Part shown: piece by piece, positions 1 to 64,000 of the stretch
Layout of the letters: the number at the start of each line of letters is the position of its first letter
Position numbering within the stretch: position 1 is the first letter of the stretch
IMG/VR virus record: IMGVR_UViG_2724679293_000007
Span: 34,885 to 98,884 of that record
Reading direction: 5' to 3' (one strand)
Source: a virus
Lineage: Duplodnaviria > Heunggongvirae > Uroviricota > Caudoviricetes
Length of the DNA stretch: 64,000 nucleotides
Made by a program: the position numbers and the translations under genes
Notes under the pieces: model-generated
What the model saw: the letters and a program-made list of their open reading frames with translations, nothing else
The model's database searches: none
Told to the model about the DNA's origin: nothing

Positions 1-1539
1 TAACGAATTGCTGATACCGAATAATCGGCACCATTTTTTCACGTCGGCAACAGGCATTCGAACAAAATGCGCAAGCACTTGAACAAGCTGTTCATCCTGG
101 GGATCTGTACGGGAAAGCAGCCTGATCAGATGAATAATGTCTTTGATGCCGGATGCCCGATGTAATAGCAAGCTGGTATATGGAGCAACACCGTTGTAAC
201 TACCGCCAGAAGCTGACTCGAAAAGACCGCCAGATATCCCTTGCATACCTTCGTTTTCCAGTTCCTGAGATACTTGGCGAAGGATATCCTGTAACGACAC
301 ATCGCCGCCGCCAAACATATCCCCGAGCGCCTGGCCCTGGTGCTGTAACTCATCATTGATACGTTGCGCCATCAACTTAAAGGCGGTGGCCATACGCTTC
401 GCGCTACGGTTATTCGCGACGATGAACAACGCGAGTGCTTTCACTTCCGGGGCCGTTTCGCTGAACATATCCCCCTGAGCAATAACATCGGTAATATGCT
501 GGCCTGACTCCTTCGATTGCCTTACCAGGTCTACCGCATCTTTCAATGCCGCCAGCGCCTTTTTATCGAGGCTATCCGCTGTCTCAATGCCATCAACAAT
601 AGTTGTCACAGCCTGCTTGTGCGCTTCTCCTGATAAAGCCTGCATCTGGACAAAATCATTGGCTGCCGCATTAAGCGCCGTCAGAACATTACGCATATCC
701 GGATCAGGTTCTTCTGCAACCATCCTTACCAGGCGCGCATCCTTATATGCCTTGGCAAAGATCGCGTTTTGTATACGGTCAACAAGTTGCCGCGTTGGTC
801 GCCCATCTTCCGTTACAAGGCCAGCAGCCTGTGTGGCACCAACTTGCGTCATGAATCCGCGAATAAACGCGTCATTACTGCGGCTAAGCAGATCTCCGCT
901 TTCTGACGGATTAAACAGCGCCATCATCGCCGGTGTTATGCTGTCGGCATCAACAAAAGCCTTTTCACTGGCTGCCATTTCCTGAAGATCAGAAATATTT
1001 GAGTCCTTGGCAAACTGAACGCGGTCAACCTTAGTTAACCGGCGGCGCACCAGTACAGGAGCCGTCATTGATTCAACCTTTTCAGGTCGTATGCCGAATT
1101 CGGTCGCATGTTCAATCAGGTACTCACGATACCGATCCGCATTGCCGTCCTGATAGGCTTTAATGATTCCCATGGTCCGTCCATTACCTGACTCAACGGC
1201 ATTGTCCTCACCAATTATCGGCGCGCCATGGCTGGATAAACCGGAATCGGTAAGCTGAGCAGGCCGCAAATCTTTGGATATCTGGTTAACCTGAAGAAGG
1301 CTGGATGCGCGGGTCCGGTCGCGCGGCTGAAGTTCCTGGGGATAGTCAGGATTAATTTTCCCATCCAGAGTATTGGATACCAAAAGAGCTGAGGCATCGA
1401 CGATATCAAACGCTGTTTTTACCTCGTCTCCCTTCGCTGTCACCACATACGAAACCCGCCCATAATCGGGCAGGTTCTTAAGCAGCTCGATCAGCGTTTC
1501 TATGCTGGTGGCAATTACCACCTGATCGCTTAAGCTCAT
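1..1539 (-). CDS. large Dar-operon virion protein (DdrB-like); ATG near 1537-1539, 3' end beyond left window edge (partial)
   Basis: Own translation of the minus strand from the ATG at ~1539 gives >500 codons without a stop to position 1; not in the ORF track because it is incomplete. Lies downstream of the darA-like gene. Confidence 0.55.
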   Translation of the reverse strand, partial: MSLSDQVVIATSIETLIELLKNLPDYGRVSYVVTAKGDEVKTAFDIVDASALLVSNTLDGKINPDYPQELQPRDRTRASSLLQVNQISKDLRPAQLTDSGLSSHGAPIIGEDNAVESGNGRTMGIIKAYQDGNADRYREYLIEHATEFGIRPEKVESMTAPVLVRRRLTKVDRVQFAKDSNISDLQEMAASEKAFVDADSITPAMMALFNPSESGDLLSRSNDAFIRGFMTQVGATQAAGLVTEDGRPTRQLVDRIQNAIFAKAYKDARLVRMVAEEPDPDMRNVLTALNAAANDFVQMQALSGEAHKQAVTTIVDGIETADSLDKKALAALKDAVDLVRQSKESGQHITDVIAQGDMFSETAPEVKALALFIVANNRSAKRMATAFKLMAQRINDELQHQGQALGDMFGGGDVSLQDILRQVSQELENEGMQGISGGLFESASGGSYNGVAPYTSLLLHRASGIKDIIHLIRLLSRTDPQDEQLVQVLAHFVRMPVADVKKWCRLFGISNSL

Positions 1540-1551
1540 CCCTGTTACGCC

Positions 1552-1917
1552 TTATGCTGCCTCTTCAATGTTGGCGGCTATCCATGCCGCCGTGTGCTGT
1601 TTAACCTGGTCCAGGTCGATGTATGTGCCAACATATTGACTCAAGTCCTGCAAGGTACCGATAAATGCATCTGTGCTCTGATCGACGAATTTATCAGCCA
1701 GGAAATCAGCAACCAGTTTTGGCACACCATCATGTTCCGAAGGTTGTTTTTCCTCGCCACTACCACCGCCGGACGCGCCGTACCCCATCTGTTGCATGAT
1801 CTGGTCAATTTCATCGCTGATATCCAGCAACTCCATGCCACTCGCGGTAGCAGCTTTGGACATCAGAGAATCCAACTTGTCGCTGAGGTCCATTAACTCA
1901 ATAGCTGATAGTGTCAT
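1552..1917 (-). CDS. small acidic protein downstream of darA (DdrA-like)
   Basis: 121-aa ORF, start overlaps darA stop (operon coupling); name by P1 synteny only. Confidence 0.5.
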   Translation of the reverse strand: MTLSAIELMDLSDKLDSLMSKAATASGMELLDISDEIDQIMQQMGYGASGGGSGEEKQPSEHDGVPKLVADFLADKFVDQSTDAFIGTLQDLSQYVGTYIDLDQVKQHTAAWIAANIEEAA

Positions 1918-3833
1918 GCCGCTACCCCCGCTTTCTGGATTGCTACCAGCAGATCAGCCAGGTGGCGAGCAGCGCCATTAACCAGCTCTTCGTTTTCCTC
2001 AAAACGCCCGGCAGCCTGAAGGGCTGCAATCGCTTCCCGGACATTACCCCGGGCGTTACGGATCTCCGCCATGTCAGTGCTTTGCATATCCATCACGTTA
2101 TTGAGATATTCAATGGCTTTATTAGCCTCTGCATCTGCTTCGCTAACCGTTTCATCAGGCTGTGCCGGGGCAGGTTCTGGCTGAGTAATCTCACCGACTT
2201 CGGCCTGCAATGCATTGATCATGCTCTGCACCATTTTCTCGGTGCCAGCGCCCCCCGGAAACGCAATATTGGGGAAAGTTTTTTGAAACTGAGTTTTCAG
2301 CATTACGCGGAACTCGTCTGGTGAGCTGGTGGCCAGCTCCAGAGCTTTTTGTGCATATTTGCCAAACGGACCATTAGTAAGTGTCTTCGCCAGGAAGTCG
2401 AAAGAATCCTCGCGAGGCAATAACTTCAGGTCGTACTCACTCATTTGCTGATCAGAAAGCGGGGTATCGTAAGTAGCAATGCCGTAGCGTGCATATTCAT
2501 AATACGGGTCACCTTCATCAGGGCGCGGCAGAATTGCTTTGTTACCTTCAGGTATTGCGCCAGGGGCCGCCGGACGCATTTGCAGGGCATATCGATATGC
2601 ACCTACAGAGACTTCTGGTTCAGGCGAAGAGCTACCGGTATCCTCCGCTGGTTCAGGTTCGACGTTTTCCGGTTTATGTTCTTCTGGTTGGACCAGGTAT
2701 TCCGATACATTACCCGCTTTATAGGCTTTAAACAGCTTGCCGATCGCATCTGCCATGTCCACACCCTGTATGGATTTAGCCTTGATCATGTACACGCTGC
2801 CATCCGAATCGGTTAACTGGATATACCCTTCGCCGTCCTCAATGAATTGCTTCATTGATGCACCATTACTGAGCGTCACTTCCCCGTTCATATGCATACG
2901 ATTTTTGATACTGGCAAGGCGATCCATCATCGCGCGAGAGTGTCCACCAGTCATCCCTGCAGGAGCAATGGTATCGCGCCCACCAGTGCGATTGAGCTGA
3001 TCAATCTCCGTCTGCAAACGCTCATTCTCTTCATAAAGAGAATCCGCTTCCGATGCAACAGCGTTAATTTTCTGCTCCAGATCTGCCTTCTGCCCTTCTA
3101 CCGCTGCCACCTGATCCACGAGGTCGCTCATGGCATCCTCTTTCTGGTCACTGTCAGCCTGTAGTTGGGTTATTTCATCAACAAGGGCTTTTTTCTTCTT
3201 CTGCGCACGCTGGAATTTTGCCGAGTTTTTCTCTGCAAGGTTGGCAAGTTTCATGGTGACCTGCGCCAGCGTCATATCACGTCCACTCATCGGAGCAACT
3301 GTGTGAGTAACGTCTTTTTTATTCAGTAAGAACTGGAAAGCAACCAGCGTATCGCTATTGGTGATCCGGTTTTCCGCTGTCGGGCTATGAAACAGAATGC
3401 TGATAGTCTGACCATCACTGAGCGGAATAATGGCTGGCAAGACCGGCAGCCCGTTAACGTTACGTGCCCGGCCAATTTCAGCGCCGCCGATCGCGCGCGC
3501 GCCGCTCTGGGCCACATCCCCCGTTTTATCACTCCCCGCAGAGATTCCGGTACCATTCAGCTTCTGGTTCAATGCCCGGACAAATGCCTGCATGGTCCGG
3601 TGTAACTGCAAACGAGTAGAACTAATCGCCTCCAGTAAATCCGTAGCACACCAGTGGATCGGCGTGTCATAGAAGAACGTAGCCTCGATTTCCTCCAGGG
3701 TGTTGGATTCCGTCATCAGATAGCGGTCCTCACCGGCCATTAATGCGCGATATTCATCATCAGTCACTGGCGGGGGAAGCACGTCAAGCCCAGGCTTGAT
3801 CGTCACCCCTTTATTGATATTGAACTGTTCCAT
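1914..3833 (-). CDS. darA: DarA-like antirestriction internal head protein
   Basis: 639-aa ORF with central coiled-coil; position between the lysis genes and the large downstream ORF matches the P1 dar operon; upstream paralog fragment (Hdf) shares a motif (AEKNSAKFQRAQ vs ARKNSAKFQKSL). Confidence 0.65.
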   Translation of the reverse strand: MEQFNINKGVTIKPGLDVLPPPVTDDEYRALMAGEDRYLMTESNTLEEIEATFFYDTPIHWCATDLLEAISSTRLQLHRTMQAFVRALNQKLNGTGISAGSDKTGDVAQSGARAIGGAEIGRARNVNGLPVLPAIIPLSDGQTISILFHSPTAENRITNSDTLVAFQFLLNKKDVTHTVAPMSGRDMTLAQVTMKLANLAEKNSAKFQRAQKKKKALVDEITQLQADSDQKEDAMSDLVDQVAAVEGQKADLEQKINAVASEADSLYEENERLQTEIDQLNRTGGRDTIAPAGMTGGHSRAMMDRLASIKNRMHMNGEVTLSNGASMKQFIEDGEGYIQLTDSDGSVYMIKAKSIQGVDMADAIGKLFKAYKAGNVSEYLVQPEEHKPENVEPEPAEDTGSSSPEPEVSVGAYRYALQMRPAAPGAIPEGNKAILPRPDEGDPYYEYARYGIATYDTPLSDQQMSEYDLKLLPREDSFDFLAKTLTNGPFGKYAQKALELATSSPDEFRVMLKTQFQKTFPNIAFPGGAGTEKMVQSMINALQAEVGEITQPEPAPAQPDETVSEADAEANKAIEYLNNVMDMQSTDMAEIRNARGNVREAIAALQAAGRFEENEELVNGAARHLADLLVAIQKAGVAA

Positions 3834-3834
3834 G

Positions 3835-4446
3835 TTAATTTCCTGCTTTCAGTTGCTTAAGACGGCGTTTGAGTTCGCCATTTCTGGCCTTTTCGTTATT
3901 GAGTCGGCCTGTCTCCTTATCCAGCTTCGCCCGCAAATCAGTGATCTGCTGTTGATTGAAAGACACCGAATTCTGCGCGGACTTATAAGCGGCAACCACC
4001 TGAGCATTCCGCTGTTTTGCTTCTTGCAGGCGCTGAAAGTTGGATTTAACTGCCGGTTTCTTGTCTACCGGATTGGCTACACGCTTCGCTTTGGCGATCA
4101 GTGATTTCTGGAATTTTGCGGAGTTTTTGCGGGCCGCCTGTCCCATGACGGTACCAAGCGTCTTGATATCCGGCGACTGAGCGTTAGGAATAGCTTTTCC
4201 ATTCAGTTTCACAGACGATATATCGCCAGTATCGTTTACCTGTATGGCAAGGATTTGTCCGTCGTTAAGAACCAGCTTTGCGGTTTTAACTTTAACGCCA
4301 TCTTTCGTTGTTGCGCGGTTGCTGGAGTCAACCTCAATTACCGTAACCCCGGTTTTATTGATCGCCGCGATAAGGGATTTCAGCCCCTTTTCATTAACCT
4401 GGTCAAAATCGACCGTTGCATACTTATTTTTCGTCATCTGACACAT
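3835..4446 (-). CDS. hdf: Hdf-like protein (homolog of a DarA segment)
   Basis: 203-aa ORF; internal similarity to the darA product visible by eye; operon position. Confidence 0.6.
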   Translation of the reverse strand: MCQMTKNKYATVDFDQVNEKGLKSLIAAINKTGVTVIEVDSSNRATTKDGVKVKTAKLVLNDGQILAIQVNDTGDISSVKLNGKAIPNAQSPDIKTLGTVMGQAARKNSAKFQKSLIAKAKRVANPVDKKPAVKSNFQRLQEAKQRNAQVVAAYKSAQNSVSFNQQQITDLRAKLDKETGRLNNEKARNGELKRRLKQLKAGN

Positions 4447-4867
4447 CCTGTGCGAGATTTATTACGTAACTTCTGCGGATTTGCTGAGTAACAGGGAAAA
4501 TCCGATACAACGGGTTAATGAACGAGTCGCCATGCGTAACCATGACGTTGAAATGCCACAGTCGCTCTCCTTTACCCATATATTCAGTGGGTATGTACAA
4601 CCATTCACTGTTTTCGCCCTGTTCAGCCGACGTCAGACAACGTTGTTCGCCTTCAATCACTGTCGTCGGCTTCTGAACATCGCGGATCCAATATCTGACC
4701 GTTGCGCCGCGCAAAAACGGGAATTTAGACCGGTATTTGAACGGCACCCGGATGAAACCCGGTTTAATTTCCACATCACCAAGTTCTAAATGCGTGATGT
4801 CCTTGCGTTTTAGCAAATAGCGATCGGCTAAGGCTAACGCAAGAACGCATACACCCCAGCCAATCAT
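4424..4867 (-). CDS. lysis regulator (LydB-like), N-terminal hydrophobic segment
   Basis: 147-aa ORF overlapping the holin-like gene stop; hydrophobic N-terminus MIGWGVCVLALALA; name by synteny. Confidence 0.45.
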   Translation of the reverse strand: MIGWGVCVLALALADRYLLKRKDITHLELGDVEIKPGFIRVPFKYRSKFPFLRGATVRYWIRDVQKPTTVIEGEQRCLTSAEQGENSEWLYIPTEYMGKGERLWHFNVMVTHGDSFINPLYRIFPVTQQIRRSYVINLAQDVSDDEK

Positions 4868-5193
4868 TTCCCGCCTCCCTTTTTCACCAAACTTGTAAGA
4901 ACATTCAGAATGCTATCGATATTCACTCGTTTCATCCCTGAAATCACCTCATGACCGTTATTGCTGGCTATCGTTACCATTAAGTACGTAATTGATAACT
5001 CCCAGCCCTCGTGTTGCCCCAATAGGTACGCCACCGCGCCAGCTGTCACTGCAACAAAGATCTCCGTAACCAATCCCAACAAATTGCCAGACTGGCGACC
5101 GTCTCGGACATCCATCAGGAACGTGCCTATCCCACCAATTACTGAAAGCAGGAGCGCAATAGCAACTGGAGCTAATTCCTGTGTGTCAAGCAC
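4864..5193 (-). CDS. holin-like small membrane protein (LydA-like), GTG start
   Basis: 109 aa with 2-3 predicted TM helices; GTG start preceded by AGGAGGG. Confidence 0.55.
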   Translation of the reverse strand: MLDTQELAPVAIALLLSVIGGIGTFLMDVRDGRQSGNLLGLVTEIFVAVTAGAVAYLLGQHEGWELSITYLMVTIASNNGHEVISGMKRVNIDSILNVLTSLVKKGGGK

Positions 5194-5253
5194 AAGTTCC
5201 CTCCTACGTTGTCAGGAGGTAATGGTATGCAAAGTAACTTCTCATCTGGTTGT

Positions 5254-5538
5254 TCATAATTTGCCAATACATTCGTAAATCAAGTGAAAAACCCATATTT
5301 TGGTTATTCTTAATACAAAATGGCTATTCCAACTACATATCAAAAAAGCAACCACATCCAAAAATGAGTTTCCCCACTGAACTTCTGCAAGACAAAAACC
5401 AACAAAACCACCTTTTATGGCAAGCAGCCATGCTTCAAGCCAATGTAAAAAACATGGCTTATAAGCTCCACGCCTAACTCCAGTAAGAAATAAATAGGTT
5501 CCACTAATAATGGACATTAAAAAAATCAAAATCTGCAT
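5254..5538 (-). CDS. small hydrophobic membrane protein
   Basis: 94-aa ORF in an AT-rich stretch; strong RBS (GGGAGGAG) 4 nt before ATG; hydrophobic throughout. Confidence 0.45.
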   Translation of the reverse strand: MQILIFLMSIISGTYLFLTGVRRGAYKPCFLHWLEAWLLAIKGGFVGFCLAEVQWGNSFLDVVAFLICSWNSHFVLRITKIWVFHLIYECIGKL

Positions 5539-5659
5539 AAGCTCCTCCCGGATCTAACAAAAATCAAGCAGGAACCTATTCAGATTGTTATTTCTGTGCA
5601 TAACGCTTTGTTCTTTAAAATTCGCAGACTCATAAGAACAACGCATTAGAGTAAAAATC

Positions 5660-6220
5660 ATGCTGATCGGCTATGTACGCGTATCAACAAATGAACAAAA
5701 CACTGCTTTGCAACGAAATGCCCTTGAAAGCGCAGGATGTGAGCTAATTTTTGAGGATAAGGCGAGCGGCAAAAAGACTGAACGCCCTGGGCTAAAAAAG
5801 GTTTTGCGTATGCTTTCCAGAGGTGACACCCTGGTCGTATGGAAGTTAGATCGTCTTGGGCGCAGCATGCGTCACTTGGTTGTGCTGGTGGAAGAGCTGC
5901 GTGACAGAGGAATTAATTTCCGGAGTCTCACTGACTCTATCGACACCAGTACACCAATGGGGCGCTTTTTCTTTCACGTAATGGGGGCGCTGGCAGAAAT
6001 GGAACGTGAGCTTATCGTTGAACGTACACGCGCTGGACTTGATGCAGCTCGCGCAGAAGGTCGTATAGGTGGGCGTCGGCCTAAATACCAAGAAGAAACA
6101 TGGCAGCAAATGCGGCGATTGCTCGAGAAGGGCATCCCCCGTAAGCAGGTTGCAATCATCTATGATGTGGCTGTTTCCACGCTTTATAAGAAGTTTCCGG
6201 CGTCATCATTTCAATCCTAA
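5660..6220 (+). CDS. cin: Cin-type serine DNA invertase (Hin/Gin/Pin/Cin family)
   Basis: 186 aa; N-terminal [13 protein letters not shown] with catalytic Ser, resolvase core, C-terminal HTH; immediately followed by a cix-like site and the inverted repeats. Confidence 0.95.
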
Positions 6221-6237
6221 ACCTTGGTTTAAGAGAA
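6212..6237. other. cixL-like crossover site (26 bp, imperfect dyad around central TT)
   Basis: caatcctaaacc-tt-ggtttaagagaa overlaps the cin stop; the right half matches the hix/gix/cix half-site family (TTCTCTTAAACC on the other strand). Confidence 0.7.
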
Positions 6238-6804
6238 CTTGGCACAAGCGGTGAAAAGATCCCCCTGTTGAGCACGGCTAACACATGGAGCGCACGCCAG
6301 ACTTTCAACGGTGGGATCACCGGGGCGCTGGCGGGGAACGCCGACACCGCGACGAAATTAAAAACAGCCAGAAACATTAATGGCGTCAGGTTCGATGGTT
6401 CGGCTGACATTAATATCAATACTCTGGTATCTCGCGGTCGCGTAACGGCCCTGGAGGCGAATGCACAGGGAACATCCGGGATTCAGCTGTATGAGGCATA
6501 CAACAATGGCTACCCTTCCCCCTATGGCAATGTGCTTCACCTTAAAGGTGCCACCGCTGCTGGCGAAGGTGAGTTATTCATTGGCTGGAGTGGCACGAGC
6601 GGTGCCCATGCGCCCGTACATATCCGTTCGCGGCGGGATACTGATTCTGCCAACTGGTCTGAATGGGCGCAGGTCTATACGTCAAAAGATTCAATTCCCG
6701 GCGTCAATGCCAAAGGGAATCAGGACACCTCTGGTAATGCGGCTACAGCGACCAAGTTGCAGACAGCATGTACTATCAATGGCGTCTCGTTTGATGGTTC
6801 TAAA
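6226..6804. repeat. left inverted repeat of the invertible segment (~579 bp)
   Basis: Reverse-complement near-identity with 11087..11665; the track ORFs 6461..6832(+) and 11074..11430(-) translate identically over ~116 aa. Confidence 0.85.
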
Positions 6805-7884
6805 GATATTGAACTTAACCCACGGTCTATAGGCACAATCAACTCCACAACAATGTCTTTTAGTGGTGGTGCAGGATGGTTCAAGCTGGCAACTGTAACC
6901 ATGCCGCAGGCAAGTTCTGTTGTTTCAATTACGTTGATTGGTGGCGCGGGATTTAACGTGGGGTCACCTCAACAGGCAGGTATATCTGAACTTGTTTTGC
7001 GTGCAGGTAACGGTAATCCGAAGGGGATTACTGGTGCTTTATGGCAGCGCACATCGGCAGGGTTTACAAATTTTGCGTGGGTCAATACTTCTGGTGACAC
7101 TTACGATATTTACGTTGCTATTGGAAATTATGCGACTGGTGTAAATATTCAATGGGATTATACCAGTAATGCCAGCGTAACGATTCATACTTCACCAGCA
7201 TATTCTGCTAATAAGCCGGAAGGATTAACGGACGGTTCTGTTTATTCGCTGTATATTTCGCCGCATGAACTTTATCCGGTTGGCGCACCGATCCCTTGGC
7301 CATCAGATACCGTTCCGTCTGGTTATGCCCTGATGCAGGGGCAGACTTTTGACAAATCTGCATACCCGAAACTTGCAGCCGCTTATCCGTCAGGTGCGAT
7401 CCCTGATATGCGTAGCTGGACGATTAAGGGCAAGCCCGCCAGTGGTCGTGCAGTATTGTCTCAGGAACAGGACGGCATTAAATCGCACACCCACAGCGCC
7501 AGTGCATCCAGTACGGATTTGGGGACGAAAACCACATCGTCGTTTGATTACGGTACTAAAACGACCAGTTCATTTGATTACGGCACAAAAACTACGAATA
7601 GCGCTGGAAATCATTCACACAATATACCTGTTGGTCACACTGGCGCGGGGAATGGTGTATCAGCCGGTTATAACGCTGCGTTAGGTACTGGTACCACGTC
7701 GAGCGCAGGAGGGCATGCTCACAATGTATATATCGGTGCCCATAACCACACTATCGGCATTGGTGCTCATGCCCATTCTGTCATTATTGGTCCCCACGGA
7801 CACACCATCACCGTTAACGCTACGGGTAACGAAGAAAACACCGTAAAAAACATCGCATTTAACTATATTGTGAGGCTTGCATAA
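6226..7884 (+). CDS. alternative tail-fibre C-terminal cassette Sv' (repeat-encoded common part plus variable end); not fused to the constant S part in this orientation
   Basis: ORF 6268..7884; its first ~179 aa are identical to an internal stretch of the 1003-aa fibre ORF; distal part is Gly/His-rich with short repeats; no upstream promoter or constant region in this orientation. Confidence 0.8.
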
Positions 7885-8462
7885 TGACATTCAGAATGAG
7901 TGAACAATCACGGACCATAAAAATTTATAATCTACTGGCTGGAACCAATGAGTTTATTGGTGAAGGTGATGCATACATTCCACCTCATACAGGTCTGCCT
8001 GCAAACAGTACCGATATTGCCCCGCCAGATATTCCGGCTGGCTTCGTGGCCGTTTTCAACAGTGATGAGGCATCGTGGAATCTCGTTGAAGACCATCGGG
8101 GAAAAACCGTCTATGACGTGGCTTCCGGCGACGCGTTATTTATTTCTGAACTTGGCCCATTACCGGAAAATGTCACCTGGTTATCCCCGGAAGGGGAGTT
8201 TCAGAAGTGGAACGGCACAGCCTGGGTGAAAGATGCAGAAGCAGAAAAACTGTTCCGGATCCGGAAGGCGGAAGAAACAAAAAACAGCCTGATGCAGATG
8301 GCCAGTGAGCATATTGCGCCACTTCAGGATGCCGTAGATTTGGATATTGCGACGGAGGAAGAGGCATCGTTACTGACTGCATGGAAGACATATCGGGTAT
8401 TGTTGAATCGTGTTGATACAGCAGTAGCAGCGGATGTTGAGTGGCCAGTCGCCCCGCAATAA
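7884..8462 (+). CDS. tail fibre assembly chaperone U'
   Basis: 192-aa ORF with ATG overlapping the Sv' stop; position and size typical of the U/U' chaperone. Confidence 0.8.
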
Positions 8463-8467
8463 AAAGA

Positions 8468-8497
8468 TAAAGCCATCGATAGAAATATTGATGGCTT
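8468..8497. terminator. bidirectional hairpin between the convergent U' and acyltransferase genes
   Basis: aaagccatc-N12-gatggcttt with a T-rich tract on either strand. Confidence 0.45.
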
Positions 8498-8505
8498 TAT
8501 GTACT

Positions 8506-9078
8506 CTATTTATACAATACAACACCGCTCTTTTTAGTAATATATGTGCAGTTCGATGGTATATCTTTATTTATAAAAGACATTGCACCTATTTTTACAT
8601 TATCCCCAATTTTACGTGATAATCCAATGATGCAACAATTAGCTCCGATATCAACGTTATTACCAATTTTTACTCTTGAACCAGGCATGTCACCATCTAT
8701 CTGTCCAATGGTAGTATTCTGCCGTAACACCAGATTTTCACCAGCATCAACAGCAAAATGAACAACAATTCCAGCATGATGGGGAATTGTTAACCCTTTT
8801 CCAATATTTGCGCCCAATCCAATTTCACAACCAAATTTGTTAATTATTTTACTGTTTAACTTTTTGGCTGCTTTCTTATGTAATTTATTACCATTAATAT
8901 GCATTTCATTAGCCAATCTCCACCAGAAAAGAAAATTCCGATTGCGCTGCCTCTTCTCTCTTAATAGTCGCCAAACATCCATTTTTTCACGCCTGATGAC
9001 TTCAGCCATCCAATAGCTCAATAGAGCTTTTGAATTCCCAAAGATGACAAAGTGAATAGCTATTAAGTAACATAACAT
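8506..9078 (-). CDS. hexapeptide-repeat (left-handed beta-helix) acyltransferase, serine/sugar O-acetyltransferase-like; start uncertain (M1, M24 or M33)
   Basis: Imperfect hexapeptide repeats ...IGLGANIGKGLTIPHHAGIVVHFAVDAGENLVL...IGNNVDIGANCCIIGL...IGDNVKIGAMSFI...; markedly AT-rich with a ~490 bp AT-rich leader. Confidence 0.8.
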   Translation of the reverse strand: MLCYLIAIHFVIFGNSKALLSYWMAEVIRREKMDVWRLLREKRQRNRNFLFWWRLANEMHINGNKLHKKAAKKLNSKIINKFGCEIGLGANIGKGLTIPHHAGIVVHFAVDAGENLVLRQNTTIGQIDGDMPGSRVKIGNNVDIGANCCIIGLSRKIGDNVKIGAMSFINKDIPSNCTYITKKSGVVLYK

Positions 9079-9566
9079 ATTGCAATTGCCTATATTTTTG
9101 GTTTCTATGGTTATATATCGACATTATAATTAAAACAATAAGCATCAGTGTGTTACTGCGTTCCTGCTAAACTAAACCAACGCACAATGTAAACACAAAT
9201 ATTAATTTTAAACTGAGCACTAAAGGGATGTCAATATTGTATTGATAATAAGTTGCAAGATTGCCACTACTTTCTATATTTTGGGATGCAATAATTTATA
9301 TTTTATCTATTCAGTGTTTCTTTGGGCTTATTAAGGATGTCATTATTAATTTATGGCTTGCCATTTCTATACATATCTATTAAAAATTTTGATTTGTCTA
9401 TTGAAAATAGATTTAATTGATTGGTTTAATTTTTACATGACGCTCTTTAATATAACTTCAGGTATATTAAAGCACATGCATTATATCCAGAGAAAATCAA
9501 CAAAATTGTTAGCCCTTATTTGTTGGGCTTATAGATATTAATTAAGGCCCGATCCCGGGCCTTTCC

Positions 9567-10100
9567 TCATTCCGGTTTTTCTGGAAACGTTACTGGCAGG
9601 ATGGAGGTATCTGTAGATTCGACTTTCTGCGCATATAGCATCCACTCGGTTAATTTCTGTTTATTCTCATCGGAAATGATGCCCAGCCGTAGCTGTGAGT
9701 CCCACAGTTGGGTTTTATCCCTGACAAGTTGCAACAGGCTTTGCTTTTCATTCTCTGCCTGCTGCCTCTGTTCTTCCTCGGTGTAAGTTCGCTTTATCAC
9801 TACGCCATCTTTGAACATCCATTTACCCGAAATATCAGCCCGGCGATTTGCTGTAATATCAGGTAATTCAACGACGCTTGCGCCTTCCGGATTAATTGCT
9901 GAAACATCCTTTTCAATACAAATAATAACGCCGTTACGGTCATAGACCATTTTCAATGTGTCTGGCTGGAAATTCTTTTGTTCCTCATACCAGTTTTTTC
10001 CATCATCTGAATAAAGCCATTTGATGTTAAATTGCTTTGTTAGCTGGTATTGCTCTTTTGTTTTAGGGTTGCCAGCAGTAATTTTTTTTAAGTGCATCAT
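9567..10100 (-). CDS. tail fibre assembly chaperone U
   Basis: 177-aa ORF starting 2 nt after the fibre gene stop. Confidence 0.85.
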   Translation of the reverse strand: MMHLKKITAGNPKTKEQYQLTKQFNIKWLYSDDGKNWYEEQKNFQPDTLKMVYDRNGVIICIEKDVSAINPEGASVVELPDITANRRADISGKWMFKDGVVIKRTYTEEEQRQQAENEKQSLLQLVRDKTQLWDSQLRLGIISDENKQKLTEWMLYAQKVESTDTSILPVTFPEKPE

Positions 10101-10102
10101 CG

Positions 10103-13027
10103 TTAAATACTCCCCGCGTTATACCACGTCCCATTAATGCAATACTGAATTGGCCTTGCCTGAGTTGTATCAATTAATTCATCACGGTTTCCGTTAACTG
10201 AACCCGTAACGACATAACCTGACCTGTCAGACCAGCCGGGACCATTCCATGTCTGAACAGATGACAGACCGCCCAGGCGAATACCTGTAATAAACCTTGA
10301 GTTACATTCTGCCTGCGTATATGCACCAACATCCCCCGCAGAGGGTTTGCGGGTTGTGGTATAAAACTCTGACCAGTTAGCTTCAAAGCCATAACCATCA
10401 CGCGCTGAACGATAAAAGATACCGCCGTTCTTATAATTCACGCGGAACTGTACAGCAGGGCAACTCCCCGCATTCATATTAAAGTGGAGGATTAATGTCG
10501 ATGCACCACTGGTATCTGCATCATAAACACCGCTATTCCAGTTCCAGCCAACAGCTTTATCATTTGCAACCCTGCTTCCTGTTTGCCCTAAAGCAAATGC
10601 AGGCTGCTGGTTTTTCGTATTGTAGTCTCTTCGCCAGCCAGGAGCATAAGCATCACCATGATTAATATAAGTGAATTGAGCGTTAGTGATTCCGCCGCCG
10701 CTGGACGTACTCGGAGTAGTAACGCGTATGGTCATTGCGCCGCGAGTGCCAATAACTTCCACCACAGCACCTGCAAGACAAATATTTCCGCAACCTGTAT
10801 CTGTAATGACCTTATTATTTGCATAAGCCCATGAGCCTTTGCACATCCAGTAAGGATGGTTAAATGCCCCCTGACTCTCCAGCCACGAAATAAATTGCGC
10901 AGTTGTCCAGACCTGACTATCGCCACCAATATCCACCCATGCGCTATATGCGCGGCAGGCACCAATATTTTTGGTGAAGGTATCTTTTCCCGGAATATCT
11001 GCGCCGTTCTGGTTTTTCTGTAATGCTCCTGCGGCTAATTCTACGGTTTGCTCAAGATTTAAATCTTCCGCCGTTAGCTCAATGTTTTTAGAACCATCAA
11101 ACGAGACGCCATTGATAGTACATGCTGTCTGCAACTTGGTCGCTGTAGCCGCATTACCAGAGGTGTCCTGATTCCCTTTGGCATTGACGCCGGGAATTGA
11201 ATCTTTTGACGTATAGACCTGCGCCCATTCAGACCAGTTGGCAGAATCAGTATCCCGCCGCGAACGGATATGTACGGGCGCATGGGCACCGCTCGTGCCA
11301 CTCCAGCCAATGAATAACTCACCTTCGCCAGCAGCGGTGGCACCTTTAAGGTGAAGCACATTGCCATAGGGGGAAGGGTAGCCATTGTTGTATGCCTCAT
11401 ACAGCTGAATCCCGGATGTTCCCTGTGCATTCGCCTCCAGGGCCGTTACGCGACCGCGAGATACCAGAGTATTGATATTAATGTCAGCCGAACCATCGAA
11501 CCTGACGCCATTAATGTTTCTGGCTGTTTTTAATTTCGTCGCGGTGTCGGCGTTCCCCGCCAGCGCCCCGGTGATCCCGCCGTTGAAAGTCTGGCGCGCA
11601 CTCCATGTGTTAGCCGTGCTCAACAGGGGGATCTTTTCACCGCTGGTACCGAGTTCTCTTAAACCAAGGTATTGGATAACGGCTAGTGTGCTTGTTTTAG
11701 CCAGAATATCGCGACCGACTGACGTTAAATCAGTCTGCGCTACCGTATCCTTACCGGTGAAATAAGGCAGTTTGTTTGCACCAGTCGCAAGGCCAGCGAG
11801 CGCGGTTAAAGTTGCATCCAGAGGCTGTTTGCCTGCCAGCGCATTTGTCATTGTTGTCGCAAAGTTCGGGTCATTGCCAAGTGCTGCGGCAAGCTCATTC
11901 AGGGTATCAAGAGCTTCTGGTGATGAACCAACCAATGCGGATATGGCAGCTCTTACATAAGCGGTCGTAGCAATCTGCGTATTATTTGTGCCCTGTGCGG
12001 CGGTCGGCGCAGTAGGGACACCCGTTAATGCAGGGCTTGCCAAAGGCGCTTTGAGAGCCAAGGCATTGTTGATAGTTGTGCTGAAATTCTGGTCGTTATT
12101 GATCGCAGCCGCTATTTCTTTCAGCGTATCCAGTGTGCCAGGCGCACCGTTGATAAGTGCAGTTATAGCTGCCTTAACAAAGGCTGTATTTGCGATCTGC
12201 GTGCTGTTTGTACCTTGCGCTGCCGTCGGCGCGGTTGGCGTTCCTGTCAGACTCGGGCTTTCTATTGGCGCTTTGGTATCAGCAAGATCTTTTACAGACT
12301 TAACGGCTTTAGGGGTCGCCGCCATTGTTTCGCTGTCGCTGTTAGTTTCGCTACTGAGCTGAACTAATCCCTTTTGCGTTGTGCTTGCATCCTGCGCCGT
12401 ATACTTGCTTTTTGCCAGATCGTAGGCTTTTTTAACCGCCAGCGAACTTGCAGCAACATCACTTCTGGTACTGGTTACAGAGTCTGAAATATCAATGCCG
12501 ATCGTGCGGTTAATACGCTCGGATGTATCAATCATCTCCTGGGTAATGGCAGATACGCCAGCAGGGATATTCACCGTACAAACAAGCAGTTCCCCATCTC
12601 CCAACTGATATGAATCGGTATAGGTTCTGGTAACAAATTCAGCCGCATGAATATGTGACGCTGTATTAACCTGATAGGTATCCCCTCCAAGGAGATATCT
12701 TCCCTTCAGCACAATTGCATATTTCTTACCTGCGCTAAGTGCAAGAGAAATATCCTTACGATGCTGAATAGTTACCTGGTAGAATTCACCAATATCAACT
12801 GACGCAGCGCCAGCAGTTTTATCACCATCCACTGAGGTGATTAACAGGTTCATCCCACCGCCAGGCTTAGGTAAGAAACCGGCATAAAATCCCGGGTCAA
12901 CAATCCCCCTGAATTTTCGGTTTAGCGCGGCTGACAGATATGGTTCGTGGTATTGCACATCAGCCACCAGAGCCAACGACTCGGGTGATGGGTAAGTAAC
13001 CGATGTAACAACTGTAACGTCATTCAT
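10103..13027 (-). CDS. tail fibre S (constant N-terminal part fused across cixR and the right repeat to the Sv variable end); start taken at the second in-frame ATG
   Basis: Track ORF 10103..13114; the ATG at 13027 has an AAGGA RBS and avoids a 76-nt overlap with the upstream gene; Ala/Thr-rich repeats typical of fibres. Confidence 0.9.
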   Translation of the reverse strand: MNDVTVVTSVTYPSPESLALVADVQYHEPYLSAALNRKFRGIVDPGFYAGFLPKPGGGMNLLITSVDGDKTAGAASVDIGEFYQVTIQHRKDISLALSAGKKYAIVLKGRYLLGGDTYQVNTASHIHAAEFVTRTYTDSYQLGDGELLVCTVNIPAGVSAITQEMIDTSERINRTIGIDISDSVTSTRSDVAASSLAVKKAYDLAKSKYTAQDASTTQKGLVQLSSETNSDSETMAATPKAVKSVKDLADTKAPIESPSLTGTPTAPTAAQGTNSTQIANTAFVKAAITALINGAPGTLDTLKEIAAAINNDQNFSTTINNALALKAPLASPALTGVPTAPTAAQGTNNTQIATTAYVRAAISALVGSSPEALDTLNELAAALGNDPNFATTMTNALAGKQPLDATLTALAGLATGANKLPYFTGKDTVAQTDLTSVGRDILAKTSTLAVIQYLGLRELGTSGEKIPLLSTANTWSARQTFNGGITGALAGNADTATKLKTARNINGVRFDGSADININTLVSRGRVTALEANAQGTSGIQLYEAYNNGYPSPYGNVLHLKGATAAGEGELFIGWSGTSGAHAPVHIRSRRDTDSANWSEWAQVYTSKDSIPGVNAKGNQDTSGNAATATKLQTACTINGVSFDGSKNIELTAEDLNLEQTVELAAGALQKNQNGADIPGKDTFTKNIGACRAYSAWVDIGGDSQVWTTAQFISWLESQGAFNHPYWMCKGSWAYANNKVITDTGCGNICLAGAVVEVIGTRGAMTIRVTTPSTSSGGGITNAQFTYINHGDAYAPGWRRDYNTKNQQPAFALGQTGSRVANDKAVGWNWNSGVYDADTSGASTLILHFNMNAGSCPAVQFRVNYKNGGIFYRSARDGYGFEANWSEFYTTTRKPSAGDVGAYTQAECNSRFITGIRLGGLSSVQTWNGPGWSDRSGYVVTGSVNGNRDELIDTTQARPIQYCINGTWYNAGSI
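11087..11665. repeat. right inverted repeat of the invertible segment
   Basis: Reverse complement of 6226..6804; identity ends at the ...GATGGTTCTAAA junction. Confidence 0.85.
11654..11679. other. cixR-like crossover site
   Basis: ttctcttaaacc-aa-ggtattggataa; the homology between the two repeat copies begins here. Confidence 0.7.
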
Positions 13028-13038
13028 CAAGCATATCC

Positions 13039-13473
13039 TTATGCTGTAGTCGTGTTTATGGCCATAACTGCGGTATATGTTTTGCCCACATACAGCGAGT
13101 CTTCCTGGACACAAATAATGGCGATTGGCTTGTTCTCGTTATCCAGTACAACCAGAGTGTTGAATGGGTAGTTTTTCCCTTCCTGCAACTGGCTTTGATC
13201 AAGGTCCATTCGGACAGTAATTATCCCACCTGAGTAGGTTGGCACGAGGTTGATGGTGCAAAATTGACTGGTTAGTTCTGCCAGATCGAAAGCCTTTGGC
13301 AGTTCTCCAATCTCATAAGTGCCATCTCCTTTCTTAGTAACCAGCGAACTGGTACCGAAAACGGCCTTGCTGATTAAAAATCGAGAGCCTTTGTTAATGG
13401 ACGATTCAGCGCGCCGCTGATAGTAATAGTCCAACAACTGACTCTTATAGAGGTTTGTTGAGACGTCAGACAT
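13039..13473 (-). CDS. tail-fibre-associated protein (R-like)
   Basis: 144-aa ORF immediately upstream of S; name by synteny. Confidence 0.6.
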   Translation of the reverse strand: MSDVSTNLYKSQLLDYYYQRRAESSINKGSRFLISKAVFGTSSLVTKKGDGTYEIGELPKAFDLAELTSQFCTINLVPTYSGGIITVRMDLDQSQLQEGKNYPFNTLVVLDNENKPIAIICVQEDSLYVGKTYTAVMAINTTTA

Positions 13474-13551
13474 GATTTTCCCTAATCAATGTTGTGAAGC
13501 CTCATTGTAAGATAAGTAACTTGTCACCCCGCCCTGCGGACGGGGTGATTG

Positions 13552-14391
13552 TCAGGCATCGCTATCCAGCAGCAAATCATCTGCGCGGGTGCGATCAAAC
13601 GTAGGCGTCGATTTCACAATAGTGCCGCCCGGCGTTGCAGTGATCGGGGCGCTAATCGAGGTAACTCCAGTAAGCGAAGTTGTATCCGAAGTTTCAAACC
13701 AGCAGTACGCTTTTTCGGTATCAGAAATCTCGTTCAAAGTGATCATGTCGGCGTGTTCATTTACAACAACCGACAAATAGAGCGTAAGCCCATCAAACAC
13801 TATATGCAGTGGCAGTAGAGGCTTTACGAACTGATTAAACTTTCTGAGAATTTCTTCTGTAATTGCGGACTGATCTATCGTGCCAGTAATCCCCATTGTC
13901 CGGGCCAGGTCGTTTATGGGAATACTGATCATCCCTCTGGAAGTCAGAAACATCTCGCCGAATGTGCCGCCGGTAGTCTCCAGTGTGCTTTCTGGTATTA
14001 GAACCGTGCCATAGGGATGACGCTCAAGGTCCACCGGTGCATATATCGGATCCCATAAAACAGAAATACCGTTAAATTCGCGGTAAATTGTCTGGTTTAT
14101 AGGGCGTTCAGTCCCCTTAAAGTGAATCTCATCAAGACGCTGTTGTAACAACATCGGAACGGAAGATGAGTTCGACGTTCTGATAGTAAAGAACTGGCCA
14201 AGTTCATTTGTCCTGGTCTCCAGATCCTCCTTGCTCATGGAAAAAATAGACTTCCGGTTGGTAATTCTCTCCAACCATGGGTCAACAAAGGTATCCATCA
14301 TTGACTGAACCAAATCAGCTAATGATTTATAGAGCAATGACTTTTGCTTAGCTGATGTAAGCCGGTTATTAAACCAGGAACGCTGCATCAC
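13552..14391 (-). CDS. baseplate/tail structural protein
   Basis: 279-aa ORF, start overlaps the upstream gene stop. Confidence 0.55.
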   Translation of the reverse strand: MMQRSWFNNRLTSAKQKSLLYKSLADLVQSMMDTFVDPWLERITNRKSIFSMSKEDLETRTNELGQFFTIRTSNSSSVPMLLQQRLDEIHFKGTERPINQTIYREFNGISVLWDPIYAPVDLERHPYGTVLIPESTLETTGGTFGEMFLTSRGMISIPINDLARTMGITGTIDQSAITEEILRKFNQFVKPLLPLHIVFDGLTLYLSVVVNEHADMITLNEISDTEKAYCWFETSDTTSLTGVTSISAPITATPGGTIVKSTPTFDRTRADDLLLDSDA

Positions 14392-15821
14392 TCCTCCTCA
14401 TACGAAATATTAAAGGTGGAGTTTTCTGTATCCAGATAAACGAAATCGTAAAAGCCGTTGGACTCATTCCACTCGACAAATTCCAGATAAAAGTCGCGGA
14501 AATAACCCAGCGTTTCGATAAACGCCCAAACGTCTTTTTTCTTAATCAGGATGTACTTTCCGACGCGGTTCGGATCAAAGAAAGTTGAGTCGCGCCCAAA
14601 TTTTGTTTCCAGTGCCGACTTCAGCTCATCGGTCACATTCTCAATGGTCAGGCTTGCCGATATCCGTCCGGTGATGGTTATCTTAAATGGTAGTTTTCTG
14701 ACCTCTTTATAAGAGAATTTCTTGTTCAGTTCATTCGGTACCTTCTTAAAGGCAGTCAGGATCATTTCTTCAAGCTCTGACTGGCTTTTATTTGGATGCC
14801 ATCCTGAAATAAATATCTTATTGATATTCTGAACATTATAAGCACCATCTAATTTCTCTTGCTGGCCTTCGCCCCATGCCTTTACCCAGGACAGCCCCGG
14901 GATGTTACGAACCAGAAAATACGTATAGTCCCCGCCCCATACGACCTGATCATCATAGGCAAGGTAATATTGTGCACGGTTACGTGTGATCTCCGTTGTT
15001 TCAGCATCGGTACCTGCGGTTATAGGTGTCGTTGTCTTAACTGAAATCAAATTAGCTAAATTAGCCGCAGAATCGACAGGCGTCAGGTTTTGGCCAGCAA
15101 CCAGGGTTATATCGCCGTTGGTGCACCATACCTTAAGCGTAATTGTCGAGCCTTCTGGCGGTATTTGCCCAATTAGCCCATCGCCGAATCGAACCCCCAA
15201 CTGCTCGGATGGTTTATAAAACTCAACGTAGACCTGGCTTTTACTACCGGCTAACCGGAACATAGTGCTGGAAGACCACTGCGTGGTCTTACCATCGGTC
15301 GTCACGAATACTTCCAGCTTATAGCAGACAGCAGTGAGAGCCTTTGATAACACGACTTCCAGAAATTCTTTGGCTGCCGTAACGGTATATGTCACCTCCT
15401 GGATTTCCAACTGTGCCACTTCTACCGTACCGGTGCCGTCAACCAACCTGCATACATCCATAGTCATGTAAGGGTACTGGTCGTCAGATATTAAAGGCAT
15501 GTTTTTGGGGATTACCGCTGGGGCATCTTCACTTGTGGCGGTGATCTCAATCATCCCCGATGACGGTGTTGGCTTGGTACCAACGTAACTATTCGTTTCT
15601 GCCGCTGCCAGGATAGAGGAACGCCGCGTCGCGGTCGATATAAAGCCTTCAGCCAGCGCCGCATCGGCATACTGAAAGCACCTGTAGACAATCTGGGTAA
15701 TAAACAATGTCAGCATCGAGACAAATTGAGAGCCGACAAACTTCGACCAGAATGAATCTTTCTCGACAAGCTCTTCAAACTCTGCACGAATACTGTCTTT
15801 AGTCGGTGTTGTTTTACTCAT
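14388..15821 (-). CDS. baseplate wedge protein (J-like)
   Basis: 477-aa ORF in the tail morphogenesis operon; overlapping start/stop. Confidence 0.6.
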   Translation of the reverse strand: MSKTTPTKDSIRAEFEELVEKDSFWSKFVGSQFVSMLTLFITQIVYRCFQYADAALAEGFISTATRRSSILAAAETNSYVGTKPTPSSGMIEITATSEDAPAVIPKNMPLISDDQYPYMTMDVCRLVDGTGTVEVAQLEIQEVTYTVTAAKEFLEVVLSKALTAVCYKLEVFVTTDGKTTQWSSSTMFRLAGSKSQVYVEFYKPSEQLGVRFGDGLIGQIPPEGSTITLKVWCTNGDITLVAGQNLTPVDSAANLANLISVKTTTPITAGTDAETTEITRNRAQYYLAYDDQVVWGGDYTYFLVRNIPGLSWVKAWGEGQQEKLDGAYNVQNINKIFISGWHPNKSQSELEEMILTAFKKVPNELNKKFSYKEVRKLPFKITITGRISASLTIENVTDELKSALETKFGRDSTFFDPNRVGKYILIKKKDVWAFIETLGYFRDFYLEFVEWNESNGFYDFVYLDTENSTFNISYEEE

Positions 15822-16177
15822 AGCACCACGTCCTGTGTGATAGTTATATCCCTGATACGAATGGATATTTTCAACTTATCAAAAGCATCTCCCTCGGCTA
15901 CTGACAAGCCAGAAATCGGTATGTCAGGTAAATCTACCGTCAGTTTTTGCAACAGCATTGCCTCAACCGCAATTTGAACATGCGACAAGTTGGTCGGTTC
16001 GTGTTTAAACTGCGGTAAAACATTGCCCCATGACGGATCTCCGTATACCTCACCCTGATAAGTGTTCAGCCACTCATATAAACGAGCGCCCCAGGCCTCC
16101 TCCTGGGACTCATACGTTTTTACGCCGGATAACTCCAGCGTCAGTAAAGGATCAATTTCGTTATTGTTGGCCATCAA
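15818..16177 (-). CDS. small baseplate protein
   Basis: 119-aa ORF overlapping the sit stop and the next start. Confidence 0.5.
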   Translation of the reverse strand: MMANNNEIDPLLTLELSGVKTYESQEEAWGARLYEWLNTYQGEVYGDPSWGNVLPQFKHEPTNLSHVQIAVEAMLLQKLTVDLPDIPISGLSVAEGDAFDKLKISIRIRDITITQDVVL

Positions 16178-19100
16178 TCAACTCTCGCGTAGTCATTCAT
16201 CAACGGATCATCAATTGACAGTGGCACCGTGCGCATAACGCCCGGTTGAGGCGTGCTGACCTTTACGACAGTTCCCTGGCCTTTCGCCGAGTCTTTAGTG
16301 TGCTCTTCAATCCTGGCAAGCAATGAGGTCATCTGCGCAAACAGCCGCTTCGTTTCACCATCAAGTGAAACGGTATTATCAGCCAACTGCATTGTCGGCT
16401 TGGCACCGGAGCCGCCAAGGTCACTAATAACCTGTCCGTCTATCTGCATACGACCGGTTGGTTGCTGCAAATCGTTGGCGGCAGTCGTCACCTGGGACGT
16501 GGAGGCTGGTTGAGGAGAATTATTTGAGCGCATTCCCCGGGCATTAATGAGTTTGTCATACAGCCCATCAATCCCCATTTGTGCACCGAGTTGGTCAAAG
16601 TAACTTGAGTTGTTTGCTACCGGACGTGCCTCTTCAACTGGCATAGGTGTATCAACATACACATTGCCAGCTGCCGTTGCGGTTCCCCTTCCTCGTGCAC
16701 GTTCTTCGAGGGTTCCCTGAACGACTTCCCGACGCATCCCCCGGCCATTCATGAATTTGTTGACCAGATCGTTAACGCCAACAGCATTGCCGATTTTGTC
16801 TACCAGACCGCCTTTCTCAAACGGGCTATCACCAGGGGTAAACGCCAGGCCAGTAGACTGATCGATAACGGCGTTATCAGGCAGTGGTCCCCTCACTCCA
16901 TATTGCGCCCCACCCTGTGCTCCTGCTCCAGGTGTATAGATTTCACCACCCAAATAGCGAGCACGATGAGTATTGACCTTGATCGCGTACTCACGGTTTT
17001 CTTTCGATAAGTCACCTGTGCCTTTTTTCCACTTATTGATAGTGCCAAACCCAGCGTTATATGCAGTGATGGCCTCGTTTAAGTCTCCATTGGCTTGCTT
17101 CAGATACTTGCTCATGAGAAGAGCCGCAGCTTCTGCCGATTTCACAGGATCAAATGCATCCGGTTCCGATATCCCTGTCTCTTTACGAGCAATACTCGTG
17201 AACTGGAACATCCCGAGTGCGCCACCACTTAACTTTCCATCTGGTGATCTTGTAAGCGGAGACTTTGCGTTAGGATCCCCTCCTGATTCAGTTGCAGCAA
17301 TCGCGTAAAGAGTGCCTTCTGGAAGACCATATTTATTCTCTAGTTCAGCAAAATATGGAGCCAACTTATCGAGATTTGCCTTACCTTCAGCGCCAAGACT
17401 TCCTACTTTTACATCCAAGTTGCCATTGTTGTAGGTATCCGCAGCTTTCTGAATATCATTCCTGGTTCCAGTAGTATTACGCGACGATGATGACGAGCTA
17501 TTTTGACCAATGGCTTTATCAATTTTCTGCAACGCGCGATTGCCCGTTTCTACGGCATTTGCATTGATAATCTGATTAGCAGTTTCTTTAACTGTTTTAT
17601 TGCTATCTTTCGCCGTATCTAAGGATGCATTTACAACACGAGTGACAATATTAGCCTTTTTAGGGGTATATTCAGTCTTAGGAGCATTGCCCTCCTGACG
17701 TTCTTTAGCAGGTGTTTTTAATTCAGGTGTAACCTCTTTCGCATCCGCTTTATTGACTAGCTTTGATGCAACCCAGGCCACAGGGGTGCTCTGAACAGCG
17801 GCATCAGCAACCTCACCTGAAAGCTCTTTTGCGGCACTCCATAGATTACTGCCAGCCTCTTTAATGTATTTCCCCGGGTTCTTAATGAAATCAATTGCAC
17901 TATCAATTGCATCACTGAAAACCTTTTTCAGGTTATCGACAGTAAAGAAGTCTTTGATGGCGTCTAATTTTTCGTTCAGACTCTTGGTTGTGTCACTGAA
18001 CCAGGCTGAAATAGCATCGCCAATCTTGGCTGTGTAATCGTTGAATGTTGTGGATATGGTGTCACCAAGGTTAGAAATGTATGTTTCTAAATTGGTAATC
18101 CCACTATCAATGGCCTGTGCAATACTTTCCGTCGAAAATGATTGCAACATATTGCCGATATCCTCAAATCCAAGTGATTTGAGAACGCCACCAATGGCAC
18201 TGCTAATACCAGATACCAGTCCTCCCATATCGAGAACGTTAGCCAGTGTATAAGCCGCTTTTTGCTGAAAAGATGGATCTTCCCCATCCTTAAGCCCAAA
18301 GGTCCGACGTTGTGCTTCTGTATCATTCCAACCGGTTACCGCATCATAGATACCTCCAACCACCGTGCCGACTAGCGGAATTGCGCGTAAAACCCCCTTT
18401 GCAAGTGCCTTAACACCTAGTTTCCCCAATCCCTTAGTTGCAAGTTTTCCGGCACCGCGAGTAGCCAATTCGCCAGCTTCTTTGGCAGCAGCTTTTTTCC
18501 CACCAAAGCCCAATAAGCTTGCAACTTTTTTTATACCTAAAGCGCCTAGTGCCATCGAGCCAACTTTCTTTAGTGCCCCACGGCCAAAAATGAGGGAAGC
18601 AATACCACCGGCCCCCTTCCCTAACAGGCTAAATAATTTGGACAGCAAGCCGCCCTTCTTTTTCCCGGTGTTTTTGGCTATCTGATCAAGGGCGCTGAGA
18701 ATCTTGTCATTGCCCTCTTTAATTTCGCTGGTCTGATCCTGAAGTTCCTGAACCGTCCGTTTTTGGGTGTTAACCTGAACGACATCGGCACTACTTTGCG
18801 ATTTACGCCTAAAAAAACCTTTTTTACGGCTGTTATCGTCATTGCCACGAATCACATCGGCAATAGACTTTCTGGCACCATTAAGCGATCCGCCAACTTC
18901 TTTTGATATCCCGCCAAGCTCTTTTCCCGCTGCCCACAATGGGCCAGCAACGGCATAACCTAAAGCATCGACGGCACGAGTCTCTGAAGGGTTACCTATA
19001 CCTTCAGCTACTTTTGACAGTTTTTTTAATAAACCTGATTCAGCATTTAGACGCTCATCATCCTCTTTGCGCCTGGTCTTTTCAGCGCGTTCAGCACGGG

Positions 19101-19602
19101 CATCTTCCGCTGCGGCCTTACTCCCTGACTTTCCAATAAAACGACCACGCGCATCGCGTTGGTTTTGGCTTTTTTGCGTACCGCCTTTTTGACCGAACAT
19201 TTCGCGGGCGTGTTCGGCTGCTTCGGTCCGTTGCGCCTTTACATCTTCTGTTATAGCCTTCCTGCCTCGTTTTTTACCCTTTCGCGTAGTTGATTTGGCC
19301 TGCGGTTCCTGTAGAGCAACATCCTCCTGAACTACACGAGGAACGTCCCCTAAATTAAGCCGTTTCATTGCCTCAACAATAGGGTCCACTGATGGCGCAT
19401 TGGCCACAAAGTCTGGCCGGGAATTTTCGATTGTGCGATTTAATGCCGACACACTGCGAGAGACAGGATCAACAGTTGCAACGCGTCCCCCTTTCAAATC
19501 TTCAACAGCTTCCCGGATACCTGCAAGCTCTTCCAGCTCTTTTGCGCTGGCGGTTTCAACTGTCCTTATAACATCGTCAATGTTGGCGTTTTTTCTTTCC
19601 AT
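16174..19602 (-). CDS. sit: tape-measure-type injection protein with lytic transglycosylase (SLT) domain, Sit-like
   Basis: 1142 aa; Gly/Ala/Lys-rich repeats; C-proximal SLT signature ...AIAATESGGDPNA...GALGMFQF...AYNAG... Confidence 0.85.
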   Translation of the reverse strand: MERKNANIDDVIRTVETASAKELEELAGIREAVEDLKGGRVATVDPVSRSVSALNRTIENSRPDFVANAPSVDPIVEAMKRLNLGDVPRVVQEDVALQEPQAKSTTRKGKKRGRKAITEDVKAQRTEAAEHAREMFGQKGGTQKSQNQRDARGRFIGKSGSKAAAEDARAERAEKTRRKEDDERLNAESGLLKKLSKVAEGIGNPSETRAVDALGYAVAGPLWAAGKELGGISKEVGGSLNGARKSIADVIRGNDDNSRKKGFFRRKSQSSADVVQVNTQKRTVQELQDQTSEIKEGNDKILSALDQIAKNTGKKKGGLLSKLFSLLGKGAGGIASLIFGRGALKKVGSMALGALGIKKVASLLGFGGKKAAAKEAGELATRGAGKLATKGLGKLGVKALAKGVLRAIPLVGTVVGGIYDAVTGWNDTEAQRRTFGLKDGEDPSFQQKAAYTLANVLDMGGLVSGISSAIGGVLKSLGFEDIGNMLQSFSTESIAQAIDSGITNLETYISNLGDTISTTFNDYTAKIGDAISAWFSDTTKSLNEKLDAIKDFFTVDNLKKVFSDAIDSAIDFIKNPGKYIKEAGSNLWSAAKELSGEVADAAVQSTPVAWVASKLVNKADAKEVTPELKTPAKERQEGNAPKTEYTPKKANIVTRVVNASLDTAKDSNKTVKETANQIINANAVETGNRALQKIDKAIGQNSSSSSSRNTTGTRNDIQKAADTYNNGNLDVKVGSLGAEGKANLDKLAPYFAELENKYGLPEGTLYAIAATESGGDPNAKSPLTRSPDGKLSGGALGMFQFTSIARKETGISEPDAFDPVKSAEAAALLMSKYLKQANGDLNEAITAYNAGFGTINKWKKGTGDLSKENREYAIKVNTHRARYLGGEIYTPGAGAQGGAQYGVRGPLPDNAVIDQSTGLAFTPGDSPFEKGGLVDKIGNAVGVNDLVNKFMNGRGMRREVVQGTLEERARGRGTATAAGNVYVDTPMPVEEARPVANNSSYFDQLGAQMGIDGLYDKLINARGMRSNNSPQPASTSQVTTAANDLQQPTGRMQIDGQVISDLGGSGAKPTMQLADNTVSLDGETKRLFAQMTSLLARIEEHTKDSAKGQGTVVKVSTPQPGVMRTVPLSIDDPLMNDYARVD

Positions 19603-19683
19603 GATCTTATCGCCTACCGTTTCGGTTTAAGTTTTTCTTCCAGTTTCTCCAACAGGAAAAACGCATAGGATTCAGTAAGCCTT

Positions 19684-20565
19684 TCAGCGTCCTGAATCGG
19701 TATACCCCCATACAAAACCAGGTTGGACACTAAGGTCTGATAGCTTTTCAATCCCCACCTGTGGAATGAAGTCGGTAGCCCGAAAGGGCACCCACAGACG
19801 GGTATATGCACCCTCTGTGGACTCCTTTTTATCCTGATTTGGGCATTTATGCGGCGGGAGACGAAGACGCATTTCACCTTTATCGATGTAGCACGGTAAA
19901 CCATGTTCGAGCTTTTCATGAGCCAGTCGGATGTGTGCCGCCAGCTTCATAAATTCAGTATCAATGGCCATCCGTTTAATCGTTTCATAACGACGCTCAG
20001 CCTGATCTTCACGAGTACCGCTAACATCGTTATAAAGCTCACACTGATAAGCGAATTCCCAAAAACGCAAATCAACGATCGCTTCTTTGAATTCCGCGTC
20101 GTCTTCAGGTGGCAATGCTGCACGGCGCATCTCCAGCATTTCCATTGCCCAACCATCAAGCGGCACGATACGCCATTGATAAGGTACTCCCTCTACAGAC
20201 ACCTCAATATCGTCAATGAAAGGTTCCACTTCCAGGACCTGGATATCTTCAGCCAGAGCATTCATATCACAATCGTAATAATGCTCTTTACCACAATGTT
20301 TACAGGTGTAGGTGAATGTCTCGACCGGTGTTTCACGGGAGCCGGTAAATATCCACCATAACGCGGTAATCCGGTCCTGCGCCGTCCATGTCAGGGGATC
20401 ATGTTTCGCGGGTTCAGCCAGCAAGGCTTTTAAATACGCCGTTGTCTGTTGTTCTTGTTCCTCCGGTGTTATCGAGTTGAAACGCATCGCATCAGCAATA
20501 TTTGGCTGACGGAACTGGATCAATTCAGTTGGCCGCGATGGTAGCGGGAAAAGAGGTAAAAGCAT
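19684..20565 (-). CDS. virion morphogenesis protein with zinc-ribbon motif
   Basis: 293-aa ORF; CKHCG...C..C motif; tail operon context. Confidence 0.5.
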   Translation of the reverse strand: MLLPLFPLPSRPTELIQFRQPNIADAMRFNSITPEEQEQQTTAYLKALLAEPAKHDPLTWTAQDRITALWWIFTGSRETPVETFTYTCKHCGKEHYYDCDMNALAEDIQVLEVEPFIDDIEVSVEGVPYQWRIVPLDGWAMEMLEMRRAALPPEDDAEFKEAIVDLRFWEFAYQCELYNDVSGTREDQAERRYETIKRMAIDTEFMKLAAHIRLAHEKLEHGLPCYIDKGEMRLRLPPHKCPNQDKKESTEGAYTRLWVPFRATDFIPQVGIEKLSDLSVQPGFVWGYTDSGR

Positions 20566-20579
20566 CCTTGCTCCTTAAT

Positions 20580-21191
20580 TCAAAGAGAAAAGCTAAAGCC
20601 CAGAAGGGAAGCCAAAGAACTTGAGGATTGGTTAAACGTGCTGTGCAATGCGAAGGTCATTGGGAATGACTTAAATTCAGTAACCTGATCTCGCGCATAG
20701 GTGACATCGCCGGTAGTGACCGGGAATACCGTCATCTCATTTTCCAGTTTGGTTAAACCGGAAGACAGTAACCGATAAATACGCACATTGAGCAAATATT
20801 TAGACGGTATATTCCCGGTACCGTCCGGATTGATCACCCGACTTTTTGCCGTCTTAAACCAGTCCAAAACGAGGCCATCAACGGTATCCCTGACCATCAT
20901 TGTTATCTGCCCAGGCGAACGCTCCGTTGGTTGAAGGATATTCCCTCCGCCGATTTTAATCGTTTCATATTCGATGCTGTAATCGTGGTAGGTAATATCT
21001 TTGGCAAAGAAGTCTGCCCCCTCCAGTCCATCAACTTCGACAGAGAACTGCCATCCTTGCGCGAACAACATTTTGTTCATGATGATTGACGTCAGCTTAC
21101 CAACTTCCCGCTCACCAACGCCGGAGCCAAATAATGTCGTCGTTAATGCCGAAGATACATAAGACTTTACTGATGCAACATTAAGTCCCAT
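20580..21191 (-). CDS. tail structural protein (possible tube)
   Basis: 203-aa ORF in the tail operon. Confidence 0.5.
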   Translation of the reverse strand: MGLNVASVKSYVSSALTTTLFGSGVGEREVGKLTSIIMNKMLFAQGWQFSVEVDGLEGADFFAKDITYHDYSIEYETIKIGGGNILQPTERSPGQITMMVRDTVDGLVLDWFKTAKSRVINPDGTGNIPSKYLLNVRIYRLLSSGLTKLENEMTVFPVTTGDVTYARDQVTEFKSFPMTFALHSTFNQSSSSLASLLGFSFSL

Positions 21192-21201
21192 ATCAACGAC
21201 C

Positions 21202-21808
<607 letters not shown>

Positions 21809-21921
21809 GTTGTCATTTGTTACCGGTCAGTCTACACATTTCAGATGCTGCGTTAAAAAACCCAAGTACTTCAAGTAGCACATCGTCATCAACACCCAGC
21901 CCCAAGATACGGTGATAAAAT

Positions 21922-22989
21922 TCAAGCCTTAAGAGGCTTTGTGTATGTTCGTGTAATCCATCCAGTAATAAACTCGTCCCCTGATTTAACCTGCACGAAA
22001 AGCCATTGGCGATCTTTTTTATCTAAAACAGCCACTATAGTATTTTTGCCAATGCATTCAATCACCTCACTATTTATAGAAGGACTGACGTGTAATCTTA
22101 CGTTCTCACCAGTTATAAAACGAAAACCATTGAGATCTTCCCAACTAATTTCTTTGTTTTCTTTAATTAATTGTTGTTTTGATATTGGTTTATCCTCAAA
22201 CAGAGATATAAAATATGATTCTGCCTTGTGTATTCCCAGCAAGGTTTTCTCTTTTCCGTAATCAATAAAAGCACCAAACACAACTTGAGAAAATATAACC
22301 ATTAGTAACCATTGCAGTGGATAAGGAAGCTCTTTAAATGAATCAACAAACTTTGAGCTAGGTTTATTTAATCCTTTATTTTGAACATTACTTTTGGTGT
22401 GTGATGTTTCAGTAGCACCTTCAGCATAAGCCTGCGCAATAGATGAAATCCCCTGCTCTATTATTTGATGTAATGAAGCATTTCTTGTTCTAGCATAGTG
22501 ATCTAGTACTTTCTTTATGTCTTGGCTTACATCTGTTTTATAACTTGCACTTTGTTGTAATTCTTTAAGTATCGCTTGCATGTTATTTAAACCAGCTTGC
22601 TTATTAAGCACCTCAAGCTGTTTTCGTAATGGCATAGCTATTTCGGCCTGTTTCCTTAGCATTTGAATATATCTATTTGCGTCATGAGGGAAAAGAGCCT
22701 GAGTCTGTTTCTGTAAAATCGCGATATGTTCACGATACTTGCTGCCTATTCCAGCCAAGTTCGGCATACTAGCCAATTGTTTTCGAAGAGAGTTACTAAT
22801 TACAGCTTGTCTATTCAATCTTGTCATATTTTGAAAAGAATGTTTTTCTATTCCTAATTGTTTTTGCAAGATCGCTACGTGATCTTTGTATGATGGAATG
22901 AGCACTGACTGTTTATACAGTAACTTCAACTCATTAGAATTAGTAATTTTTGTCATATTATTCCATTTATATAATAGAATATTACGCAA
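21922..22989 (-). CDS. accessory bitopic protein: N-terminal ~50-aa tandem repeats, one TM helix, C-terminal SH3b-like domain; TTG start in track, true start uncertain
   Basis: AT-rich; repeats HVAILQKQ...LRKQ twice; hydrophobic PLQWLLMVIFSQVVFGAFI; C-terminal SH3-like strand pattern. Confidence 0.65.
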   Translation of the reverse strand: MRNILLYKWNNMTKITNSNELKLLYKQSVLIPSYKDHVAILQKQLGIEKHSFQNMTRLNRQAVISNSLRKQLASMPNLAGIGSKYREHIAILQKQTQALFPHDANRYIQMLRKQAEIAMPLRKQLEVLNKQAGLNNMQAILKELQQSASYKTDVSQDIKKVLDHYARTRNASLHQIIEQGISSIAQAYAEGATETSHTKSNVQNKGLNKPSSKFVDSFKELPYPLQWLLMVIFSQVVFGAFIDYGKEKTLLGIHKAESYFISLFEDKPISKQQLIKENKEISWEDLNGFRFITGENVRLHVSPSINSEVIECIGKNTIVAVLDKKDRQWLFVQVKSGDEFITGWITRTYTKPLKA

Positions 22990-23030
22990 CCAATGTTTTA
23001 TTGATTGCGTTAATCTTTAACACAGAAAGA

Positions 23031-23507
23031 TCATTTGCCTCGTTTAATACATCCATCCATTTTGGCTTGTTGATACAACTTACTTAGCCCAGAAAGAGGG
23101 AATGTAGCAATTTTTTCATTATCAACATAAGCATCAATCATATTAGCATTTGAATCTGCTGCATCTTGCCAAAAGGCATACCACCAAGAATCTCCAACCA
23201 TTGATCCAAGATTGCTAAAAGGATATTGCTCACCATCTATAGTTAATACTATTTTATTCTTGTCAGCATTATACTCTTTTTTATTATTCGACGAACTTAG
23301 CAACAAGCCTAAACTACCTGCACTATCTGGTGAACCATACATGAATCCCATATCACATAAAAAACTTATCTTATCACCATTATGATTATGGATTGTATAT
23401 TCTCTCCCCCCTCTCTCTTCAATTACATTCCATTGTAGAGGATCAATTTTTGCAAATGTTCCTGCTGAAACTAACGATACAAATAATAAAAACCATCTCA
23501 TATTCAT
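23031..23507 (-). CDS. accessory secreted/periplasmic protein with signal peptide
   Basis: N-terminus MNMRWFLLFVSLVSAGTFA; two Cys; AT-rich. Confidence 0.7.
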   Translation of the reverse strand: MNMRWFLLFVSLVSAGTFAKIDPLQWNVIEERGGREYTIHNHNGDKISFLCDMGFMYGSPDSAGSLGLLLSSSNNKKEYNADKNKIVLTIDGEQYPFSNLGSMVGDSWWYAFWQDAADSNANMIDAYVDNEKIATFPLSGLSKLYQQAKMDGCIKRGK

Positions 23508-23529
23508 TCTTTTCGCTTCTTATCTGTAA

Positions 23530-23880
23530 TTATTCTGCAATATCATTTGCCCATTGCACGGCAGCAAAATGAGTACCCAAACCACTCAGGAAAGCAATTA
23601 CCCCCAAAACAATACTTGCTGCTGTTGATTCAAACAAAGTACCAATACTATAGCCAATAGCTCCCCATACTAAGCTAAATACAATCATCAATGGTATTGC
23701 CAGAAATTTTATTCTTAAACTAAAAATCAGTCCAAGAAAAGAACCGCCAAAGGCCCACCATGATTTAGACATTAAACCTATCAGTATTGACAGAATTCCT
23801 ATTTCAATAAAGAGAATATTAGATTGCTCTTCATTGAATTTCGCATTTGTTACACCTTTACGAACATGTTCAGATGACAT
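23530..23880 (-). CDS. accessory small polytopic inner-membrane protein (~4 TM)
   Basis: 116 aa with four hydrophobic helices; first gene of the three-gene cassette. Confidence 0.65.
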   Translation of the reverse strand: MSSEHVRKGVTNAKFNEEQSNILFIEIGILSILIGLMSKSWWAFGGSFLGLIFSLRIKFLAIPLMIVFSLVWGAIGYSIGTLFESTAASIVLGVIAFLSGLGTHFAAVQWANDIAE

Positions 23881-24027
23881 GATTAACTATCTCCTGCCAC
23901 AGATAAAACGCCTTAAAATAACATTTTGTAGCATAAAGTTTCACCATGCAATGGTCAAAATCTTTGACCCATATCAATTAAACTCATACATTTTAGTTAC
24001 CAGGGAAATAATTTACATGGTTGCAAG

Positions 24028-24044
24028 TTGCTCTAATTATTTTA
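24028..24044 (+). promoter_or_regulatory. C1-operator-like site at the head of immI (14/17 match to ATTGCTCTAATAAATTT)
   Basis: GTTGCTCTAATTATTTT in the intergenic region between the cassette and icd/ant. Confidence 0.45.
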
Positions 24045-24170
24045 TTTTTTTAGCTTCATATGCTACATTAACTTGCTTGCGTGCTAATGCATTTTCGGTT
24101 TATCCTAAACAGGCATCTTAGTAAAACGGATGCCGGGATTGGAACCCCGGATAATGCAAAAGGCGACACA

Positions 24171-24192
24171 GACGCCAAAAGCGTCTTTTTTT
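24171..24192 (+). terminator. rho-independent terminator/attenuator in the immI leader
   Basis: gacgccaaaagcgtc followed by TTTTTTT. Confidence 0.45.
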
Positions 24193-24199
24193 GTGTCAT

Positions 24200-24340
24200 G
24201 CCATCGCACAGCCATACGTAGCACATAGCTCCGAGATCAATGGTAGTGCTGGCTGGGCTGCCGAAAGGCAGGCCGGTTCCCTTTTGCGCCGGTAGTTCCA
24301 ACCCAGTCAGTGCTACCGCCATTGAGATTGGAACCTCACG
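24200..24340 (+). ncRNA. immI leader with c4-type antisense repressor RNA candidate
   Basis: Non-coding leader upstream of icd with mutually complementary segments (gtagtgctggctggg ... cccagtcagtgctac), as expected for the c4 RNA and its target sites; exact ends not determinable here. Confidence 0.35.
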
Positions 24341-24377
24341 CGGTAGCTCCTTAAATTAGCAAAAGGAGGCTGCCATT

Positions 24378-24599
24378 GTGGCTACTATCCCTACCCCTAC
24401 TCATCCTGAATTTATCTGGCGCTTTTACTCCTGCCAAAAACACCACTATCACTTCGTTATCGCAGCAACAGAAGACGAAGCACGCTCTCAATTGCCTGAT
24501 GGCCCCTGCATTTTTACTGCCCGTTTTTCAACTAACTCGCGCAATTCACTTAGTTACTGGAACCTCCCCTTCTCTGCCGACGTTCAGGGGGGTTTATGA
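24378..24599 (+). CDS. icd: Icd-like small protein overlapping the ant start (GTG start)
   Basis: 73-aa ORF with AAGGAGG RBS; stop overlaps the ant ATG. Confidence 0.55.
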   Translation: MATIPTPTHPEFIWRFYSCQKHHYHFVIAATEDEARSQLPDGPCIFTARFSTNSRNSLSYWNLPFSADVQGGL

Positions 24600-25639
24600 A
24601 AAAACCTCTCGTCACCCGGAATGAAATAGCCGAAGCGATCGCCCTGCATACTGCCTGTATGCCGACACGGGAGATCCCCGGCGCAATTGCCAACTATTTC
24701 ATGATAACCAAGCGTTTTTATACCCGGATAGATAAGGCTGTGATCAACAGGCTACTGATAGCCGAGATCAGGGATTATTTGATTGAACAAGGACGTCTAC
24801 GTTACGCAACAGTGGCAGCAGAAATGAGAAAGGAGGCACATAGAATGACCGGTAATAATTTGAATGTTGAAAAACCAGCACCTGTTGCTTCAGCTACGCC
24901 AGCACCAGCCGTGAATGTCATCCCCAACACCGGAGACACAATCGACAGCCAAACATTGTTGAAGATGGTCAATGAGGCACGCAAGTTATGTGGAGAACCA
25001 TTGGTTAGAAACAATAAATTCATCGAAAAAATACTCGACGAATTAGAAGGTGAGGACGGTTACACAAAAAGTGCAACCGTGCCGCCAGGTGGCGGTACGC
25101 CTATGGTTGTCATAACCATGACCTACAAACAAGCCCTGCGAGTTGCCGCGCGCGAGTCAAAAGCGGTCCGCCGTTCGCTGATCGACAAACTGGAAGAATT
25201 GCAGCAGGCAAACTCCCCTGCCCCATCGATCCCCCAAACATTACCAGAAGCCCTACGCCTGGCTGCCGAGTTAGCAGAACAGAAAATGCAGTTGGAACAA
25301 CAGCTGGTGGCCGCAGCCCCTAAAGTCGATTTTGCCGACCGGGTATCAGTGGCCAATGGAATCCTGATCGGGAACTTTGCAAAGGTCGTTGGACTTAAGC
25401 AAAACGCCCTTTTCTCATGGTTGCGCCAGAACGGCATTCTCATGGCTTTTGGTGCGCGCAAAAACGTACCGCGCCAGCAGTACATTAATGCCGGGTATTT
25501 CACGGTGAAAGAAGTGGTGCTGGATGATGAAAATGGCTACCAGATACGGCTGACGCCCCAATTAACGGGTAAAGGCCAGCAGTGGTTAACTCGCAAGCTA
25601 CTTGATGCTGGTTTGTTAAAACCAGTAGCAATAGGTTAA
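24596..25639 (+). CDS. ant1: antirepressor Ant (Ant1; C-terminal Ant/KilAC-type domain)
   Basis: 347 aa; C-terminal ~130 aa closely similar to the C-terminus of the downstream KilA-like protein. Confidence 0.75.
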   Translation: MKKPLVTRNEIAEAIALHTACMPTREIPGAIANYFMITKRFYTRIDKAVINRLLIAEIRDYLIEQGRLRYATVAAEMRKEAHRMTGNNLNVEKPAPVASATPAPAVNVIPNTGDTIDSQTLLKMVNEARKLCGEPLVRNNKFIEKILDELEGEDGYTKSATVPPGGGTPMVVITMTYKQALRVAARESKAVRRSLIDKLEELQQANSPAPSIPQTLPEALRLAAELAEQKMQLEQQLVAAAPKVDFADRVSVANGILIGNFAKVVGLKQNALFSWLRQNGILMAFGARKNVPRQQYINAGYFTVKEVVLDDENGYQIRLTPQLTGKGQQWLTRKLLDAGLLKPVAIG

Positions 25640-25716
25640 TAAAAGAAAAAACCTGCCAGCAAACTGGCAGGTTTCTGAGCAGATCGTCCAACCCGATCTG
25701 GATCGAGTTAGAAAAA

Positions 25717-25733
25717 TTTGCTCTAATAAATTT
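25717..25733 (+). promoter_or_regulatory. C1 operator (16/17 match) upstream of kilA-repL
   Basis: TTTGCTCTAATAAATTT about 70 nt upstream of the kilA start. Confidence 0.7.
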
Positions 25734-25802
25734 CGTTTTCTAAGTGCAAAGAATCACCATTTCGAGCTGGTGATTGAAGGTTGATGCAAATTTGGAGAAA
25801 AA

Positions 25803-26603
25803 ATGCAACAAACATTCAATGCGGATATGAATATATCAAACCTTCATCAAAATGTCGATCCTTCAACCACTCTGCCCGTTATTTGTGGTGTTGAAATTAC
25901 GACCGACCGCGCTGGCCGTTACAACCTTAATGCTCTACACAGAGCGAGCGGACTCGGTGCCCATAAAGCGCCAGCTCAATGGCTAAGAACGCTGTCAGCT
26001 AAACAGCTCATCGAAGAGCTTGAAAAAGAAACTATGCAGAATTGCATAGTTTCGTTCGAAGGCCGTGGCGGCGGCACTTTTGCCCATGAATTGCTCGCTG
26101 TGGAGTACGCAGGCTGGATTTCTCCCGCGTTTCGGCTGAAGGTAAACCAGACATTTATCGACTATCGAGCTGGAAGATTACAACCTGCTATTCCGCAGAG
26201 TCTCCCTGAAGCTCTCCGTTTGGCTGCCGACCTGGCAGAGCAAAAGCAACGGCTGGAGCAAAAAATGCTTATGGATGCACCTAAAGTCGAATTCGCCGAA
26301 CGCGTTGCTACCGCCAGCGGGGTTCTAATCGGCAACTATGCCAAAGTGCTCGGCCTGGGCCAAAACTATCTCTTCACCTGGTTGCGTGATAACGGAATTC
26401 TGATCGCAACCGGAGAACGCAGGAACGTCCCCAAACAAGAATACATCTCCCGTGGGTATTTCCCCCTTAAAGAAACCGTGATCGATACAAGCAATGGAAG
26501 CAGGATTTCTTTCACGACTCGTATAACCGGCAAAGGTCAGCAGTGGCTGATGAAGCGATTGCTTGATGCTGGTGTGCTGGTACCTGTCGCGGCAACGCGC
26601 TAA
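25803..26603 (+). CDS. kilA: KilA (KilA-N domain plus Ant-like C-terminal domain)
   Basis: 266 aa; N-terminal KilA-N-like region; C-terminal domain paralogous to Ant. Confidence 0.75.
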   Translation: MQQTFNADMNISNLHQNVDPSTTLPVICGVEITTDRAGRYNLNALHRASGLGAHKAPAQWLRTLSAKQLIEELEKETMQNCIVSFEGRGGGTFAHELLAVEYAGWISPAFRLKVNQTFIDYRAGRLQPAIPQSLPEALRLAADLAEQKQRLEQKMLMDAPKVEFAERVATASGVLIGNYAKVLGLGQNYLFTWLRDNGILIATGERRNVPKQEYISRGYFPLKETVIDTSNGSRISFTTRITGKGQQWLMKRLLDAGVLVPVAATR

Positions 26604-26632
26604 CAGACGTAGTAAGAACCACCAGCATTGTA

Positions 26633-27478
26633 ATGCTGGCTAAAGTCACTTTCCTGAGCTGTATAACGATGAGCGATTTTACTTTTTCTGGCTATGAATT
26701 GGCCTGCTTTGTAACACACTCCGGTCTATCCCGTAGCGCCGGGCATATCCTGTCGCAATGTGCAAATCTCGCGGCAACAACCAGTGAATACTTCATTCAC
26801 AAGCCTCACCGCCTGATCGCGGCAGAAACTGGTTATAGCCAATCAACCGTCGTTCGTGCATTCCGTGAAGCTGTAAACAAAGGAATCCTGTCTGTAGAGA
26901 TTGTTATCGGCGATCACCGTGAACGTCGCGCTAACCTGTACCGGTTTACACCATCCTTTTTGGCCTTCGCACAACAAGCCAAAAATGCGCTGATTGAAAG
27001 CAAATTAAAGATCTCTTCAGCGGCAACCAAGGTTAAAGCTGTTCTCGCTAAGACATTGGCTTTATTTAATTTTTTATCCACACCCCCATGTCAAAATGAT
27101 ACCCCCTCCCCCTGTCAGGATGACGTGGCAATAAAGAATAAGAAGTCACAAGTTAAAAAAACAAAAAGATCAGTTTCCGGCGGTGCCGGAACGAGCAGAC
27201 TCAAAAAATTGACTTCATGGATCGCTGAGGCAAAAGCAAAGGCTGACAATCTGCGGTTATCCAAAAAACGCGCTCAAAAACATGAGTTCAAGCAGAAAGT
27301 AGAGGCGGCAGCGCGGAAATATGCTTACCTGAAGAACAAGCGTTCTCCTGATATTTGCGGGATATCAAACTTCGATAATCTGCCGCATTGCATGACGGTA
27401 AACAAAGCTCTTAATGCGGTTTTAGCCAAAAATAAAGATAACGAACAATGGGGTATACCGGCAGGATTCAGAGGGTGA
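26633..27478 (+). CDS. repL: RepL-like lytic replication initiator
   Basis: 281 aa directly after kilA; N-terminal winged-helix-like segment; name by synteny and size. Confidence 0.65.
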   Translation: MLAKVTFLSCITMSDFTFSGYELACFVTHSGLSRSAGHILSQCANLAATTSEYFIHKPHRLIAAETGYSQSTVVRAFREAVNKGILSVEIVIGDHRERRANLYRFTPSFLAFAQQAKNALIESKLKISSAATKVKAVLAKTLALFNFLSTPPCQNDTPSPCQDDVAIKNKKSQVKKTKRSVSGGAGTSRLKKLTSWIAEAKAKADNLRLSKKRAQKHEFKQKVEAAARKYAYLKNKRSPDICGISNFDNLPHCMTVNKALNAVLAKNKDNEQWGIPAGFRG

Positions 27479-27528
27479 TAGATTGCTCTAATCTGGAGTC
27501 ACCTGGCGTTTTCAGTTTGAGGTCGGAG

Positions 27529-27774
27529 ATGCAATCTGATTTTTTACAGTTAGCGATCGCTTTTGCAGGATATGTTTGTATTGGCTTCTGTGTATACATG
27601 ATCAGCCGAAAAATGCTTGTCGATATCGACCGCAAAGAACGAGCAGAGGAGATCTTAGTATGGATTTTCTTTGGCGCGGTCTGGCCATTAGGGATCATGT
27701 TTGCTGCAACATTTCTTCTGATGTGGATATTCACCCTTCCAGGTGATTTCTATAGAAAAAAAGCCAGACATTGA
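27529..27774 (+). CDS. small two-TM membrane protein
   Basis: Internal ATG with GGAG RBS inside track ORF 27448..27774. Confidence 0.45.
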   Translation: MQSDFLQLAIAFAGYVCIGFCVYMISRKMLVDIDRKERAEEILVWIFFGAVWPLGIMFAATFLLMWIFTLPGDFYRKKARH

Positions 27775-27897
27775 TACAATCGTTGCGGGTGCTTGAGGCT
27801 ATCTGCTTCAGGCATGACCCGAAAAGCAGATAGAAGAAAGCCCCAGATAACATTACGCGTCCTGCAAGACGCTTAACATTAATCTGAGGCCATATCT

Positions 27898-28104
27898 ATG
27901 CTTAGCATACGTAGATTAGCCTCTTACCGACCAAAAGGTCAAGGAGAAGCAGGCTATGAAGCAGCAAAAAGCGATGTTAATCGCTCTGATCGTCATCTGT
28001 TTAACCGTCATTGTGACGGCACTGGTAACGAGGAAAGACCTCTGCGAGGTACGAATCCGAACCGGCCAGACGGAGGTCACTGTCTTCACAGCCTACGAAT
28101 CTGA
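27898..28104 (+). CDS. mok-like overlapping frame of the hok locus
   Basis: 68-aa ORF overlapping hok in another frame, as in hok/mok/sok loci. Confidence 0.4.
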   Translation: MLSIRRLASYRPKGQGEAGYEAAKSDVNRSDRHLFNRHCDGTGNEERPLRGTNPNRPDGGHCLHSLRI

Positions 28105-28111
28105 AAGGTAA
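27956..28111 (+). CDS. hok: Hok/Gef-family type I toxin (51 aa)
   Basis: Own translation MKQQKAMLIALIVICLTVIVTALVTRKDLCEVRIRTGQTEVTVFTAYESER matches the Hok/Gef signature (TM helix, LTRKxLCE(I/V)R, AYES); missed by the 60-aa track cutoff. Confidence 0.9.
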   Translation: MKQQKAMLIALIVICLTVIVTALVTRKDLCEVRIRTGQTEVTVFTAYESER

Positions 28112-28411
28112 GAGACCTGGCGGGGAGTGATCCCCGCCACTCTTCGTGTGTCTGGTAACCTCAATGCACCCTTTTCTCCCCAATAGTGTAAAACACAATG
28201 AAGTAGAAGGAGTTATTTCACATCATGCAAAGATTCAGACCATATCTCCCAATAGCCTTCGCGACATGATGACTTTCAGAAATATCTAGCTGTTAACAAA
28301 ATTCCATACTTGCTTTGCTAATACCACCTAGATTATATATGGAAAAATACACCTAAAACTTAAACAAATTATATCCACAACAAACATCCATCTATTAGGA
28401 TTAAAATTAAT

Positions 28412-28439
28412 TTAATAATAAATAATACAACACCGGTTC
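28412..28439 (-). terminator. rho-independent terminator of the MazG-like gene
   Basis: On the minus strand: caccggttt-N11-aaaccggtg followed by a T-rich tract. Confidence 0.5.
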
Positions 28440-28465
28440 ATTTTCTAACAAACCGGTGGGCACCA

Positions 28466-29458
28466 TTATTGGAATAACTTACTGATTACATTAAAAACAT
28501 TAAGGGCGTTACTTGCCACACTAGACATCTTGGCTGAATTTTTTTCGATTGAGTCAAGAACACTTTCGACTTCCGATAAAGTTCTTCTGCTATCTGCATC
28601 TTTTCCTGAGTCTATCGCATCTTTAATTGCAGATATAGCAGACTCTAAATTCTCCTTAAACTCACCTGTCGTCTCATCCTTCAAGAGAAGTTCTAACTCT
28701 TGTTTAAGTTTTTCCAATGATGCTCTTTTCTCATCAGTTTTACTAATCTTCCCTGAATAACTGACACAAACACATTCTCTTTTATTGCAGACAGGACAAC
28801 CATTTAGATAATAACTTTCAAACGCCTCGCCAAGATCATCATCTTTAAAAATAATCCCCCATAAAGAAAACAACCAAGCATATATATCAGCACACTCTTC
28901 ATGAAGATTTTCTTTGTTGTAATTTTTATCTTCAATTGATTTAGCATAAGCCTCTTGCAACTCACCCAACTCTTCGAATAACCTGGATGAATGATAAAAC
29001 CCACCAAAAGTAGACCAAATGGTTCTATTCGACGGATAGATATCATTAATCATTCGTGGCGCATAAGGCGGAAATTGCATAGGTTTAATAGCGTTATATT
29101 TATTGAAAAGCTCATCTTTAATTCCTTTTGCGCTTCTTATTTTCTCTGGCTTTCTGTGTGTTTGAGAACAGGAACAAGGCGCCCCTAAGCAATAAGGACA
29201 GCAACTAGGGAATTTTTTATAAAATGCTTCCTGTGGTTGTATTTCAAGTTTATCACAGATTGCAAAAAGCCAAGACAATGCTTCTATATAGGTATTTTTT
29301 AATAATTCTTTATCCTGATTACCATCACGAATAAACTCACGTGTTAAATAAGCTGTTTTCCTTGTCAGATAAGAGTACATATACTCAAATGATTTTTCTT
29401 CATTTTTTTTGCTGTAAATACCTACAATAATATTGCTCATATCATTGATACGTAACAT
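28466..29458 (-). CDS. tandem MazG-like (all-alpha NTP pyrophosphohydrolase-like) protein with two Cys clusters and acidic coiled-coil C-terminus
   Basis: Start at internal ATG with AAGAGGA RBS; second module has the EExxE...EExxD signature (FEELGELQEAY...HEECADIYAWLF); both modules end in CPxC...CxC; AT-rich with its own terminator. Confidence 0.7.
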   Translation of the reverse strand: MLRINDMSNIIVGIYSKKNEEKSFEYMYSYLTRKTAYLTREFIRDGNQDKELLKNTYIEALSWLFAICDKLEIQPQEAFYKKFPSCCPYCLGAPCSCSQTHRKPEKIRSAKGIKDELFNKYNAIKPMQFPPYAPRMINDIYPSNRTIWSTFGGFYHSSRLFEELGELQEAYAKSIEDKNYNKENLHEECADIYAWLFSLWGIIFKDDDLGEAFESYYLNGCPVCNKRECVCVSYSGKISKTDEKRASLEKLKQELELLLKDETTGEFKENLESAISAIKDAIDSGKDADSRRTLSEVESVLDSIEKNSAKMSSVASNALNVFNVISKLFQ

Positions 29459-29755
29459 GACATTCCTCTTAAATAAGCCAATACTTCCTAGAACCATATA
29501 TGCTTCGACAAAGATTAACGGACATCTTGCCTTCACAAACTTTGACGCTACATAAATTTAACCATGTGCATACTAAATATTTAAGGTAGAAAAGTATAGG
29601 AGTATTTATTAATAGGTAACTGTTAGTTTACACTCACTTCATACCAGAGTATTTACAAGATGTTATTTTACTCTATTCGCTAGGCGGTGGAATGCGGTTG
29701 TATCAAGGGGAGGTAAACCTCCCCCGAAGAAGATTAAAAGTACAAGGGATAACAC

Positions 29756-30265
29756 TTAATCCCACTCAATCCAGTTGTAGACGATACGAAGTGACGGGCG
29801 CACAGCGGCAGTCACATCTTCGGTACTAAAGTCGATTGCATCACTGTAGATTTTGCAGTCCAACATTTCAATTGTTGTAGCAGCTTTTGTCACAGCGTTA
29901 ACCCCGGAAGATTTGGATTCAGGGGTAGCAGCCATCGTGATATCAACATAGTCCTTCGCCGCAATGCGATCTTTAATGAACTGAAGAATATCGCCTTCGA
30001 TAGTCTCCACGCACTGGACCTGGATTTCCCCAGAGTTTCGAATTGGACCGTGCTGATTGAACTTCACACCATTCGGACCATAGTCCTCCACATCCTCGCG
30101 GGTCATTTCAGGAATTTGCGACGTGCGAACCAGTACGCTGATATCTTCATGGCCTGCAAAAGTGAGCTGGAATTCAGAAGATACCAGTCGTTCGCCTTTG
30201 GCCGCGTTGGCAGTATAGCGGCCCTTAATAAATTTACGGTTTCCCTTAGTGTTATTGTGCCCCAT
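29756..30265 (-). CDS. tail structural protein (tube-like)
   Basis: 169-aa ORF at the start of the minus-strand virion block. Confidence 0.5.
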   Translation of the reverse strand: MGHNNTKGNRKFIKGRYTANAAKGERLVSSEFQLTFAGHEDISVLVRTSQIPEMTREDVEDYGPNGVKFNQHGPIRNSGEIQVQCVETIEGDILQFIKDRIAAKDYVDITMAATPESKSSGVNAVTKAATTIEMLDCKIYSDAIDFSTEDVTAAVRPSLRIVYNWIEWD

Positions 30266-30276
30266 ATAAAATCCTT

Positions 30277-30858
30277 TTACTGGAACGCCCGAACAATATC
30301 GGAGCTGTTATATATCGAAGAACCGGTCAACTGGAGGTTGACGGTGTTTTTCAGGAAATGCCCATTGCTGTCCCTGGGTGCATCGAGATCGAAACTTATG
30401 TCCTGGATAGCGACATCAATGATGTTGATCCGGCGACCAATGTTTAGCGTCACACGCTCCGGGATTCGACCACCAATACTGGCATCTTTAAGTTCCGGGC
30501 TAATCATCGCTGACAATGCGGCGATAGCTCCTGAAACCTCCGTGAATGGGTCAAACAAAGCGATGAAAGTTACTGGCAGCGTGAAAGTCGGCGGTGTTCC
30601 CCCCTCCCAAACCATTAAGCTGTTCCAACGGGCCACCGACGTTGTTTCAGTACCAACCTGCGCAAAACCACTGAAAGCACCAGCAACAGACCCCATGGAC
30701 ATACCGGTAAACGGCGCTTCCCAATTCTGGGCCATGTTCATTGCTGCCCCCTGGCTGATATATCCGGTAACCTGGTACTGAGAGTTCGTTAAAGTAACTT
30801 TCAGAAATGGCGATACACCATCAGCCTGGCTGTAAACCCCATAAGGTATAGGTGCCAT
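30277..30858 (-). CDS. virion structural protein
   Basis: 193-aa ORF, tightly packed with neighbours. Confidence 0.5.
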   Translation of the reverse strand: MAPIPYGVYSQADGVSPFLKVTLTNSQYQVTGYISQGAAMNMAQNWEAPFTGMSMGSVAGAFSGFAQVGTETTSVARWNSLMVWEGGTPPTFTLPVTFIALFDPFTEVSGAIAALSAMISPELKDASIGGRIPERVTLNIGRRINIIDVAIQDISFDLDAPRDSNGHFLKNTVNLQLTGSSIYNSSDIVRAFQ

Positions 30859-30893
30859 TCAAGTTAAAGGCCGGAGTTCTCCGGCCTCCTCCT

Positions 30894-31709
30894 TTAGCCA
30901 AGGCGCTTACGGCGCAGTTTCATTGACTTTTTGCGGGCAAGTTTTGCCGCGCCGGTCTGGGCTTTTCGACGCGCTTTTTTCAGCGCCGATTTTTGAGCCG
31001 CAGTCAGACGTTTTTTCCGCAGGCGTTTACGGATGAGTTTGATCTCACCGTTACGAACAACCTTCTTAAATGCTTCAGTCAGCATTTCATCAGAAGTGCC
31101 AGCAACAACAAACGCCGCTTCCAGTTCGTCGCGGTCGTCGCTATCTAAGCCAGCGATAGAGGCACCAACATCAGCAGCAGCGTCGTCGTCTTCATCGTCA
31201 GCCAGTGCTTCGATCATGTCATCATCTACACCGCATGCTGCGAGGAAGTCAGCAACATTTGCCCATGCTTCGTTATAGGCATCGTCCTGTTCTTCTGTAA
31301 CTTCGGAGTCGTCGTCATCAGAGATACCAGCGATAGCCTGAACGAAACCATCAAGGGAGTCGAAAGTCAGATCACCGCTATCAGCCCAGGCGAAAACGGC
31401 ATCGGCCGCATCACTCAACGCATTCTGCATCGCACTTCGATTTGCAGCTTCCAGAATCATCTGGTGCGCCTGTTCAACGGTCCATTCTTTACCGTCTTTC
31501 TCTTCCAGGATTTGCTCAGGAGCCGGATCAGATGGAACGTTATCGTTAGTCTGTGCCGCCGGTTCCGGATTATTATTAATAACCGGATCTGTTGGCGGTT
31601 CGGCGCTTGCTCGGGCAGACTCCATCAGCTGCACAGGATCAGAGTTCAAAGCGAAACGGGACAGTCCATTCCCCAAAAATGCCCCGGATTGAAAAAAGTT
31701 TTTGCTCAT
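30894..31709 (-). CDS. highly acidic protein with strongly basic C-terminal tail (scaffold or internal protein-like)
   Basis: 271 aa; Asp/Glu-rich core, Lys/Arg-rich last ~50 aa. Confidence 0.5.
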   Translation of the reverse strand: MSKNFFQSGAFLGNGLSRFALNSDPVQLMESARASAEPPTDPVINNNPEPAAQTNDNVPSDPAPEQILEEKDGKEWTVEQAHQMILEAANRSAMQNALSDAADAVFAWADSGDLTFDSLDGFVQAIAGISDDDDSEVTEEQDDAYNEAWANVADFLAACGVDDDMIEALADDEDDDAAADVGASIAGLDSDDRDELEAAFVVAGTSDEMLTEAFKKVVRNGEIKLIRKRLRKKRLTAAQKSALKKARRKAQTGAAKLARKKSMKLRRKRLG

Positions 31710-31718
31710 TGTATTCCC

Positions 31719-33308
31719 TTACTTAATAAGCAGCGGTACGCCCTGGATACGACGGGCTACGCCAGTCGGGCAGCAGGCCCAGACTGCTTCCCATTTATCG
31801 AATTCCGCCTGCGTAACTTTCAGCACATACGGTTCTGTACCGTCAGCATCAGGATCACGAGGAGCCACCAGAGCGCCGGAGGCGACAAAGCGATCTAAAA
31901 GTTTGGTCATCCCTTTAGTCAGACCAGCCGCAGTAATACCGTCCGGGCTATGCTTCATCTGTCGGGCTAACTGGACAAAGAAACGGCTGATTGCATTCAT
32001 CAGGGATGGGACGTGCTGGAAGTGCAGATAGTTATCCTGCGTGCAGCAAGTTAAAGCATCGTCGATGATCATCTGGCCAGAGGTGCCAACAGATACTTTA
32101 TTGAGACGGCCCTTGACCATTGCTTCTTCGTCCGGGGTATCTTCCGGATACAGCGGTTGAATTGACGCACGAGCAATGACGGCACGTTCTTCACCAGCCG
32201 GTGAGTAATGCCAACCGCCGACATCAGAGTTTTTCTTGACGCCACGAGCTTTCGCCGCATACGCCGAGCCAGACAGACCGAAGACCACACGGGATTGGGT
32301 CCATTTGTCTTTGCAGGAGAACGGGAAGTGATAGACAGCACAGCTTACATAATCGGTACCAAGTAAACCGGTATCTTCAACAGCAGAGATCGCTTCCGTG
32401 TACGTCAATGTCGGTTTGACATCAAAGAAGCCATCAATCAGGCGATCTGCACAGATTTTACCTAATGCGGTGATAGCCGCATTGTCATAGCAGCCCAAGC
32501 CAAGAACAGCGGTGTACATGTACGGCGCATTGTTCAGCACTTTCACCGCACGCAGGTACGCAGCGGTTGAGATTTTCGACTGATCACCGTTGGTACCACC
32601 AGTGAACGCCAACGATTTTTTGTTTGTTACTTTCGCTGTAGAAATCAGATCTTCATTAACAACCGCGCGCAGATATTTAGAACGGGCTTCCAGAGCCGTA
32701 GGCAGATAACACAAGCGGCCCATGTCATCTTTCGCTTCTTCCGCCAAAGACACAGTGTGTGTCTCCAGGGTCGTTACCACACCGAGCGAAGTCGTCTGGG
32801 TCAGTTTTAAGAGGAAGCGTTCATTACCCGCGCTGTCCGCTGTTGCCGTTTCGATGGTTAACTCACGGGTAGGTGAAATACACGGATCACCATCATCAAC
32901 GTAGATAGCAAAGGCTTCGCCGCTATCAAGTTCAATTTCAGAACCATATGGCAACGCACTGTAAGCCGGTTCGCCTGATTCATCGAACATAATAATCGGG
33001 AACTTCGCATCATCCGGAACAGCACGGACAACATAACCAGACGTTTGCTGAATAGCTTCGTACACATGGCGAATTGGTTCGAACTGTGAGCCGGAAGACG
33101 GCTTCAGCGGTTCGCCGAGAACATCTTCGTAATTGGACTCAGTAACCGCAAGAACAGTAAACGGCTTGCCACGCGCAAATACGCCAATACCAGCCCACAA
33201 GCTGCTATTTAATGCAACACCGGTAGATAACGTAGCATCGGCATTGATCGGGCTAACCGCGACGCCGGATGCATTACCTAATGACTGTTGAATTGAATAT
33301 TGAGACAT
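31719..33308 (-). CDS. tail sheath protein (P1 gene 22 position)
   Basis: 529 aa; size and position relative to the head gene and parS. Confidence 0.6.
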   Translation of the reverse strand: MSQYSIQQSLGNASGVAVSPINADATLSTGVALNSSLWAGIGVFARGKPFTVLAVTESNYEDVLGEPLKPSSGSQFEPIRHVYEAIQQTSGYVVRAVPDDAKFPIIMFDESGEPAYSALPYGSEIELDSGEAFAIYVDDGDPCISPTRELTIETATADSAGNERFLLKLTQTTSLGVVTTLETHTVSLAEEAKDDMGRLCYLPTALEARSKYLRAVVNEDLISTAKVTNKKSLAFTGGTNGDQSKISTAAYLRAVKVLNNAPYMYTAVLGLGCYDNAAITALGKICADRLIDGFFDVKPTLTYTEAISAVEDTGLLGTDYVSCAVYHFPFSCKDKWTQSRVVFGLSGSAYAAKARGVKKNSDVGGWHYSPAGEERAVIARASIQPLYPEDTPDEEAMVKGRLNKVSVGTSGQMIIDDALTCCTQDNYLHFQHVPSLMNAISRFFVQLARQMKHSPDGITAAGLTKGMTKLLDRFVASGALVAPRDPDADGTEPYVLKVTQAEFDKWEAVWACCPTGVARRIQGVPLLIK

Positions 33309-33368
33309 AACTTTCCCTGTTATGCGCCCCGCACGGGGGCGCTATGTTAAACGGAGAACTTCCCCTGA

Positions 33369-35096
33369 TTACTCAGAGTCACCGGCATCAATCGTGTCGC
33401 CGCTTATGAAGTTAAGCCCGCCTTTTTTGGCCATTGTCAGCGTTACACGAGTGAAGTAATCAGCGCCGTTGCGTGGGTGCATATCGTTGATAGCCGAACC
33501 CCACAGTGTGGTACGGTTGACCAGCGCCGGAGTGGTCGGATGCTGGAACGGGATAGCCGGGACAGCATCACCAGTCACGAAGCCTGCTTTACCCGGATTT
33601 TCATCACGGACGTAGCACAGCACATCCATCGAGCTGAACTGAATGTTCTCTGTCGTTAAGTTCTTACAAATACCAGCAGGTACTTCGTACACTTTCACGT
33701 TACCGAACAGGGTACCGATGTAGTGAACATACGGAGTCTGGATATAGTCTTCGGCTGGCTGGAAGAAATCCTTCGGCAACTGTTTGAAGAAAGATGCTGC
33801 ATCAGCACCAGCAAACATCCCCATCGCACCAGAAGATTTAACGCGCTCAATAATGTCGCGATATACAGTCTGGAATTTGCCACGAATGATGGTTGCCCAT
33901 ACATCAAAGGACTGGTTAACCGGCAGAGCGATGTCAAAGGTGTCGGTCGCAAGAGTACGCCAGATCATGATGCGAAGACGCAGCATATCCTGTTCATGAG
34001 ACAGGTATTCCTTCAGGGTGCGGAACTGTAGGGAACCCAGGTCCAGACCAAATTCACGCTGTGCTTCATACGCCGCCTGTACCGTGTGCTCAGCCGCGAT
34101 AACGAACTGGCTTGGGAACAGGGTGTATTTCTTCATTTCGTGGTTGATCAGCGGGATCAGCTCAGGAGCGGCTTCAATATTGATTTCCGTCTCAATTGCG
34201 ATCTCAGTGCCTTTATCCGGCGCTTTGGAGAACGACAGGGCAATCTGACCAATGTTGTAGTTCAGAGAGCAGGTAACAGTGATTTGCTCACCAGCAGCAT
34301 TAGTAAACGAGTGAAGTAGGCTGCCGGAACCGTTATCAACAACAGACTTAATACGGTTAACGTAGATGTTAGTGCGACCTTTTCGGATTGGTACATTCTG
34401 GCCTTCGAAGTCTTCCATCTTGAAGGTTGCGGTTTTGCTGGTGCCATCGGAGCTTGCCACCAGCACATAGCGGCGGCGTAACTGGCTGTACACACCGACG
34501 GATTGCATGTCCAGAACATCACCAGCAGCATAAGAACCAAAAGAGGAACCTGCCACGTTAAAGACTTCATAGATGTCGGACTGGTCACGCGTAACCGGAA
34601 TGAAGGTACACGCATCAGCGGTAGCTGCCCCCAACTGAACAGGCAGGATCATCGCGAGGAATAAAGGCAGACGCATAACACCGTCAGAAACGCTCATCAT
34701 CTCTGCTGCGACGGATTCCAGCATCGCTTTATTAGTGGCATCCATGCTATTGCGGGTGGACTCAATCAGGCAGTTTTCCAGCGTCTGGTGGCAGGAGGCC
34801 AGAATTTCCGGACGCGGCATAGATTTATGTGCTGCGGCGTAGTCAGCCAGTGCACTTGCCCACGCGGTAGCAATTTGAGCGGTGGCATTATCAGAGATAC
34901 CCGCAAAAATTGGGTCTTTACGTGCAGCTTCAAGGATAGATGCGGCACGCGCGGCATCATCTTTGATGAATTGGTTATCAGTACCGAACTGTGCTGTACT
35001 TGCCCAGCCAAGAACGGCTTTAGAGCGTTTTGCGATATCTGCAATACGATTCTGGTATTCGCGTAAGTTACTCAAGTTACTCTTCCTTAAACACAA
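33369..35096 (-). CDS. major head protein (P1 gene 23 position); start codon uncertain (TTG in track)
   Basis: 575-aa ORF adjacent to parS as in P1; followed by a hairpin. Confidence 0.55.
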   Translation of the reverse strand: MCLRKSNLSNLREYQNRIADIAKRSKAVLGWASTAQFGTDNQFIKDDAARAASILEAARKDPIFAGISDNATAQIATAWASALADYAAAHKSMPRPEILASCHQTLENCLIESTRNSMDATNKAMLESVAAEMMSVSDGVMRLPLFLAMILPVQLGAATADACTFIPVTRDQSDIYEVFNVAGSSFGSYAAGDVLDMQSVGVYSQLRRRYVLVASSDGTSKTATFKMEDFEGQNVPIRKGRTNIYVNRIKSVVDNGSGSLLHSFTNAAGEQITVTCSLNYNIGQIALSFSKAPDKGTEIAIETEINIEAAPELIPLINHEMKKYTLFPSQFVIAAEHTVQAAYEAQREFGLDLGSLQFRTLKEYLSHEQDMLRLRIMIWRTLATDTFDIALPVNQSFDVWATIIRGKFQTVYRDIIERVKSSGAMGMFAGADAASFFKQLPKDFFQPAEDYIQTPYVHYIGTLFGNVKVYEVPAGICKNLTTENIQFSSMDVLCYVRDENPGKAGFVTGDAVPAIPFQHPTTPALVNRTTLWGSAINDMHPRNGADYFTRVTLTMAKKGGLNFISGDTIDAGDSE

Positions 35097-35099
35097 GGC

Positions 35100-35339
35100 A
35101 CTTGTGTGAATCCCTTTTCGGAAGAGATTTTATTGAAAGTCACTTGTTGACTTTCTCGCGAAAAGTAATTTTTTAAATTTTTTGTGCGGGGAAGTGGACG
35201 GTGAATGCAGGCGTTAAATCGTGGGAATTTCAGTCTGAAATTCTCCTAAAAAACACATGCAAATCATAATGTTAGCAATGAAATTGGTGCGGGACATTTT
35301 AGGAAGGGGAGGGGCTAACACCACCTCCCACCAGCGGGA
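35100..35339. other. parS centromere region downstream of parB
   Basis: Contains the perfect palindrome gaatttcag-t-ctgaaattc (heptamer ParB box pair) and an AT-rich stretch; position immediately after the parB stop. Confidence 0.5.
35135..35155 (-). promoter_or_regulatory. candidate late-promoter element (palindrome gaaagtca-cttgt-tgactttc) upstream of the head gene
   Basis: Shares the core TCAACAA(A/G)TGACT (gene strand) with sites upstream of two other late operons at ~21812 and ~54301. Confidence 0.3.
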
Positions 35340-36305
35340 TTATTCCCCAGCAGACATTTTCCCAATGATTTTTTTTATTGCTTCGTCAATTTCAGTTTGC
35401 ACTTCAGACGGGAGTCTGGAGAACTCGTAGGCGACAACCCGTTTTTTCGGATCGGACTTCTTTCGAGCATATTGGCGACGGTCAGAGAAGTCTCGCAGCT
35501 TCTCAACCACCACAGATTTAACCGGCGCGGGCTTCAGGCTTTTGCTTTCCGCTTTGAAGATAGCCAGTATCTTCGCTTTATCCTCTTTCGCGCCCTCAGT
35601 CTCTGCAATTCGTTCGCGCACCGTATCAACCAGCTCTTCAATAGGCACGCTTTTAGCGTTGGCATCCTCGGAGATCTGGAGCAGTAACTGGTAATCTGGC
35701 AGGGCGAGATCGCTGGCAACAGGGAAGACAGCAATCATCTCATCCGGCACCGCTGCCGCCTGGAACGCGCGCGTAACTTTAGCCTTTGAAATGTTCTCAG
35801 CGCGGGCGATCTCTTCTTTGGTCATGCTCTTACCATACATAACCTCGAAGCGTTTACCCAGTTCGCGCAGGGTGTGTTCGCGGGCTGTCTGGATATCAAT
35901 GGCCAGCTGGCGTGCATCCGCCAGGCTGATCTCATCTTTCGTCACCAGAATCTCAAATTTCGTTTCATTGAAGATACACGCAGCGCGGCGACGTGATCCG
36001 TCCAATACCTCAATGCGCTCCCCAACCATACGACCGATAGCCGGGAAGAACTGTTGCAATTTAATGGTGCGGGAAATATCGCTTACCGACTCAGGGGTGA
36101 GCAGAGACTGATCGCGGCCGTTAACTGCCGGGTCAACGAACGTGCGCGACTCAATCTCACCACTCAGCACAACGGTAAGCAAAAATTTAGCCTGGCGGCC
36201 AGATTTTAGGGTAAAGGTTTTGGTGCCTTCACTGCCTTCAAGCATGCGAGCAAACTCGGAGCTATTCTTGCCCAGCACTCGTCCACGGGAAACTATTTTT
36301 TTCAT
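35340..36305 (-). CDS. parB: ParB centromere-binding protein (type Ia partition)
   Basis: 321 aa; conserved ...RDQ..LTP.S...I..TI..QQF.PAIG...G.RIE.LDGSRRRA... block as in P1 ParB. Confidence 0.9.
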   Translation of the reverse strand: MKKIVSRGRVLGKNSSEFARMLEGSEGTKTFTLKSGRQAKFLLTVVLSGEIESRTFVDPAVNGRDQSLLTPESVSDISRTIKLQQFFPAIGRMVGERIEVLDGSRRRAACIFNETKFEILVTKDEISLADARQLAIDIQTAREHTLRELGKRFEVMYGKSMTKEEIARAENISKAKVTRAFQAAAVPDEMIAVFPVASDLALPDYQLLLQISEDANAKSVPIEELVDTVRERIAETEGAKEDKAKILAIFKAESKSLKPAPVKSVVVEKLRDFSDRRQYARKKSDPKKRVVAYEFSRLPSEVQTEIDEAIKKIIGKMSAGE

Positions 36306-37513
36306 GCCGCCTCACCCCTAACAAACTCAATTCGATCAAACACAGCCTTAGTGAAACGCTCGGCCTCGGTTCGAGCCTTCTTCAGCGCCTCTGCACTGCC
36401 TGGATACGATTGCGGGTTGGCACTGATTACGGTGTCGAAAGACTCGCCGCATCGCTCAAATCCATCCAGACGAGGTAGAGAAGAGTCCAGAATGTTGCTG
36501 GCGTAAACCTCACGCGCAAGGCTGTGTGATGTCTCGTGATCGCGCTTGCCGGTCATCTTCGACATAAAACCAATGCTGGCGCTTAAACGCGGTTCTACGC
36601 CTTCCTCCTCCAGTTGCTCCAGCATTTCTGGCAGACGGGTGAGATATTTCAGTGTTGAGTGGAAGTCAACCTGGGCTGGTGGGGTAGGGGTAAGCAGCAA
36701 ATCGCTGGCCGCCAGACCGTTGAGCAGGAACGGATCCAGGTGTGGACCGGTATCAATAAAGATAAAGTCATAATCATCCGCAACACGATCAATGATATTG
36801 CGTCGAAGGATTTCGTACTGATTTTGTCCGGGAAGATGCTCTTCAACCAGCTCTTTCCATTGGCTGGCAACAAAGCCATCGTCGATAGAGGCTGGAATCA
36901 CGTCTACGCCAGGAACGATGGTCGGACGAATCACCTCTTTGCGTAGCGTCTCCGCGTCCAGGTCGTTCAGCATCGCCTGCGCGGCGGTTTCCAGGATGGA
37001 ACCAATACTGTGAGTATGGTCGAGGAACATTGTGCTGGATGCCTGAGGGTCAAGGTCAATTACCAGAATGCGCAGATCGTGACGCAGTAAATCCTGATGC
37101 ACACGCAGAGCGTGCGCCAACGTGACTGTGGAAACCGTTTTGGATACGCCACCCTTCAGGTTTACGACAAAAATAACGTAAGGCGATTTGTGAATGTCGC
37201 GATATTTTGGGATCTTACGGTGGGCATAGATATCAATGACGTTCTGGATGGTCAGCGCGTACTGTTCAACGTTACCGACCTGTTTCTTGTTGAACTGGTA
37301 CCCATCATCTTCCATCTCTTTGATGGCCTGCTCCACAATGCGGCGGCTCAGCTTCGGCAACTTTGCCACAGCGTTACGAGTGAACGTCTGATAATACTCG
37401 GTCTGATTGAACTCTTTGCGCTGATCTTCAATATCCTGACTCATGGCCTTAAGTAATGCGCTTGCACGAAGAGCTATGGTGCCGACACCGCCGTAATCGC
37501 GTTTCATCATCAT
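36302..37513 (-). CDS. parA: ParA partition ATPase (type Ia)
   Basis: 403 aa; deviant Walker A KGGVSKTVSTV and long stretches matching P1 ParA (YVIF..NLKGGVSKTVSTV.LAHA, RILVIDLDPQ, LPRLDGFERCGESFDTVISANP). Confidence 0.95.
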   Translation of the reverse strand: MMMKRDYGGVGTIALRASALLKAMSQDIEDQRKEFNQTEYYQTFTRNAVAKLPKLSRRIVEQAIKEMEDDGYQFNKKQVGNVEQYALTIQNVIDIYAHRKIPKYRDIHKSPYVIFVVNLKGGVSKTVSTVTLAHALRVHQDLLRHDLRILVIDLDPQASSTMFLDHTHSIGSILETAAQAMLNDLDAETLRKEVIRPTIVPGVDVIPASIDDGFVASQWKELVEEHLPGQNQYEILRRNIIDRVADDYDFIFIDTGPHLDPFLLNGLAASDLLLTPTPPAQVDFHSTLKYLTRLPEMLEQLEEEGVEPRLSASIGFMSKMTGKRDHETSHSLAREVYASNILDSSLPRLDGFERCGESFDTVISANPQSYPGSAEALKKARTEAERFTKAVFDRIEFVRGEAA

Positions 37514-37620
37514 CTCCTTATCATTTCGTATGAGTGAATTGTACGTTTGATTCTGCTACGTGCAACTTATTTTGATTCGTGCGTAAATTATTGCACGTAA
37601 AGAAATAGCGATGAGGCTAT

Positions 37621-37908
37621 TAGATGTGTGCTGGAGGGATGATGCAGGACCAGAATGTGCGATAGAGGGAAGTCGCATTGAATTATGTGTTGTGGAGGGA
37701 TCGCTGGTATCAAATATGTGCGCTGAAGGGAAAGATAGAAGATTAGATGTGCGCTGGAGGGAAACTTGGATGGTTAGATGTGTGCTGGAGGGAATGTCTG
37801 GGCAAACTGCGTGGCGCAACCCTCCAGCGCACACCAAAAACAGGAAAATGGGCAGGCATTCCCGGCAGCGCACATTTTTCAAATGCAGCTGCCCTCCAGC
37901 ACACACTT
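37621..37908. repeat. incA: nine 19-bp iterons (GATGTGTGCTGGAGGGAAA family), six direct and three inverted
   Basis: Repeats read directly at ~31-bp spacing downstream of repA. Confidence 0.9.
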
Positions 37909-38767
37909 ATTCGGGAAGTTTCAGCTTTGGATTGCGAGAATGGACGATTACAAAACTTTCCCGGCCTTTCTTCTCAATTGAACAGTCGAGATAGCCGATT
38001 GTTTTAAGCTGTTCTATCGCTTTCTTAATGATACGGTTTTGCTCGCCAACAGCTGACTGCAAAGCCAGGCGCTCACGGATTCGCGCGAACGATAGCGGCA
38101 ACGGGTTCTGCGGAAGGCTTTCGATGAAAGTGTAAATGGCTTGTGCAGCTTCTTTCTTCGGAAGAGCACGCAAGGCGTGGTGTTGCAACAGAACGCGATA
38201 ATCAAGCTGGAACAGCTCCCAGAGCTTCGAATCGGCCTCCAGCTCTATCAGATCAAGGTCAGCATCAAAACGCCCGACCTTCAGCAGACCAGTCTGATAG
38301 CCGCCTTTAGCATCTTTTCCGCGCTTAAAAGCGATACCCTTGTTACGCAAGCGTCCAAGTGATTCATGAATGGTTAAACGCAGTTTCGCATCCAGACGTT
38401 TTGAGGGGAAACCACAGGCTTTAGCGAACTCCTGAAACGATAACTGGATGGTGTTTGAAGACAAGCCGTATTTGCTGAACGCGTAGATGACACCGATCCA
38501 CGTTTTGAAATCAGTATCCATATCGAGTCGAGGACCGGTGATTTTAATATCATCGTAACCCTCGGCTTTAGCTATCTCCAGCTGGGAAAACGCTTTGGTG
38601 GCATCAATCTCTTTACTTTCTCCTTTGCTCTTTGATGGCTTCGGAACGAATACCCCCAAGCGCATCAACGCTACAGGCTGCACAGTGTTGTTTGAATTAA
38701 CTGTTAGTTCTTTTGCCTTACTTTCAATGTCTGCGTAAAGAATATCGGAGATAAATGATTGATTCAT
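37907..38767 (-). CDS. repA: RepA plasmid replication initiator
   Basis: 286 aa, N-terminus MNQSFISDILYADIESKAKELTVNSNN... recognised as P1 RepA; flanked by iteron arrays. Confidence 0.95.
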   Translation of the reverse strand: MNQSFISDILYADIESKAKELTVNSNNTVQPVALMRLGVFVPKPSKSKGESKEIDATKAFSQLEIAKAEGYDDIKITGPRLDMDTDFKTWIGVIYAFSKYGLSSNTIQLSFQEFAKACGFPSKRLDAKLRLTIHESLGRLRNKGIAFKRGKDAKGGYQTGLLKVGRFDADLDLIELEADSKLWELFQLDYRVLLQHHALRALPKKEAAQAIYTFIESLPQNPLPLSFARIRERLALQSAVGEQNRIIKKAIEQLKTIGYLDCSIEKKGRESFVIVHSRNPKLKLPE

Positions 38768-38822
38768 ATTACTTTTTCCGAATTATGTGGATAGTTTTTA
38801 TAAGTGATGATAACTACCCAGG

Positions 38823-38938
38823 CTTTCCCGTCAGCACACATCCTATATCCCGCCAGCACACATTAGCAACCCGTCAGCACACATTTTTATCCCGCCAGCA
38901 CACATCGTTTTCCCTCCAGCACACATCGCGATACACTT
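38823..38938. repeat. incC: five iterons upstream of repA (origin iterons)
   Basis: Five copies of CC(C/G)(T/C)CAGCACACAT... at ~21-bp spacing. Confidence 0.9.
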
Positions 38939-38939
38939 C

Positions 38940-39040
38940 TAGGCCAGACGTGGCGCGGCCTGCAACGATCAGGGATCTATATGGATCTAATTGGGATCTG
39001 TATGGACCTAATTATTGGATCTATCCAGTGGATAATGTGG
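38940..39040. other. oriR core: GATC (Dam site) cluster plus two DnaA boxes
   Basis: gatctatatggatctaattgggatctg...ggatct followed by agtggataa and tgtggataa. Confidence 0.75.
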
Positions 39041-39085
39041 ATAAGTGAAAAACCGGCCAACAAAGCCGGTTGGAAGGAAGCTGTA

Positions 39086-39478
39086 TTATTCTATGCTTTC
39101 GATGAGAAGACCATGTTCATAACATTTAAGCTCATCGCCTTCGTACAGGAATTGGTATCCAATACCACCATCTTCATGGACATTAGGGAATAACTCATAA
39201 CTCACTGAAGAGCAAATCACACCAATACAGCGATCAACGCCTTCTCGTTCTTCAGTGCTGAAAAAATCCTCTTCGGTAAGAACATGAGTACATTGCTCAT
39301 CAGCATAGGTCGGAAATACATGCTCAATGCAATCCGGGTGTTTTAAACCAAGCTGATCGGCAAGCTCGAAAGCACGACGGTATTGTTCAGATCCTAGCTT
39401 GCCAACAGTGATTTGCTCAATTTTGTAGATTGAAGTCGCTTTGTTGATAGTTTGCTTTACTGTTACTTTATCAGACAT
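39086..39478 (-). CDS. hypothetical protein
   Basis: 130-aa ORF, first gene after oriR on the minus strand. Confidence 0.5.
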   Translation of the reverse strand: MSDKVTVKQTINKATSIYKIEQITVGKLGSEQYRRAFELADQLGLKHPDCIEHVFPTYADEQCTHVLTEEDFFSTEEREGVDRCIGVICSSVSYELFPNVHEDGGIGYQFLYEGDELKCYEHGLLIESIE

Positions 39479-39489
39479 AAAAATCCCTT

Positions 39490-39741
39490 TTAGTTACCGC
39501 TAATAGCTCGGTTGTAATCATTAACGTTGCGATTCTTCCTGTTAATCCCCATCAGCATCGTTTCTGTATCGAGGATATACGCTGGCAGATCATCAAAATA
39601 TTCACTGCTAAACTCTGGCATCCTGCACATAAATGCACTTTTTGGGTCAGGGTGGTTAACCTTTGTCGGCGTCGGCGTTAAATTCGCTGATCGACTCCCG
39701 GAGCAACCGCTGAGTGTCAGCAGGAATACGCTGGCGAACAT
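39490..39741 (-). CDS. small lipoprotein
   Basis: Internal start gives MFASVFLLTLSGC (lipobox LSGC). Confidence 0.55.
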   Translation of the reverse strand: MFASVFLLTLSGCSGSRSANLTPTPTKVNHPDPKSAFMCRMPEFSSEYFDDLPAYILDTETMLMGINRKNRNVNDYNRAISGN

Positions 39742-40078
39742 TACCCGCCGCAACCAGTTGTTTCTGAACTTCAGCTTTTCGTTCCATTTGCCCGTCAGCA
39801 TATTTGGCTTGTTCTGATTCATTTTTCACTTCCTGGCTGTGAAAATGTTGCTCTGCTTTGTTCATCGTCTCAATGGTCTGGTTAAGATCCATTATTGACT
39901 TATCACGTTCCTTAACAGCCTGATCAAGACTGCCAATTTTCTCCATGGCTTGCTTTAGCTGATGACGTTCCCATGCAAACCCAGCACCAACAAGTGCGCA
40001 AATCAGAACAAGAACACCAGTAGCAGCATGTTTCTCCTTCAAAGACAAAGCTGTTTTTAACGTAGAAAAGAATGACAT
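39656..40078 (-). CDS. membrane-anchored coiled-coil protein
   Basis: Internal start; one N-terminal TM helix then charged helical region; overlaps the lipoprotein gene by ~85 nt. Confidence 0.45.
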   Translation of the reverse strand: MSFFSTLKTALSLKEKHAATGVLVLICALVGAGFAWERHQLKQAMEKIGSLDQAVKERDKSIMDLNQTIETMNKAEQHFHSQEVKNESEQAKYADGQMERKAEVQKQLVAAGNVRQRIPADTQRLLRESISEFNADADKG

Positions 40079-40117
40079 GTCTTCCTCCTGAAGAAAAATT
40101 ATCAATGAAGTCCTTTG

Positions 40118-40906
40118 TTACTGTGCCGCTTTGTTTAATTCATCAAGAACAGAATCAGGAACCAAAGCGGCAACTGCGCTGGCTGTGCTGGCCTTATTTG
40201 CTGATGCTTCCGCAAGCGCGGTACCGATAGCATGGTTATAAGCAGTTATGGCTACGTTGGCGCTTTCATTCGCTCGTTCATACTGCTGTTGTAACGCAGT
40301 TGTGGGCGCTGTTGTCTGGTTGAAAACAACCCCAAACTGTTCAGTTGCTACTTTCAGAGATTCAATTTGCTCTTCTGTTAGTGCTGGTGGGGGAGTGGCA
40401 GTGCCGCCGCCTGAACCAGAGCCTGACGAGCTTCCTGAGCCAGTGTTAAGGGTCTGGTTAATCTCCCCCATAGCAGCGACTAAACTTGATGTATTAAGCG
40501 CGTTAACAGCGTCCTCAAGCGATTTAGTAATATTCACATCACCAATGGCAATAGAGATCGGCAGTTCTGAAACTTCTCGCTCATTAGCACGGCAGTAAAC
40601 ATCCCAACCAATATCGAGTTGAAGCAGCATTGACAGATCGGCATAACCAGCCAACAGGTCCGCGTGCTTAGTTGCCAGTTCTCCAATGTTCGTTAAGCCG
40701 GTTGTGGTTGTTCTGATCGTTGAAACATAGCTGGTAATAGTGTCAGGATAGACAATTGTATCCAGAATTAATCCGGTCAATTCTTCTGCAAGCAGTTTTG
40801 CTGTGTTAGCACTGTTTCGTGCCGATGTTATGGCACCAGGTGTTTTCATCCCACCGGCGGCGGCCAATTTTTTATATGCGGATAACTGGTAGTCTTTTTC
40901 CAGCAT
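40118..40906 (-). CDS. Gly/Ser/Thr-rich hypothetical protein
   Basis: Internal ATG of track ORF 40118..40963; low-complexity GSGSSSGSGSGGG linker. Confidence 0.5.
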   Translation of the reverse strand: MLEKDYQLSAYKKLAAAGGMKTPGAITSARNSANTAKLLAEELTGLILDTIVYPDTITSYVSTIRTTTTGLTNIGELATKHADLLAGYADLSMLLQLDIGWDVYCRANEREVSELPISIAIGDVNITKSLEDAVNALNTSSLVAAMGEINQTLNTGSGSSSGSGSGGGTATPPPALTEEQIESLKVATEQFGVVFNQTTAPTTALQQQYERANESANVAITAYNHAIGTALAEASANKASTASAVAALVPDSVLDELNKAAQ

Positions 40907-40914
40907 GATATCTC

Positions 40915-41199
40915 CTAACTTACCTGAACCAGGCCGTCTCCGGACGCTACGGTAGATCCGCATGAAACAGGGTCACCAACGCATACGATCCCTTTACCAT
41001 TGACGGTAAACCATGCCCTGGTTGATATAGCTTGCCCACCGTGCGTACTGTTTCCATCGGTATGCTGTGCATATTGCTTACCATCAACTAACACTTCGAC
41101 TCCGTTGACTTTAAGTAGTGGTTCACTCTCTACAGGAGGCCTGGATGGGAATCCTCCGTGCCCCGAACAAATGCTGTCTTTTGTTGCAATACTTGCCAC
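40915..41199 (-). CDS. small Gly/His/Cys-containing protein, possibly PAAR-like
   Basis: 94 aa with CSGHGG...THGG...CVGDPVSCG pattern; assignment tentative. Confidence 0.4.
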   Translation of the reverse strand: MASIATKDSICSGHGGFPSRPPVESEPLLKVNGVEVLVDGKQYAQHTDGNSTHGGQAISTRAWFTVNGKGIVCVGDPVSCGSTVASGDGLVQVS

Positions 41200-41280
41200 G
41201 CCATCACCAATTATTTGCTCTGATTTTCGTTATTTTAACTTAAGTTATTTGTGGGCTGTATGGCGTTTACTTATTACAAA

Positions 41281-41297
41281 ATTGCTCTAATAAATAT
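41281..41297 (+). promoter_or_regulatory. C1 operator (16/17) upstream of the hrdC-dmt operon
   Basis: ATTGCTCTAATAAATAT. Confidence 0.7.
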
Positions 41298-41368
41298 TGT
41301 TTTTTGTGTCGTATTTTCGGTACCATTCAGCCATCGCCCTTCAATGGGCATTTGTTTGGAGTCGTCAG

Positions 41369-41653
41369 ATGCAGATGGAGCTAATAAGCCGCAAAGAGTT
41401 CGATAGCCGTGTAACCAGCGGTGAACTCGACAACTTGCAGGCTATCAAGGTGAAAGAAGGCTTTTGCCTCATTGGGAATCAGAGCGGAACAAATCGCGTT
41501 TTTATGCTTCGCCGTACGGATTTGAAGCCATTTGTCTGGAAGAACGAAATTGGTCCCAGCTCATACGCTCAAACGAGGGGGTGCCACAACCTGGCCTTTT
41601 TCTACAAAGACGAGCTTTCTGTGGTTGATATTCAAGGGTTACAACATGTTTAA
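41369..41653 (+). CDS. small protein upstream of hrdC
   Basis: Internal ATG with GGAG RBS in track ORF 41297..41653. Confidence 0.4.
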
Positions 41654-42551
41654 GCACTGGAAAAACATTACTATTTATAAACTTTCTCGTGAGGCGGATC
41701 TGACCGACTTAGAAGATAAAAAGAAAATGATCCTTTTCACGCCATGCGGTAGTCAGGATATGGCCAAGTTCGGTTTTGTATCGCCATTTGGTGATAATTC
41801 CGAAGTTATCGCTATGCATGGAAATGGTTTTATCCTTGTTGAAGCAAAGCGCGAAACAAAAATTCTTCCCCCGCCGGTTATCCAGCGAGCTATTCAAGAA
41901 AAAATTGAAAAACTTGAGCAAGAACAAGCGCGTAAACTGAAGAAAACAGAGAAGGACTCCCTGAAAGACGAAGTTCTGCATTCTCTTCTTCCACGGGCTT
42001 TTTCAAAGTTTTCTGTTATCCAGGCGATCTACGACGGTTCAACTAAACGTATCTATATCAATGCCAGCGCGCGGCAGGCAGAAGATATGCTCGCGCTTAT
42101 GCGTAAGTCTCTGGGTTCTCTTCCTGTTGTTCCCCTGAGTGTTGAAAATCCCATTGAATTAACGCTGACCGACTGGGTACGTGATGGTAGTGCTCCACAG
42201 GGATTTCAAATGGGGGATGCGGCAGAACTTAAGGCAGTGCTTGAGGATGGCGGTATTGCCCGAGTGAAAAAGCAGGATTTGGGAAGCGATGAAATTTCCA
42301 CACACCTGGAAGCTGGCAAGCTCGTCACTAAGTTGGCACTCGACTGGCAGAACCGCATTAAATTTACACTGGACCATAACTTCAGCCTTACCAGCGTCAA
42401 ATTTGCGGATGAATTGCTTGAGCAGAACTCTGATATTGATAGTGAAGATGTTGCGCAGCGACTGGACGCAGATTTCTTCCTGTTGACCAGTGAAATTTCG
42501 TGCCTGGTTGATGCTCTGGTAAATGCCCTTGGTGGAGAGGCTAAGCAGTGA
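41646..42551 (+). CDS. hrdC: RdgC-like recombination-associated protein
   Basis: From internal Met: [16 protein letters not shown]...[19 protein letters not shown]...[29 protein letters not shown]... co-linear with E. coli RdgC. Confidence 0.9.
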
Positions 42552-44566
42552 AAGAGCTGTGCTATGGATCTGTTTGCAGTGGAATTGAAGCCGCGAGTAT
42601 TGCCTGGGAACCGTTGGGTATGCGTCCGGCGTGGTTTGCTGAAATCGAGCCTTTTCCATCTGCCGTTCTTGCGCACCGCTGGCCCCATGTCGCCAACCTT
42701 GGCGACATGACAAAACTTGCCAAAAAAGTCCTGGCTGGGGAAATCGAATCCCCTGATGTGCTCGTCGGGGGAACACCTTGTCAGGCATTCAGTATCGCGG
42801 GATTAGGTGGTGGGCTTGATGATGAGCGTGGCGCGCTAACTTTAAAGTATGTGGAGCTTGCAAATGCAATTGACGACAAACGGGCTGAGTCATTTCTCAA
42901 ACCAGCAGTTATCGTCTGGGAAAATGTCCCAGGAGTCTTGTCATCGGCAGATAACGCCTTCGGATGTTTCCTTGCCGGATTGGCTGGAGAAGATGCGCCA
43001 TTCGAACCAGGTGATCGACCTGAATCAGGAAAAAGTAACGCGTTCTGGCGGTGGGATGTCAAAACCGGTTGCCATGCTCCAAAGTGGCCGCAGTGTGGTT
43101 GTATTTATGGACCGCAGCGAAAAGTGGCCTGGAGAATCCTTGATGCCCAATACTTCGGAGTGGCACAACGACGCCGACGCGTGTTTGTTGTCGCAAGTGC
43201 TCGAACAGACCTCGATCCCGCAACGGTACTTTTTGAGTTCGAAGGCGTGCGCCGGAATATTGCGCCGAGCAGAGGCGAGGGGAAGGAAACTACCAGATAT
43301 ACTTCAAACATCGCTATCAGAACTTGCGATGATACAAACATAATTGCCATGGCACATGGGCAAGGAGGGGCTGAGATAAAAACCGATAATTCGGCACCAA
43401 CTTTGACATGTAACCATGAAGCACCAATTGTATTGCTCGGCGACGGTAGAATGCGCCGTCTTACCCCTGTCGAATGTGAAAGGCTGCAAGGTTTTCCTGA
43501 TGGACATACATTGATCCCTACGGAAAAGCGTAAAAAAGTTTCTTCAGATGAACTGGCATACCTTCGCAAAAACTATCCTGATTTGAGCGAAGAAGAGGCC
43601 GCGATGCTTGCAGCTGACGGACCGCGTTACAAAGCGATCGGCAATAGTATGGCGATACCAGTAATGCGCTGGATTGGCGATCGGATTACCAAGGCTGCAT
43701 GTCGGCAGAATGAAGGGAATGAAACAAAAGAGCGAAAAGTTAAACCAGCGGCAGAATTCGAACGGTCCATATTCAAATGGGCTGGTGGAAAATTTGGTGT
43801 TCTGGAACAAATCTTTCGCTATTTGCCAGAAGGGAAGCGCCTGATTGAACCTTTTGTCGGTGGCGGAGCTGTCTTCATGAATGCCGGATACAAGGAAAAT
43901 CTGCTAAATGATGTGAATGCTGACCTGATTAACTTTTACAAGACTTTGCAACGTGAGGAACGTTCACTTATCACTCTGGCGCATCGGTTTTTCCAGGACT
44001 ACAACACACAGGAAGGATACCTGGCAGTACGGAATGCGTTTAACAAACAAGTCTATGATGATTTACATCGCGCAGCGGCGTTTTTGTTCCTGAACCGACA
44101 TTGTTTTAACGGATTGACGCGTTACAACCAGGCCGGTGAGTTCAATGTCGGTTATGGGAAGTATAAAACTCCGTATTTCCCATTGCAGGAGATGGAAGCC
44201 TTCCTTGGTGCGGAAGGGCGTTCTGAGTTTGTATGTGGTGATTTTGCTGCGGTGATTGAAGCTGCCGGAGAAGGAGATGTCATTTTTTGCGATCCGCCAT
44301 ATGAACCGCTTCCAAATACAGAGGGATTCACGAACTATTCCGGTCATGACTTTAAGTTTGAAGAGCAAAAACGCCTGGTGTCTCTGTTGACGGATGCTCA
44401 TCGCCGAGGTGCAAAGGTTCTCATTACTAACAGTGGCGCGCCAAACATCAGAGAGCTTTATCATGACAATGGCTTCAGAGTGGAACCTCTTTTTGCCAGA
44501 CGTTCTGTGTCTTGTAAGGGGGACACTCGAGGTGTTGCTCATGACGTTTTAGGTATATTGCTCTAA
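42548..44566 (+). CDS. dmt: bifunctional DNA methyltransferase: N-terminal C5-cytosine MTase motifs, C-terminal Dam-like N6-adenine MTase
   Basis: [13 protein letters not shown] (motif IV, PCQ), VIVWENVPG (ENV); later EPFVGGGAV and FCDPPYEP (DPPY). Confidence 0.9.
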
Positions 44567-44573
44567 TAAATTT
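44557..44573 (+). promoter_or_regulatory. C1 operator, perfect match to ATTGCTCTAATAAATTT, overlapping the dmt stop codon
   Basis: Seen directly; directly followed by its own partial reverse complement (TTTATTAG). Confidence 0.8.
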
Positions 44574-44589
44574 ATTAGTGTAATATCGC

Positions 44590-44773
44590 CTCAATGAATC
44601 GTGATTTATAGAGCGATTTAGCTGTTAGCCGCGACAGGCGCGGCGGTAAGCATGGCTGGGCCTAGTCCTCCCAGACAAACCACCGAGTTGCCAGGTTGAC
44701 CATGCGCCTAAGTGGCAACGCCGAAGTGCGTTACGAGCTTCCAGTTTGCCCATCTTCGGGTGGGCGTTTTTTT
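44590..44773 (+). ncRNA. candidate structured small RNA (first unit of the ban-operon leader)
   Basis: Four successive hairpins (gccgcg/cgcggc; ctggg/cccag; gttgcca/tggcaac; terminator) and no ORF >15 codons. Confidence 0.35.
44748..44773 (+). terminator. rho-independent terminator
   Basis: gcccatcttcgggtgggc followed by GTTTTTTT. Confidence 0.6.
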
Positions 44774-44929
44774 CAGGGTTTTCGTCATGGTTAGCGACTT
44801 TGCGGCGGTTTAGAAACTGACCATTAAAGTAAATGCAAACGATAATCTGATGATGGTAGCGGCCTAAGAAGCCAGACGCCACGGGGTATGAGTCGTCCCC
44901 CGTCAAAAAATCGACCACAGAGTGTCCCC

Positions 44930-45545
44930 GTCTGTGTATTAGGGAACGGGGAGGCACAACAGGTAAGGGCATTCTCCCTTATGGGGCTTGGCTTAAATGC
45001 ATCGAGTGCTCTTACCGTTGTGATGAAGTGCAGCTCTTTGAAGCAACCAGAAGATAAGCATCTGGCTTCACAACATAAACCGCAGGAACGACCAATAAAC
45101 GGTAGTCCGTATGGAGAACACCCCGTTGAGGAAGAGGCCTGGCCGGAACCGTAACCGGCACTACAACGTTGAGAACATTGGCGTAACGGGGTCATATCCC
45201 AATCTATGAATAAATGTCGCGAGGCAGCGTGACAACCAGTGTTCTCAACATTGTGGTGAATGCACAGGCTGATGTGCCGCAACTACAGTAGTGCGCGCTT
45301 TGCGGGGCTTGCTACAACCCTGTGTCGGAGTTCAGCACCGACCATCACAGTTTGATTCTCTGGCATGAGCATAACGCTGAAATAAGTCCAGTCTGGTGCG
45401 GTCTGATCACCCGCCGTTAGCTCCACGAAACGGAGCACGTAACAGGTAAGAGCATTCTCCTGTAACGGGTTCATATCCCAATCTACAGGTCCACCAAGAA
45501 TGCTCTTTCCGTTGCGGTGAATGCGGCTAAGCGCACGCGGGGAAA
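44930..45545 (+). repeat. three paralogous structured elements (~100 nt each) in a non-coding leader
   Basis: Units at ~44955-45040, ~45160-45280, ~45440-45540 share a 14-bp stem (ggtaagRgcattctcc or gttgagaacattgg with its complement), a loop module aacgggKtcatatcccaatcta (units 2 and 3) and a 3' motif gttgYGRtgaaKtgc. Confidence 0.5.
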
Positions 45546-45665
45546 TGGTTATATCTGTCCATTATTTCTCCTTGTTTCCCCGTCCACGGTAGATAACCAG
45601 CCAAAGGATACCGGGAGGCACCCGGCACCGCAGCTTTTTTATTCGTTAAATAATGGAGTGAGAGG

Positions 45666-45902
45666 ATGCAGAACAATCCGAACAAATGTCGAACGCTATG
45701 GGTGCGGTTATATATTTATGCCGTCCTCTGTTTGATTGTGTCACTGGTTCTGTATGTTTGGCTTTTGCCAAATATGATCTCATCTAACAGCACAATACTT
45801 GTATTGTTGGGAGTCCTTCTCGCGCTCATTTACCCGGCTTTCGCAGTAGTCTTTTTTCGTGAAAAAACCAGGAAATTAATTAATGAAAAAAACGTTGATT
45901 AG
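45666..45902 (+). CDS. small two-TM membrane protein preceding the SPFH lipoprotein
   Basis: 78 aa; GGAG-type RBS; overlaps the next gene start. Confidence 0.5.
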   Translation: MQNNPNKCRTLWVRLYIYAVLCLIVSLVLYVWLLPNMISSNSTILVLLGVLLALIYPAFAVVFFREKTRKLINEKNVD

Positions 45903-46710
45903 TGCAGCGATTATTTTGGGTTCTTTATGTCTGACCGGATGCGATCGGGTAGAGCCAGGTAACGTAGGGATCAAAGTAAATAAGCTGGGGGATGATAAAG
46001 GTATCGGTGAAGTAGTTGGCGTTGGTCGCTACTGGACAGGCTTGAATACTGAAGTTTATATCTTCCCGACCTTTAAGCAAATGAAGACATACGATGAGCC
46101 GTTCAGCTTCCAGATGAGCGACGGAACAACCATTGGTTACCACATCGGCGTAGCCTACAAGGTTGATCCAGCAAAAGTCACAACGGTATTTCAGACCTAT
46201 CGCAAAGGTGTAGATGATATTACTGATACCGATCTACGCCAGAAGGTTGCAGATGCTCTGAACCGGTTAGCCAGCAAAATGACCACCGACAAATTTATCG
46301 ACGGTGGCAAATCTGAATTGCTTGATGCAGCCCTTAAAGACATTCAGGAAGAAATGACGCCAATCGGCATTCAGGTGATGAGCCTCTCTTATGTAGGTAA
46401 GCCAGAATACCCGCCAACAGTTATTGACAGTATTAACGCCAAAGTCACGGCAAACCAAAAAACCCTGCAACGCGAGCAAGAGGTCAAACAACGTGAAGCA
46501 GAGGCCAACATGCTGCGCGCGGAAGCTGCCGGACAGGCTGATGCTATTCGCACAAAAGCCCAGGCCGAAGCTGATGCCATTCGTTTACGTGGTGAAGCTC
46601 TGCGCCAGAACCCCGGTGTTATGGAGTTGGAAGCGATCAACAAATGGAACGGTACATTACCGCAGTATATGACCAGTAATACCGCTGTTCCGTTTGTTCC
46701 GGTGAAATAA
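45883..46710 (+). CDS. SPFH (band-7/prohibitin-like) domain lipoprotein
   Basis: Lipobox LCLTGC; SPFH-like core; C-terminal Ala/Glu/Arg-rich coiled coil (REAEANMLRAEAAGQADAIRTKAQAEADAIRLRGEALRQ). Confidence 0.8.
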   Translation: MKKTLISAAIILGSLCLTGCDRVEPGNVGIKVNKLGDDKGIGEVVGVGRYWTGLNTEVYIFPTFKQMKTYDEPFSFQMSDGTTIGYHIGVAYKVDPAKVTTVFQTYRKGVDDITDTDLRQKVADALNRLASKMTTDKFIDGGKSELLDAALKDIQEEMTPIGIQVMSLSYVGKPEYPPTVIDSINAKVTANQKTLQREQEVKQREAEANMLRAEAAGQADAIRTKAQAEADAIRLRGEALRQNPGVMELEAINKWNGTLPQYMTSNTAVPFVPVK

Positions 46711-46737
46711 AAGTGTAAGCAAAATTGGCAGTAATCC

Positions 46738-46813
46738 GGCCCTTTAGCTCAGTGGTTAGAGCTGGCGACTCATAATCGCACGGTCACCGGTTCAAGTCCG
46801 GTAGGGGCCACCA
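46738..46813 (+). tRNA. tRNA with anticodon CAU, ileX-like (tRNA-Ile2; Met not excluded)
   Basis: Cloverleaf folded by hand: acceptor GGCCCTT/AGGGGCC, D-arm GCTC-AGTGGTTA-GAGC, anticodon loop CTCATAA, T-arm ACCGG-TTCAAGT-CCGGT, encoded CCA; near-identical to E. coli ileX as recalled. Confidence 0.9.
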
Positions 46814-47093
46814 CATTTGGTTGTAACACGGCGTCTGGCACATGCGTCGTTAGCGGTCTGGTGACGTTAAAAGGGGGGAACCTTGCCCCTAGCTCAGGCA
46901 ACGAACCAGGTAGCCGGAATGTGCAAGCCACCGTTTGTTGTTTTTCGGGTAAAGGGATTCACCATCCTGGCGATTCGGTGTGACAGCCGGGAAGAGTCCG
47001 GCGCATTAATCCTGATTTTCTGGTGATGACTCATATCGTTAGGAGTGATTTGAGTATGCCGATTATATCTGACATTCAGCACACCAGGATGGA

Positions 47094-48464
47094 GTGTTAA
47101 TGTCTGCATCCCCTCTTGAATCCATGCCAAATTCCCTTAGTGCAGAACAAGCTGTGCTTGGTGGCTTAATGCTTGATAACTGCCGCTGGGATGAAGTTGC
47201 AGATCGTATAGTTGCTGATGATTTTTATACCAGTGCTCATCGTGAAATTTTCAGTGAGATGGAGAGGTTATTAAGTCATGGCAAACCGATTGATTTGATA
47301 ACACTTGCTGAAGCACTTGAACAGAACGGTAAATTAGAACGCGCCGGTGGTTTTGCGTACCTTGCGGAGATGTCAAAGAACACGCCCAGCGCGGCAAATA
47401 TTTGTGCTTATGCGGATATCGTTCGTGAACGCGCGGTTGTTCGTGAAATGATTTCCGTCGCAAATGAAATAGCCGAAGCTGGATATGTGCAGGATGGCAG
47501 GGGCAGCAATGAATTGCTGGATATGGCCGAGCGCCGCGTTTTTGAAATAGCTGAAAAACGACAAAAGAGCGGTAGTGGTCCAAAAGATATCGCCAGCATT
47601 CTCGATGCAACGGTATCTCGCATAGAAGAGTTGTTTCAGCGACCGCATGATGGTGTAACGGGGCTTGATACCGGATTTACCGATCTCAATAAGAAGACGG
47701 CAGGACTTCAGCCGTCCGATCTCATTATTGTCGCCGCCCGCCCATCGATGGGGAAGACCACGTTTGCGATGAATCTCGTCGAAAATGCCGCAGTTCGTAA
47801 CGATAAGCCCGTATTGGTTTTTAGCCTTGAGATGCCGAGCCACCAGCTGATGATGCGCTCACTGGCTTCTCTTGCACGCGTTGATCAGACTCGTATTAGA
47901 ACGGGGCAACTTAACGATGATGATTGGGCGCGGGTTTCTGGCGCAATGGGTATTCTGTTGGACAAGCAGAATATTTTTATTGATGACTCAAGCGCCCTGA
48001 CGCCGACAGAGCTACGTTCCCGCGCTCGTCGTGTTTATAAAGAAAATGGTGGTTTGAGCATGATTATGATCGACTACCTGCAACTTATGCGCGTCCCCGA
48101 GCTGCAAGATAACCGAACGCTGGAAATTGCCGAGATTTCTCGCTCACTGAAGGCGTTGGCGAAGGAATTACAAGTACCGGTGGTGGCATTGTCACAACTT
48201 AATCGATCGCTTGAACAGCGTGCGGACAAACGACCGGTAAATTCAGATTTACGTGAATCAGGAGCAATTGAGCAGGACGCAGACCTGATTATGTTTCTGT
48301 ATCGCGACGAAGTTTATCACCCGGATAGCGAAATGAAGGGCATTGCCGAGGTAATTATCGGAAAGCAACGAAATGGCCCAATTGGCACGGTGAGATTGGC
48401 TTTTAACGGCCAATACTCACGGTTTGATAACTATGCCGGTGCTGACTGGCAAGAGGATTATTAA
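47094..48464 (+). CDS. ban: DnaB-family replicative helicase (Ban)
   Basis: 456 aa; DnaB N-terminal domain and RecA-like core with Walker A (PSMGKTTF). Confidence 0.95.
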   Translation: MLMSASPLESMPNSLSAEQAVLGGLMLDNCRWDEVADRIVADDFYTSAHREIFSEMERLLSHGKPIDLITLAEALEQNGKLERAGGFAYLAEMSKNTPSAANICAYADIVRERAVVREMISVANEIAEAGYVQDGRGSNELLDMAERRVFEIAEKRQKSGSGPKDIASILDATVSRIEELFQRPHDGVTGLDTGFTDLNKKTAGLQPSDLIIVAARPSMGKTTFAMNLVENAAVRNDKPVLVFSLEMPSHQLMMRSLASLARVDQTRIRTGQLNDDDWARVSGAMGILLDKQNIFIDDSSALTPTELRSRARRVYKENGGLSMIMIDYLQLMRVPELQDNRTLEIAEISRSLKALAKELQVPVVALSQLNRSLEQRADKRPVNSDLRESGAIEQDADLIMFLYRDEVYHPDSEMKGIAEVIIGKQRNGPIGTVRLAFNGQYSRFDNYAGADWQEDY

Positions 48465-49462
48465 TGCAATGGAATGAGGAAAAGCCGATGAACATCCTGA
48501 TCATTGGGCGAAAATTTGCAGCCATCAGTGATGTGAAAACATATACGGAAATGTGGTCTTATAACCTGGCCTGCGCCTTTAGTGAGGCAGGGGTAACATT
48601 GCAATACCATCGTCCATATTCCCCTGGCGTCGAAAGCCCCGAGGATTATGTTGAAGCTGTGTTGACTGCTGCGACAGCATGTTCTGCGAAGGCCATTTTG
48701 GCACCAGGATTGAGGTATTTTACTACGGTACCCAGGGAAATAGGCATGCAACTGTGTCGCCGATTCTCTGGATGGGTAGCCCAGGTATATGACGGTTCTA
48801 TGCTGGATTCGGCACCAGTCGATATTACTTTTACTGTCCGCGATGATACCTGGCGGTACCTGGATAATCCCGGTCGGTTAGAACGTCATAATCGCTTTAA
48901 CAAACATGTTGGATGGGCAGCGAATCAGGAGCTGTTCCATCTGGAAACCAAAACAGACGATGTTCTGCGTATTTTTGTAGACCACGCTGCATTTGATGTT
49001 AGTGGTTTTGATCACTCCTTAAGTATCCTTATGAACCTTCAGCGTCTGACCGTTCCGTATGAGGCCAGAACGTTGACTGATGACGGATTGGTTACCATTG
49101 ATCCGGGGAATATTTCGGTAACTCCATACAGGCGGACGCCGGTGCCAGCAACCGAATTTGCAGCTGAATTGTGTAAGAGTGACGTTTTTATCGTTACGCA
49201 TCCCGAAAGCCTTGGATTAACTGTTCTTGAGGCGGCAATGTGCGGGGCGTTGGTATTAACGCCTCCCGATTGCCTTCCGCCAGATCGCCTGGCTTTGGTG
49301 AACCATATGGTTATCAAGTCGCGGATTGATTGGGATGAGGTTATTGCTCGCGTTGATCGCGTGAAAAATGCTGAAAAGGTCCAGTGTCACACCTGGTCGG
49401 CAATTGCGGAAAAGATGCTTGAGACGTTTATCACGCAGAAACCGTCGTGCGGTAACGGATAA
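48464..49462 (+). CDS. hypothetical protein downstream of ban with a glycosyltransferase-like C-terminal motif
   Basis: 332 aa; ...VTHPESLGLTVLEAAMCGALVLTP... resembles the GT-B E-x7-E region; start overlaps the ban stop. Confidence 0.55.
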   Translation: MQWNEEKPMNILIIGRKFAAISDVKTYTEMWSYNLACAFSEAGVTLQYHRPYSPGVESPEDYVEAVLTAATACSAKAILAPGLRYFTTVPREIGMQLCRRFSGWVAQVYDGSMLDSAPVDITFTVRDDTWRYLDNPGRLERHNRFNKHVGWAANQELFHLETKTDDVLRIFVDHAAFDVSGFDHSLSILMNLQRLTVPYEARTLTDDGLVTIDPGNISVTPYRRTPVPATEFAAELCKSDVFIVTHPESLGLTVLEAAMCGALVLTPPDCLPPDRLALVNHMVIKSRIDWDEVIARVDRVKNAEKVQCHTWSAIAEKMLETFITQKPSCGNG

Positions 49463-49508
49463 AAAATTGAACCCGTCATAACAGAAAAGCCCGAACGCCG
49501 GGCTTTTC

Positions 49509-52655
<3,147 letters not shown>

Positions 52656-62575: not shown

Positions 62576-63324
62576 GCGAAATTAATTACCAGGCACTGCG
62601 TGAGGCGGCGGAACGTGCAATTCCAGCAATGGAACGCCTGTTAATGTTGCCAGCTGATGATGATTTGTTAAGTGAACAGGAACTTAAAGATTACGGTGTG
62701 GATATTGATGCGCTCAACGCCTTCAAATTTCTGACCGGACCAGAAACCGTGCTGGCGCTGCTGGATGAACGGGAAAGAAACCAGCAATACATAAAACGCC
62801 GCGATCAGGAGAACGAGGATATTGCGCTAACGGTAGGGAAGCTGAGAGTTGAGCTTGAGGAAGTAAAACAACACGCTGAAGAATTATCCGAAACCAAGGC
62901 TGTTCGTAACCAATGGCGGCCAGATATTTGCCCAATAACCGGACGTGCATTTTTCATGTGGATTGAGCATCCAACATTGGGAAATGTGCCGACATATGGT
63001 GGCCCATTAGATAGTTACACCATTCCAACAAAGGACGGTGACGGTGAGTTTTCATGTGAGCGTTACGATCATGATTTTGGCGGTTGGGTAGAAAGCGAAT
63101 GTCTTGGGTTATATCTGATTGATGATAGAGAACAATGCAGGGTCTACGAACTGGAGGAACGCGTTAAGGAACTGGATGCTCGGGAAATATCGCTCCCGGA
63201 ACGTAGCAGCATGCTTCATCGAACAGATTTTCACGATGATTACCAAACGGTAATGGCATACAAAGTTTCTGAAGTCATCGCTGCAATCCGCGCCGCAGGC
63301 ATTCGCATCAAAGGAGGTGAGTAA
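62572..63324 (+). CDS. Ead/Ea22-like protein (paralog)
   Basis: N-terminus ...NYQALREAAERAIP...; coiled-coil middle. Confidence 0.55.
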   Translation: MSEINYQALREAAERAIPAMERLLMLPADDDLLSEQELKDYGVDIDALNAFKFLTGPETVLALLDERERNQQYIKRRDQENEDIALTVGKLRVELEEVKQHAEELSETKAVRNQWRPDICPITGRAFFMWIEHPTLGNVPTYGGPLDSYTIPTKDGDGEFSCERYDHDFGGWVESECLGLYLIDDREQCRVYELEERVKELDAREISLPERSSMLHRTDFHDDYQTVMAYKVSEVIAAIRAAGIRIKGGE

Positions 63325-63500
63325 TGCGTGTGGCATGTATCGGCTTGTTACCGTACCCGACTCGTTTTTGGGCTTCTGCGCTAATTGCAAAGCCACATGT
63401 CCTGATGGCTGACAACATCATCCCGGCACCAAAGCGCCGCCATACCGGTATTGCAGCGGCACGACGAGCAGCAAAGAGACGCAGGAGAGCAAAGCGATGA
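63324..63500 (+). CDS. small basic protein (58 aa)
   Basis: Own translation MRVACIGLLPYPTRFWASALIAKPHVLMADNIIPAPKRRHTGIAAARRAAKRRRRAKR; AAGGAGG RBS; start and stop overlap neighbours; below the track cutoff. Confidence 0.35.
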   Translation: MRVACIGLLPYPTRFWASALIAKPHVLMADNIIPAPKRRHTGIAAARRAAKRRRRAKR

Positions 63501-63691
63501 AAAACCGTAAAGCAAAGATTCTGTTAGTTCGTAGAAACGCTCCTGGCGTCTGGCAGTGGGTGAGACTCAGCAACCGACGGATGGGGTTGATGAAATATTA
63601 CGGGATGATGGATTGTGGTTTTTGCAAAAAGCCCAGCGCGGCGCAAAACCGCTGGAAAAACCACTGTTATCTGCGCACTAAAGGAGAGTGA
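63497..63691 (+). CDS. small hypothetical protein with C..C motif
   Basis: 64-aa ORF, ATG overlaps the previous stop. Confidence 0.4.
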   Translation: MKNRKAKILLVRRNAPGVWQWVRLSNRRMGLMKYYGMMDCGFCKKPSAAQNRWKNHCYLRTKGE

Positions 63692-63692
63692 G

Positions 63693-64000
63693 ATGGCGTT
63701 AACACACCGCGAACTCTGTCAGATTGCGTACAAGTTCCTTAAGCGCAACGGGTTCAAGGTTTGCTTTCATGACCGCTTTATAGCTGTAACCAGCACCGGA
63801 GAACAGCCAGATGCTATGGGATTCAGAAGTTCAGCATCATGCTTGATAGAGGCGAAGTGTTCTCGTGCTGACTTGTTGGCAGATAGAAAAAAGCGTTTCC
63901 GTAAAAATCCGTCTCTTGGAATGGGCGACTGGCGATTCTTTATTAGTGAGCCGGGAATTATTTCAATTGAGGATTTACCACCTGGCTGGGGATTACTTCA
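63693..64000 (+). CDS. hypothetical protein, possible PD-(D/E)xK-type nuclease; 3' end beyond right window edge (partial)
   Basis: Own translation from the ATG at ~63693: MALTHRELCQIAYKFLKRNGFKVCF...DAMGF...IEAKCSRAD... runs open to the window end. Confidence 0.45.
   Translation, partial: MALTHRELCQIAYKFLKRNGFKVCFHDRFIAVTSTGEQPDAMGFRSSASCLIEAKCSRADLLADRKKRFRKNPSLGMGDWRFFISEPGIISIEDLPPGWGLL

Follow-up and report, generated by a model that had tools for sequence, protein, structure and literature searches.

The Cin/cix C-segment of phage P1 has been a textbook case of a genetic switch since the 1980s. Its parts recur in other Hin-family switches (Hin/hix of Salmonella flagellin, the P-segment of Pin/e14, and Min/p15B), which have a serine invertase, 26-bp sites and a Fis enhancer in the invertase gene. 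Hin flips a promoter, not coding ends, and Min/p15B undergoes shufflon-like multiple inversion at six crossover sites, as against two cix sites here. The G-segment of Mu and D108 (Gin/gix) follows the same logic as the present locus, with an invertase, the constant fibre part Sc outside, and Sv-U and Sv'-U' inside; the Sc part differs. The inverted repeats of Mu measure just 34 bp, and gin is on the opposite side.

The window (the whole 64,000-nt stretch of DNA that was analysed) was compared with these systems. Its locus has the same order as the P1 C-segment (NC_005856 32225-36480), i.e., lydC, cin, cixL, segment, cixR, Sc, R and the late promoter LPs. The cix sites and LPs are identical to those of P1 and the repeats of about 0.6 kb are shared, but the invertible segment is 5442 bp here and 4256 bp in P1. 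The Sv'-U' joined to Sc here is the C(-) arrangement of P1, while Sv-U of P1 is replaced by a gp37/Stf tip, Tfa and an acetyltransferase gene. P7 (AF503408) is collinear with the window upstream of cin and across chaperone-Sv-Sc-R (93.7-98.6%), in the same orientation. However, its cin-proximal end differs (the P7 left arm is just 80% identical over the repeat), its chaperone is split into Ua and Ub where ours is unsplit, and its 4007-bp segment is without the acetyltransferase. The closest records, JL22 (ON018986), p15648-1, pC21-4, pPEC209_3 and CP041922, contain this segment (5464 bp, with the acetyltransferase gene) at 98.2-99.5% identity, between the same flanks. The Cin/cix system itself is not new, and GenBank already contains over a dozen records with precisely this cargo, JL22 among them. 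We read the locus, at a probability of about 0.9, as the textbook Cin/cix host-range switch (C-segment) of a P1-like phage-plasmid, with all its parts present and apparently functional. It is ordinary apart from an unusual pair of fibre tips and the additional acetyltransferase gene. The activity of the switch in this element is judged from the integrity of the sequence and from the relatives.

Invertase, crossover sites and repeat arms

The following features make up the recombination machinery.

5660..6220, + strand: cin, serine DNA invertase of 186 aa (Pfam domains, identity to P1 Cin)
5678..5749, no strand: recombinational enhancer in the 5' part of cin, Fis-dependent in P1 (P1 homology)
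6212..6237 (20-bp core 6215-6234), + strand: cixL crossover site, identical to P1 and P7 cixL
11654..11679 (20-bp core 11657-11676), - strand: cixR crossover site, identical to P1 and P7 cixR
6214..6815, + strand: left arm of the inverted repeat, encoding residues common to both fibre forms, with two tail-fibre repeat motifs
11076..11677, - strand: right arm of the inverted repeat

An earlier note on this DNA had called a complete Cin/cix switch with sites at about 6212 and at 11654-11679, and this was confirmed nearly base for base. Like Hin, Gin, Cin and Pin, the encoded invertase is a small serine recombinase with an N-terminal resolvase catalytic domain (Pfam Resolvase PF00239, E 3.7e-51) and a C-terminal HTH (HTH_7 PF02796, E 1.9e-18), both detected by profile search. 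It is identical to P1 Cin at 185 of 186 residues, with A40T as the sole change, and has two differences from P7 Cin. The cin ORF and the catalytic-serine motif YVRVST are intact, and the stop codon (6218-6220) sits within cixL, so that the gene does end inside a cix site as had been claimed. The enhancer is identical to the annotated P1 enhancer (NC_005856 31678-31749) at 69 of 72 positions, and the three changes are silent third-codon positions in its central part. From this homology, the locus would possess the enhancer with Fis sites that Hin/Gin/Cin/Pin switches carry in the 5' part of the invertase gene.

The cixL core reads TCCTAAACCTTGGTTTAAGA (6215-6234, + strand) and the cixR core reads TCCAATACCTTGGTTTAAGA (11657-11676, - strand). 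Allowing up to 3 mismatches, just two cix matches were found in the 64 kb, where 0.02 are expected by chance. The two sites are inverted relative to each other with an identical centre, CC-TT-GG, as in Hin/Gin/Cin/Pin switches. By analogy with the biochemistry of P1, Mu and Hin, Cin would bind both inverted 26-bp sites and, with the enhancer inside cin (its Fis dependence being an analogy too), would swap strands at the central TT. The crossover points 6224/6225 and 11666/11667 are predicted by homology to the annotation of the P1 record. Such strand exchange, with Cin as the presumed catalyst as in P1, Mu and Hin, would flip the 5442-bp segment.

The arms are 602 nt each, 98% complementary and 4260 nt apart, and are 95-96.5% identical to the P1 repeats. 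As in P1-type C-segments, these inverted repeats of about 0.6 kb lie directly inside the cix sites. The repeat of about 579 bp described earlier corresponds to the part inside the 26-bp sites (6238-6815). Pairwise alignment of the arms reproduced the reported near-identity and mismatch cluster next to cix: six mismatches, all synonymous, at 6240, 6243, 6246, 6291, 6294 and 6312. Outside this cluster, mismatches were found at 6218 and 6220 in the outer cix half-site and at 6805, 6807 and 6813 at the inner edge, and identity is perfect over 492 bp (6313-6804). The left arm also contains an internal 68-nt direct repeat (6334-6401 and 6733-6800). Pfam Phage_fiber_2 was found in S, and both alternative fibre proteins have the same sequence up to and including residue 647.

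Expressed and silent fibre ends

The fibre operon and the two ends, of which one is silent, are arranged as follows.

13504..13522, - strand: late promoter LPs, driving R-S-U (exact 19-nt match to the LPs annotated in P1)
13039..13473, - strand: gene R, fibre structure/assembly gene, first in the operon (collinear with P1 and P7 R)
11667..13027, - strand: Sc, constant N-terminal part of fibre gene S, outside the invertible segment (open ORF, P1 alignment)
10103..11075, - strand: V2, expressed variable fibre end of P1 Sv'/Mu S' type (PDB match, P1 identity)
9567..10100, - strand: chaperone of the expressed fibre, homologue of P1 U'/Mu U' (Pfam Caudo_TAP)
6816..7884, + strand: V1, silent alternative fibre end, collar domain plus T4 gp37-like needle tip
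7884..8462, + strand: V1 fibre assembly chaperone of Tfa type, located where P1 has U'

S starts with ATG at 13027 and is open through cixR to 10103 (974 aa), and the alignment of Sc with P1 S begins at residue 1; the proposed fusion of the constant part (13027 to about 11666) through the right repeat to the end at 10103 is thus as described. The alternative end had been called promoterless. It indeed has no promoter of its own. V1 and the Tfa chaperone are open and full length, and inversion in silico placed V1 in frame with Sc as a fusion of 1006 aa with zero internal stops. LPs and Sc outside, and two ends forming open fusions (974 and 1006 aa) with their chaperones inside, is the layout of a P1-type C-segment.

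Comparison of the variable ends with known fibre domains, which the earlier note had proposed, gave an assignment for each. V2 matched PDB 8ju3 "Tail fiber protein S'" (Mu S') at E 2.5e-210. At the nt level, V2 with its chaperone matches P1 Sv'-U' (which is on the other strand in the P1 record) at 90.8% and S'-U' of Mu and D108 at 93-95%. In aa identity, the expressed fibre reaches 94.6% with P1 S' (Sc+Sv'); for its chaperone the value is 93.2% with P1 U' and 58% with P1 U. On this homology the assembled state, in P1 terms, is C(-)/S'. The label "S-Sv state" given previously fits the P7 record, where the shared S'-type module is named "Sv", but by homology the module is of P1 S'/U' (Mu G(-)) type.

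V1 contains a Pfam Collar domain and matched PDB 2xgf (T4 gp37 tip) at E 9.4e-77, the gp37-like tip aligning with T4 gp37 over only about 210 residues. It shares about 90% nt identity with lambdoid stf/tfaQ loci, found in 4701/5426 E. coli genomes, and stf/tfa sequences of e14 and Qin are related to it (PMC12529663). Sequence comparison of V1 with V2 detected no similarity. The V1 chaperone was recognized by Pfam Caudo_TAP (E 3.5e-42) and phrog_105 (E 3.7e-97), and the two chaperones are alike only across the last 66 residues (27% identity). The silent module had been described as the alternative end plus U'. Its chaperone does occupy the U' position; however, it is Tfa-type and goes with a gp37/Stf tip, not with a P1 module. 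The P1 Sv-U module (Mu S/U type) is absent, and of an Sv-U plus Sv'-U' cargo only the Sv'-U' homologue was found. The element is a member of the switch family with variant cargo, and the switch itself is unchanged.

With LPs and Sc outside the segment, each orientation would join Sc, via the shared stretch of 0.6 kb, to one of the two unrelated ends and place the matching chaperone gene downstream of the fibre gene. In the assembled state the phage would produce a fibre of P1 S'/Mu S' type along with its U'-type chaperone; once inverted, it would produce a fibre whose tip is of T4 gp37/lambdoid Stf type, along with Tfa as the chaperone. The receptor specificities of the two fibres are extrapolated from these analogues. 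The predicted fibre repertoire is unlike that of P1, being S'-type (O-antigen dependent in P1) or gp37/Stf-type, without a K-12-type S fibre, which bears on any prediction of the hosts that resistance-carrying P1-like phage-plasmids can reach by transduction.

Orientation in relatives and the position of exchange

Other P1-like plasmids carry this segment at 98-99.9% identity, some in one orientation and some in the other. JL22, pC21-4 and CP041922 have it opposite to the window; in the group that also includes p15648-1 and pPEC209_3, the arm marker patterns differ. In JL22 and CP041922, the segment (98.5-98.7%) and its two flanks aligned on opposite strands, and the alignments broke exactly at 6214 and 11677. 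Among complete E. coli genomes, the cin-V1 junction was found in 5 records and the Sc-V1 junction in 8-9; in PLSDB, 4 records have the orientation of the window and at least 5 the opposite.

These records bear on whether the switch might be a frozen relic, in which the parts look intact while inversion has stopped and the silent end is decaying. Truncated cin genes or rearranged C-segments have been reported in some P1-like plasmids (PMC6906374). Here, however, Cin is one residue from P1 Cin, conservation extends to the cix sites and the enhancer, both V1 and its Tfa chaperone have full-length open frames, the internal arm differences are all synonymous, and close relatives occur in both orientations, which makes decay scarcely credible.

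The recorded orientation, on the other hand, may well be arbitrary, at somewhat less than even odds: either the assembler chose it over a repeat of 602 bp, or it was the commoner state in a mixed population. The repeats exceed short-read length, database records of the segment split roughly 5 to 8, and P1 lysogens accumulate both orientations (bioRxiv 10.1101/2022.07.24.501295). The sequence holds nothing against this, and it touches the state alone, not the existence or mechanism of the switch. If the orientation is arbitrary, a statement that the fibre is currently in a given state tells little about the element.

The position of exchange was examined in pPEC209_3 and pC21-4, each 93,854 bp. 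Their flanks are collinear and 99.6-99.8% identical, while the segment is 99.9% identical and inverted. Fifteen arm-internal markers (6240-6710; 14 of them within 6240-6432) travel with the variable ends, whereas markers 6218 and 6220 remain with the flanks. Therefore, exchange occurred between 6220 and 6240, around the cix core. This linkage comes from one near-isogenic pair, and a third record shows the same. Exchange within a 19-bp interval around the cix core indicates Cin-type site-specific inversion and not a RecA crossover in the repeats. For this family of near-identical elements, the records thus show that the segment inverts, with exchange at the cix sites.

RecA-dependent recombination between the 0.6-kb repeats might instead be the main route of flipping, with Cin dispensable or secondary. 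The earlier note had raised RecA-dependent flipping, and it is plausible in principle: the 492 bp of perfect arm identity far exceed the minimal length for RecA-mediated exchange in E. coli. Moreover, homogenisation of the arms varies by lineage, a footprint of homologous interaction between them (internal differences: 0 in p15648-1, 1 in JL22, 6 in the window and 15 in pPEC209_3). However, these footprints are non-reciprocal gene conversion, not crossovers, and the one natural inversion that could be mapped lies at the cix core. In the pPEC209_3/pC21-4 pair all 15 arm-internal markers went with the variable ends, even those at a distance of 16-22 bp from the crossover, and the outer half-site markers stayed with the flanks; a repeat-internal crossover would have left outer markers with the flanks. 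Conservation of Cin, both cix sites and the enhancer at the P1 level also implies selection for the site-specific route. We consider RecA very unlikely to be the main flipper and retain Cin-mediated inversion. Marker linkage of this kind offers a cheap, sequence-only means of separating site-specific from homologous inversion in database records.

The records of JL22, p15648-1, pC21-4, pPEC209_3 and CP041922 hold no cix annotation, and the JL22 paper treated the region as gene replacement and called the acetyltransferase unexplained (PMC9603915). Annotation pipelines mislabel the silent end, calling it a "phage tail protein" in its own right, and leave the cix sites out; therefore, comparative studies can read orientation differences as gene replacement.

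The acetyltransferase cassette

An AT-rich cassette of 1.07 kb lies in mid-segment, between the convergent chaperone genes. The earlier note had omitted this cassette and its ORF at 8506-9078 (- strand), along with the non-P1 nature of the silent end.

8506..9078, - strand: hexapeptide-repeat acetyltransferase ("serine acetyltransferase"-like), 190 aa, cargo in the segment
9205..9234, - strand: candidate sigma-70-like promoter of the acetyltransferase, TTGACA, 18-nt spacer, TAAAAT (consensus match only)
8467..8500, no strand: hairpin with a perfect 15-bp stem between the convergent tfa and acetyltransferase genes

The product matched phrog_2154 (E 5e-85), and RefSeq entries of relatives name it "serine acetyltransferase". 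Scores against NCBIfam models fell far short of the cut-offs for CysE/EpsC proper (TIGR01172, 61 bits vs 210.65; NF041874, 73 vs 150), an identity that was rejected, and for WcaB (56-57 bits vs about 195). The cargo gene encodes a left-handed beta-helix acetyltransferase, for which the RefSeq name is not established. No site in the region scores better than the candidate promoter, which agrees with the consensus at 11/12 positions. The hairpin (+ strand -20.5 kcal/mol, z -6.4; - strand -17.2 kcal/mol, then UCUUUUUAUU) is probably a bidirectional terminator.

As assembled, the acetyltransferase gene follows the late S'-U' transcript downstream and points the same way, while in the inverted orientation it meets convergent transcription from Sc-V1-tfa. 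The gene might be a lysogenic-conversion gene acting on surface polysaccharide (O-antigen/LPS/capsule), its expression modulated by segment orientation. Such a reading is relevant because P1 S'-type fibres require O-antigen (bioRxiv 10.1101/2022.07.24.501295), and if true it would couple surface modification of the lysogen to the fibre type of its progeny. We regard it as improbable. A self-contained moron is favoured because the cassette has its own candidate promoter and terminator, and because a P2-like prophage in a chromosome, with no invertase within the 12 kb examined, has the tip-tfa-acetyltransferase block too (94% nt identity). Most likely, the cassette is a prophage moron that was acquired jointly with the Stf/Tfa module and whose expression does not depend on orientation. 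Its GC content is 35-36% over the gene and 26-28% in the upstream leader.

Anatomy of the switch and the expressed fibre

The crossover sites of Cin (cixL and cixR), the inverted repeat whose two copies form the arms, and the fibre genes were located in the window as follows.

Features of the invertase switch and the fibre genes
5660-6220, plus strand: cin, a 186-codon ORF for a serine recombinase with Resolvase and HTH_7 domains
5678-5749, in cin: recombinational enhancer, 69/72 identical to the 72-bp enhancer annotated in P1 cin
6215-6234, plus strand: cixL core, TCCTAAACCTTGGTTTAAGA
11657-11676, minus strand: cixR core, TCCAATACCTTGGTTTAAGA
6214-6815 and 11076-11677, inverted: 602-nt repeat, arms 98% complementary and 4260 nt apart
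13522-13504, minus strand: LPs late promoter element, exact 19-nt match to P1 LPs, upstream of R and S
13039-13473, minus strand: R, downstream of LPs
13027 (ATG) to 10103, minus strand: S, open, 974 aa

Cin differed from P1 Cin in one residue (A40T), and the three enhancer changes relative to P1 were silent. The cin stop codon (6218-6220) falls within cixL. Both cores were identical to the sites annotated as cixL and cixR in the P1 and P7 records. When up to 3 mismatches were allowed, they were still the only two cix matches in the 64 kb, against 0.02 expected. A p15B-like multiple inversion system was ruled out, as additional or quasi-cix sites were absent from the window at up to 3 mismatches. 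The ORF listing and repeat search confirmed the anatomy proposed in the earlier note, with cin ending in a cix site, a second site in inverted orientation and long inverted repeats; its repeat length of ~579 bp corresponds to the portion of the 602-nt repeat inside the 26-bp sites. Pairwise comparison of the arms (98%) also agreed with its description of near-identical copies with a mismatch cluster beside cix, at 6240-6312. Base by base, the arms differed at 6218 and 6220, in the cluster (6240, 6243, 6246, 6291, 6294 and 6312) and at the inner edge (6805, 6807 and 6813), beyond which similarity stops, and were perfectly identical over 492 bp (6313-6804). That the repeat is an assembly artefact was rejected, because P1, P7 and many independent assemblies share this architecture. 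Each arm also contains a 68-nt direct repeat (6334-6401 and 6733-6800, mirrored at 11091-11158 and 11490-11557), with copies 71% identical at 399-nt spacing, which encodes two copies of a tail-fibre repeat motif (...TKL..AR.INGV.FDGS.DI).

In-silico inversion at the P1-defined crossover joined 13027-11667 to 6225-7884 and gave an open 1006-aa protein. The 974-aa and 1006-aa proteins were identical through residue 647; therefore, all six cluster mismatches near cix are synonymous. From one crossover point to the other, the invertible unit measures 5442 bp; the corresponding lengths are 4256 bp for P1 and 4007 bp for P7.

The expressed fibre was 94.6% identical to P1 S′ (the constant part Sc plus Sv′) over its whole length, and its chaperone (9567-10100) showed 93.2% identity to P1 U′ and 58% to P1 U. 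At the DNA level, 9540-11677 matched P1 Sv′-U′ at 90.8%, where the P1 reference has the module on the other strand, and the module was 93-95% identical to S′-U′ of Mu and D108. Because fibre and chaperone match S′ and U′, the assembled state is C(-)/S′ in P1 nomenclature, the orientation joining Sc to Sv′-U′, and not Sv. The "S-Sv state" assigned previously thus holds by position, since the P7 record names this module Sv and has it in the orientation seen here, but not by homology to P1. P1 of the S′ type transduces Shigella flexneri 2a and 5a and E. coli O3 (bioRxiv 10.1101/2022.07.24.501295), and by analogy the fibre expressed here may have the same host specificity.

Inversion among relatives and the route of exchange

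In the phage-plasmid JL22 and the plasmid CP041922, the 5464-bp segment was 98.5-98.7% identical to the window on one strand while both flanks matched on the other, with orientation breakpoints at exactly 6214 and 11677. In PLSDB, 4 records had the orientation of the window and at least 5 the opposite one. Among complete E. coli genomes, the junction of cin, repeat and V1 (the silent variable end) was found at full length in 5 records, and that of Sc, repeat and V1, searched with a synthetic query, in 8-9. The clearest pair was pPEC209_3 and pC21-4, both of 93,854 bp, with collinear flanks 99.6-99.8% identical and a segment 99.9% identical and inverted. Judged by sequence, these related records amount to a natural experiment on whether the switch works. 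One cin-repeat-V1 junction (99.1% identity) lies in E. coli NCTC9040 (NZ_LR134247.1, 2149675-2151176). This record bears the label of a 4.98-Mb chromosome, which suggests that a P1-like element has integrated there or that the assembly has joined a plasmid to the chromosome.

The arm markers were compared in a MAFFT alignment from which P7 was left out; pC21-4 carries a 1-nt deletion in the aligned region. In the pPEC209_3/pC21-4 pair, the arms differ at 15 positions between 6240 and 6710 in window numbering, 14 of which lie in 6240-6432. All 15 markers, including 6240, 6243 and 6246, were linked to their own variable ends, and markers 6218 and 6220, in the outer half-site, kept with the cin and Sc flanks. 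This places the exchange in this pair between 6220 and 6240, a 19-bp interval centred on the cix core, as would be predicted for Cin-mediated recombination.

The earlier note had proposed that the long repeats also allow RecA-dependent flipping. A RecA crossover within the repeat would have parted the outer markers from the variable ends, and the mapped inversion is, as read from marker linkage, site-specific. On the other hand, the number of internal differences between arms was 0 in p15648-1, 1 in JL22, 6 in the window and 15 in pPEC209_3, and the V1 arm of JL22 is a mosaic. Such patterns indicate gene conversion between the arms, so homologous interaction between them occurs; RecA-dependent flipping is plausible as a minor route. 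The gene-conversion footprint can be used to map inversion sites. Lineage-specific arm markers were seen in the window (6240-6312 versus 11651-11579) and in loci L001, L003, L004, L012 (pPEC209_3) and L013 (pC21-4).

Cargo of the invertible segment

All sequence-testable features that define Hin-family invertase switches and the P1 C-segment are present, and the Cin/cix system itself is textbook knowledge. The sole departure is in the cargo: the P1 C-segment carries S/U plus S′/U′, whereas the window carries S′/U′, a gp37/Stf-Tfa module and an acetyltransferase, and the P1 Sv-U module is missing. This variant exists in many deposits and is partly described.

Features of the silent end and the acetyltransferase cassette
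6816-7884: V1
7884-8462, plus strand: lambda-type Tfa chaperone, directly after V1
8467-8500: hairpin with a perfect 15-bp stem, followed by a U-run on the acetyltransferase strand; predicted terminator
8500-9566, inside the invertible segment: low-GC cassette (GC 26-36%)
8506-9078, minus strand: hexapeptide-repeat acetyltransferase, 190 aa
9234-9205, minus strand: near-consensus sigma-70-type site (TTGACA, 18-nt spacer, TAAAAT); putative promoter

Similarity between V1 and the expressed end was undetectable (best E 0.83), and their chaperones are similar only over a C-terminal stretch of 66 residues. Comparison of both ends with known receptor-binding domains, as the earlier note had suggested, gave a match for each. 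The expressed end matched 8ju3, a solved structure labelled "Tail fiber protein S′" (E 2.5e-210). V1 carries a tail-collar domain, and its last ~210 residues matched the T4 gp37 receptor-binding needle (2xgf, E 9.4e-77). The V1 tip and tfa showed ~90% DNA identity to lambdoid stf/tfaQ-type side-tail-fibre loci, which are present in 4701 of 5426 complete E. coli genomes. No promoter-like site was found on the plus strand upstream of V1, bearing out the view that this end is promoterless and consistent with its expression only after inversion.

A full-length Rfam match to IS009 (RF02111; 8227-8425, plus strand; 192.7 bits, gathering score 117) lies wholly within the 3′ part of the tfa gene; the family was probably built on prophage tfa remnants and probably does not mark a separate RNA gene here. 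Tips of the gp37/Stf type use OmpC in T4 and lambda. A plasmid-borne ompC porin gene is located ~8 kb upstream of cin in pPEC209_3 (L012 1-787) and pC21-4 (L013 1-785), beyond the dar operon, at a position that precedes the window start; its presence alongside such a tip is intriguing.

The acetyltransferase cassette was absent from the earlier note. The fold family is clear, and the protein falls in the uncharacterised phage family phrog_2154. RefSeq calls it "serine acetyltransferase"; that name is unproven, because its scores against the EpsC, CysE and WcaB models were far under the cut-offs. A serine acetyltransferase of cysteine biosynthesis was rejected on these equivalog scores and on the location of homologues beside prophage tail-fibre genes. 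Homologues are common across Enterobacterales, at prophage edges or by tail-fibre genes. A P2-like chromosomal prophage (L014) carries the tip-tfa-acetyltransferase block at 94% nucleotide identity, with the tfa and acetyltransferase genes again convergent; the 12 kb examined there showed no invertase. The simplest reading is a moron brought in together with the Stf/Tfa module. A surface-modifying conversion gene expressed according to orientation is very improbable, and a hitch-hiking moron that is independent of orientation is better supported. The JL22 paper mentions the gene, calling its presence unexplained, and reads the region as a gene replacement with cix not annotated (PMC9603915).

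Other features of the window

Rfam matches to isrK and C4 antisense RNA at 24113-24191 and 24236-24323 (plus strand) mark the P1 immI immunity region. A sok antitoxin RNA match (27787-27961, plus strand, 113.9 bits) adjoins a Hok-like ORF of 51 aa (27956-28111, plus strand; MKQQKAMLIALIVICLTVIVTALVTRKDLCEVRIRTGQTEVTVFTAYESER); together the two would give the phage-plasmid a hok/sok addiction module. The sole tRNA gene of the window (46738-46813, plus strand, anticodon CAU) was called Met by ARAGORN and could equally be a lysidine-modified Ile2 type.

Follow-up and report, generated by a model that had tools for sequence, protein, structure and literature searches.

The acetyltransferase gene sat (8506..9078, - strand) encodes a 190-aa protein of the CysE/WcaB class of left-handed beta-helix (LbH) acetyltransferases, PHROG 2154, and lies inside the invertible host-range segment of a P1-like element. 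The window, meaning the whole stretch of DNA analysed, is 64,000 nucleotides long. We consider it probable that sat is a self-contained moron of P2 derivation with its own promoter, and that its product is a cytoplasmic acetyl-CoA-dependent LbH O-acetyltransferase acting on an envelope sugar precursor. The sat unit would consist of the gene with a promoter-like site before it and a terminator hairpin behind it, and would be transcribed in the lysogen from its own sigma70-type promoter in either orientation of the segment. The product would O-acetylate a sugar-containing precursor, such as a nucleotide sugar or an intermediate of the O-antigen, colanic acid or ECA type, and the altered cell surface could lead to lysogenic conversion or phage-receptor masking.

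The sequence features are those of a Cin/Gin-type host-range segment, with an adjacent serine invertase, cix-containing inverted repeats, and two alternative fibre ends that each have a chaperone. The cin invertase gene (5660..6220, +) matches Resolvase and HTH_7, and its protein is 99.5% identical to P1 Cin. The left inverted-repeat arm with cixL (6214..6815) aligns with the P1 cixL region and is 98% complementary to its partner with cixR (11076..11677), each arm being 602 nt long. The unique part between the repeats measures 4260 nt versus 3074 nt in P1, in keeping with the enlarged segment first noted. On the plus strand are a silent variable fibre end (Sv) of the P2-prophage type (6226..7884; ORF 6268-7884), which in this orientation is unjoined to the S constant part, and tfa, a tail-fibre assembly chaperone gene of the same type (7884..8462; Caudo_TAP E 3.5e-42). 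On the minus strand are the chaperone gene now expressed with S (9567..10100; Caudo_TAP E 4.7e-36) and the S tail-fibre gene (10103..13114), in which the ORF and the P1 alignment indicate Sc joined to a P1 Sv'-type end. Upstream of R-S-U, the -22 box AAGTTACTT of the P1 late promoter LPs (13514..13522, -) is identical to the box annotated for LPs in P1 and is followed by ATCTTACAAT. The sat ORF thus lies where it had been placed, in an AT-rich stretch between convergent chaperone genes (a Caudo_TAP pair) within the invertible segment. The names given to these chaperone genes were wrong: the one called U (9567-10100) is P1 U' by homology, and the one called U' (7884-8462) is the P2-prophage-type tfa.

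The segment resembles P1 C and Mu G in its cin gene, 0.6-kb inverted repeats with cix, two fibre ends with chaperones, fixed Sc and LPs outside the segment, and occurrence of both orientations in nature. It differs from them in that one arm carries a P2-prophage-type tip and tfa, in a fifth gene that is unrelated to fibre assembly and has a 460-nt leader, and in that many relatives appear to be cin-less and fixed. P1 and P7 lack sat, which agrees with the claim that it is foreign to standard P1-type C segments, and P1 U' and U are separated by just 28 bp.

When the window was aligned with P1, homology ended at 6815 and restarted at 9540. Positions 9540-11677 are 90.8% identical to P1 U' and Sv', and 6816-9539 stands in place of the P1 Sv-U arm, so that a whole arm has been exchanged. 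Positions 7271-7884 are 94% identical to the 3' end of a P2-like prophage tail-fibre gene, and 7271-9070, covering fibre tip, tfa and sat, forms a single block 94.3% identical to a P2-like prophage, which ends 8 nt inside the start of the sat ORF. Insertion of sat into a P1 C segment was ruled out, as the whole arm was replaced and the block comes from P2-like prophages; the idea of cargo held insofar as an extra gene sits in a functional-looking Cin segment, but this gene is no insert. The NCTC9040 chromosome was tried as an "empty-site" relative and was uninformative owing to an IS1 insertion and a deletion after tfa. In P2-like prophages, its usual home, sat occupies the convergent junction beside tfa; a P1-like plasmid would have swapped its Sv-U arm for a P2-type fibre tip and tfa, and sat would have been carried along, and so into the invertible segment, because it lies directly behind tfa. 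The position of sat has an ordinary evolutionary explanation and the gene is an annotated one; a database-annotated passenger that came with a borrowed cassette and has its own promoter-like site and hairpin is not a new mechanism.

The arrangement in which tfa converges on sat and gpU was found in 495 of 5426 complete E. coli genomes (about 9%), in P2-like prophages. The P1-plasmid form of sat was found in 65 genomes, among 470 with P1-like R/S (about 14%), and about 86% of E. coli P1-like elements are without it. Strain E2865 has one chromosomal and one plasmid copy. In IMG/VR contigs, a convergent tfa lay at most 400 bp from sat in 61 of the 69 loci with enough flank, down to 43% identity, and sat is also beside a convergent tfa in phages phiNP and yong2. 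Among 80 species-representative loci the contexts were mixed: a tfa-like match was present in about 8 and was directly downstream and convergent in 6, so that "always next to tfa" is true of phage copies only. About 72 of these 80 species-level homologues are not beside phage genes, which counts against our preferred explanation. The tfa-adjacent position may mirror a general moron hot spot rather than a functional link to the fibre. No Cin-like invertase was found near homologues in the 80 species loci or in 80 viral contigs, and the invertible context of sat is specific to P1-like elements.

Both arms were present in 16 of the 65 plasmid carriers, five in the orientation of the window and 11 flipped. 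The 93,854-bp plasmids of strains PEC209 and C21 are near-identical and have opposite segment states, and JL22 carries 6214-11677 inverted with respect to the flanking DNA. With respect to the S constant part and late promoter, both fixed, sat therefore does change orientation, as had been proposed, and in the window sat is co-directional with S-U. The remaining carriers, about 49 of 65, seem to be without an intact second arm. In the four one-arm records inspected, cin and part of the second arm had been lost and sat retained, and these 49 or so carriers appear to be locked by cin deletion; the deposited phage record Ro157c2YLVW is among them.

The GC content is 0.27-0.36 across 8350-9550 versus 0.45-0.50 in the flanks, and sat is missing from P1, P7, RCS47 and SJ46, as the base composition and sporadic presence of a moron would have it. 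The stretch between sat and the chaperone gene (9079-9566) measures 488 nt, close to the ~490 bp first noted, and its AT-rich non-coding leader (9079..9539, -; 27-33% GC) is confined to P1-like plasmids. No ORFs of at least 20 aa on the gene strand were found in 9079-9566 except two straddling its ends (9002..9145 and 9538..9645). Blastn (word size 7) and six-frame tblastn of the 488 nt against the collected loci and the window returned nothing beyond P1-like plasmids, and distant blastn against the 5426 E. coli genomes returned 65 P1-like plasmids and never a chromosome. In an Rfam scan of 8300-9800 (E<=1) the leader was empty, and the lone gathering-score match, IS009, lay within tfa. The homology searches gave no support to the leader being a decayed membrane-protein gene.

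Within the leader, a candidate sigma70 promoter for sat (TTGACA-18-TAAAAT; 9205..9234, -) is proposed from an 11/12 consensus match, and both hexamers are unaltered in JL22 and pO111_2. In the P2 context a promoter-like site distinct from this one precedes sat, as does the ribosome-binding site AAGGAG. The promoter is a consensus match, the P1 version has a weak ribosome-binding site and the AT-rich leader could be silenced by H-NS, all of which count against our explanation. Both of the flanking hairpins first noted are real. The one at 8467..8500, between convergent tfa and sat, has a 15-bp stem (-17 to -20 kcal/mol; z -5.4/-6.4) and is predicted to be a bidirectional terminator, followed on the acetyltransferase strand by AUCUUUUUAUU. 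The GC-rich hairpin at 9544..9563 (8-bp stem, -15 to -19 kcal/mol) belongs to P1, where it lies between U and U', and here marks the right junction of the swapped arm; it has a weak U-tract on the minus strand and was not called by the terminator scan. Of the own promoter and terminator by which morons are recognised, sat thus has a strong hairpin and, for the promoter, the conserved consensus match.

These features bear on the proposal that sat expression is coupled to host-range state. Under Cin-coupled expression, LPs transcription through R-S-U would leak past the 9544-9563 hairpin into sat, so that the surface would track the fibre; in the flipped state sat would lie behind cin and the silent arm, head-on to the late operon. 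The co-directionality of sat with S-U in the window, the weakness of the hairpin after the chaperone gene on the sat strand, and the near-identical plasmids in both states (5 versus 11) are consistent with this. Inversion carries the promoter-like site and the terminator hairpin along with sat, all three being within the segment, and hence only LPs read-through could differ between states. The P1 late-promoter (Lpa-type) box was searched for in the sat leader and was absent, and late expression just before lysis is ill-suited to lysogenic conversion. In the apparently locked carriers sat is convergent to the late operon yet intact. Since these carriers retain sat and its main home, the P2-like prophages of the 495 genomes, is non-invertible, coupling to inversion cannot be essential. 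We therefore regard Cin-coupled expression as rather unlikely; of the proposed coupling, read-through is possible and looks non-essential, and the rest does not hold, as the promoter-like site inverts along with the gene. We give still less credence to a stronger version, which we judge very improbable, in which sat encodes a receptor-masking enzyme paired with the co-travelling fibre tip and Cin toggles late read-through, coupling acetylation to virion host range. If true, one DNA-inversion switch would govern both the fibre and a cargo enzyme.

The assignment of the sat product to the LbH (hexapeptide-repeat) acyltransferase superfamily follows from sequence and model comparisons. Searches against NCBIfam gave EpsC, CysE and WcaB matches and 22 LbH families at E<0.01, and the Pfam Hexapep match (E 2.6e-5, 24.1 bits) was slightly below its 27-bit cut-off. 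The sequence matched serine acetyltransferases in the PDB, and the family profile reached SAT structures at 1e-24. The AF2 model had a pLDDT of 85.8, and the Foldseek matches were LbH enzymes, with serine acetyltransferases best (probability 1.0, TM about 0.7). The N-terminal domain is rich in helix up to residue 82, so that the LbH fold takes up roughly the C-terminal half of the protein; the fold was as predicted, and the two thirds first given to the repeats was an overestimate. R54 is invariant in this 80-residue helical domain of the family, inside a well-conserved WWRLANE-type stretch. H100, predicted to lie in the helix loop, is invariant across 35 homologues in the family alignment and is aligned to CysE H158, and E85 is aligned to CysE D143 and is acidic (E or D) in the inspected members of the family.

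RefSeq and GenBank records annotate sat as a serine acetyltransferase. If the product were a true serine O-acetyltransferase, sat would be an auxiliary metabolic gene yielding O-acetylserine, with boosted or deregulated cysteine synthesis in the lysogen. The closest sequence and structure matches are CysE-type enzymes, and the His/acid catalytic pair is retained. Against the cysE equivalog TIGR01172, the product scored 61.4 bits where the cut-off is 210.65, and against PRK11132, 37 where the cut-off is 397. E. coli CysE binds serine through D92, D157, R192 and H193; its N-terminal SAT domain is long, and its C-terminal tail, with Ile as the last residue, binds CysK. The sat product (190 aa versus 273 aa in CysE) is without the D92 region and most of the CysE N-terminal domain, and no Pfam match to SATase_N was found in it; the counterpart of D157 is P99, which is variable within the family, and the R192/H193 loop is not conserved. 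It ends in ...GVVLYK, without the CysK-binding tail. With the catalytic pair kept and the serine-binding residues missing, the label "serine acetyltransferase" is probably a misnomer, and a true serine O-acetyltransferase seems unlikely to us.

By alignment, the product is nearer WcaB (36% identity over 109 aa, 1e-16) than CysE (32% over 106 aa, 1e-9). With both enzymes it shares the LbH sub-class, a short helical N-domain ahead of the beta-helix, and the His/acid pair; it differs from both in the WWRLANE-type stretch with R54, and in scoring under the curated cut-offs and lacking the CysE serine-binding residues and tail. Its scores against the WcaB equivalog were 56-56.7 bits (cut-off 194.65-196), and it fell below every curated family cut-off, including EpsC (72.8 versus 150), which counts against our explanation. 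The gene lies on phage DNA, outside the wca cluster and any cys locus, and distant homologues adjoin NeuB-type and GT2 genes. The cut-offs, the residues and the proximity to WcaB make a sugar-type acetyltransferase, as originally suggested, more likely than a true serine acetyltransferase.

The arrival of sat through linkage, the weak ribosome-binding site of the P1 version and the lack of a phenotype in the literature found would also suit a functionless, decaying hitch-hiker between two selected fibre cassettes. Comparison with homologues gave dN/dS of 0.11-0.19, so that sat is not a chance ORF; the 190-codon ORF is intact in all copies examined, including plasmids 5-7% divergent, and the family is kept across genera with invariant catalytic residues. 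A decaying gene is thus quite improbable.

A non-envelope target is a further alternative, for instance a phage component, a nucleotide signal or a small-molecule toxin or antibiotic, with a role in defence or counter-defence. The acceptor-binding loops are variable in the family, and sites beside phage tail genes are known to hold defence genes. However, none of the PADLOC defence-protein models matched (0 families at E<=0.1), the closest matches do not include xenobiotic-type LbH enzymes, and sat is a lone gene with no partner. We consider such a target unlikely. Literature on P2-like hot-spot defence, CP-933T and tail-fibre-linked acetyltransferases yielded no sat phenotype, the sole finds being general statements on prophage acetyltransferases and a remark on sat and its odd presence in phage JL22 (PMC9603915). 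This and the empty PADLOC result also count against our explanation.

The envelope-modifying moron that we favour has a counterpart in NeuO, the polysialic-acid O-acetyltransferase of the CUS-3 prophage of E. coli K1, which alters a surface polysaccharide and blocks or reduces infection by phage using it (PMC3046976, PMC13001214). NeuO is likewise prophage cargo, an LbH enzyme with a catalytic His that draws on acetyl-CoA for O-acetylation. Its branch is MAT/GAT/OatWY, and it was absent from the 39 single-sequence PDB matches of the sat product and from the best 60 family-profile PDB matches listed. A heptanucleotide repeat within its coding region makes NeuO expression switchable, whereas sat has no tandem repeat of this kind (none in 8400-9650), and its carrier is a P22-like phage whereas those of sat are P1-like or P2-like myoviruses.

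The position of sat resembles that of phage morons beside tail-fibre genes, such as P2 Z/fun and lambda lom and bor. Like these, sat is AT-rich, lies at a late-operon end beside fibre genes, is missing in close relatives, and is predicted to be transcribed independently, with its own terminator hairpin; it differs in that its product is an enzyme (PHROG 2154). Phage- or island-borne O-antigen acetylation that alters serotype and phage receptors is carried out by Oac of Sf6 and OafA, which are integral membrane acyltransferase-3 (AT3) proteins active outside the cytoplasm. The sat product is instead a soluble LbH protein and would need cytoplasmic precursors.

The locus clearly records that P2-like prophages and P1-like plasmids sharing strains have exchanged a fibre cassette, and it indicates that invertible host-range segments can acquire passengers. 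The P1-plasmid carriers of sat include O157, O111, O26 and O103 STEC. If its product modifies an envelope polysaccharide, PHROG 2154 would represent a widespread factor of lysogenic conversion that has gone unrecognised, with possible consequences for serology, phage therapy and phage typing.

The window belongs to a P1-like phage-plasmid whose best match was E. coli NCCP15648 plasmid NZ_CP009051 (99.3-99.5% identity). Beside cin (5660-6220), inverted repeats of 602 nt each (6214-6815 and 11076-11677, 98% complementary) enclose 4260 nt, versus 3074 nt between the counterpart arms in P1. Within this segment, the convergent Caudo_TAP chaperone genes 7884-8462(+) (tfa) and 9567-10100(-) are 1104 bp apart, compared with 28 bp from U' to U in P1. 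GC content in this gap is 27-36%, versus 45-50% in the surroundings, and its sole ORF, 8506-9078(-), encodes 190 aa. The insert is flanked by a hairpin at 8467-8500 (z -5.4/-6.4), which carries a U-tract on the acetyltransferase strand, and by a weak hairpin at 9544-9563, after the 9567-10100 chaperone gene. The ORF, GC, Caudo_TAP and hairpin data agree with the original prediction of an acetyltransferase ORF in an AT-rich gap between convergent chaperones, with hairpins on both flanks; the names that it gave to U (9567-10100) and U' are swapped relative to P1, as alignment with P1 showed.

The 3' half of tfa (8227-8425(+)) gave a full-length Rfam IS009 match (192.7 bits against a gathering score of 117) wholly within coding sequence, and that family may model conserved prophage tfa sequence rather than a separate sRNA. 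Other Rfam matches at gathering score (24113-24323, 27787-27961 and 46738-46810) were isrK with the C4 antisense RNA of the P1 immunity region, the sok antitoxin RNA and one tRNA. The lydC region, from the LPdar/lydA side to cin (5251-5606), had a blastn match to neither P1 nor JL22, a P1-like phage carrying the acetyltransferase gene; both flanks matched. Its ORF, 5254-5538(-), looks like a distinct allele of a small holin-like gene.

By sequence comparison, the acetyltransferase ORF is a genuine gene: dN/dS was 0.11-0.19 against copies differing by 2-40%, the N-terminal extension is kept in homologues as distant as 57% identity, and in the P2 context AAGGAG precedes the GTG start. Profile searches and AF2/Foldseek structure comparison agreed on the left-handed beta-helix (LbH) fold of an acetyltransferase, as had been proposed. 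The AF2 model, built from 35 homologues (pLDDT 85.8), has five N-terminal helices and then the beta-helix, which is present as predicted but occupies roughly the C-terminal half rather than two thirds, helices continuing until residue 82. Serine acetyltransferases were the closest PDB structures to the model (probability 1.0, TM about 0.7) and likewise the best PDB matches of the family profile (1e-24). Pfam Hexapep matches were sub-threshold, and the best NCBIfam matches, EpsC (72.8 bits, cut-off 150), cysE (61.4, 210.65) and WcaB (56, 194.65), were all far under their cut-offs. The protein fell firmly in phrog_2154 (E 5e-85), a PHROGs family annotated as of unknown function, and matched no PADLOC model.

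In CysE, D157, R192/H193 and D92 have serine-binding roles. H100, aligned with CysE H158, is invariant across the family alignments, and E85 aligns with CysE D143. The D157 position is P99 here and is variable in the family, as is the R192/H193 loop, and the D92 region and the CysE C-terminal tail are missing in the alignments with CysE and the family. The predicted active site is thus CysE-like only in part. Because the serine-binding residues and tail are not kept and WcaB is nearer than CysE (36% identity, 1e-16 versus 32%, 1e-9), the RefSeq name "serine acetyltransferase" is probably an over-annotation; we predict a CysE/WcaB-class acetyltransferase.

The stretch 9540-11677 corresponds to P1 U' and Sv' (90.8% identity), and 6816-9539 aligned nowhere in P1, so an entire arm stands in for P1 Sv-U. 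Positions 7271-9070 matched the P2-like prophage CP061244 as a single block (94.3% identity) comprising the fibre 3' end, tfa, the terminator and the acetyltransferase gene (sat), and ending 8 nt inside the sat start. Gene order in such P2-like prophages is H and tfa, convergent with sat, gpU, tape measure, tube and sheath, and strain E2865 has chromosomal and plasmid copies together. In the simplest history, a P1-like plasmid would have exchanged one C-segment arm for the fibre tip and tfa of a co-resident P2-like prophage, and sat, directly behind tfa, would have come along. The 460-nt AT-rich leader (9079-9539) had no ORF, no relative outside P1-like plasmids and no RNA family detected among the E. 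coli genomes, the loci compared and Rfam. In a 68%-identical variant (P0009; L090, 5001-5573), the last 34 aa are identical to those of the window protein (8506-8610), so a recombination breakpoint seems to lie within sat; the sat 3' end, terminator and tfa appear to form the unit that was exchanged.

Among 5426 complete E. coli genomes, the tfa-sat-gpU junction of P2-like prophages occurred in 495, P1-like R/S genes in 470, and the arm with the AT-rich leader in 65, on plasmids in every case. Sixty-nine IMG/VR loci extended far enough downstream, a sample dominated by near-identical E. coli prophages; 61 of them had a tfa-like gene within 400 bp, invariably convergent, even where protein identity was as low as 43%. 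The same geometry was seen in Citrobacter phage phiNP and Hafnia phage yong2. The tfa link is general in phage DNA and not in species-representative bacterial genomes, where about 8 of 80 loci had a tfa-like match (directly downstream and convergent in 6). The remainder occupy mixed chromosomal settings, some adjoining NeuB-type or GT2 genes, which fits a sugar-pathway role. No invertase was found near homologues in either the species-representative or the IMG/VR set. Some P2-like prophages (L090-L092) carry a second passenger at this junction, a class I methyltransferase gene (5937-6605(+)) between truncated and full tfa copies. A different HP1/P2-like E. coli prophage (L094-L097, 4662-4803) has a 57%-identical homologue close behind a hok/gef-type toxin gene, past the tail-fibre genes and at the end of the prophage.

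The original prediction also held that inversion carries the gene and could couple its expression to host-range state. Inversion of the segment together with the gene is observed: JL22 has all of 6214-11677 flipped relative to its flanks, 16 carriers with both arms divided into 5 in the window orientation and 11 in the opposite one, and the plasmids of strains PEC209 (NZ_JBXSFD010000004.1) and C21 (NZ_CP052881.1), both 93,854 bp with the segment in opposite states, are a natural snapshot of Cin inversion. Several features speak against functional coupling. A promoter-like site (TTGACA-18-TAAAAT, 9234-9205, 11/12 consensus match), whose two hexamers are identical in JL22 and pO111_2, lies with the terminator hairpin inside the segment, so inversion cannot part them from the gene. 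The P1 late-promoter (LPs) box is at 13522 and none was found in the leader; the two states could therefore differ only by read-through past the weak hairpin at 9544-9563. In about 49 of the 65 carriers, including O157/O111 STEC plasmids and phage Ro157c2YLVW, no complete second arm seems to adjoin the leader. Inspection of four of these showed that cin and all or part of the other arm are gone and that the gene, still intact, is fixed facing the late operon. Coupling to host-range state is therefore dispensable for its role. Inversion-coupled surface modification is unlikely. A single deletion is common to three STEC P1-like elements (pO111_2, Ro157c2YLVW and pF1273-3; L004, L103 and L104): a 237-nt remnant of U' abuts lydA, Sv', cin and lydC are gone and the P2-type fibre is locked on.

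The gene is already annotated in many records, and the JL22 paper remarked on it ("the reason ... is still unknown"), with no mention of its invertible context or P2-prophage origin (PMC9603915). What is described here is a probable moron, a prophage-borne LbH acetyltransferase gene carried in a variant C segment. The closest worked example of a phage-borne LbH acetyltransferase altering the cell surface is NeuO of prophage CUS-3, an O-acetyltransferase acting on the K1 capsule that cuts infection by K1 phages (PMC3046976, PMC13001214); a recent Klebsiella study put the share of prophages with putative acetyltransferases at 5-30% per K-locus (PMC13123978). The sequence data establish the fold, catalytic residues, selection, origin and distribution of the gene, and its promoter use, acceptor and benefit are inferred. 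Most likely, the gene is a self-contained moron that would be expressed in the lysogen from the promoter-like site, its product moving acetyl from acetyl-CoA onto a sugar-containing surface-polymer precursor in the cytoplasm, which would alter the cell surface and may benefit its carriers.

Follow-up and report, generated by a model that had tools for sequence, protein, structure and literature searches.

An AT-rich cassette of three predicted envelope-protein genes in the sim slot of a P1-like phage-plasmid: mosaic cargo with a possible role in superinfection exclusion

Introduction

P1-like phage-plasmids, which carry resistance genes, are frequent in Escherichia coli and Salmonella from clinical and animal sources. 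The content of their variable regions helps decide which phages and phage-plasmids coexist or superinfect. In P1 itself, the secreted SimC protein blocks P1 infection after adsorption. In the window analysed here, a stretch of 64,000 nucleotides from a P1-like element (IMG/VR record IMGVR_UViG_2724679293_000007), the place of the sim genes is taken by an AT-rich cassette of three other genes. Three issues arise: what the cassette encodes, whether its genes form one fixed system, and what the products could do in the envelope of the host cell.

Results

The slot and its borders

The block from 21800 to 24050 has a GC content of 34%, against 47% for the whole window, and the listing of open reading frames places three genes here, all on the minus strand, at 23530-23880, 23031-23507 and 21922-22989, just as an earlier sequence-only reading of this DNA had described them. 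Its assignment of the block to the sim position is also borne out: in a blastn comparison with P1, homology is lost at 21821 and comes back at 24405, and P1 simC, simB and simA sit between the same flanks (LPsit/pmgC and Oc4/c4). The cassette is transcribed towards pmgC, like the P1 sim locus. The three-gene block is real, but the segment that has been swapped is larger than that reading had it; it reaches 24404 and so takes in a D6-like c4/immI allele, which has 88% identity to phage D6 in the immI region and is linked to the 116-aa and 158-aa genes of the cassette.

21822..24404, no strand: segment without P1 homology, made up of the AT-rich cassette and a divergent immI (c4) region (blastn breakpoints)

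The interval 21800-24100 has no megablast match among deposited phages. A search for transposon-like borders found neither direct nor inverted repeats at the flanks of the segment. The sim slot is already a published variable region: P1-like phage-plasmids have eight low-GC variable regions, the sim region among them (PMC9603915), and the cassette fits variable region 4 (Microbiol Spectr 2022, PMC9603915) in its low GC, its replaceability, the simABC position and the conserved flanks. The P1 sim genes are non-essential (PMC10695390), and the cassette is accessory cargo in their slot. An insertion of mcr-1 in the slot was considered as well and ruled out, as pMCR_SCKP-LL83 has mcr-1 in ant1.

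The three genes and their products

23530..23880, minus strand: gene for a 116-aa predicted inner-membrane protein, first of the cassette (open reading frame, hydropathy)
23031..23507, minus strand: gene for a 158-aa secreted YfjT/YkfB-family protein, predicted to be periplasmic (signal peptide, PF27224)
21922..22956, minus strand: gene for a 344-aa predicted bitopic membrane protein with repeats, a transmembrane (TM) segment, a linker and an SH3 domain (open reading frame, RefSeq/PGAP)

All three products are predicted to reside in the membrane or envelope, as had been proposed: one with four TM segments, one with a signal peptide and one anchored by a TM segment. The 116-aa protein (WP_000093550) has four hydrophobic segments in its hydropathy profile, and its basic N-terminus and RIK loop would fit an N-in/C-in topology. 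It matches PHROG 15014 (E 1e-75), annotated as of unknown function, and nothing in Pfam, NCBIfam or PADLOC; homologues with 58-72% identity occur in Salmonella, Vibrio and metagenomes. A 116-aa gene upstream of the YfjT homologue in Enterobacter/Serratia was tried as a further relative and rejected, since BLAST finds no similarity and the length alone coincides.

The 158-aa protein (WP_001057313; PHROG 3429), which PGAP names 'YfjT/YkfB family phage-associated protein', carries the signal peptide MNMRWFLLFVSLVSAGTFA with cleavage before K. By sequence it is a member of the YfjT/YkfB family (PF27224): BLASTP aligns it with K-12 YfjT at 28% identity (E 1e-10), and precomputed annotation assigns PF27224 ('YfjT') to P0049, the representative of its cluster (99% identical), as well as to relatives. 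An exhaustive HMMER search gave a YfjT-like family of 21 clusters, while a word-index search found close copies only. In the family alignment C51 and C153 are each present at 90% or more, W109 is invariant and every full-length member has the N-terminal signal peptide. Chromosomes (K-12 CP4-57, Aeromonas, Enterobacter/Serratia) also carry members of the family, as do lytic jumbo phages, an odd distribution for a P1-specific exclusion factor. An AF2 model of the protein reaches a pLDDT of 87. Foldseek of this model against the PDB returns nothing at E<=0.001, and the only matches of a BFVD fold search are proteins of jumbo Serratia phages that are homologous by sequence, one of them loosely named 'putative adhesin'.

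The maximal open reading frame of the third gene starts with a TTG and runs up to 22989, giving the 355 aa of the sequence-only reading; the RefSeq/PGAP start is an ATG at 22956, giving 344 aa (WP_097331730). The shorter product is the more likely, because the TTG falls within a hairpin stem. The two repeats, the single TM segment and the SH3 domain described earlier are all present, with repeats of ∼40 rather than ∼50 aa. Residues 1-212 of the 344-aa protein form a basic, helical N-terminal region with a net charge of +14, which favours a topology with the N-terminus in and the SH3 domain out. The repeats read YKDHVAILQKQL...LRKQL and YREHIAILQKQT...LRKQL (local alignment score 67); the TM segment spans residues 213-234 and is followed by the linker and a C-terminal bacterial SH3 domain at ∼276-344. 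The protein belongs to PHROG 7086 (E 3e-183). Its own SH3_3 (PF08239) match in the Pfam scan scores 26 bits against a cut-off of 27 (E 1e-5); among the 48 clusters of the SH3 family, 46 have a precomputed PF08239.18 assignment, the identical protein P0001 included, and SH3_3 membership is accepted at family level. A full-length AF2 model from a 27-sequence family alignment has a pLDDT of 41 and is unusable. Queries of the PDB by sequence, made with the 158-aa protein, with a profile of the SH3 family and with the last 110 aa of the SH3 protein, give chance-level or generic helical-repeat matches only.

The SH3 family, with its 48 clusters, is nearly confined to P1-like elements (contigs of ∼95 kb), and the gene is absent from all deposited phage genomes searched. 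It also occurs on its own outside the slot, near darB or umuDC, in elements of Salmonella, Citrobacter and Yersinia.

All three cassette genes are under purifying selection. The dN/dS ratio is 0.08 for the 116-aa gene (against the L006 allele), 0.21 for the 158-aa gene and 0.37 overall for the SH3 gene, in which it falls from 0.52 in the N-terminal region to 0.15 in the SH3 domain. Across the SH3 family, mean identity is 81% in the SH3 domain and 32% in the N-terminal region. Such conservation of the SH3 domain, together with its low dN/dS, would fit a conserved periplasmic target.

Hairpins, promoter and the immI flank

21775..21809, minus strand: perfect 11-bp inverted repeat of the P1 backbone (arms 21775-21785 and 21799-21809; dG -22 kcal/mol, z -5.3)
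22984..23010, minus strand: terminator-like stem-loop of 11 bp in the spacer (74 nt) that separates the 158-aa gene from the SH3 gene (dG -13.9, z -3.9)
21924..21939, minus strand: weak terminator-like hairpin over the SH3 stop codon (21922-21924) and the last codons (dG -7, z -2.4)
23930..23958, minus strand: candidate sigma-70 promoter, TTGACC-17-TATGCT (promoter scan)
24027..24043, plus strand: operator for the C1 repressor at the immI promoter, equivalent to Oc4 (alignment with the Oc4 of P1 and of P7)
24113..24323, plus strand: isrK-like leader (24113-24191) and C4 antisense RNA (24236-24323) (Rfam)

The perfect 11-bp repeat had been reported one base off and taken as the border between cassette and tail operon. 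The repeat is real, but it does not delimit the cassette. Its 5' arm carries the -10 element of the late promoter LPsit (TAGAAT, 21805-21800), its 3' arm carries the Shine-Dalgarno sequence of pmgC (GAGG), and it is the same in P1 but for one loop base; this conservation and the overlap with the LPsit -10 assign it to the backbone. The stem-loop at 22984..23010 may act as a partial terminator or mark the junction of two modules, and homology to the DUF4760-type slot stops close to it, at ∼23037 (the match starts at query position 1238).

The candidate promoter precedes the 116-aa gene by ∼50 nt and is ∼70 nt away from the C1 operator; promoter-like sites number 8 against 10.1 in shuffles, no excess over chance. 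The C1 operator scan finds 8 matches within the window against 0.26 expected, and the operator at 24027..24043 borders the upstream region of the cassette. The isrK-like leader and C4 RNA region scores 58.5 and 76.7 bits in Rfam, both above the gathering scores. The AT-rich DNA of the cassette may be silenced by H-NS.

A mosaic rather than a fixed system

An HMM scan of slot loci reveals at least seven gene arrangements, alternative sets of envelope genes among which the well-known sim locus of P1 is just one, with SimC, SimB and SimA found in the P1 locus only. Full-length copies of the cassette occur in 27 PLSDB plasmids and in 38 RefSeq replicons of E. coli. The YfjT-like gene is in 182 PLSDB plasmids, against 141 for simC. 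It is the commonest slot resident across P1-like phages, a recurrent core whose bearers include Cronobacter JK004 and Ro157c2YLVW, and the idea of a simple foreign replacement of sim has to be given up on this account.

The TM-SH3b family is tightly linked to this gene. The YfjT-like gene lies directly upstream of the in-slot SH3 gene in every one of the 18 IMG/VR loci with upstream DNA available, and by coordinates the same order is found in several PLSDB plasmids. The linkage spans three divergent allele pairs, and in locus L007 the coding sequences overlap by 14 nt. Upstream of the YfjT-like gene, the 4-TM gene alternates with a gene for a long SimA, and the commonest SH3 arrangement has the long SimA, not the 4-TM gene. 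The similarity of P1 SimA to this longer SimA is confined to the first ∼50 residues of the latter, whose gene usually precedes the YfjT-like gene; from the sequence, P1 simA looks like a truncated remnant of the long gene. In an unrelated contig, the gene for a SimA-domain protein is followed after 12 nt by a 4-TM homologue, which places cassette members and Sim-slot genes in one association network.

The cassette is thus a mosaic of three independently mobile genes that recombine at gene boundaries, not one fixed system. Each gene occurs without the others, and the single three-gene module of the sequence-only reading dissolves accordingly. What the occupants of the slot have in common is their destination: those with a recognisable targeting signal are all envelope proteins. 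P1 SimA, SimB and SimC each start with a signal peptide, P7 Upf50.0 is a signal-peptide protein and P7 Upf50.5 is a lipoprotein.

Relation to known systems

The cassette and P1 simABC share the identical slot, the orientation, the GC content (33.6% in P1 vs 34%), exported or membrane-located products and the status of dispensable accessory cargo. In sequence they differ, as had been claimed: BLASTP of the three proteins against SimA, SimB and SimC gives a best E of 0.7, and the architecture here is 4-TM, YfjT fold and TM-SH3b. A closer counterpart is the pair of long SimA and YfjT-like genes in the same slot (Ro157c2YLVW gp35/gp34, Cronobacter JK004 gene_14/gene_13 and many plasmids). The YfjT-like gene of these pairs is positionally equivalent to the 158-aa gene, with 36-37% identity, and in many elements an SH3 gene of the same family follows it; the cassette differs in having an unrelated 4-TM protein in the place of SimA and a distinct YfjT lineage. 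P7 fills the slot with alternative envelope cargo, upf50.0 for a secreted DUF5384 protein and upf50.5 for a lipoprotein with a glycine zipper, whose sequences are unrelated to the cassette proteins.

Distant kin of the 158-aa gene within PF27224 are found in the cryptic prophages of K-12, namely yfjT (CP4-57) and ykfB (CP4-6), whose products share the signal peptide, the cysteine pair and the W motif. K-12 yfjT also follows genes for a small membrane protein and a lipoprotein (ypjK and yfjS), although neither YpjK nor YfjS is related to the 4-TM or the SH3 protein. Both K-12 genes count among the uncharacterised members of the y-ome (PMC11551758); they are relatives of the most frequent resident of the slot.

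With T4 Imm and Spackle the likeness is in concept only: a multi-TM protein and a secreted periplasmic protein. Imm/Spackle, a small membrane protein and a periplasmic inhibitor of the tail lysozyme, provides superinfection exclusion in T4. T4 is lytic, whereas the cassette comes from a temperate phage-plasmid and has the TM-SH3b protein in addition. The Pfam scan (E<=1) gives SH3_3 and otherwise weak unrelated families for the three proteins, with no Imm or Spackle; in the PHROGs scan (E<=0.1) every match is either weak and unrelated or to a family without an assigned function, and the NCBIfam scan gives nothing informative. PADLOC-DB v2, with its Zorya, Kiwa and Abi families, has no match at E<=1.

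Discussion

The reading preferred here, tentatively and as something short of probable in its entirety, is that the cassette is slot cargo assembled by boundary recombination that is expressed in the lysogen and serves superinfection exclusion at the level of the envelope. Action at the envelope against incoming phages would be the most likely role. The core would be the secreted YfjT-family protein in the periplasm, next to an SH3 protein that keeps its basic helical repeats in the cytoplasm and projects its conserved SH3b domain into the periplasm, where the domain would most likely bind peptidoglycan or another conserved component of the envelope. The peptidoglycan-anchored sensor or blocker of the sequence-only reading is a plausible idea. 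The small 4-TM protein would take the position held by the long secreted SimA in sister elements. The cassette would be transcribed in the lysogen from its own promoter, apart from the late operon; LPsit lies downstream of the cassette genes, which speaks for this independence. By altering the inner membrane, periplasm and peptidoglycan, the products could stop a superinfecting phage after adsorption, at the step in which the tail tip, with its transglycosylase (Sit in P1), has to get through the wall for DNA delivery. P1 Sim and T4 Imm/Spackle act at this stage of wall crossing and DNA delivery. We infer each of these elements, from the topology and the expression in lysogeny to the binding of peptidoglycan and exclusion itself; a joint mechanism is not required, as each gene is also found alone.

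The products could instead be directed at the host. In lysogenic conversion, the physiology of the wall or membrane would change (in stress tolerance, remodelling of peptidoglycan, colonisation, colicin or serum resistance) to the benefit of the lysogen, with phages left untouched. This is somewhat unlikely, even though YfjT/YkfB homologues sit in cryptic prophages and chromosomes without an obvious link to phage injection, the 4-TM gene is also seen without the other two in metabolic neighbourhoods, and cassette-bearing isolates come from many hosts and niches. The sole characterised occupant of the slot, P1 sim, acts on the superinfecting phage; a general fitness factor would be expected more widely than the SH3 family is, and the Pfam and NCBIfam scans match no virulence or resistance family.

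A bolder form of the exclusion reading would make the YfjT-like protein, the TM-SH3b protein and a 4-TM or long-SimA partner a new envelope-level anti-phage system, one that blocks or senses wall penetration by the tail-tip transglycosylase and whose hypervariable cytoplasmic repeats evolve under conflict. It is doubtful. If it were true, K-12 yfjT and ykfB would become prophage exclusion factors.

It is improbable that the cassette acts by abortive infection, with the SH3 protein, anchored to peptidoglycan, sensing wall damage by the tail lysozyme of an incoming phage and signalling through its cytoplasmic repeats to the 4-TM protein as a depolarising effector, conceptually like RexB or the Zorya anchor. 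The predicted architecture would suit a sensor, in which a TM helix connects a periplasmic binding domain with a long cytoplasmic stretch that is basic, amphipathic and quick to evolve. A gene for a small 4-TM partner is present as well, and one Vibrio homologue of that gene adjoins a gene for an AAA_15/AAA_21 ATPase. The SH3 and 4-TM genes are, however, inconsistently linked, with the long SimA in the commonest SH3 arrangement; no PADLOC model was matched, Zorya and Kiwa included, and Pfam, NCBIfam and PHROGs reveal no enzymatic or effector domain.

A helper function in the lytic cycle, such as timing lysis, guarding progeny from re-adsorption to debris or aiding the tail and Sit at the envelope, is equally improbable. 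The cassette lies immediately upstream of the essential late operon pmgC-tub-pmgB-sit and is co-directional with it. SH3b is a typical wall-binding module of phage lysis enzymes, and the SH3 region is weakly similar to that of phage amidases (phrog_1794, E 0.008); the secreted long SimA of sister elements shares a 45-aa motif with Sit. Against this, the position of LPsit leaves the genes outside the late transcript, the content of the slot can be dispensed with or exchanged as a whole (simABC non-essential, seven architectures), and no deposited phage genome has the SH3 gene.

That the block is hitch-hiking or decaying DNA with no current function is very improbable: it is AT-rich and lies within a recombination hotspot, its products are annotated only as hypothetical, and the 344-aa allele lacks ∼45 N-terminal residues of its 389-394-aa relatives, but selection on all three frames is clearly purifying, and they are intact across dozens of near-identical and divergent copies.

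An exchangeable cassette at the sim position

Comparison of P1-like loci shows that three predicted envelope proteins are dispensable, replaceable cargo at the P1 sim position. The sequence-only reading described three minus-strand ORFs in an AT-rich block: the ORFs are present exactly as it gave them, and GC content is 34% in the block and 47% in the window as a whole. At 33.6% GC, the sim genes of P1 are similarly AT-rich.

Genes of the cassette
23530-23880, minus strand: 116-aa protein with four transmembrane (TM) segments (4-TM)
23031-23507, minus strand: 158-aa YfjT-like protein
21922-22989, minus strand: SH3 protein, 355 aa from a TTG; the PGAP start is the ATG at 22956 (344 aa)

The window is P1-like phage-plasmid DNA. 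The left flank of the cassette (pmgB, tub, pmgC) and its right flank (icd/ant1/ant2, kilA, repL) match phage P1 at 97-98% identity. Homology to P1 breaks off at window position 21821, three bases beyond the -22 box annotated for the late promoter LPsit, and restarts at 24405, within icd; the same interval in P1 holds simC, simB and simA plus the Oc4/c4 control region. The cassette thus occupies the sim slot, as first read, and is not the known sim locus, since BLASTP found no likeness to SimA, SimB or SimC for any of its proteins (best E 0.7). This explicit lack of homology to Sim is new. Nor does any of the three match a PADLOC defence model.

The three proteins

The 116-aa protein has four hydrophobic segments by hydropathy, and its charge distribution fits an N-in/C-in topology. 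Across Pfam, NCBIfam, PHROGs and PADLOC its sole family match is PHROG 15014, to which no function is assigned. Its homologues in Salmonella, Vibrio metschnikovii and metagenomes are 58-72% identical.

The 158-aa protein carries a signal peptide and is a member of the YfjT/YkfB family (PF27224, a precomputed assignment in the protein database), with 28% identity to K-12 YfjT (E 1e-10). The family is small, comprising 21 clusters at 50% identity among 1.84 billion proteins, and conserves one tryptophan and a cysteine pair throughout. Distant homologues (~26% identity) are found in lytic Serratia and Pectobacterium jumbo phages of ~275 kb (database matches H149-H153; for example NC_048668, 190265-190669), so the family is not confined to temperate elements.

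Residues 1-212 of the SH3 protein are helical, amphipathic and strongly basic (net +14), and contain the two N-terminal repeats noticed in the sequence-only reading, at ~40 aa each. A TM helix (213-234), a linker and a C-terminal SH3_3 domain follow. The SH3_3 match of the window protein (E 1e-5) lies one bit below the Pfam cut-off; PF08239 is on record for nearly all of its relatives. Because the N-terminal region is large, basic and free of a signal sequence, the protein is probably oriented N-in with the SH3 domain in the periplasm. The family numbers only 48 clusters among 5.8 billion proteins; where members are named, they all belong to Enterobacterales (mainly Escherichia, Citrobacter and Salmonella, also Pseudocitrobacter and Yersinia), mostly on ~90-100 kb contigs, and neither megablast nor tblastn found a homologue in deposited phage genomes. 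Across the family, the N-terminal region varies extremely in its sequence, type of repeat and resulting protein length (344-481 aa); conservation is moderate in the TM helix and linker and close to complete in the SH3 domain. Mean identity to the window protein (81% for the SH3 domain, 32% for the N-terminal region) and dN/dS (0.15 for the domain, 0.52 for the repeat region) show the predicted periplasmic domain to be the most constrained part. A restricted TM-SH3b family with a hypervariable, predicted cytoplasmic region is new.

Architectures of the slot

The variable region itself is already known, as are the genes from sequenced replicons and PHROGs: simC-simB-simA counts among eight low-GC regions that vary strongly between P1-like phage-plasmids (PMC9603915), and P1 does not require its sim genes (PMC10695390). 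The cassette genes occur in more than 100 sequenced replicons, and in PHROGs without assigned function. In PLSDB, ~490 plasmids have both flanks at ≥95% identity, and only 27 the whole cassette; by tblastn, the YfjT-like gene is present in 182 plasmids, simC in 141 and the SH3 gene in 64. The catalogue of architectures, also new, was compiled from an HMM scan of each locus fetched and from annotated records.

Slot architectures, read from immI to pmgC
A: 4-TM / YfjT / SH3; the window and five complete IMG/VR loci
B: long SimA / YfjT / SH3; twelve IMG/VR loci
C: long SimA / YfjT / SH3 plus an opposed DUF4760 gene
D: 4-TM / YfjT / DUF4760
E: long SimA / YfjT; phages Ro157c2YLVW and Cronobacter JK004, and locus L010
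F: truncated SimA / SimB / SimC; P1
G: Upf50.5 / Upf50.0; P7

The YfjT-like gene forms the slot's recurring core, a role described here for the first time together with its link to the SH3 gene. In JK004 its GC content (51%) is only slightly lower than that of the flank (55%). Exchanges fall at gene boundaries: homology to architecture D, for instance, starts at 23037, by the stop codon of the 158-aa gene. No transposon-like repeats were found at the cassette.

The DUF4760 membrane protein gene is an alternative occupant adjoining pmgC in opposite orientation (L006, 2550-3443, plus strand; L007, 2481-3443, plus; L031, 6422-7336, minus). L007 and L031 retain beside it a fragment of the YfjT-like gene, a trace of earlier rearrangement. 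One 2.8-kb contig with a piece of a P1-like slot (L043, DXHF01000172.1; long SimA / YfjT / SH3 / pmgC) has been assigned to a 'Candidatus Paenibacillus intestinavium' MAG, where it is almost certainly contamination by an Escherichia phage-plasmid introduced at binning.

All 18 IMG/VR loci that have the SH3 gene in the slot and upstream sequence available show a YfjT-like gene directly upstream of it; coordinates give the same order in several PLSDB plasmids. The pairing recurs in three divergent allele pairs, with identities of 100%, 68% and 62% for SH3 and 100%, 26% and 27-29% for the partner YfjT, and the two reading frames share 14 nt in L007. Outside the slot, the SH3 gene has no YfjT-like gene within 5 kb and adjoins a darB homologue (Salmonella and Citrobacter elements) or umuDC (Yersinia). 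The YfjT-like gene is frequently without SH3 (architectures D and E; ~118 plasmids), and the 4-TM gene occurs in places without the other two. The single three-gene module first proposed thus gives way: in-slot linkage, while each gene also occurs without the others, supports a functional YfjT-SH3 pairing within a looser association of 4-TM, SimA-like, YfjT and SH3 genes, and not an obligate trio.

On an unrelated metagenomic contig of 42% GC (L015, 439-1608; L016, 2-955), a gene for a secreted protein with DUF4431 and SimA-like domains lies 12 nt upstream of a 4-TM homologue (66% identity), which joins these families outside P1-like elements.

The origin of P1 simA

Many P1-like elements hold at the same slot position a secreted long SimA of 164-215 aa.

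Genes for SimA
L007 (CP057476), 5620-6138: long SimA
L017 (Ro157c2YLVW), 1802-2449: long SimA
L018 (Cronobacter JK004), 1901-2470: long SimA
L010, 3372-3866: long SimA
L001 (P1), 5105-5263: simA

P1 SimA (52 aa) aligns with only the first ~50 residues of long SimA, at 90% identity, and so looks like a truncated remnant from simB-simC acquisition, a new reading of this gene. The comparison suggests that simB-simC took over the remainder of long simA plus the YfjT-like gene.

Long SimA of E. coli P1-like elements shares a ~45-aa motif (…GMR..VQGTLEERARG.GT…; residues ~122-170 in L017 and L007) with Sit, the injection transglycosylase/tape measure protein (window 16174-19602, minus strand), where it occupies residues 939-981, shortly after the SLT domain (49% identity, pairwise E 8e-9). 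JK004 long SimA is without it. Either periplasmic mimicry of the injection protein or a scar of recombination could account for the motif.

Borders of the slot

The inverted repeat before pmgC was first read as separating the cassette from the tail operon.

Hairpin
21775-21785 and 21799-21809, minus strand: perfect 11-bp inverted repeat (dG -22 kcal/mol, z -5.3)

The repeat is as perfect as described; the separator role falls away. P1 has the same sequence except for one loop base, the 5' arm carries the -10 annotated for LPsit (TAGAAT) and the 3' arm holds the pmgC Shine-Dalgarno sequence, which identifies the hairpin as conserved P1 backbone. Transcripts reading through from the slot would sequester the pmgC ribosome-binding site, and late transcripts, beginning in the loop, would leave it free; possibly the hairpin shields the late tail genes from transcription in the lysogen.

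The rightmost 380 bp of the swapped segment have normal GC.

Features of the immI side
24027-24404, plus strand: immI control region, divergent allele
24027-24043, plus strand: C1 operator (Oc4 equivalent; operator matches)
24113-24191, plus strand: isrK-like leader (Rfam, above gathering score)
24236-24323, plus strand: C4 antisense RNA (Rfam, above gathering score)

This allele is ~60% identical to the immI of P1 and P7 and 88% to that of phage D6. Plasmids with architecture D have it too, which suggests a third immI specificity moving together with the 116- and 158-aa genes. A RefSeq 'ash family protein' ORF placed over the C4 RNA is probably spurious.

Possible functions

The cassette is phage accessory envelope cargo in a hotspot, and how it would act we infer. 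To our knowledge, sim is the sole characterised superinfection-exclusion locus of P1. Our tentative reading is lysogen-expressed, envelope-level exclusion of incoming phage. The late promoter is downstream of the cassette, so the late transcript does not include it; the cassette genes would be transcribed in the lysogen from their own promoter, for which there is a candidate at 23958-23930 (minus strand), ~70 nt from the C1 operator, in a promoter scan no better than chance. The products would work in the inner membrane, periplasm and wall, and might halt an infecting phage as it crosses the wall or delivers its DNA. This is also where P1 Sim and T4 Imm/Spackle block, the likeness to the T4 proteins being one of concept. 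That YfjT/SH3b proteins form a new envelope defence, which would explain K-12 yfjT and ykfB too, is rather unlikely.

A host-directed envelope or fitness function is less probable than exclusion. A wall-anchored sensor or abortive-infection device and a lytic-cycle helper are both improbable. Absence of any function is very improbable and contradicted by the selection data, in which dN/dS of 0.08 (116-aa gene), 0.21 (158-aa gene) and 0.37 (SH3 gene) indicates purifying selection on all three.

Follow-up and report, generated by a model that had tools for sequence, protein, structure and literature searches.

Does the short open reading frame at 27956..28111 of the window (the whole stretch of 64,000 nucleotides of phage DNA that was analysed) belong to a complete hok-type killing system, and what would such a system do for a phage that lives as a plasmid? 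Gene content identifies the window as a P1-like low-copy plasmid prophage. The C4 antisense RNA of P1 was found at 24236-24323 by an Rfam scan, and icd, ant, kilA and repL lie upstream of the cassette; in matching records, tail genes, parAB and repA follow downstream. The original prediction, made from the letters alone, proposed a hok/mok/sok type I module on a P1-like phage-plasmid. [quoted passage not shown] Membership of the family, the individual parts and the covariation of the helices can be read directly from the sequences compared; from these and from related systems we infer the transcript ends, the processing, the toxicity and the role.

The 51-codon Hok/Gef frame of the original prediction is exact in the list of open reading frames (27956..28111, + strand). 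It follows a Shine-Dalgarno sequence (AAGGAG, 27941-27946) and encodes a 51-aa product, MKQQKAMLIALIVICLTVIVTALVTRKDLCEVRIRTGQTEVTVFTAYESER, that matched the Pfam family HOK_GEF (PF01848) over profile positions 1-42 of 42 with 78.7 bits (E=2.4e-22, cut-off 22). This score places the resemblance to Hok/Gef proteins far above chance. Against the NCBIfam models NF007279 (Hok) and NF007290 (HokA), the toxin scored 49.5 and 38.1, under the respective cut-offs of 73 and 89. A tblastn search found a single hok copy in the 64-kb window. The mok (modulation of killing) frame, 27898..28104 on the same strand, was also placed exactly by the original prediction; it has 68 codons and overlaps hok in a different frame. 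Its ATG at 27898 occupies the aligned position of the annotated mokW ATG of 933W, lies under the mapped Sok RNA and is preceded at a distance of 8 nt by a Shine-Dalgarno sequence (GAGG, 27886-27889). The locus was initially described as missed by the ORF track. Public RefSeq annotation does have the gene: plasmid records 100% identical to the cassette name the toxin hokD, and records with this name number in the hundreds. The system is thus already known, as a textbook family with an experimentally characterised relative and identical copies annotated in RefSeq.

The hokW/mokW/sokW locus of phage 933W (AF125520) shares 88% DNA identity with the window from about 27783, a few bases before GGGTGC, to 28173, after GCACCC; judged from this alignment, the homology ends are the limits of a mobile cassette. 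Transfer of the 933W annotation placed sokW at 27836..27906 (- strand), the mokW ATG at 27898 and hokW at 27956..28111. The window resembles the hokW-mokW-sokW loci of the Stx2 phages 933W and Sp5/VT2-Sakai in its toxin (47 of 51 residues the same), in the equal layout of the 71-nt Sok, the mok start and hok, in a Sok terminator hairpin with the same 18-nt extension and in being carried by a temperate phage. However, mokW is a 19-codon N-terminal extension of hokW in the same frame, whereas the mok of the window is out of frame because of one extra base relative to mokW. The same extra base changes the Sok -35 element from TTGCCT in sokW to TTGACC in the window. In the 17-nt 5' recognition tail of Sok, six positions differ from sokW, and cross-neutralisation between the two systems is therefore doubtful. 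The carriers also differ, hokW-sokW belonging to an integrated lambdoid prophage and the window element being a plasmid prophage. The hokW-sokW system of Sp5, a close relative of 933W, was characterised by Takada et al. in 2021 (PMC8621323). HokW stops growth and is found in the inner membrane; sokW, with 71 nt complementary to the hokW 5' UTR, neutralises the toxin in a partly RNase III- and Hfq-dependent manner (PMC8621323). After mitomycin C, the sokW RNA of Sp5 is gone and HokW appears about 1 h ahead of the endolysin; in a mutant without the locus, growth arrest after mitomycin C sets in later and half as much phage is released (PMC8621323).

The predicted full-length hok mRNA (27787..28174, + strand) takes its 5' end from the start of the Rfam model and its 3' end from the end of homology past the fold-back element. 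Its candidate promoter (27753..27780) comprises a -35 element TAGAAA, a 16-nt spacer and a TG-extended -10 element TACAAT (27775-27780) that ends 6 nt before 27787. A consensus scan gave 9 of 12 matches plus the TG, the -35 being weak. Most relatives with an intact leader have TAGAAT, TATAAT or TATATT at an equal distance from GGGTGC, even where the upstream flank is unrelated. An automatic scan of the window found a terminator-like site at 27731-27746, between the upstream open reading frame and hok, and none 3' of the fold-back element; beyond 28174 a different, AT-rich insertion begins. The original prediction had pointed to an Rfam covariance search as a check. When the entire window was scanned at gathering thresholds, RF01794 ('sok') matched 27787..27961 (+) with 113.9 bits against a gathering score of 59, over model positions 1-157 of 157, and nearly all pairs of the alignment are standard in the window. 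Despite its name, this match was rejected as the Sok gene: it lies on the hok-sense strand, has 157 positions and ends at the hok AUG. By its strand and extent, the RF01794 match represents the leader of the hok mRNA, a stretch that includes the complement of Sok.

The secondary structure of this mRNA was compared across related loci. We fetched 47 hok loci from genome contigs of Escherichia, Shigella, Kluyvera, Citrobacter, Pantoea, Photorhabdus and Erwinia; the trimmed alignment held the window and 25 non-redundant loci with both end motifs (26 in total). The named structure consisted of the tac-fbi helix, the 5' hairpin, the Sok terminator/target stem, the hok-start helix and the 3' GC hairpin. 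Its pairs were standard in 93.4% of cells, compared with 39-45% when the partners were slid by 1-3 columns, and 15 pairs were changed on both sides, compared with 2-6 in the slid controls. The named structure was partly drawn from the window's own fold and is somewhat favoured by this, yet the margin is still large. These helices are supported by covariation in related loci.

Closure of the mRNA by pairing of its two ends, tac with fbi, is a defining trait of hok mRNAs. In the window, the tac (translational activator) element, GGGUGCUUGAGG, forms the 5' end at 27787..27798, and the fbi (fold-back inhibitory) element, CCUCAAUGCACCC, is located at 28159..28171; both are on the + strand and complementary apart from a one-base bulge. 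The minimum-energy fold of 27787..28174 pairs exactly these two segments with one base bulged. The duplex has an energy of -20.4 kcal/mol, which none of 2000 shuffles of the 3' element reached. RNAalifold independently found the closing helix (alignment columns 1-6:403-408) in the 26 loci. At pair 4:405, 17 loci have UA, 8 have CG and one has UG, and since the trimming patterns permitted all four combinations there, this covariation was not imposed by trimming. The inner half of the duplex is paired in every locus despite an indel, and the homology to 933W and to MH422554 stops directly after fbi (at 28173 and 28174, respectively). Initially the downstream GC hairpin had been taken for the fold-back element. 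The hairpin itself is real and conserved (28120..28139, +; GGCGGGGAGUGAUCCCCGCC), being recovered by folding and by RNAalifold, paired in 96.6% of cells and changed on both sides at two pairs. As the fold-back element it was rejected, because it is 28159-28171 that pairs with tac. This segment lies 20 nt past the hairpin and partly beyond 28160, where the originally proposed locus ended. By analogy with the R1 model, 3' trimming would probably stop at the GC hairpin, leaving it as a stem that protects the 3' end of the processed, translatable hok mRNA.

Within the leader, a 5' stem-loop at 27799..27833 (+ strand; CUAUCUGCUU / AAGCAGAUAG) is given by both the Rfam structure and the fold. The complementary elements first noticed in the leader were correct in their core: CTATCTGCTT (27799-27808) pairs with AAGCAGATAG (27824-27833), and this helix covaries, with 3 of its 10 pairs changed on both sides and 92.3% of cells paired in related loci. 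The flanking GCTTGAGG, by contrast, is not a hairpin partner and belongs to tac. An alternative partner of tac in the Rfam consensus structure is the ucb (upstream complementary box), AAGCCCC at 27838..27844 (+), and all 7 pairs between 27787-27794 and 27838-27844 are standard in the window. The ucb columns are near-invariant across the 26 loci, one of which departs, and covariation there is consequently uninformative either way. In the minimum-energy fold of the 3'-truncated RNA, the tac-ucb pairing is absent and an alternative 5' hairpin forms instead. The tac-ucb pairing is plausible from the Rfam model and the near-invariant columns. Farther downstream, RNAalifold predicted a long-range helix (27954..28091, +) with arms at 27954-27965 and 28079-28091 that would sequester the hok start. 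It is paired in 96.9% of cells across the 26 loci and shows compensatory changes at 175:310 and 181:304; in the window, the Thr42 codon turns its terminal pair into C-A. The covariation supports this helix, and according to the hok model the sequestered start would make hok dependent on translation of mok.

The antisense RNA was originally expected on the minus strand around 27850-27950, opposite the mok start, and this is where it maps. The predicted Sok RNA, transferred by alignment from the annotated sokW of 933W, runs from 27906 to about 27836 (- strand, about 71 nt) and spans both the mok Shine-Dalgarno sequence (GAGG, 27886-27889) and the mok AUG. It is laid out as a 15-nt single-stranded 5' tail, a long terminator hairpin (-29.1 kcal/mol) and a U-rich tail, CUUUCUUCU. 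The stem covaries in the 26 loci, with seven pairs changed on both sides. The predicted Sok promoter (27913..27942, - strand) has its -35 element TTGACC at 27942->27937, an 18-nt spacer and its -10 element TAATCT at 27918->27913, and Sok would start 7 nt beyond the latter. The -35 element overlaps the hok Shine-Dalgarno sequence on the opposite strand, and the -10 element agrees with the consensus in just 3 of its 6 bases. Most relatives keep TTG of the -35 element and T1, A2 and T6 of the -10 element, a conservation that is confounded by the overlap with the hok Shine-Dalgarno sequence and the mok frame. Neither this promoter nor the terminator was found by the automatic scan, because its thresholds exclude a 3-of-6 -10 element and a long interrupted stem; both were placed by hand and by alignment. 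The window's TAATCT aligns with the sokW -10 element TAACCT, which, according to primers YO-421/422 (PMC8621323) compared with the 933W sequence, was altered to GAGCCG (minus strand) in the 'pro-less' mutant. This promoter-less sokW mutant lost antitoxin protection, and sokW RNA was seen by northern blot in Sp5 (PMC8621323). The PLSDB gene tables hold no RNA genes, so that Sok annotation in the source records is not visible there.

The founding member of the family, hok/sok (parB) of plasmid R1, shares with the window the tac/fbi closure, the ucb, a Sok opposite the mok start and a low-copy plasmid host. In R1 as in the window, mok is out of frame with hok, and loss of the R1 plasmid kills the cell. 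R1 Sok has 64 nt, compared with about 71 nt in the window. The Rfam family RF01794 is named after the sok of R1. The window Hok is approximately 42% identical to a hand-entered R1 Hok query sequence, and 44% identity has been given for HokW and R1 Hok (PMC8621323). If the R1-type mechanism applies, a stable hok mRNA transcribed from the promoter at 27753-27780 would close on itself by tac-fbi pairing and be neither translated nor bound by Sok. Slow 3' trimming would then take off fbi and probably proceed as far as the GC hairpin at 28120-28139. As tac, the partner of fbi in the full-length RNA, would pair with ucb in the processed RNA, the mok ribosome-binding site would be exposed and the Sok target hairpin formed. 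The unstable Sok of about 71 nt would pair over the mok Shine-Dalgarno sequence and AUG and block mok, and with it the coupled hok. RNase III takes part in Sok repression in the R1 model. When Sok is not replenished, upon plasmid loss or transcription shut-off, the processed hok mRNA would be translated and the 51-aa Hok would damage the inner membrane.

The cassette occupies a variable site between repL and the bplB-side tail genes. Homology to P1 (NC_005856) and P7 ends at 27492 and restarts at 29723; P1 and P7 carry rlfA-rlfB-pmgF between repL and bplB, and the hok segment had no match in P7 or anywhere in the P1 record. The statement in the original prediction that P1 itself uses phd/doc rather than hok was accordingly right. 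The left recombination junction retains the C1 operator Orlf in part (11 of 17 bases). In records of the MH422554 type, the segment 27493-28174 (a small ORF plus hok/sok) is followed directly by the bplB flank, whereas the window has an extra segment at 28175-29722 with 30-37% GC and a 356-aa minus-strand ORF that RefSeq describes as MazG-like. Pfam, NCBIfam and PADLOC returned nothing usable for this ORF or for the 81-aa ORF upstream of hok. In PLSDB, the hok segment was present in 560 plasmid records, 477 of them at 95% identity or more and 449 of them non-mobilizable, and the rlfA-rlfB-pmgF segment of P1 in 101. The hok allele is thus about five times commoner than the P1 allele among sequenced plasmids and is the common state of the variable repL-bplB site. 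The 'accessory insertion' first proposed is therefore better described as an alternative cassette at this site. Literature searches on hok in P1-like elements turned up only plasmid inventories, which do not discuss the locus.

The hok cassette does not stand in for phd/doc. Over the 481-bp query, plasmid NZ_CP074369 has the same sequence as the window, and across the 6.5 kb around it the identity is 99.1%. This plasmid carries both systems: its Phd/YefM and Doc are encoded at 76781-77382, some 3.8 kb beyond the equivalent of the window end. A tblastn search with hand-entered, unverified Phd and Doc queries gave no match in the window, which is uninformative, the genes of the matching plasmid being located beyond its end. 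From this comparison, the window element probably carries two unrelated addiction modules, hok/sok and phd/doc. The importance of the locus goes little beyond correct annotation, with useful by-products in the precise coordinates of Sok, tac, ucb and fbi, the finding that the hok allele is the commoner one at repL-bplB and the probable presence of two addiction modules.

The most likely role of the cassette is to kill, alongside phd/doc, those cells from which the low-copy plasmid prophage has been lost. Killing of plasmid-free cells makes sense for a low-copy plasmid prophage. The phd/doc system of P1 is a functional analogue, which kills cells losing the P1 plasmid prophage; it is a type II module with a protein antitoxin and a Fic-family toxin. 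Unlike hok/sok, which accompanies it, phd/doc is unrelated in sequence and sits at a different locus. Two points speak against a stabilising role: phd/doc is probably present already and a second addiction module is not obviously needed, and the only experimentally shown role of the closest relative is help in lysis (PMC8621323). The cassette possibly also helps lysis on induction. In a stronger form, which we consider a serious though less likely alternative compatible with stabilisation, the same machine would have been selected for its role in the lytic cycle, with Sok lost on induction and early Hok speeding lysis and raising phage release. The loss of sokW, the early HokW and the halved release on deletion in Sp5 (PMC8621323), together with the 88% identity of the window cassette, point in this direction. 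The cassette also lies directly downstream of the C1-controlled kilA-repL lytic operon in the same orientation, with the C1 operator partly kept at the left junction, and read-through on induction would presumably meet the Sok promoter head-on. However, the precedent comes from Sp5 and not from a P1-like element, the terminator-like site at 27731-27746 separates the upstream ORF from hok, and P1 has its own holin and endolysin, the reference P1 managing without hok. That the cassette is actually wired to the lysis-lysogeny switch, so that derepression of kilA-repL shuts off Sok by head-on transcription and makes Hok an early lysis helper, appears unlikely. If it were true, the one-base shift (mok out of frame, a better Sok -35) would be an adaptation of the plasmid allele, and the unexplained disappearance of sokW RNA when Sp5 is induced would gain a specific mechanism.

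Release of Hok could also serve as abortive-infection defence, a virulent phage stopping host transcription and so depleting Sok. This reading is quite improbable for the window. With R1 hok/sok on a high-copy plasmid, T4 plated with an efficiency reduced by 42% and formed plaques about 85% smaller (summary in PMC8621323), and the variable accessory site also took the AT-rich insertion with a MazG-like gene (RefSeq) in the window. Nevertheless, the T4 effect is small and required high copy number, PADLOC models gave no match for Hok or either neighbouring protein, and the subfamily is without an experimental link to defence. It is very improbable that the cassette is an inactive relic that is carried passively. 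Pedersen and Gerdes reportedly found in 1999 that most chromosomal hok loci of E. coli K-12 are inactive; many chromosomal relatives are visibly damaged, and the Thr42 codon of the window breaks the terminal pair of the hok-start helix. On the other hand, both promoters, tac, ucb, mok, hok, the GC hairpin and fbi are all intact in the window, which has no IS insertion there, and the 95-100% identity held across 477 plasmid records, mostly non-mobilizable, argues against decay. The killing of cells that lose the prophage thus stays the most likely role.

Among chromosomal relatives, the hokC (gef)-type loci of E. coli have the leader, tac and fbi in common with the window. Damage takes several forms in the loci collected: the leader is missing in two (L015 and L030), fbi is disrupted in one (L019) and the mok frame is broken in three (L020, L021 and L026). 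The two leaderless loci have an unrelated upstream flank and are without mok or sok, unlike the window, which holds a complete regulated system. The hokD (relF) gene of K-12, which follows relBE, is presumably leaderless in the same way. The HokD-type chromosomal protein has 48 of 51 residues the same as the window Hok (94%), and the RefSeq name of the plasmid gene goes back to this identity; the label 'hokD' thus describes the protein and not the architecture of the locus. One phage match lists RelE and RelB near its hok hit.

The frame of mok relative to hok was found to vary between close relatives (window positions 27898-27956; compared loci L001 and L007-L043, fetched from genome contigs). 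In mokW of the Stx2 phage 933W, hokD-type chromosomal loci, hokC-type loci, and the loci of Photorhabdus, Pantoea and Citrobacter, mok shares the frame of hok and possesses 19 extra codons. In the window and in L007, L008, L027 and L029, mok is out of the hok frame because of one added base near 27939 (GGTCAAGG vs GG-CAAGG). The same added base also converts the -35 element of the antisense RNA Sok from TTGCCT to TTGACC in 933W-type loci. A second variable feature is an 18-nt extension of the Sok terminator/target hairpin, CGCGUCCUGCAAGACGCU (27853-27870; columns 71-88 of A2, an alignment of hok loci with the window). This extension was present in hokD/hokW-type loci and absent from the hokC-type, Photorhabdus, Pantoea and Citrobacter loci in this alignment.

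The Rfam family RF01794, named "sok antitoxin", matched the window at 27787-27961. The match lies on the hok-sense strand and extends over 157 positions up to the hok AUG. Therefore, RF01794 is a model of the hok leader and not of the Sok RNA, and pipelines annotating with this family would assign "sok" to the wrong strand.

The replaced segment has its left breakpoint inside Orlf, an operator of the P1 repressor C1, at 27482-27498. The Orlf remnant in the window, ATTGCTCTAAT, retains 11 of 17 bases, and the sequence diverges from P1 thereafter. Between repL and hok, the window encodes an 81-aa ORF with hydrophobic segments (27529-27774, plus strand), labelled in RefSeq as hypothetical protein WP_001426344; a longer version of 108 aa starts at 27448. 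No significant match for the 81-aa ORF was detected in Pfam, NCBIfam or PADLOC. The upstream flank of the window is common to L007 and L008, and the 3′ end of this ORF was also found upstream of hok in both loci.

Directly after fbi, the 3′ fold-back element of the hok mRNA, an AT-rich insertion begins (28175-29722), with a GC content of 30-37% compared with 44-50% in the flanks. This segment is missing from relatives of the type of record MH422554. It encodes a 356-aa ORF (28466-29536, minus strand) named MazG-like in RefSeq, for which Pfam and PADLOC gave no match; its sole NCBIfam match (15.5 bits) was judged spurious.

Tiny contigs assigned to unrelated genera, namely L016 (Acinetobacter idrijaensis, 275 bp) and L028 (Xanthomonas pisi, 431 bp), carry a Hok identical to that of the window over the matched residues. 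A hok locus with 88.6% identity was also found in the record of a phage, vB_Apl-pPE4 (hit H8), whose listed host is Actinobacillus. These three occurrences appear to reflect contaminated assemblies or wrongly labelled hosts, not true host range.

A whole-window Rfam scan revealed further matches above the gathering score: IS009 (8227-8425; 192.7 bits), isrK (24113-24191; 58.5 bits), located shortly upstream of C4, and a tRNA (46738-46810; 64.7 bits).

Follow-up and report, generated by a model that had tools for sequence, protein, structure and literature searches.

A tandem MazG-like protein encoded by accessory cargo of a P1-like phage-plasmid is most likely a single-gene player in phage conflict

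The window analysed here, a stretch of 64,000 nucleotides, belongs to an E. coli P1-like phage-plasmid and carries, inside an AT-rich islet, a minus-strand gene for a 330-aa product (Table 1). The start of this gene had been placed at an RBS-supported ATG by an earlier, sequence-only reading, and this placement is upheld both by the ribosome-binding site at a spacing of 5 nt and by RefSeq, where the identical CDS is entered as WP_000944483.1, "MazG-like family protein". In the copies carried by P2 prophages, nucleotide homology begins 12 nt upstream of the ATG. The islet corresponds to an insert of 1,539 bp, whose bounds were obtained by comparison with an insert-less P1 relative (L002); homology to L002 ends at 28183 and restarts at 29723. 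The GC content of the insert is 34.0% versus 49.0% in the flanks, which bears out the strong AT-richness described earlier. The hok/sok locus lies on one side of the insert and the tail gene bplB on the other, and the neighbours of the MazG-like gene are hokD, repL and bplB. The proposal that a single accessory gene was inserted between hok and the tail genes is in line with both the insert-less relative and these neighbours. The insert holds no partner gene, and an RNA-family scan gave no match inside it, the only match being sok in the adjoining hok locus. Neither direct nor inverted repeats flank the insert, and there is thus no indication of transposition. The MazG-like gene is co-oriented with the tail genes and lies directly downstream of them, and the lytic replicon gene repL is also near.

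Table 1 Features of the MazG-like gene and its insert (window coordinates).
Feature	Position	Strand	Evidence
Horizontally acquired AT-rich insert	28184..29722	.	L002 homology break; 34.0% vs 49.0% GC; no flanking repeats
Intrinsic-terminator-like hairpin and T-rich tail	28421..28458	-	Starts 8 nt past the stop codon; -20.7 kcal/mol, z = -4.9
CDS, tandem MazG-like protein, 330 aa (stop codon included)	28466..29458	-	Identical to WP_000944483.1; 28 full-length homologue clusters
C-terminal helical tail, residues 236-330, four predicted helices, pI 5.0	28469..28753	-	Predicted structure
Module 2, residues 136-235, MazG-type domain, intact metal-binding signature	28754..29053	-	
Cys cluster 2, CPVCNKRECVC (C221, C224, C229, C231), putative Zn site	28766..28798	-	Cys in 168-169 of 168-169 aligned relatives
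Acidic motif EECAD (E188, D191)	28886..28900	-	Conserved in A1 and in 175 relatives
Acidic motif EELGELQE (E162, E163, E166, E169)	28952..28975	-	Invariant in A1
Basic linker between modules, residues 101-135, pI 10.2	29054..29158	-	pLDDT falls to 58 in the 101-110 block
Module 1, residues 1-100, MazG-type domain without acidic metal ligands	29159..29458	-	Profile A2 positions 7-83 vs SSO3215 (1vmg), E 3.6e-12
Cys cluster 1, CPYCLGAPCSC (C87, C90, C95, C97), putative Zn site	29168..29200	-	Cys in 155-157 of 157-158 aligned relatives
AT-rich upstream non-coding region, presumed promoter region	29459..29722	-	No convincing sigma-70 site in scan
Ribosome-binding site AAGAGGA	29464..29470	-	5 nt upstream of ATG
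A1, alignment of 28 close homologues; A2, broad family alignment.

A terminator belonging to the gene itself had been predicted, and the hairpin at 28431..28458 with its T-rich tail fits this well, since none of 200 shuffled sequences folds as stably. A promoter for the separate transcription unit that had been proposed is not established, as a promoter consensus scan found 5 sites where 6.4 are expected by chance. In the P2-prophage copies the upstream non-coding region shows no conservation. At its upstream end, after bplB, this region holds a GC hairpin without a U-tract, so late transcription may read through.

Two MazG-type four-helix domains in one chain make the product a pseudo-dimer. 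The two modules are homologous to each other (residues 42-99 versus 174-233, hhalign probability 94%, E 9e-8), as had been suggested from the sequence, and each separately matches solved MazG-type proteins by profile. The AF2 model (pLDDT 82, pTM 0.70) shows the four-helix all-alpha domain fold. The Mg2+-binding EExxE...ExxD residues are retained in module 2 only. In module 1, Y15, N19 and W63 are conserved and the positions equivalent to the acidic residues are not acidic, so one active site per chain is predicted; this matches the earlier assignment of an intact second and a degenerate first module. EELGE (162-166) and EECAD (187-191) are invariant in all 28 close homologues. Among 175 diverse relatives with pairwise identity of at most 50%, E162, E163, E166, E188 and D191 are 93-96% conserved (E169 about 72%) and the eight cysteines, arranged as two CPxC-x4-CxC clusters, are about 100% conserved, suggesting that the active site is under selection. 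The clusters had been thought atypical of housekeeping MazG, and they are indeed an addition particular to this family, being absent from the aligned MazG proteins of solved structure. The tail (pLDDT about 60-79) had been described as an acidic coiled coil; its helical nature is supported by the prediction, but with 18 D+E against 15 K+R it is only mildly acidic.

Because single-sequence scans were weak, family profiles were needed to place the protein. Scans of Pfam, NCBIfam, PHROGs and PADLOC with the single sequence returned only sub-threshold or chance matches, among the best of which were phrog_2245, "NTP pyrophosphohydrolase" (E 3.5e-6), and Pfam MazG (PF03819; 14.7 bits, E 0.037, under the gathering threshold of 22 bits). 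Relatives pass the PF03819 threshold (P0160, 38.2 bits; P0158, 29.1; P0142, 27.1; precomputed matches for P0011 and P0016). With the A2 profile, module 1 matches 1vmg as listed in Table 1 and module 2 matches 2q73 (E 2.2e-6), 2q5z (2.9e-6), 5ie9 (4.4e-5) and 2gta (1.4e-3); with the A1 profile, module 2 matches 1vmg (E 9.7e-5). The profile and structure comparison that the sequence-only reading had called for thus gives a predicted MazG-type fold with matches for both modules, and fold, profile similarity and acidic motif together place the protein in the all-alpha NTP pyrophosphohydrolase superfamily (MazG, HisE and dimeric dUTPases). Foldseek gave no match with E <= 0.001 against PDB or BFVD; its top lists, with weak E-values throughout, consist mostly of dimeric dUTPases, phage NTP-PPases and E. 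coli MazG. Structurally, the protein matches dimeric dUTPases best. A structural role in the virion was considered, as the gene adjoins tail genes, and was rejected given the enzyme fold and the absence of the gene from P1 and most relatives.

Several features set the protein apart from its superfamily members of solved structure. Small MazG-type proteins (SSO3215/1vmg, 2q73, 2q5z, B. subtilis YpjD 2gta, 5ie9) each consist of one domain of about 95-120 aa and assemble into homo-oligomers, whereas the window protein has two fused domains, one of them degenerate, with a CPxC-x4-CxC cluster on each and a helical tail of 95 aa. Dimeric dUTPases (staphylococcal phage Dut, 5myd; Campylobacter jejuni, 1w2y) share structural likeness only, at 6-8% identity, and lack both the Cys clusters and the tail. 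E. coli MazG (3cra) likewise has two MazG domains per polypeptide, but its Foldseek match is weak (E 4.2), and the Cys clusters and tail are extra in the window protein. The housekeeping context of E. coli MazG, mazEF/relA, is absent at the window gene, which is instead an AT-rich mobile insert. With its plasmid-borne occurrence, its 34% GC and this weak match, the gene is not an orthologue of housekeeping E. coli MazG.

The MazG-like gene occurs in 19 of 5,426 complete E. coli genomes, always on plasmids and at no chromosomal place, and in 17 of 708 related plasmids. Related loci were searched with the A1 profile, and a word-indexed homologue search with A2 added four proteins. Relatives at 76-79% identity occupy the S/V slot of P2-like prophages, and other close relatives are found at the ends of prophages or, in lambdoid prophages, in the early region. 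Both the S/V slot and, in P1-like elements, the interval from repL to bplB are accessory-cargo sites. Accessory status follows from the AT-rich insert, these counts and the prophage slots, and the gene is horizontally acquired, mobile accessory cargo of temperate phages. At 50% identity the wider family falls into about 1,000 clusters, which span many phyla of bacteria and archaea, and many of its members lie on chromosomes of diverse phyla, away from prophages.

The classical function of MazG-family enzymes is house-cleaning. The gene might therefore clean the nucleotide pool, or supply a dUTPase-like activity for the element's own DNA replication, with no part in conflict. Consistent with this are the structural match to dimeric dUTPases, the proximity of the lytic replicon, and the thymidylate kinase or ribonucleotide reductase genes that adjoin some distant relatives. 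We nevertheless consider such a role very improbable, because the gene is dispensable and rare (P1 itself and about 98% of related plasmids lack it), has a foreign base composition and has relatives with immune-type fusions. Moreover, the tmk-adjacent relative scored, P0132, falls in a subclade without the acidic residues.

In relatives, the core is fused to TIR, CAP12-type TIR, CHAT, PNP, cytidine deaminase, GGDEF or Ser/Thr kinase domains, which are mutually exclusive and attached at either end; where a TIR domain is C-terminal, the tail is kept between it and the core. The MazG-TIR relative P0172 matches the PADLOC candidate PDC-S35 (E 1.6e-44), and the kinase halves of the kinase fusions match PD-T4-6 and mad6. 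Within three genes of the family member at 33 genomic loci with neighbour ORFs, there are type I, IIG and III R-M genes, a DRT, PD-T4-6, PDC-S13 and PDC-S66; a relative at 49% identity adjoins a 1,234-aa reverse-transcriptase protein. In distant relatives many neighbours are housekeeping genes, and no gene family is common to more than 3 of 35 genomic loci neighbourhoods, partners being clade-specific only. A sister clade has a conserved two-TM coiled-coil membrane-protein partner, typical of a membrane effector, of which tblastn found no remnant in the window. The label "orphan" given by the sequence-only reading is thus correct for the window, but does not extend to the sister clade. The fusions, the PDC-S35 match and the defence-gene neighbours point to a conflict role; with the prophage accessory slots, they reinforce the earlier suggestion of a defence or anti-defence function.

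The core could be a nucleotide sensor instead of a nucleotide-depleting effector. As a non-catalytic or self-limiting sensor or adaptor, it would bind a nucleotide cue made during infection and switch an output, namely the fused domain in relatives and, here, the helical tail or an unlinked partner. Such a role would explain why one core is joined to mutually exclusive output domains, why it occupies the sensor-domain position in GGDEF proteins and PD-T4-6-like kinases, and why the sister clade has a two-TM partner. It would also suit one core+tail subclade that has replaced the acidic residues and kept the Cys clusters and tail, so that hydrolysis is not the sole conserved property, and the TIR fusion P0139, which has lost the acids and kept all cysteines. 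However, no catalytic acid has been lost from the window protein or from about 94% of relatives, a sign of turnover. There are also core-only proteins, about 225 aa long, that have no output domain, and the insert offers no partner gene. On this evidence a sensor or adaptor seems quite unlikely.

The best explanation, to which we assign an about even chance, is that the gene is a nucleotide-removing MazG-type conflict gene with which a resident P1-like prophage protects against superinfection. Expressed from the prophage and acting in phage-phage or phage-host conflict, module 2 would bind a nucleoside triphosphate or related nucleotide and cleave it to monophosphate and pyrophosphate. The second half of the substrate pocket would come from module 1, in the way that one subunit complements the other in dimers of MazG and of dimeric dUTPases; the Cys clusters may bind Zn and stabilise or regulate the fold, and the tail may promote oligomerisation. 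Superinfecting phages would be deprived of nucleotides that they need, whether canonical dNTPs or phage-specific ones, and the lysogen would most probably be protected. In the fused relatives, the same core would be coupled to TIR, CHAT, PNP, deaminase or kinase effectors.

Several observations weaken this defensive reading. The pattern of one constant core with changing effector domains also marks sensor domains, an acid-less subclade exists, and many distant relatives have housekeeping neighbours. The window protein falls short of the Pfam MazG threshold and matches no PADLOC model, its only match in PADLOC-DB v2 being to LmuB, through a coiled coil and at chance level (E 0.015). Free dNTP degradation would be toxic, yet neither a trigger nor a regulator is apparent, and the anti-defence gene Atd1 works in the opposite direction. 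Experimental data on any family member were not found in the literature searched. Of the sequence-only interpretation as a whole, the tandem MazG-type accessory gene stands, the suggested link to conflict is strengthened, and the separate promoter is not established. A bolder and quite improbable possibility is that the tandem MazG-zinc core is an unrecognised, widespread immune module that recognises infection-specific NTPs. Non-abortive immunity would then arise in the stand-alone prophage form through selective destruction of a competitor phage's non-canonical dNTPs (hydroxymethyl-dCTP, dUTP or another modified precursor, for example), with no harm to the host or the unmodified P1-like element; in relatives, recognition would trigger whichever effector is fused to the core (TIR, CHAT, PNP, kinase or deaminase).

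One phage-encoded MazG-like pyrophosphatase, Atd1, depletes (p)ppGpp and counteracts the toxicity of TIR-STING and retron-TIR (PMC10419184). By analogy, the window enzyme might hydrolyse this alarmone or an immune signalling nucleotide, blunting abortive infection and helping the P1-like element to replicate or keep its host alive. Besides this precedent, the gene is phage-borne, may be read through from the tail genes just upstream on the same strand, and has an intact catalytic signature in module 2. We judge this pro-phage role unlikely, since TIR, CHAT, PNP, deaminase and defence-type kinase fusions are weapons, not antidotes, many relatives are chromosomal outside prophages, and in a sister clade the gene has a two-TM protein as its partner. 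Both proteins are phage-borne, of MazG type and placed in phage-host conflict, nucleotide hydrolysis being shown for Atd1 and predicted here. However, Atd1 is described as a single catalytic domain from a lytic phage that adjoins NTase anti-defence genes and acts against defence; no NTase or other anti-defence genes are among the neighbours of the window gene. Its family, tandem and equipped with Cys clusters and tail, fused to TIR and other effectors, and carried on prophages and chromosomes, is set apart by that description.

Given the immune domains fused to its relatives, the MazG-like gene is most likely a single-gene player in phage-versus-phage conflict. Its family is sizeable and recombines with hallmark immune domains; in E. 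coli the family is represented by one compact gene, about 1 kb long, whose phage-plasmid backbone is well studied, so the role of this gene is directly testable. If it is a defence gene, it would add a MazG-based mechanism to nucleotide-depletion immunity; if it serves counter-defence, Atd1 would have a counterpart in temperate elements. Neither MazG-type enzymes nor immunity by nucleotide depletion is new in itself. The literature searched held no description of a live and a dead MazG domain, two invariant four-Cys clusters and a helical tail in one chain, and no mention of the candidate system PDC-S35; WP_000944483 is absent from the DefensePredictor supplements searched. Among DefensePredictor predictions, which are unvalidated, a MazG domain does occur, its partner there being a MazG-C kinase, and MazG replacement has been described in PUA-HAD systems. 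The dCTP deaminase/AvcD and dGTPase defences follow the same logic as that proposed here, starving the invader of nucleotides. The window protein differs from these and from PDC-S35 in having no deaminase, HD or TIR domain and no PADLOC match, while those relatives that carry an N-terminal cytidine/dCMP deaminase domain are analogous to kinase-deaminase defence proteins.

BLAST of 27800-30300 identifies the window as an E. coli phage-plasmid of P1-like (IncY) type. In comparison with L002, a P1 relative lacking the insert, collinearity extends to 28183 and resumes at 29723, and the MazG-like gene therefore sits within a 1,539-bp insert. The GC content of the insert is 34.0% compared with 49.0% in the flanks, which agrees with the AT-rich islet described in the sequence-only reading; no terminal repeats were found at its ends. 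Plus-strand neighbours of the insert are kilA, repL, a small hypothetical ORF and hokD; those on the minus strand are bplB, pmgG, gene 21 and the gene for the sheath. An intact hok/sok type I toxin-antitoxin locus directly borders the insert and is convergent with the MazG-like gene, and sok is the only RNA family detected by Rfam in the interval. A non-coding, AT-rich stretch of 282 bp separates the terminator hairpin from the junction on the hok side; in it we found no ORF, no RNA family and no likeness to the partner gene of the sister clade (see below).

The gene had been proposed to start at an RBS-supported ATG and to form its own transcription unit with its own terminator. The start is corroborated by AAGAGGA five bases before the ATG, by the identical RefSeq CDS (WP_000944483.1, 'MazG-like family protein') and by an equivalent start Met in all 28 homologue clusters; nucleotide similarity to the P2-prophage copies starts 12 nt 5' of the ATG. 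A hairpin with a T-rich tail follows eight bases past the stop codon (-20.7 kcal/mol, z = -4.9), in line with the terminator described. The promoter side of the proposed unit found no support: a consensus scan for a sigma-70-type promoter performed no better than chance, and no U-tract follows the strong GC hairpin downstream of bplB, so that some read-through from the tail operon into the MazG-like gene may occur. This 8-bp hairpin (GGGGGAGG-UUUA-CCUCCCCU) replaces the AAAAGCTCCC...GGAGCTTT bidirectional terminator of insert-less relatives.

Coordinates of the MazG-like gene, its surroundings and selected loci of its relatives
Feature	Position	Strand	Remarks
Variable repL-bplB interval	27479-29755		
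sok	27787-27961	+	Rfam, 113.9 bits
hokD CDS	27956-28111	+	
Insert	28184..29722		
Non-coding stretch	28184-28465		
Terminator hairpin	28458..28431		
MazG-like CDS	28466..29458	-	330 aa
GC hairpin	29704-29726	-	bplB-proximal insert edge
EELGE motif	residues 162-166		module 2
EECAD motif	residues 187-191		module 2
P2-like prophage copy	L010:8001-8990		
~245-aa partner	L008:9080-9826, L012:9077-9823, L066:9069-9806, L007:9281-9805, L061:5187-5918		53-56% clade
RVT_1 protein	L068:588-4292		1,234 aa
P0132, P0176	L064:3779-4846, L065:8001-9053		core and tail

The repL-bplB interval is a variable cargo site among P1-like elements. P1 carries rlfA (DUF3800), rlfB and pmgF there, in RCS47 the site is occupied by a transposase gene together with an unrelated ORF of 198 aa, and many P1-like elements carry hok/sok alone; an IS421 element also lies within the region in some plasmids. 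Of 708 matching plasmids, just 17 combine hok with the MazG-like gene. A search of 5,426 complete E. coli genomes yielded the gene in 19, every copy being plasmid-borne and at least 99.6% identical.

The close relatives are phage cargo. In P2-like prophages, copies with 76-79% identity are placed between the tail genes S and V (L010, L011, L057-L059), and in Providencia a copy with 57% identity is found where a P2-like prophage ends. Copies with 53-56% identity occur in early regions of lambdoid prophages, beside an integrase of the P2 type or within a small islet on the chromosome. Across these contexts the CDS alone is conserved; the flanks of the P2 S/V slot are unrelated to the non-coding DNA of the P1 insert, and thus only the CDS moved between phage backbones. 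The MazG-like gene is a mobile, rare, AT-rich single gene.

Single-sequence library scans of the product gave weak matches; it falls below the Pfam MazG threshold and matches no model in PADLOC, a database of anti-phage system HMMs. The suggested comparison with MazG-type families was made with a profile of 63 diverse members, in which module 1 (positions 7-83) matches the Sulfolobus MazG protein 1vmg (E 3.6e-12) and module 2 matches four other MazG-type structures (E 2e-6 to 1e-3). Unlike the single-sequence scans, the family profiles are decisive for this sequence-based MazG assignment. The modules share homology with one another, as had been claimed (hhalign probability 94%, E 9e-8). Foldseek gave weak matches, but the top ones once more include dimeric dUTPases, E. 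coli MazG and phage NTP-PPases. The core, formed by the two modules, is thus a single-chain pseudo-dimer; it belongs to the all-alpha NTP-pyrophosphatase superfamily, on which fold, profile similarity and motif all agree. A rival explanation is a plain house-cleaning or dUTPase-like enzyme. Orthology to chromosomal E. coli MazG was rejected, since the Foldseek match is weak and no chromosomal copy occurs among the E. coli genomes searched.

The metal signature had been assigned to module 2 and module 1 called degenerate, and this is what we observe: module 2 has EELGE and EECAD, and in module 1 the corresponding positions hold T56, E59 and non-acidic residues. The modules end in KFPxxCPYCxxxPCxC or CPVCxxxxCxC and are joined by a basic linker (pI 10.2). 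The tail (236-330), described earlier as an acidic coiled coil, is indeed helical, with four helices predicted at lower confidence, but its acidity is only mild (pI 5.0).

A word-indexed search returned 28 clusters of full-length homologues (32-100% identity), and an exhaustive profile search returned 992 representatives at 50% identity (E <= 1e-3), 100 of them with E <= 1e-30. Reference-genome loci span Pseudomonas, Aliivibrio, Chloroflexota, Acidobacteriota, Bacteroidota, Planctomycetota, Patescibacteria, Alpha- and Betaproteobacteria and one Woesearchaeote. The eight Cys are practically without variation among 175 relatives, 93-96% of which keep E162, E163, E166, E188 and D191. The protein has a tandem MazG fold, one intact metal site and two invariant four-Cys clusters.

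Three architectures are found: the core alone (about 225 aa), the core with the tail (about 330-350 aa; the commonest, and that of the window protein), and the core, with or without the tail, joined to another domain. The fused domains are TIR (N- or C-terminal), cytidine/dCMP deaminase (N-terminal), GGDEF (C-terminal), Ser/Thr kinase (N-terminal), CAP12/Pycsar-type TIR, CHAT protease and PNP-type phosphorylase. In PADLOC, the kinase halves hit the kinase models of PD-T4-6 and mad6, and the candidate PDC-S35 is matched by one MazG-TIR protein (E 1.6e-44). The family thus recombines with immune-type domains. In a minority subclade and one TIR fusion the acidic residues are replaced (e.g. REKNDD) while every Cys is kept. 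This subclade, and the sensor-like position of the core in kinase and GGDEF fusions, would fit a rival reading as a nucleotide sensor with hydrolysis secondary. P0132 and P0176 lie between a tmk-holB-metG operon and a second thymidylate-kinase paralogue; P0132, the one scored of this pair, has lost the acidic catalytic residues (REKNDD) and keeps all eight Cys and the tail.

No neighbour family is common to more than 3 of 35 genomic loci. In 33 loci with neighbour ORFs, strong PADLOC matches within three genes, counted as plain occurrences, include type I, IIG and III R-M, DRT reverse transcriptase, PD-T4-6, PDC-S13, PDC-S66 and TIR proteins; housekeeping genes are also numerous. P0020 (49% identical) adjoins an RVT_1-domain protein that may be a defence-associated reverse transcriptase. 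At the Chloroflexota loci L039 and L043, a gene of ~208 aa lies 16-22 nt downstream and is probably the thymidylate-kinase match seen twice among neighbours. Every MazG-like gene of the 53-56% clade, the sister clade, has just after it a gene for a ~245-aa protein in which TM helices at the N- and C-terminal ends enclose a central coiled coil. This partner has no match in Pfam or PADLOC and is missing from the window and the 57-79% relatives; together with the MazG-like gene it seems to form a two-gene system in which it is the membrane effector.

The nucleotide-targeting defence or anti-defence function first proposed from sequence is strengthened by the immune-type fusions and keeps its conditional standing. 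The protein would bind a nucleotide triphosphate and probably hydrolyse it, with module 1 completing the nucleotide pocket; the Cys clusters are putative Zn-binding sites, and the tail may serve oligomerisation. It may act on behalf of the resident prophage in its conflicts with other phages. We favour defence, with roughly an even chance of being right, because the domains fused to relatives are weapons, many of the relatives sit on chromosomes and the sister clade has a membrane partner; the rival here is a counter-defence enzyme resembling Atd1. The gene offers an experimentally tractable way into a sizeable, uncharacterised, immune-associated MazG family.

The accessible literature, which is incomplete so that absence is no proof, yielded no account of this tandem MazG family with Cys clusters or of the cargo gene in the P1-like element. 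Among known systems, Atd1 is a MazG-like anti-defence pyrophosphatase of phages. DefensePredictor includes a MazG domain among its unvalidated predictions, there with a different partner, and in rare PUA-HAD systems a MazG-like domain takes the place of calcineurin-CE.

Follow-up and report, generated by a model that had tools for sequence, protein, structure and literature searches.

A C1 operator that coincides with the stop codon of dmt, followed by a hairpin-rich stretch and only at some distance by the helicase gene ban, raises the question of what the intervening RNA is and what it might do for the expression of the operon beyond it. The DNA that we analyzed (64,000 nucleotides, hereafter the window) is a P1/P7-like phage-plasmid with 98% identity to P1. 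It differs from P1 in that its dmt gene is the 672-aa, P7-type form, in that trnA and trnT are missing together with the ~490-650 bp that carry both, and in that an SPFH/Band-7 gene replaces tciABC. The tRNA genes that lie downstream of this site in P1 (trnA and trnT) were considered as the content of the hairpin-rich unit and discarded, as ARAGORN found no tRNA gene in 44557-45005.

The C1 operator and promoters of the ban operon

The initial annotation of the window described a perfect C1 operator embedded in the end of dmt, and this description holds. The operator Oban-a (formerly Op72a; plus strand, 44557-44573) matches the 17-bp consensus ATTGCTCTAATAAATTT with no mismatch; because the methyltransferase ORF (dmt, with C5 and N6 MTase domains) ends at 44566, its TAA (44564-44566) falls inside the operator. 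A second site on the minus strand, Oban-b (formerly Op72b; 44568-44584; two mismatches), is inverted and overlaps Oban-a by 6 bp, and the two together make up the bivalent operator Op72ab, or Oban-ab (44557-44584), that is annotated in both P1 and P7. Across the window, sites with up to three mismatches to the C1 consensus number eight, compared with 0.26 expected, a count reached in none of 100 shuffles.

Comparison with the curated records also bears out the identification of the 17-mer as the P1 C1 operator and its overlap with promoters. The orthologue of Oban-a is an annotated feature of NC_005856 (L001 3658-3674), the curated text of P1 and P7 reads 'divalent C1-controlled operator Obanab; corresponds to former Op72ab; controls expression of ban', and in both annotations the sigma-70 promoters P1ban and P2ban overlap Oban-ab. 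Transfer of the promoter coordinates through an alignment to NC_005856 (97-98% identical) places P2ban at 44541-44546 (-35, ATGACG) and 44567-44572 (-10, TAAATT) and P1ban at 44558-44563 (-35, TTGCTC) and 44581-44586 (-10, TAATAT), both on the plus strand, with transcription expected to start near 44593. Neither promoter was called by a simple consensus promoter scan, because their -35 hexamers are weak. The element shares with P1 Op72ab/Oban-ab its sequence, its position at the end of dmt and its bivalent geometry, its collinear flanks are 97-99% identical to NC_005856, and the window shows no essential difference from P1 here. By this correspondence, 44557-44586 can be assigned as the C1-controlled operator and promoter of the ban operon; C1 repression and promoter activity at Oban are presumed from GenBank annotation, older literature and inference. 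The suggestion that a C1-repressed promoter drives a structured RNA and/or marks the start of the ban operon likewise agrees with the curated P1 and P7 annotation. Since the P1 and P7 GenBank records already contain the operator and promoters as well as a "dicF-like region", the finding as originally written was already known; it constitutes the rediscovery of a textbook P1 control element and leaves knowledge of the operator and promoters unchanged. Two P1vir transcriptome papers make no mention of the leader RNA.

A pseudoknotted RNA domain followed by an intrinsic terminator

Beyond the operator, the initial annotation reported no ORF and four consecutive stable hairpins that end in a canonical rho-independent terminator. 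Homologous copies of the unit are 121, 122, 123, 124, 126 or 127 nt long; since these lengths differ by non-multiples of three, no reading frame is kept across the copies and the unit is not protein-coding on either strand, and a 115-aa ORF on the minus strand (44625-44972) was judged spurious for the same reason. The terminator was found as described (plus strand, 44747-44773): its stem-loop (GCCCATC-TTCG-GGTGGGC, 44747-44766) comprises a G+C-rich stem of 7-8 bp capped by a UUCG loop and is followed by a G and a run of seven T residues (U7 in the RNA). The hairpins, too, are real, but they are not independent of one another, being instead helices of a single pseudoknotted domain.

The unit opens with a small 5' hairpin (AAUCG...CGAUU; plus strand, 44597-44618) that appears in the MFE fold, is identical between P1 and P7, and is confined to P1/P7-type copies, the lambdoid copies having no counterpart. 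It is followed on the same strand by a leader domain of ~115 nt (the 'dicF-upstream' domain, 44620-44739), in which a closing stem (44620-44627/44731-44739) encloses helices P2 (44629-44633/44639-44643), P2b (44644-44647/44682-44685), P4 (44656-44660/44670-44674) and P5 (44686-44693/44713-44720), these five nested helices being joined by a pseudoknot helix, P3 (44650-44655/44700-44705). A covariance model of the domain (R1) has its sole copy in the window at 44614-44733 (92.7 bits, E 1e-22).

Support for this fold comes from covariation rather than from thermodynamic stability, the MFE of the unit being unexceptional relative to shuffled sequences (z = -1.38). In a set of 70 distinct sequences, standard pairs fill 96.5% of pair cells, compared with just 31-56% when the 3' partners are slid as a control; 13 of the 36 pairs show compensatory changes on both sides, and the observed value was reached in 0 of 500 shuffles on any of five measures. 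The pseudoknot helix P3, which had been left out of the model used for alignment, is 99% paired, and one of its pairs occurs as U-A, U-G and C-G. Compensatory substitutions are seen across copies from Escherichia, Citrobacter, Trabulsiella, Erwinia and Salmonella phages, and also between P1 and P7, whose differences over 44557-44780 are almost confined to two pairs with compensatory changes and one exchanged variable hairpin, together with further single-base differences after helix P5 and in the T-run of the terminator. The loops GGUUGACCAU and CGGUAAG show no or almost no variation among the 70 sequences, a constancy that is partly due to the search pattern used to collect them; this pattern fixes 22 bases and also restricts how much variation helices P2 and P3 could show. 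The hairpin-rich unit is a single conserved, folded RNA domain with an intrinsic terminator behind it, and it is the fold of the "dicF-like region", as supported by covariation, that is newly described here.

No Rfam family reaches its gathering score within the unit, and the matches at E<=10 (nuoG and RyhB at the terminator, and RefB11) are weak and at chance level. The initial statement that the identity of the RNA is unknown is only partly accurate, since the P1 record already marks a 'dicF-like region'.

The domain at the DicF locus and in lambdoid leaders

The domain is homologous to positions 1486-1607 of the Qin prophage sequence (L002), directly 5' of DicF. At this locus, the ydfC-dicF-dicB intergenic region of the Qin (Kim) prophage, the domain is ~77% identical to that of the window and has the same fold, and in Qin as in P1 an intrinsic terminator comes next, beyond which transcription has to continue if the distal genes are to be expressed. 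In Qin, however, the terminator part of the cassette is the DicF sRNA, whereas the P1 3' module is not DicF, carries a different terminator and, unlike DicF, is almost devoid of a single-stranded seed. The settings differ as well: in P1 the domain begins ~25 nt from a repressor-controlled promoter of its own, whereas in Qin it comes after three small genes. The Rfam DicF model (RF00039), which scores 76.7 bits on Qin, has no match in 44450-45450 either at its gathering score or at E<=10. The likeness recorded as 'dicF-like region' concerns the structured domain that precedes DicF, and DicF itself has no part in it. This result sharpens the picture of that region, which is not a DicF homologue but a separately conserved pseudoknotted RNA domain, and one that sits at the heavily studied dicF/dicB locus.

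Most complete E. coli genomes carry the domain in the early-left operon leaders of their lambdoid prophages (4268 of 5426 gave a match, and the domain core was matched in most of the 4268), and a pattern search of viral contigs for the domain locus returned more than 119 matches. A terminator lies 3' of the domain in all 135 of 135 copies, the window included, and ends 55-136 nt past helix P5; 132 of these terminators were called by script and three, which consist of long hairpins followed by a T-run, were read by eye. The terminator-bearing 3' module takes at least eight unrelated forms behind the conserved 5' domain, and the spacer between domain and terminator ranges from 8 to more than 30 nt, its sequence being unrelated between copies. 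In phage cdtI, the domain lies ~280 nt 3' of a strong PL-like promoter that itself follows cI; an N-like protein was sought 3' of the domain in this phage, and the first ORFs, as read from their translations, are not N-like. The gene order of phage Tritos is cI-ydfABC-[domain]-DicF-dicB-ydfD-recE-xis-int with no N gene, such that all distal early-left genes depend on passing the terminator adjacent to the domain. A position in the early-operon leader, upstream of terminators, recurs in the phages without N (cdtI, 2H10, Tritos and Qin), and in P1 the domain comes directly after Pban. The domain and its terminator form a mobile leader module common to P1 and to the PL-type leaders of N-less lambdoid prophages, and the interval from dmt to the tRNA region is a patchwork of modules acquired from lambdoid phages.

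Candidate roles of the leader and its operon

What might such a module do ahead of ban? The likeliest of the readings considered, which we adopt tentatively as a possibility short of being probable, is that the domain acts in cis as a leader through which RNA polymerase gets past the terminator and the long untranslated stretch beyond it and so reaches ban (plus strand, 47094-48464), the distal Oban-controlled gene, which encodes a DnaB-like replicative helicase (Pfam DnaB and DnaB_C; 99% identity to P1 ban). The only strong plus-strand terminator between Pban and ban is that at 44747-44773, and the next plus-strand coding gene starts ~1.3 kb from the transcription start. The ~1.1 kb that follow the terminator hold a tmRNA-like RNA and, on the other strand, plp and upl; an SPFH/Band-7 ORF (45883-46710) and a tRNA with anticodon CAT (46738-46813; ARAGORN and Rfam) also lie between leader and ban. 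Once C1 repression is lifted, transcription would begin near 44593, and the nascent RNA would fold, the small hairpin first and then the ~115-nt pseudoknotted domain, before meeting the strong intrinsic terminator 8-14 nt past the domain. Through an effect in cis on either the elongating polymerase or the neighboring terminator, the domain would allow a fraction of transcripts to read through the terminator and the ~1.1 kb without plus-strand coding sequence, and these transcripts would reach the SPFH gene, trnI and ban; those that terminate would yield a structured RNA of ~180 nt, comparable to the DicF precursor. If this antiterminator reading is true, it would explain how dicB-recE-xis-int in Qin-type prophages and ban in P1 come to be expressed across a DicF-type terminator.

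One parallel that we considered is with the put RNAs of HK022 and HK639, antiterminators that act in cis and depend on the zinc-binding domain of RNAP beta'. These are likewise structured early-operon leader RNAs of N-less lambdoid phages located upstream of terminators (PMC9378689). A put RNA, however, is ~70 nt long (126 nt for the HK639 feature) and consists of two stem-loops with no pseudoknot, and HK022 carries putL plus putR where the domain is present in one copy per genome. A blastn comparison with HK022 and HK639 returned nothing beyond chance, only the short words GCGCGGCGG and ACCATGCG, and model R1 has no match in either phage. With neither sequence nor model similarity and with a different architecture, a put-type identity was rejected, and that the domain matches neither known RNA antiterminator locus counts against a read-through role. 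Leaders of the lambda nut and rrn boxA type offer another parallel, as a boxA-like motif, UGCUCU(U/C)U (UGCUCUUU...), precedes the lambdoid copies and as the downstream operon, like rrn and tRNA operons, is largely untranslated RNA; unlike lambda nut, the domain copies have no boxB hairpin and no N gene. The P1-type copy lacks this motif, which is suggestive in the lambdoid copies. In the tRNA-leader region further downstream the motif occurs again, there as one side of long stems, and it may thus be no boxA. Its absence from P1 and the unremarkable MFE stability also weigh against read-through, as does the presence of one strong terminator in the path, for which simple leakiness could suffice. 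The read-through (antitermination) role is what we infer for the domain, and the broader claim, that the domain represents a hitherto undescribed kind of RNA antiterminator acting in cis, not related to put and shared by P1-like phages and N-less lambdoid prophages, is a doubtful one, as is its wider version, in which the ban leader would also supply a tmRNA-like tag RNA with an effect on ribosome rescue in the host.

Several other roles would account for parts of the same evidence. The domain may belong to an sRNA cassette, serving biogenesis or stability by positioning RNase E cleavage or capping the 3' end of the upstream fragment, with the 3' terminator piece as a trans-acting, Hfq-binding effector and read-through to ban as leakage. 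In Qin, RNase E generates the 5' end of DicF by cutting just past the domain, and the 3' end of DicF coincides with the terminator (PMC9438474, PMC5069750); the 3' modules, moreover, are variable, as is usual for sRNA seeds, behind a 5' domain that stays conserved. We nonetheless regard this role as unlikely, given that P1/P7- and cdtI-type copies have only ~8-14 nt from closing stem to terminator and hence almost no seed, that a ~115-nt signal including a conserved pseudoknot would far exceed known RNase E determinants in complexity, and that the P1 3' module is unmatched by the Rfam DicF model. Were the ~180-nt terminated RNA itself the product, binding or titrating a protein of the host or the phage whether or not ban is expressed, the strongly conserved loops, the compact pseudoknotted fold and a terminator that releases the RNA in every copy would be readily understood; yet the lambdoid domain is embedded in a long operon transcript rather than being a separate gene under a promoter of its own, P1 and the lambdoid phages have no co-occurring partner protein in common, and the loop invariance stems in part from how the sequences were collected, which together make this quite improbable.

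The arrangement of a structured domain and then a terminator is also the classic layout of a transcriptional riboswitch, in which the domain would act as a sensor of a ligand or factor that sets the efficiency of the adjacent terminator. Across 23 terminator variants, duplex energies compared with shuffles revealed no excess complementarity of the domain to the 5' arm of the terminator, and neither classical antiterminator pairing nor riboswitch-type mutually exclusive pairing was found; the lack of a conserved alternative pairing, together with the variable and unrelated spacers, the absence of any match to Rfam riboswitch models and a phage early-operon context that suggests no obvious metabolite, leaves a sensing attenuator with little probability. 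For the read-through leader, the lack of complementarity between domain and terminator means that action on the polymerase would fit better than a helix swap. Finally, the hairpins could be a functionless spacer, or the scar of a recombination event, separating dmt from the tRNA region, with the terminator as the sole functional part. This would sit well with the modest MFE z-score and the mosaic of lambdoid-derived modules, but the view is disfavored by the covariation between P1 and P7 and across the Escherichia, Citrobacter, Trabulsiella, Erwinia and Salmonella phage copies, and also faces the presence of the domain core in most of the E. coli genomes that gave a match; we consider it scarcely credible.

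Just past the terminator, in the same transcription unit, lies a tmRNA-like module (plus strand, 44777-44970) composed of a conserved 5' block, a hairpin and two pseudoknots. Its tag frame, ANDNLMMVAA (plus strand, 44835-44867), starts with a resume-type GCA codon, and in almost every one of 76 distinct sequences it runs for exactly 10 codons before its stop, with many synonymous variants. Shared with tmRNAs are the GCA resume codon after an A/U-rich stretch, the hydrophobic-A-A ending before the stop, and the helix and pseudoknots that follow; the hairpin covaries, and there are two loop-to-downstream pairings. A tRNA-like domain (an acceptor stem with G3-U70, a T-arm and a CCA end) was not found in the same RNA, ARAGORN called no tmRNA in the window, P1, P7, L003, Vi01, Bp4, Akira or 3M, and the Rfam tmRNA scores of the module, 15.7-25 bits, fall below the gathering scores of 47-84. 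As candidates for a separate tRNA-like partner, T-arm-like motifs lie near the module in Vi01, Akira, P1 and L003, in an arrangement too inconsistent to be accepted; in Bp4, ARAGORN places a tRNA-Ala upstream. The module, represented in 288 phage records, is common to P1-like, lambdoid, Vi01-like, N4-like and other phages, many of them unrelated, and it may prove a more surprising object than the leader domain.

The C1 operator and ban promoters

The 1.1 kb surrounding the operator region is 98% identical to phage P1 and several P1-like phage-plasmids and ~94% identical to P7; collinear alignment to the P1 reference (NC_005856) pairs window 43454-44970 with P1 2555-4070 and window 45005-45632 with P1 4563-5190. 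The open reading frame ending at 44566 encodes C5 and N6 DNA-methyltransferase domains and is therefore dmt, in its 672-aa P7-type form, while that at 47094-48464 encodes a DnaB-like helicase and is thus ban. The central part of dmt (43269-43454) is unlike that of P1, spanning ~185 bp here versus 431 bp in P1, which yields a 672-aa protein equal in length to P7 Dam.

As the initial annotation had reported, a perfect C1 operator 17-mer, ATTGCTCTAATAAATTT, occupies 44557-44573 and contains the dmt stop codon (TAA, 44564-44566). A second site, inverted and carrying two mismatches, lies at 44568-44584; eight C1-type sites with no more than three mismatches occur in the window, against 0.26 expected. 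The P1 GenBank record describes this same site as a 'divalent C1-controlled operator Obanab; corresponds to former Op72ab; controls expression of ban', overlaps it with the sigma-70 promoters P1ban and P2ban, and places a misc_feature, 'dicF-like region', ~100 bp beyond; the same two operator features are annotated in P7. Transfer of the P1 annotation positions P2ban with its -35 element at 44541-44546 and -10 element at 44567-44572, and P1ban with corresponding elements at 44558-44563 and 44581-44586, such that transcription is expected to start near 44593. The proposal that a C1-repressed promoter begins the operon reaching ban agrees with this curated record. Since the operator, the promoters, the control of ban and the dicF-like stretch are all annotated, this part of the finding was already known.

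A pseudoknotted leader domain

Beyond the promoters, a ~115-nt RNA domain (44620-44739) is followed by a canonical intrinsic terminator at 44747-44773, which closes the unit as originally described. No tRNA genes lie within 44557-44773, and the Rfam scan of this interval suggested by the initial annotation returned no family at gathering score. Copies of the domain range from 121 to 127 nt in length, which excludes a conserved reading frame and bears out the earlier view that the unit holds no ORF. A five-codon mini-ORF (ATG AAT CGT GAT TTA TAG, 44604-44621), identical in P1 and P7 and with no obvious Shine-Dalgarno sequence, sits inside a P1-specific 5' hairpin of the leader.

A sensitive DNA search found matches to the unit in 4268 of 5426 complete E. 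coli genomes; in nearly all sampled chromosomal hits the matching part was 44629-44723, at ~77% identity. In K-12 the matching sequence falls between ydfC and dicB of the Qin prophage and stops ~25 nt short of the DicF sRNA located with Rfam, and hence the 'dicF-like' similarity of P1 is to sequence upstream of DicF. Membership in DicF itself was rejected, as the DicF covariance model gave no match in the window even at E<=10. Neither in Rfam 15 nor in the searchable literature did we find the domain described as an RNA family of its own, with a pseudoknot and a wide distribution.

Compared by eye, P1 and Qin show compensatory differences in several helices, including two that interleave. The proposed fold comprises a closing stem, a hairpin P2, a helix P2b around a variable hairpin P4, a hairpin P5, and a pseudoknot helix, P3, that joins the P2b-enclosed strand to the P5 loop. 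Copies were gathered from one genome per species (Escherichia, Shigella, Citrobacter, Trabulsiella and Erwinia tracheiphila), from IMG/VR viral contigs, and from phages P7, Salmonella phage F1055, cdtI, 2H10 and Tritos, giving 69-70 distinct sequences. In the structural alignment of these copies, standard pairs fill 96.5% of pair cells, versus 31-56% after the 3' partners have been shifted one to three columns. Both sides have changed in 13 of 36 pairs (59 cells). The collecting pattern fixed 22 bases, which hides variation in P2 and in the P3 3' strand. In 500 column shuffles the observed figure was never attained on any of five measures, and a MAFFT alignment gave similar numbers. P3, left out of the model behind the alignment, is 99% paired; one of its pairs occurs as U-A, U-G and C-G. 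Between P1 and P7 (44557-44780), a U-to-C change accompanies A-to-G in P2b and a C-to-U change accompanies G-to-A in P3, P4 is exchanged for a different hairpin, and the few remaining differences affect single bases, located 3' of P5 and in the T-run of the terminator. Thermodynamic stability alone is unremarkable (z = -1.38), so support for the fold is comparative. The hairpins initially noted are present, not as separate consecutive elements but as helices of one pseudoknotted domain.

Possible roles of the domain

An intrinsic terminator follows the domain in all 135 copies (132 called by script, and three, with long hairpins and then a T-run, by eye), ending 55-136 nt past P5. The terminator-bearing 3' part exists in at least eight unrelated versions, including DicF, a short DicF variant, the cdtI type and the P1 type. 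Lambdoid phages carry the domain in the leader of the early-left operon. In cdtI, a near-consensus promoter that comes after cI and the cI terminator precedes it by ~280 nt, and the inducible phage Tritos has the order cI-ydfABC-[domain]-DicF-dicB-ydfD-recE-xis-int, with no N gene. Between Pban and ban, the window has no strong + strand terminator other than that at 44747-44773, and from the transcription start it is ~1.3 kb to the beginning of the next gene coded on the + strand. In every case a conserved folded leader stands directly before the first terminator of an operon with distal genes that need expression, in phages without N. We tentatively favor a cis-acting role in read-through, in which the domain would either antiterminate or protect a long untranslated transcript, because this positional logic remains once DicF, put RNA and a classical riboswitch or attenuator have been rejected. 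HK022 putL and the HK639 'putL-like antiterminator RNA' share just short words with the domain, and the covariance model built for the domain finds no match in either genome; put RNA is moreover a ~73-nt V made of two stem-loops (PMC9378689), whereas the domain combines several helices with a pseudoknot. As for a riboswitch or attenuator, complementarity between the domain and the terminator 5' arm is not in excess in 23 terminator variants.

The main rival, which we consider rather unlikely, holds that the domain may contribute to the biogenesis or stability of an sRNA, in analogy to DicF, for which termination and then RNase E cleavage just 3' of the domain are documented (PMC9438474, PMC5069750). 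In P1/P7 and cdtI-type copies the terminator hairpin begins only 8-14 nt after the closing stem, which leaves almost no sRNA body. Under the read-through role, the terminated fraction of transcripts would yield an RNA of ~180 nt. Lesser alternatives are an RNA that binds protein in trans, an attenuator that senses a ligand, and an inert spacer.

A tmRNA-like module and the adjoining tRNA region

Directly 3' of the terminator lies a tmRNA-like module (44777-44970; tag frame 44835-44867), homologous at 70-80% identity to non-coding DNA in 288 phage records of unrelated families, where it always adjoins tRNA genes. Carriers include P1-like phages, lambdoid late-operon leaders after gene Q, Ackermannviridae (Vi01, Serratia phage 3M), N4-like Bp4 and Akiravirus, among others; homologues include P1 3877-4070, 2996-3192 of locus L003, loci L215-L218 and many IMG/VR loci. 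A conserved 5' block precedes a GCA resume-type codon and a 10-codon tag; 3' of the tag come a hairpin that covaries and two pseudoknots, each pairing a loop with downstream sequence. AUAAAU is followed by a GCA, and the frame starting there runs for exactly ten codons and a stop in nearly all of the 76 distinct sequences. The E. coli tmRNA tag is ANDENYALAA; the window encodes ANDNLMMVAA, and ANDDLMMVAA, ANDDVVLMAA, ANDEQFLAVA and ANDNTFLAVA occur elsewhere, with many synonymous variants. Rfam tmRNA matches to the module are sub-threshold only, ARAGORN calls no tmRNA, and we found no consistent tRNA-like domain. Upstream of the module, Vi01 (L215 933-1078) carries an unannotated ~146-nt tRNA-like unit, UGCGGUG...T-arm GUCGGUUCGAAUCCGAC...CACCGCA, and Bp4 (L216 1010-1081) an unannotated tRNA-Ala(CGC) identified by ARAGORN; either is a candidate partner of the tag RNA. 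A 2014 census listed phage ssrA just in mycobacteriophages and Bacillus phage G (PMC4131195).

Past the module, the window lacks ~490-650 bp that bear tRNA-Asn and tRNA-Thr (trnA, trnT) in P1, P7 and their closest relatives (window 44970-45005 versus P1 4070-4563). The junction falls at copies of a recurring motif, CACAACAGGTAAGGG ... CTTACCGTTGTG, which forms long stems, possibly processing sites, flanking tRNA-like units in P1, lambdoid late leaders and phage Akira. At 45014-45030, GTGCTCTTACCGTTGTG is boxA-like (lambda CGCTCTTA, rrn TGCTCTTT) and nearly equal to GTGCTCTTTCCGTTGTGG, the sequence before the dicF-upstream domain in lambdoid prophages; P1 itself has other sequence at this place. 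An SPFH/Band-7 family ORF of 275 aa (45883-46710) stands in place of P1 tciA, tciB and tciC, with the leader on one side and the tRNA(CAT) gene and ban on the other. Elsewhere in the window, Rfam families at gathering score (24113-24323, 27787-27961 and 8227-8425) comprise isrK-like and C4 antisense RNA (immI region), sok antitoxin RNA and IS009.
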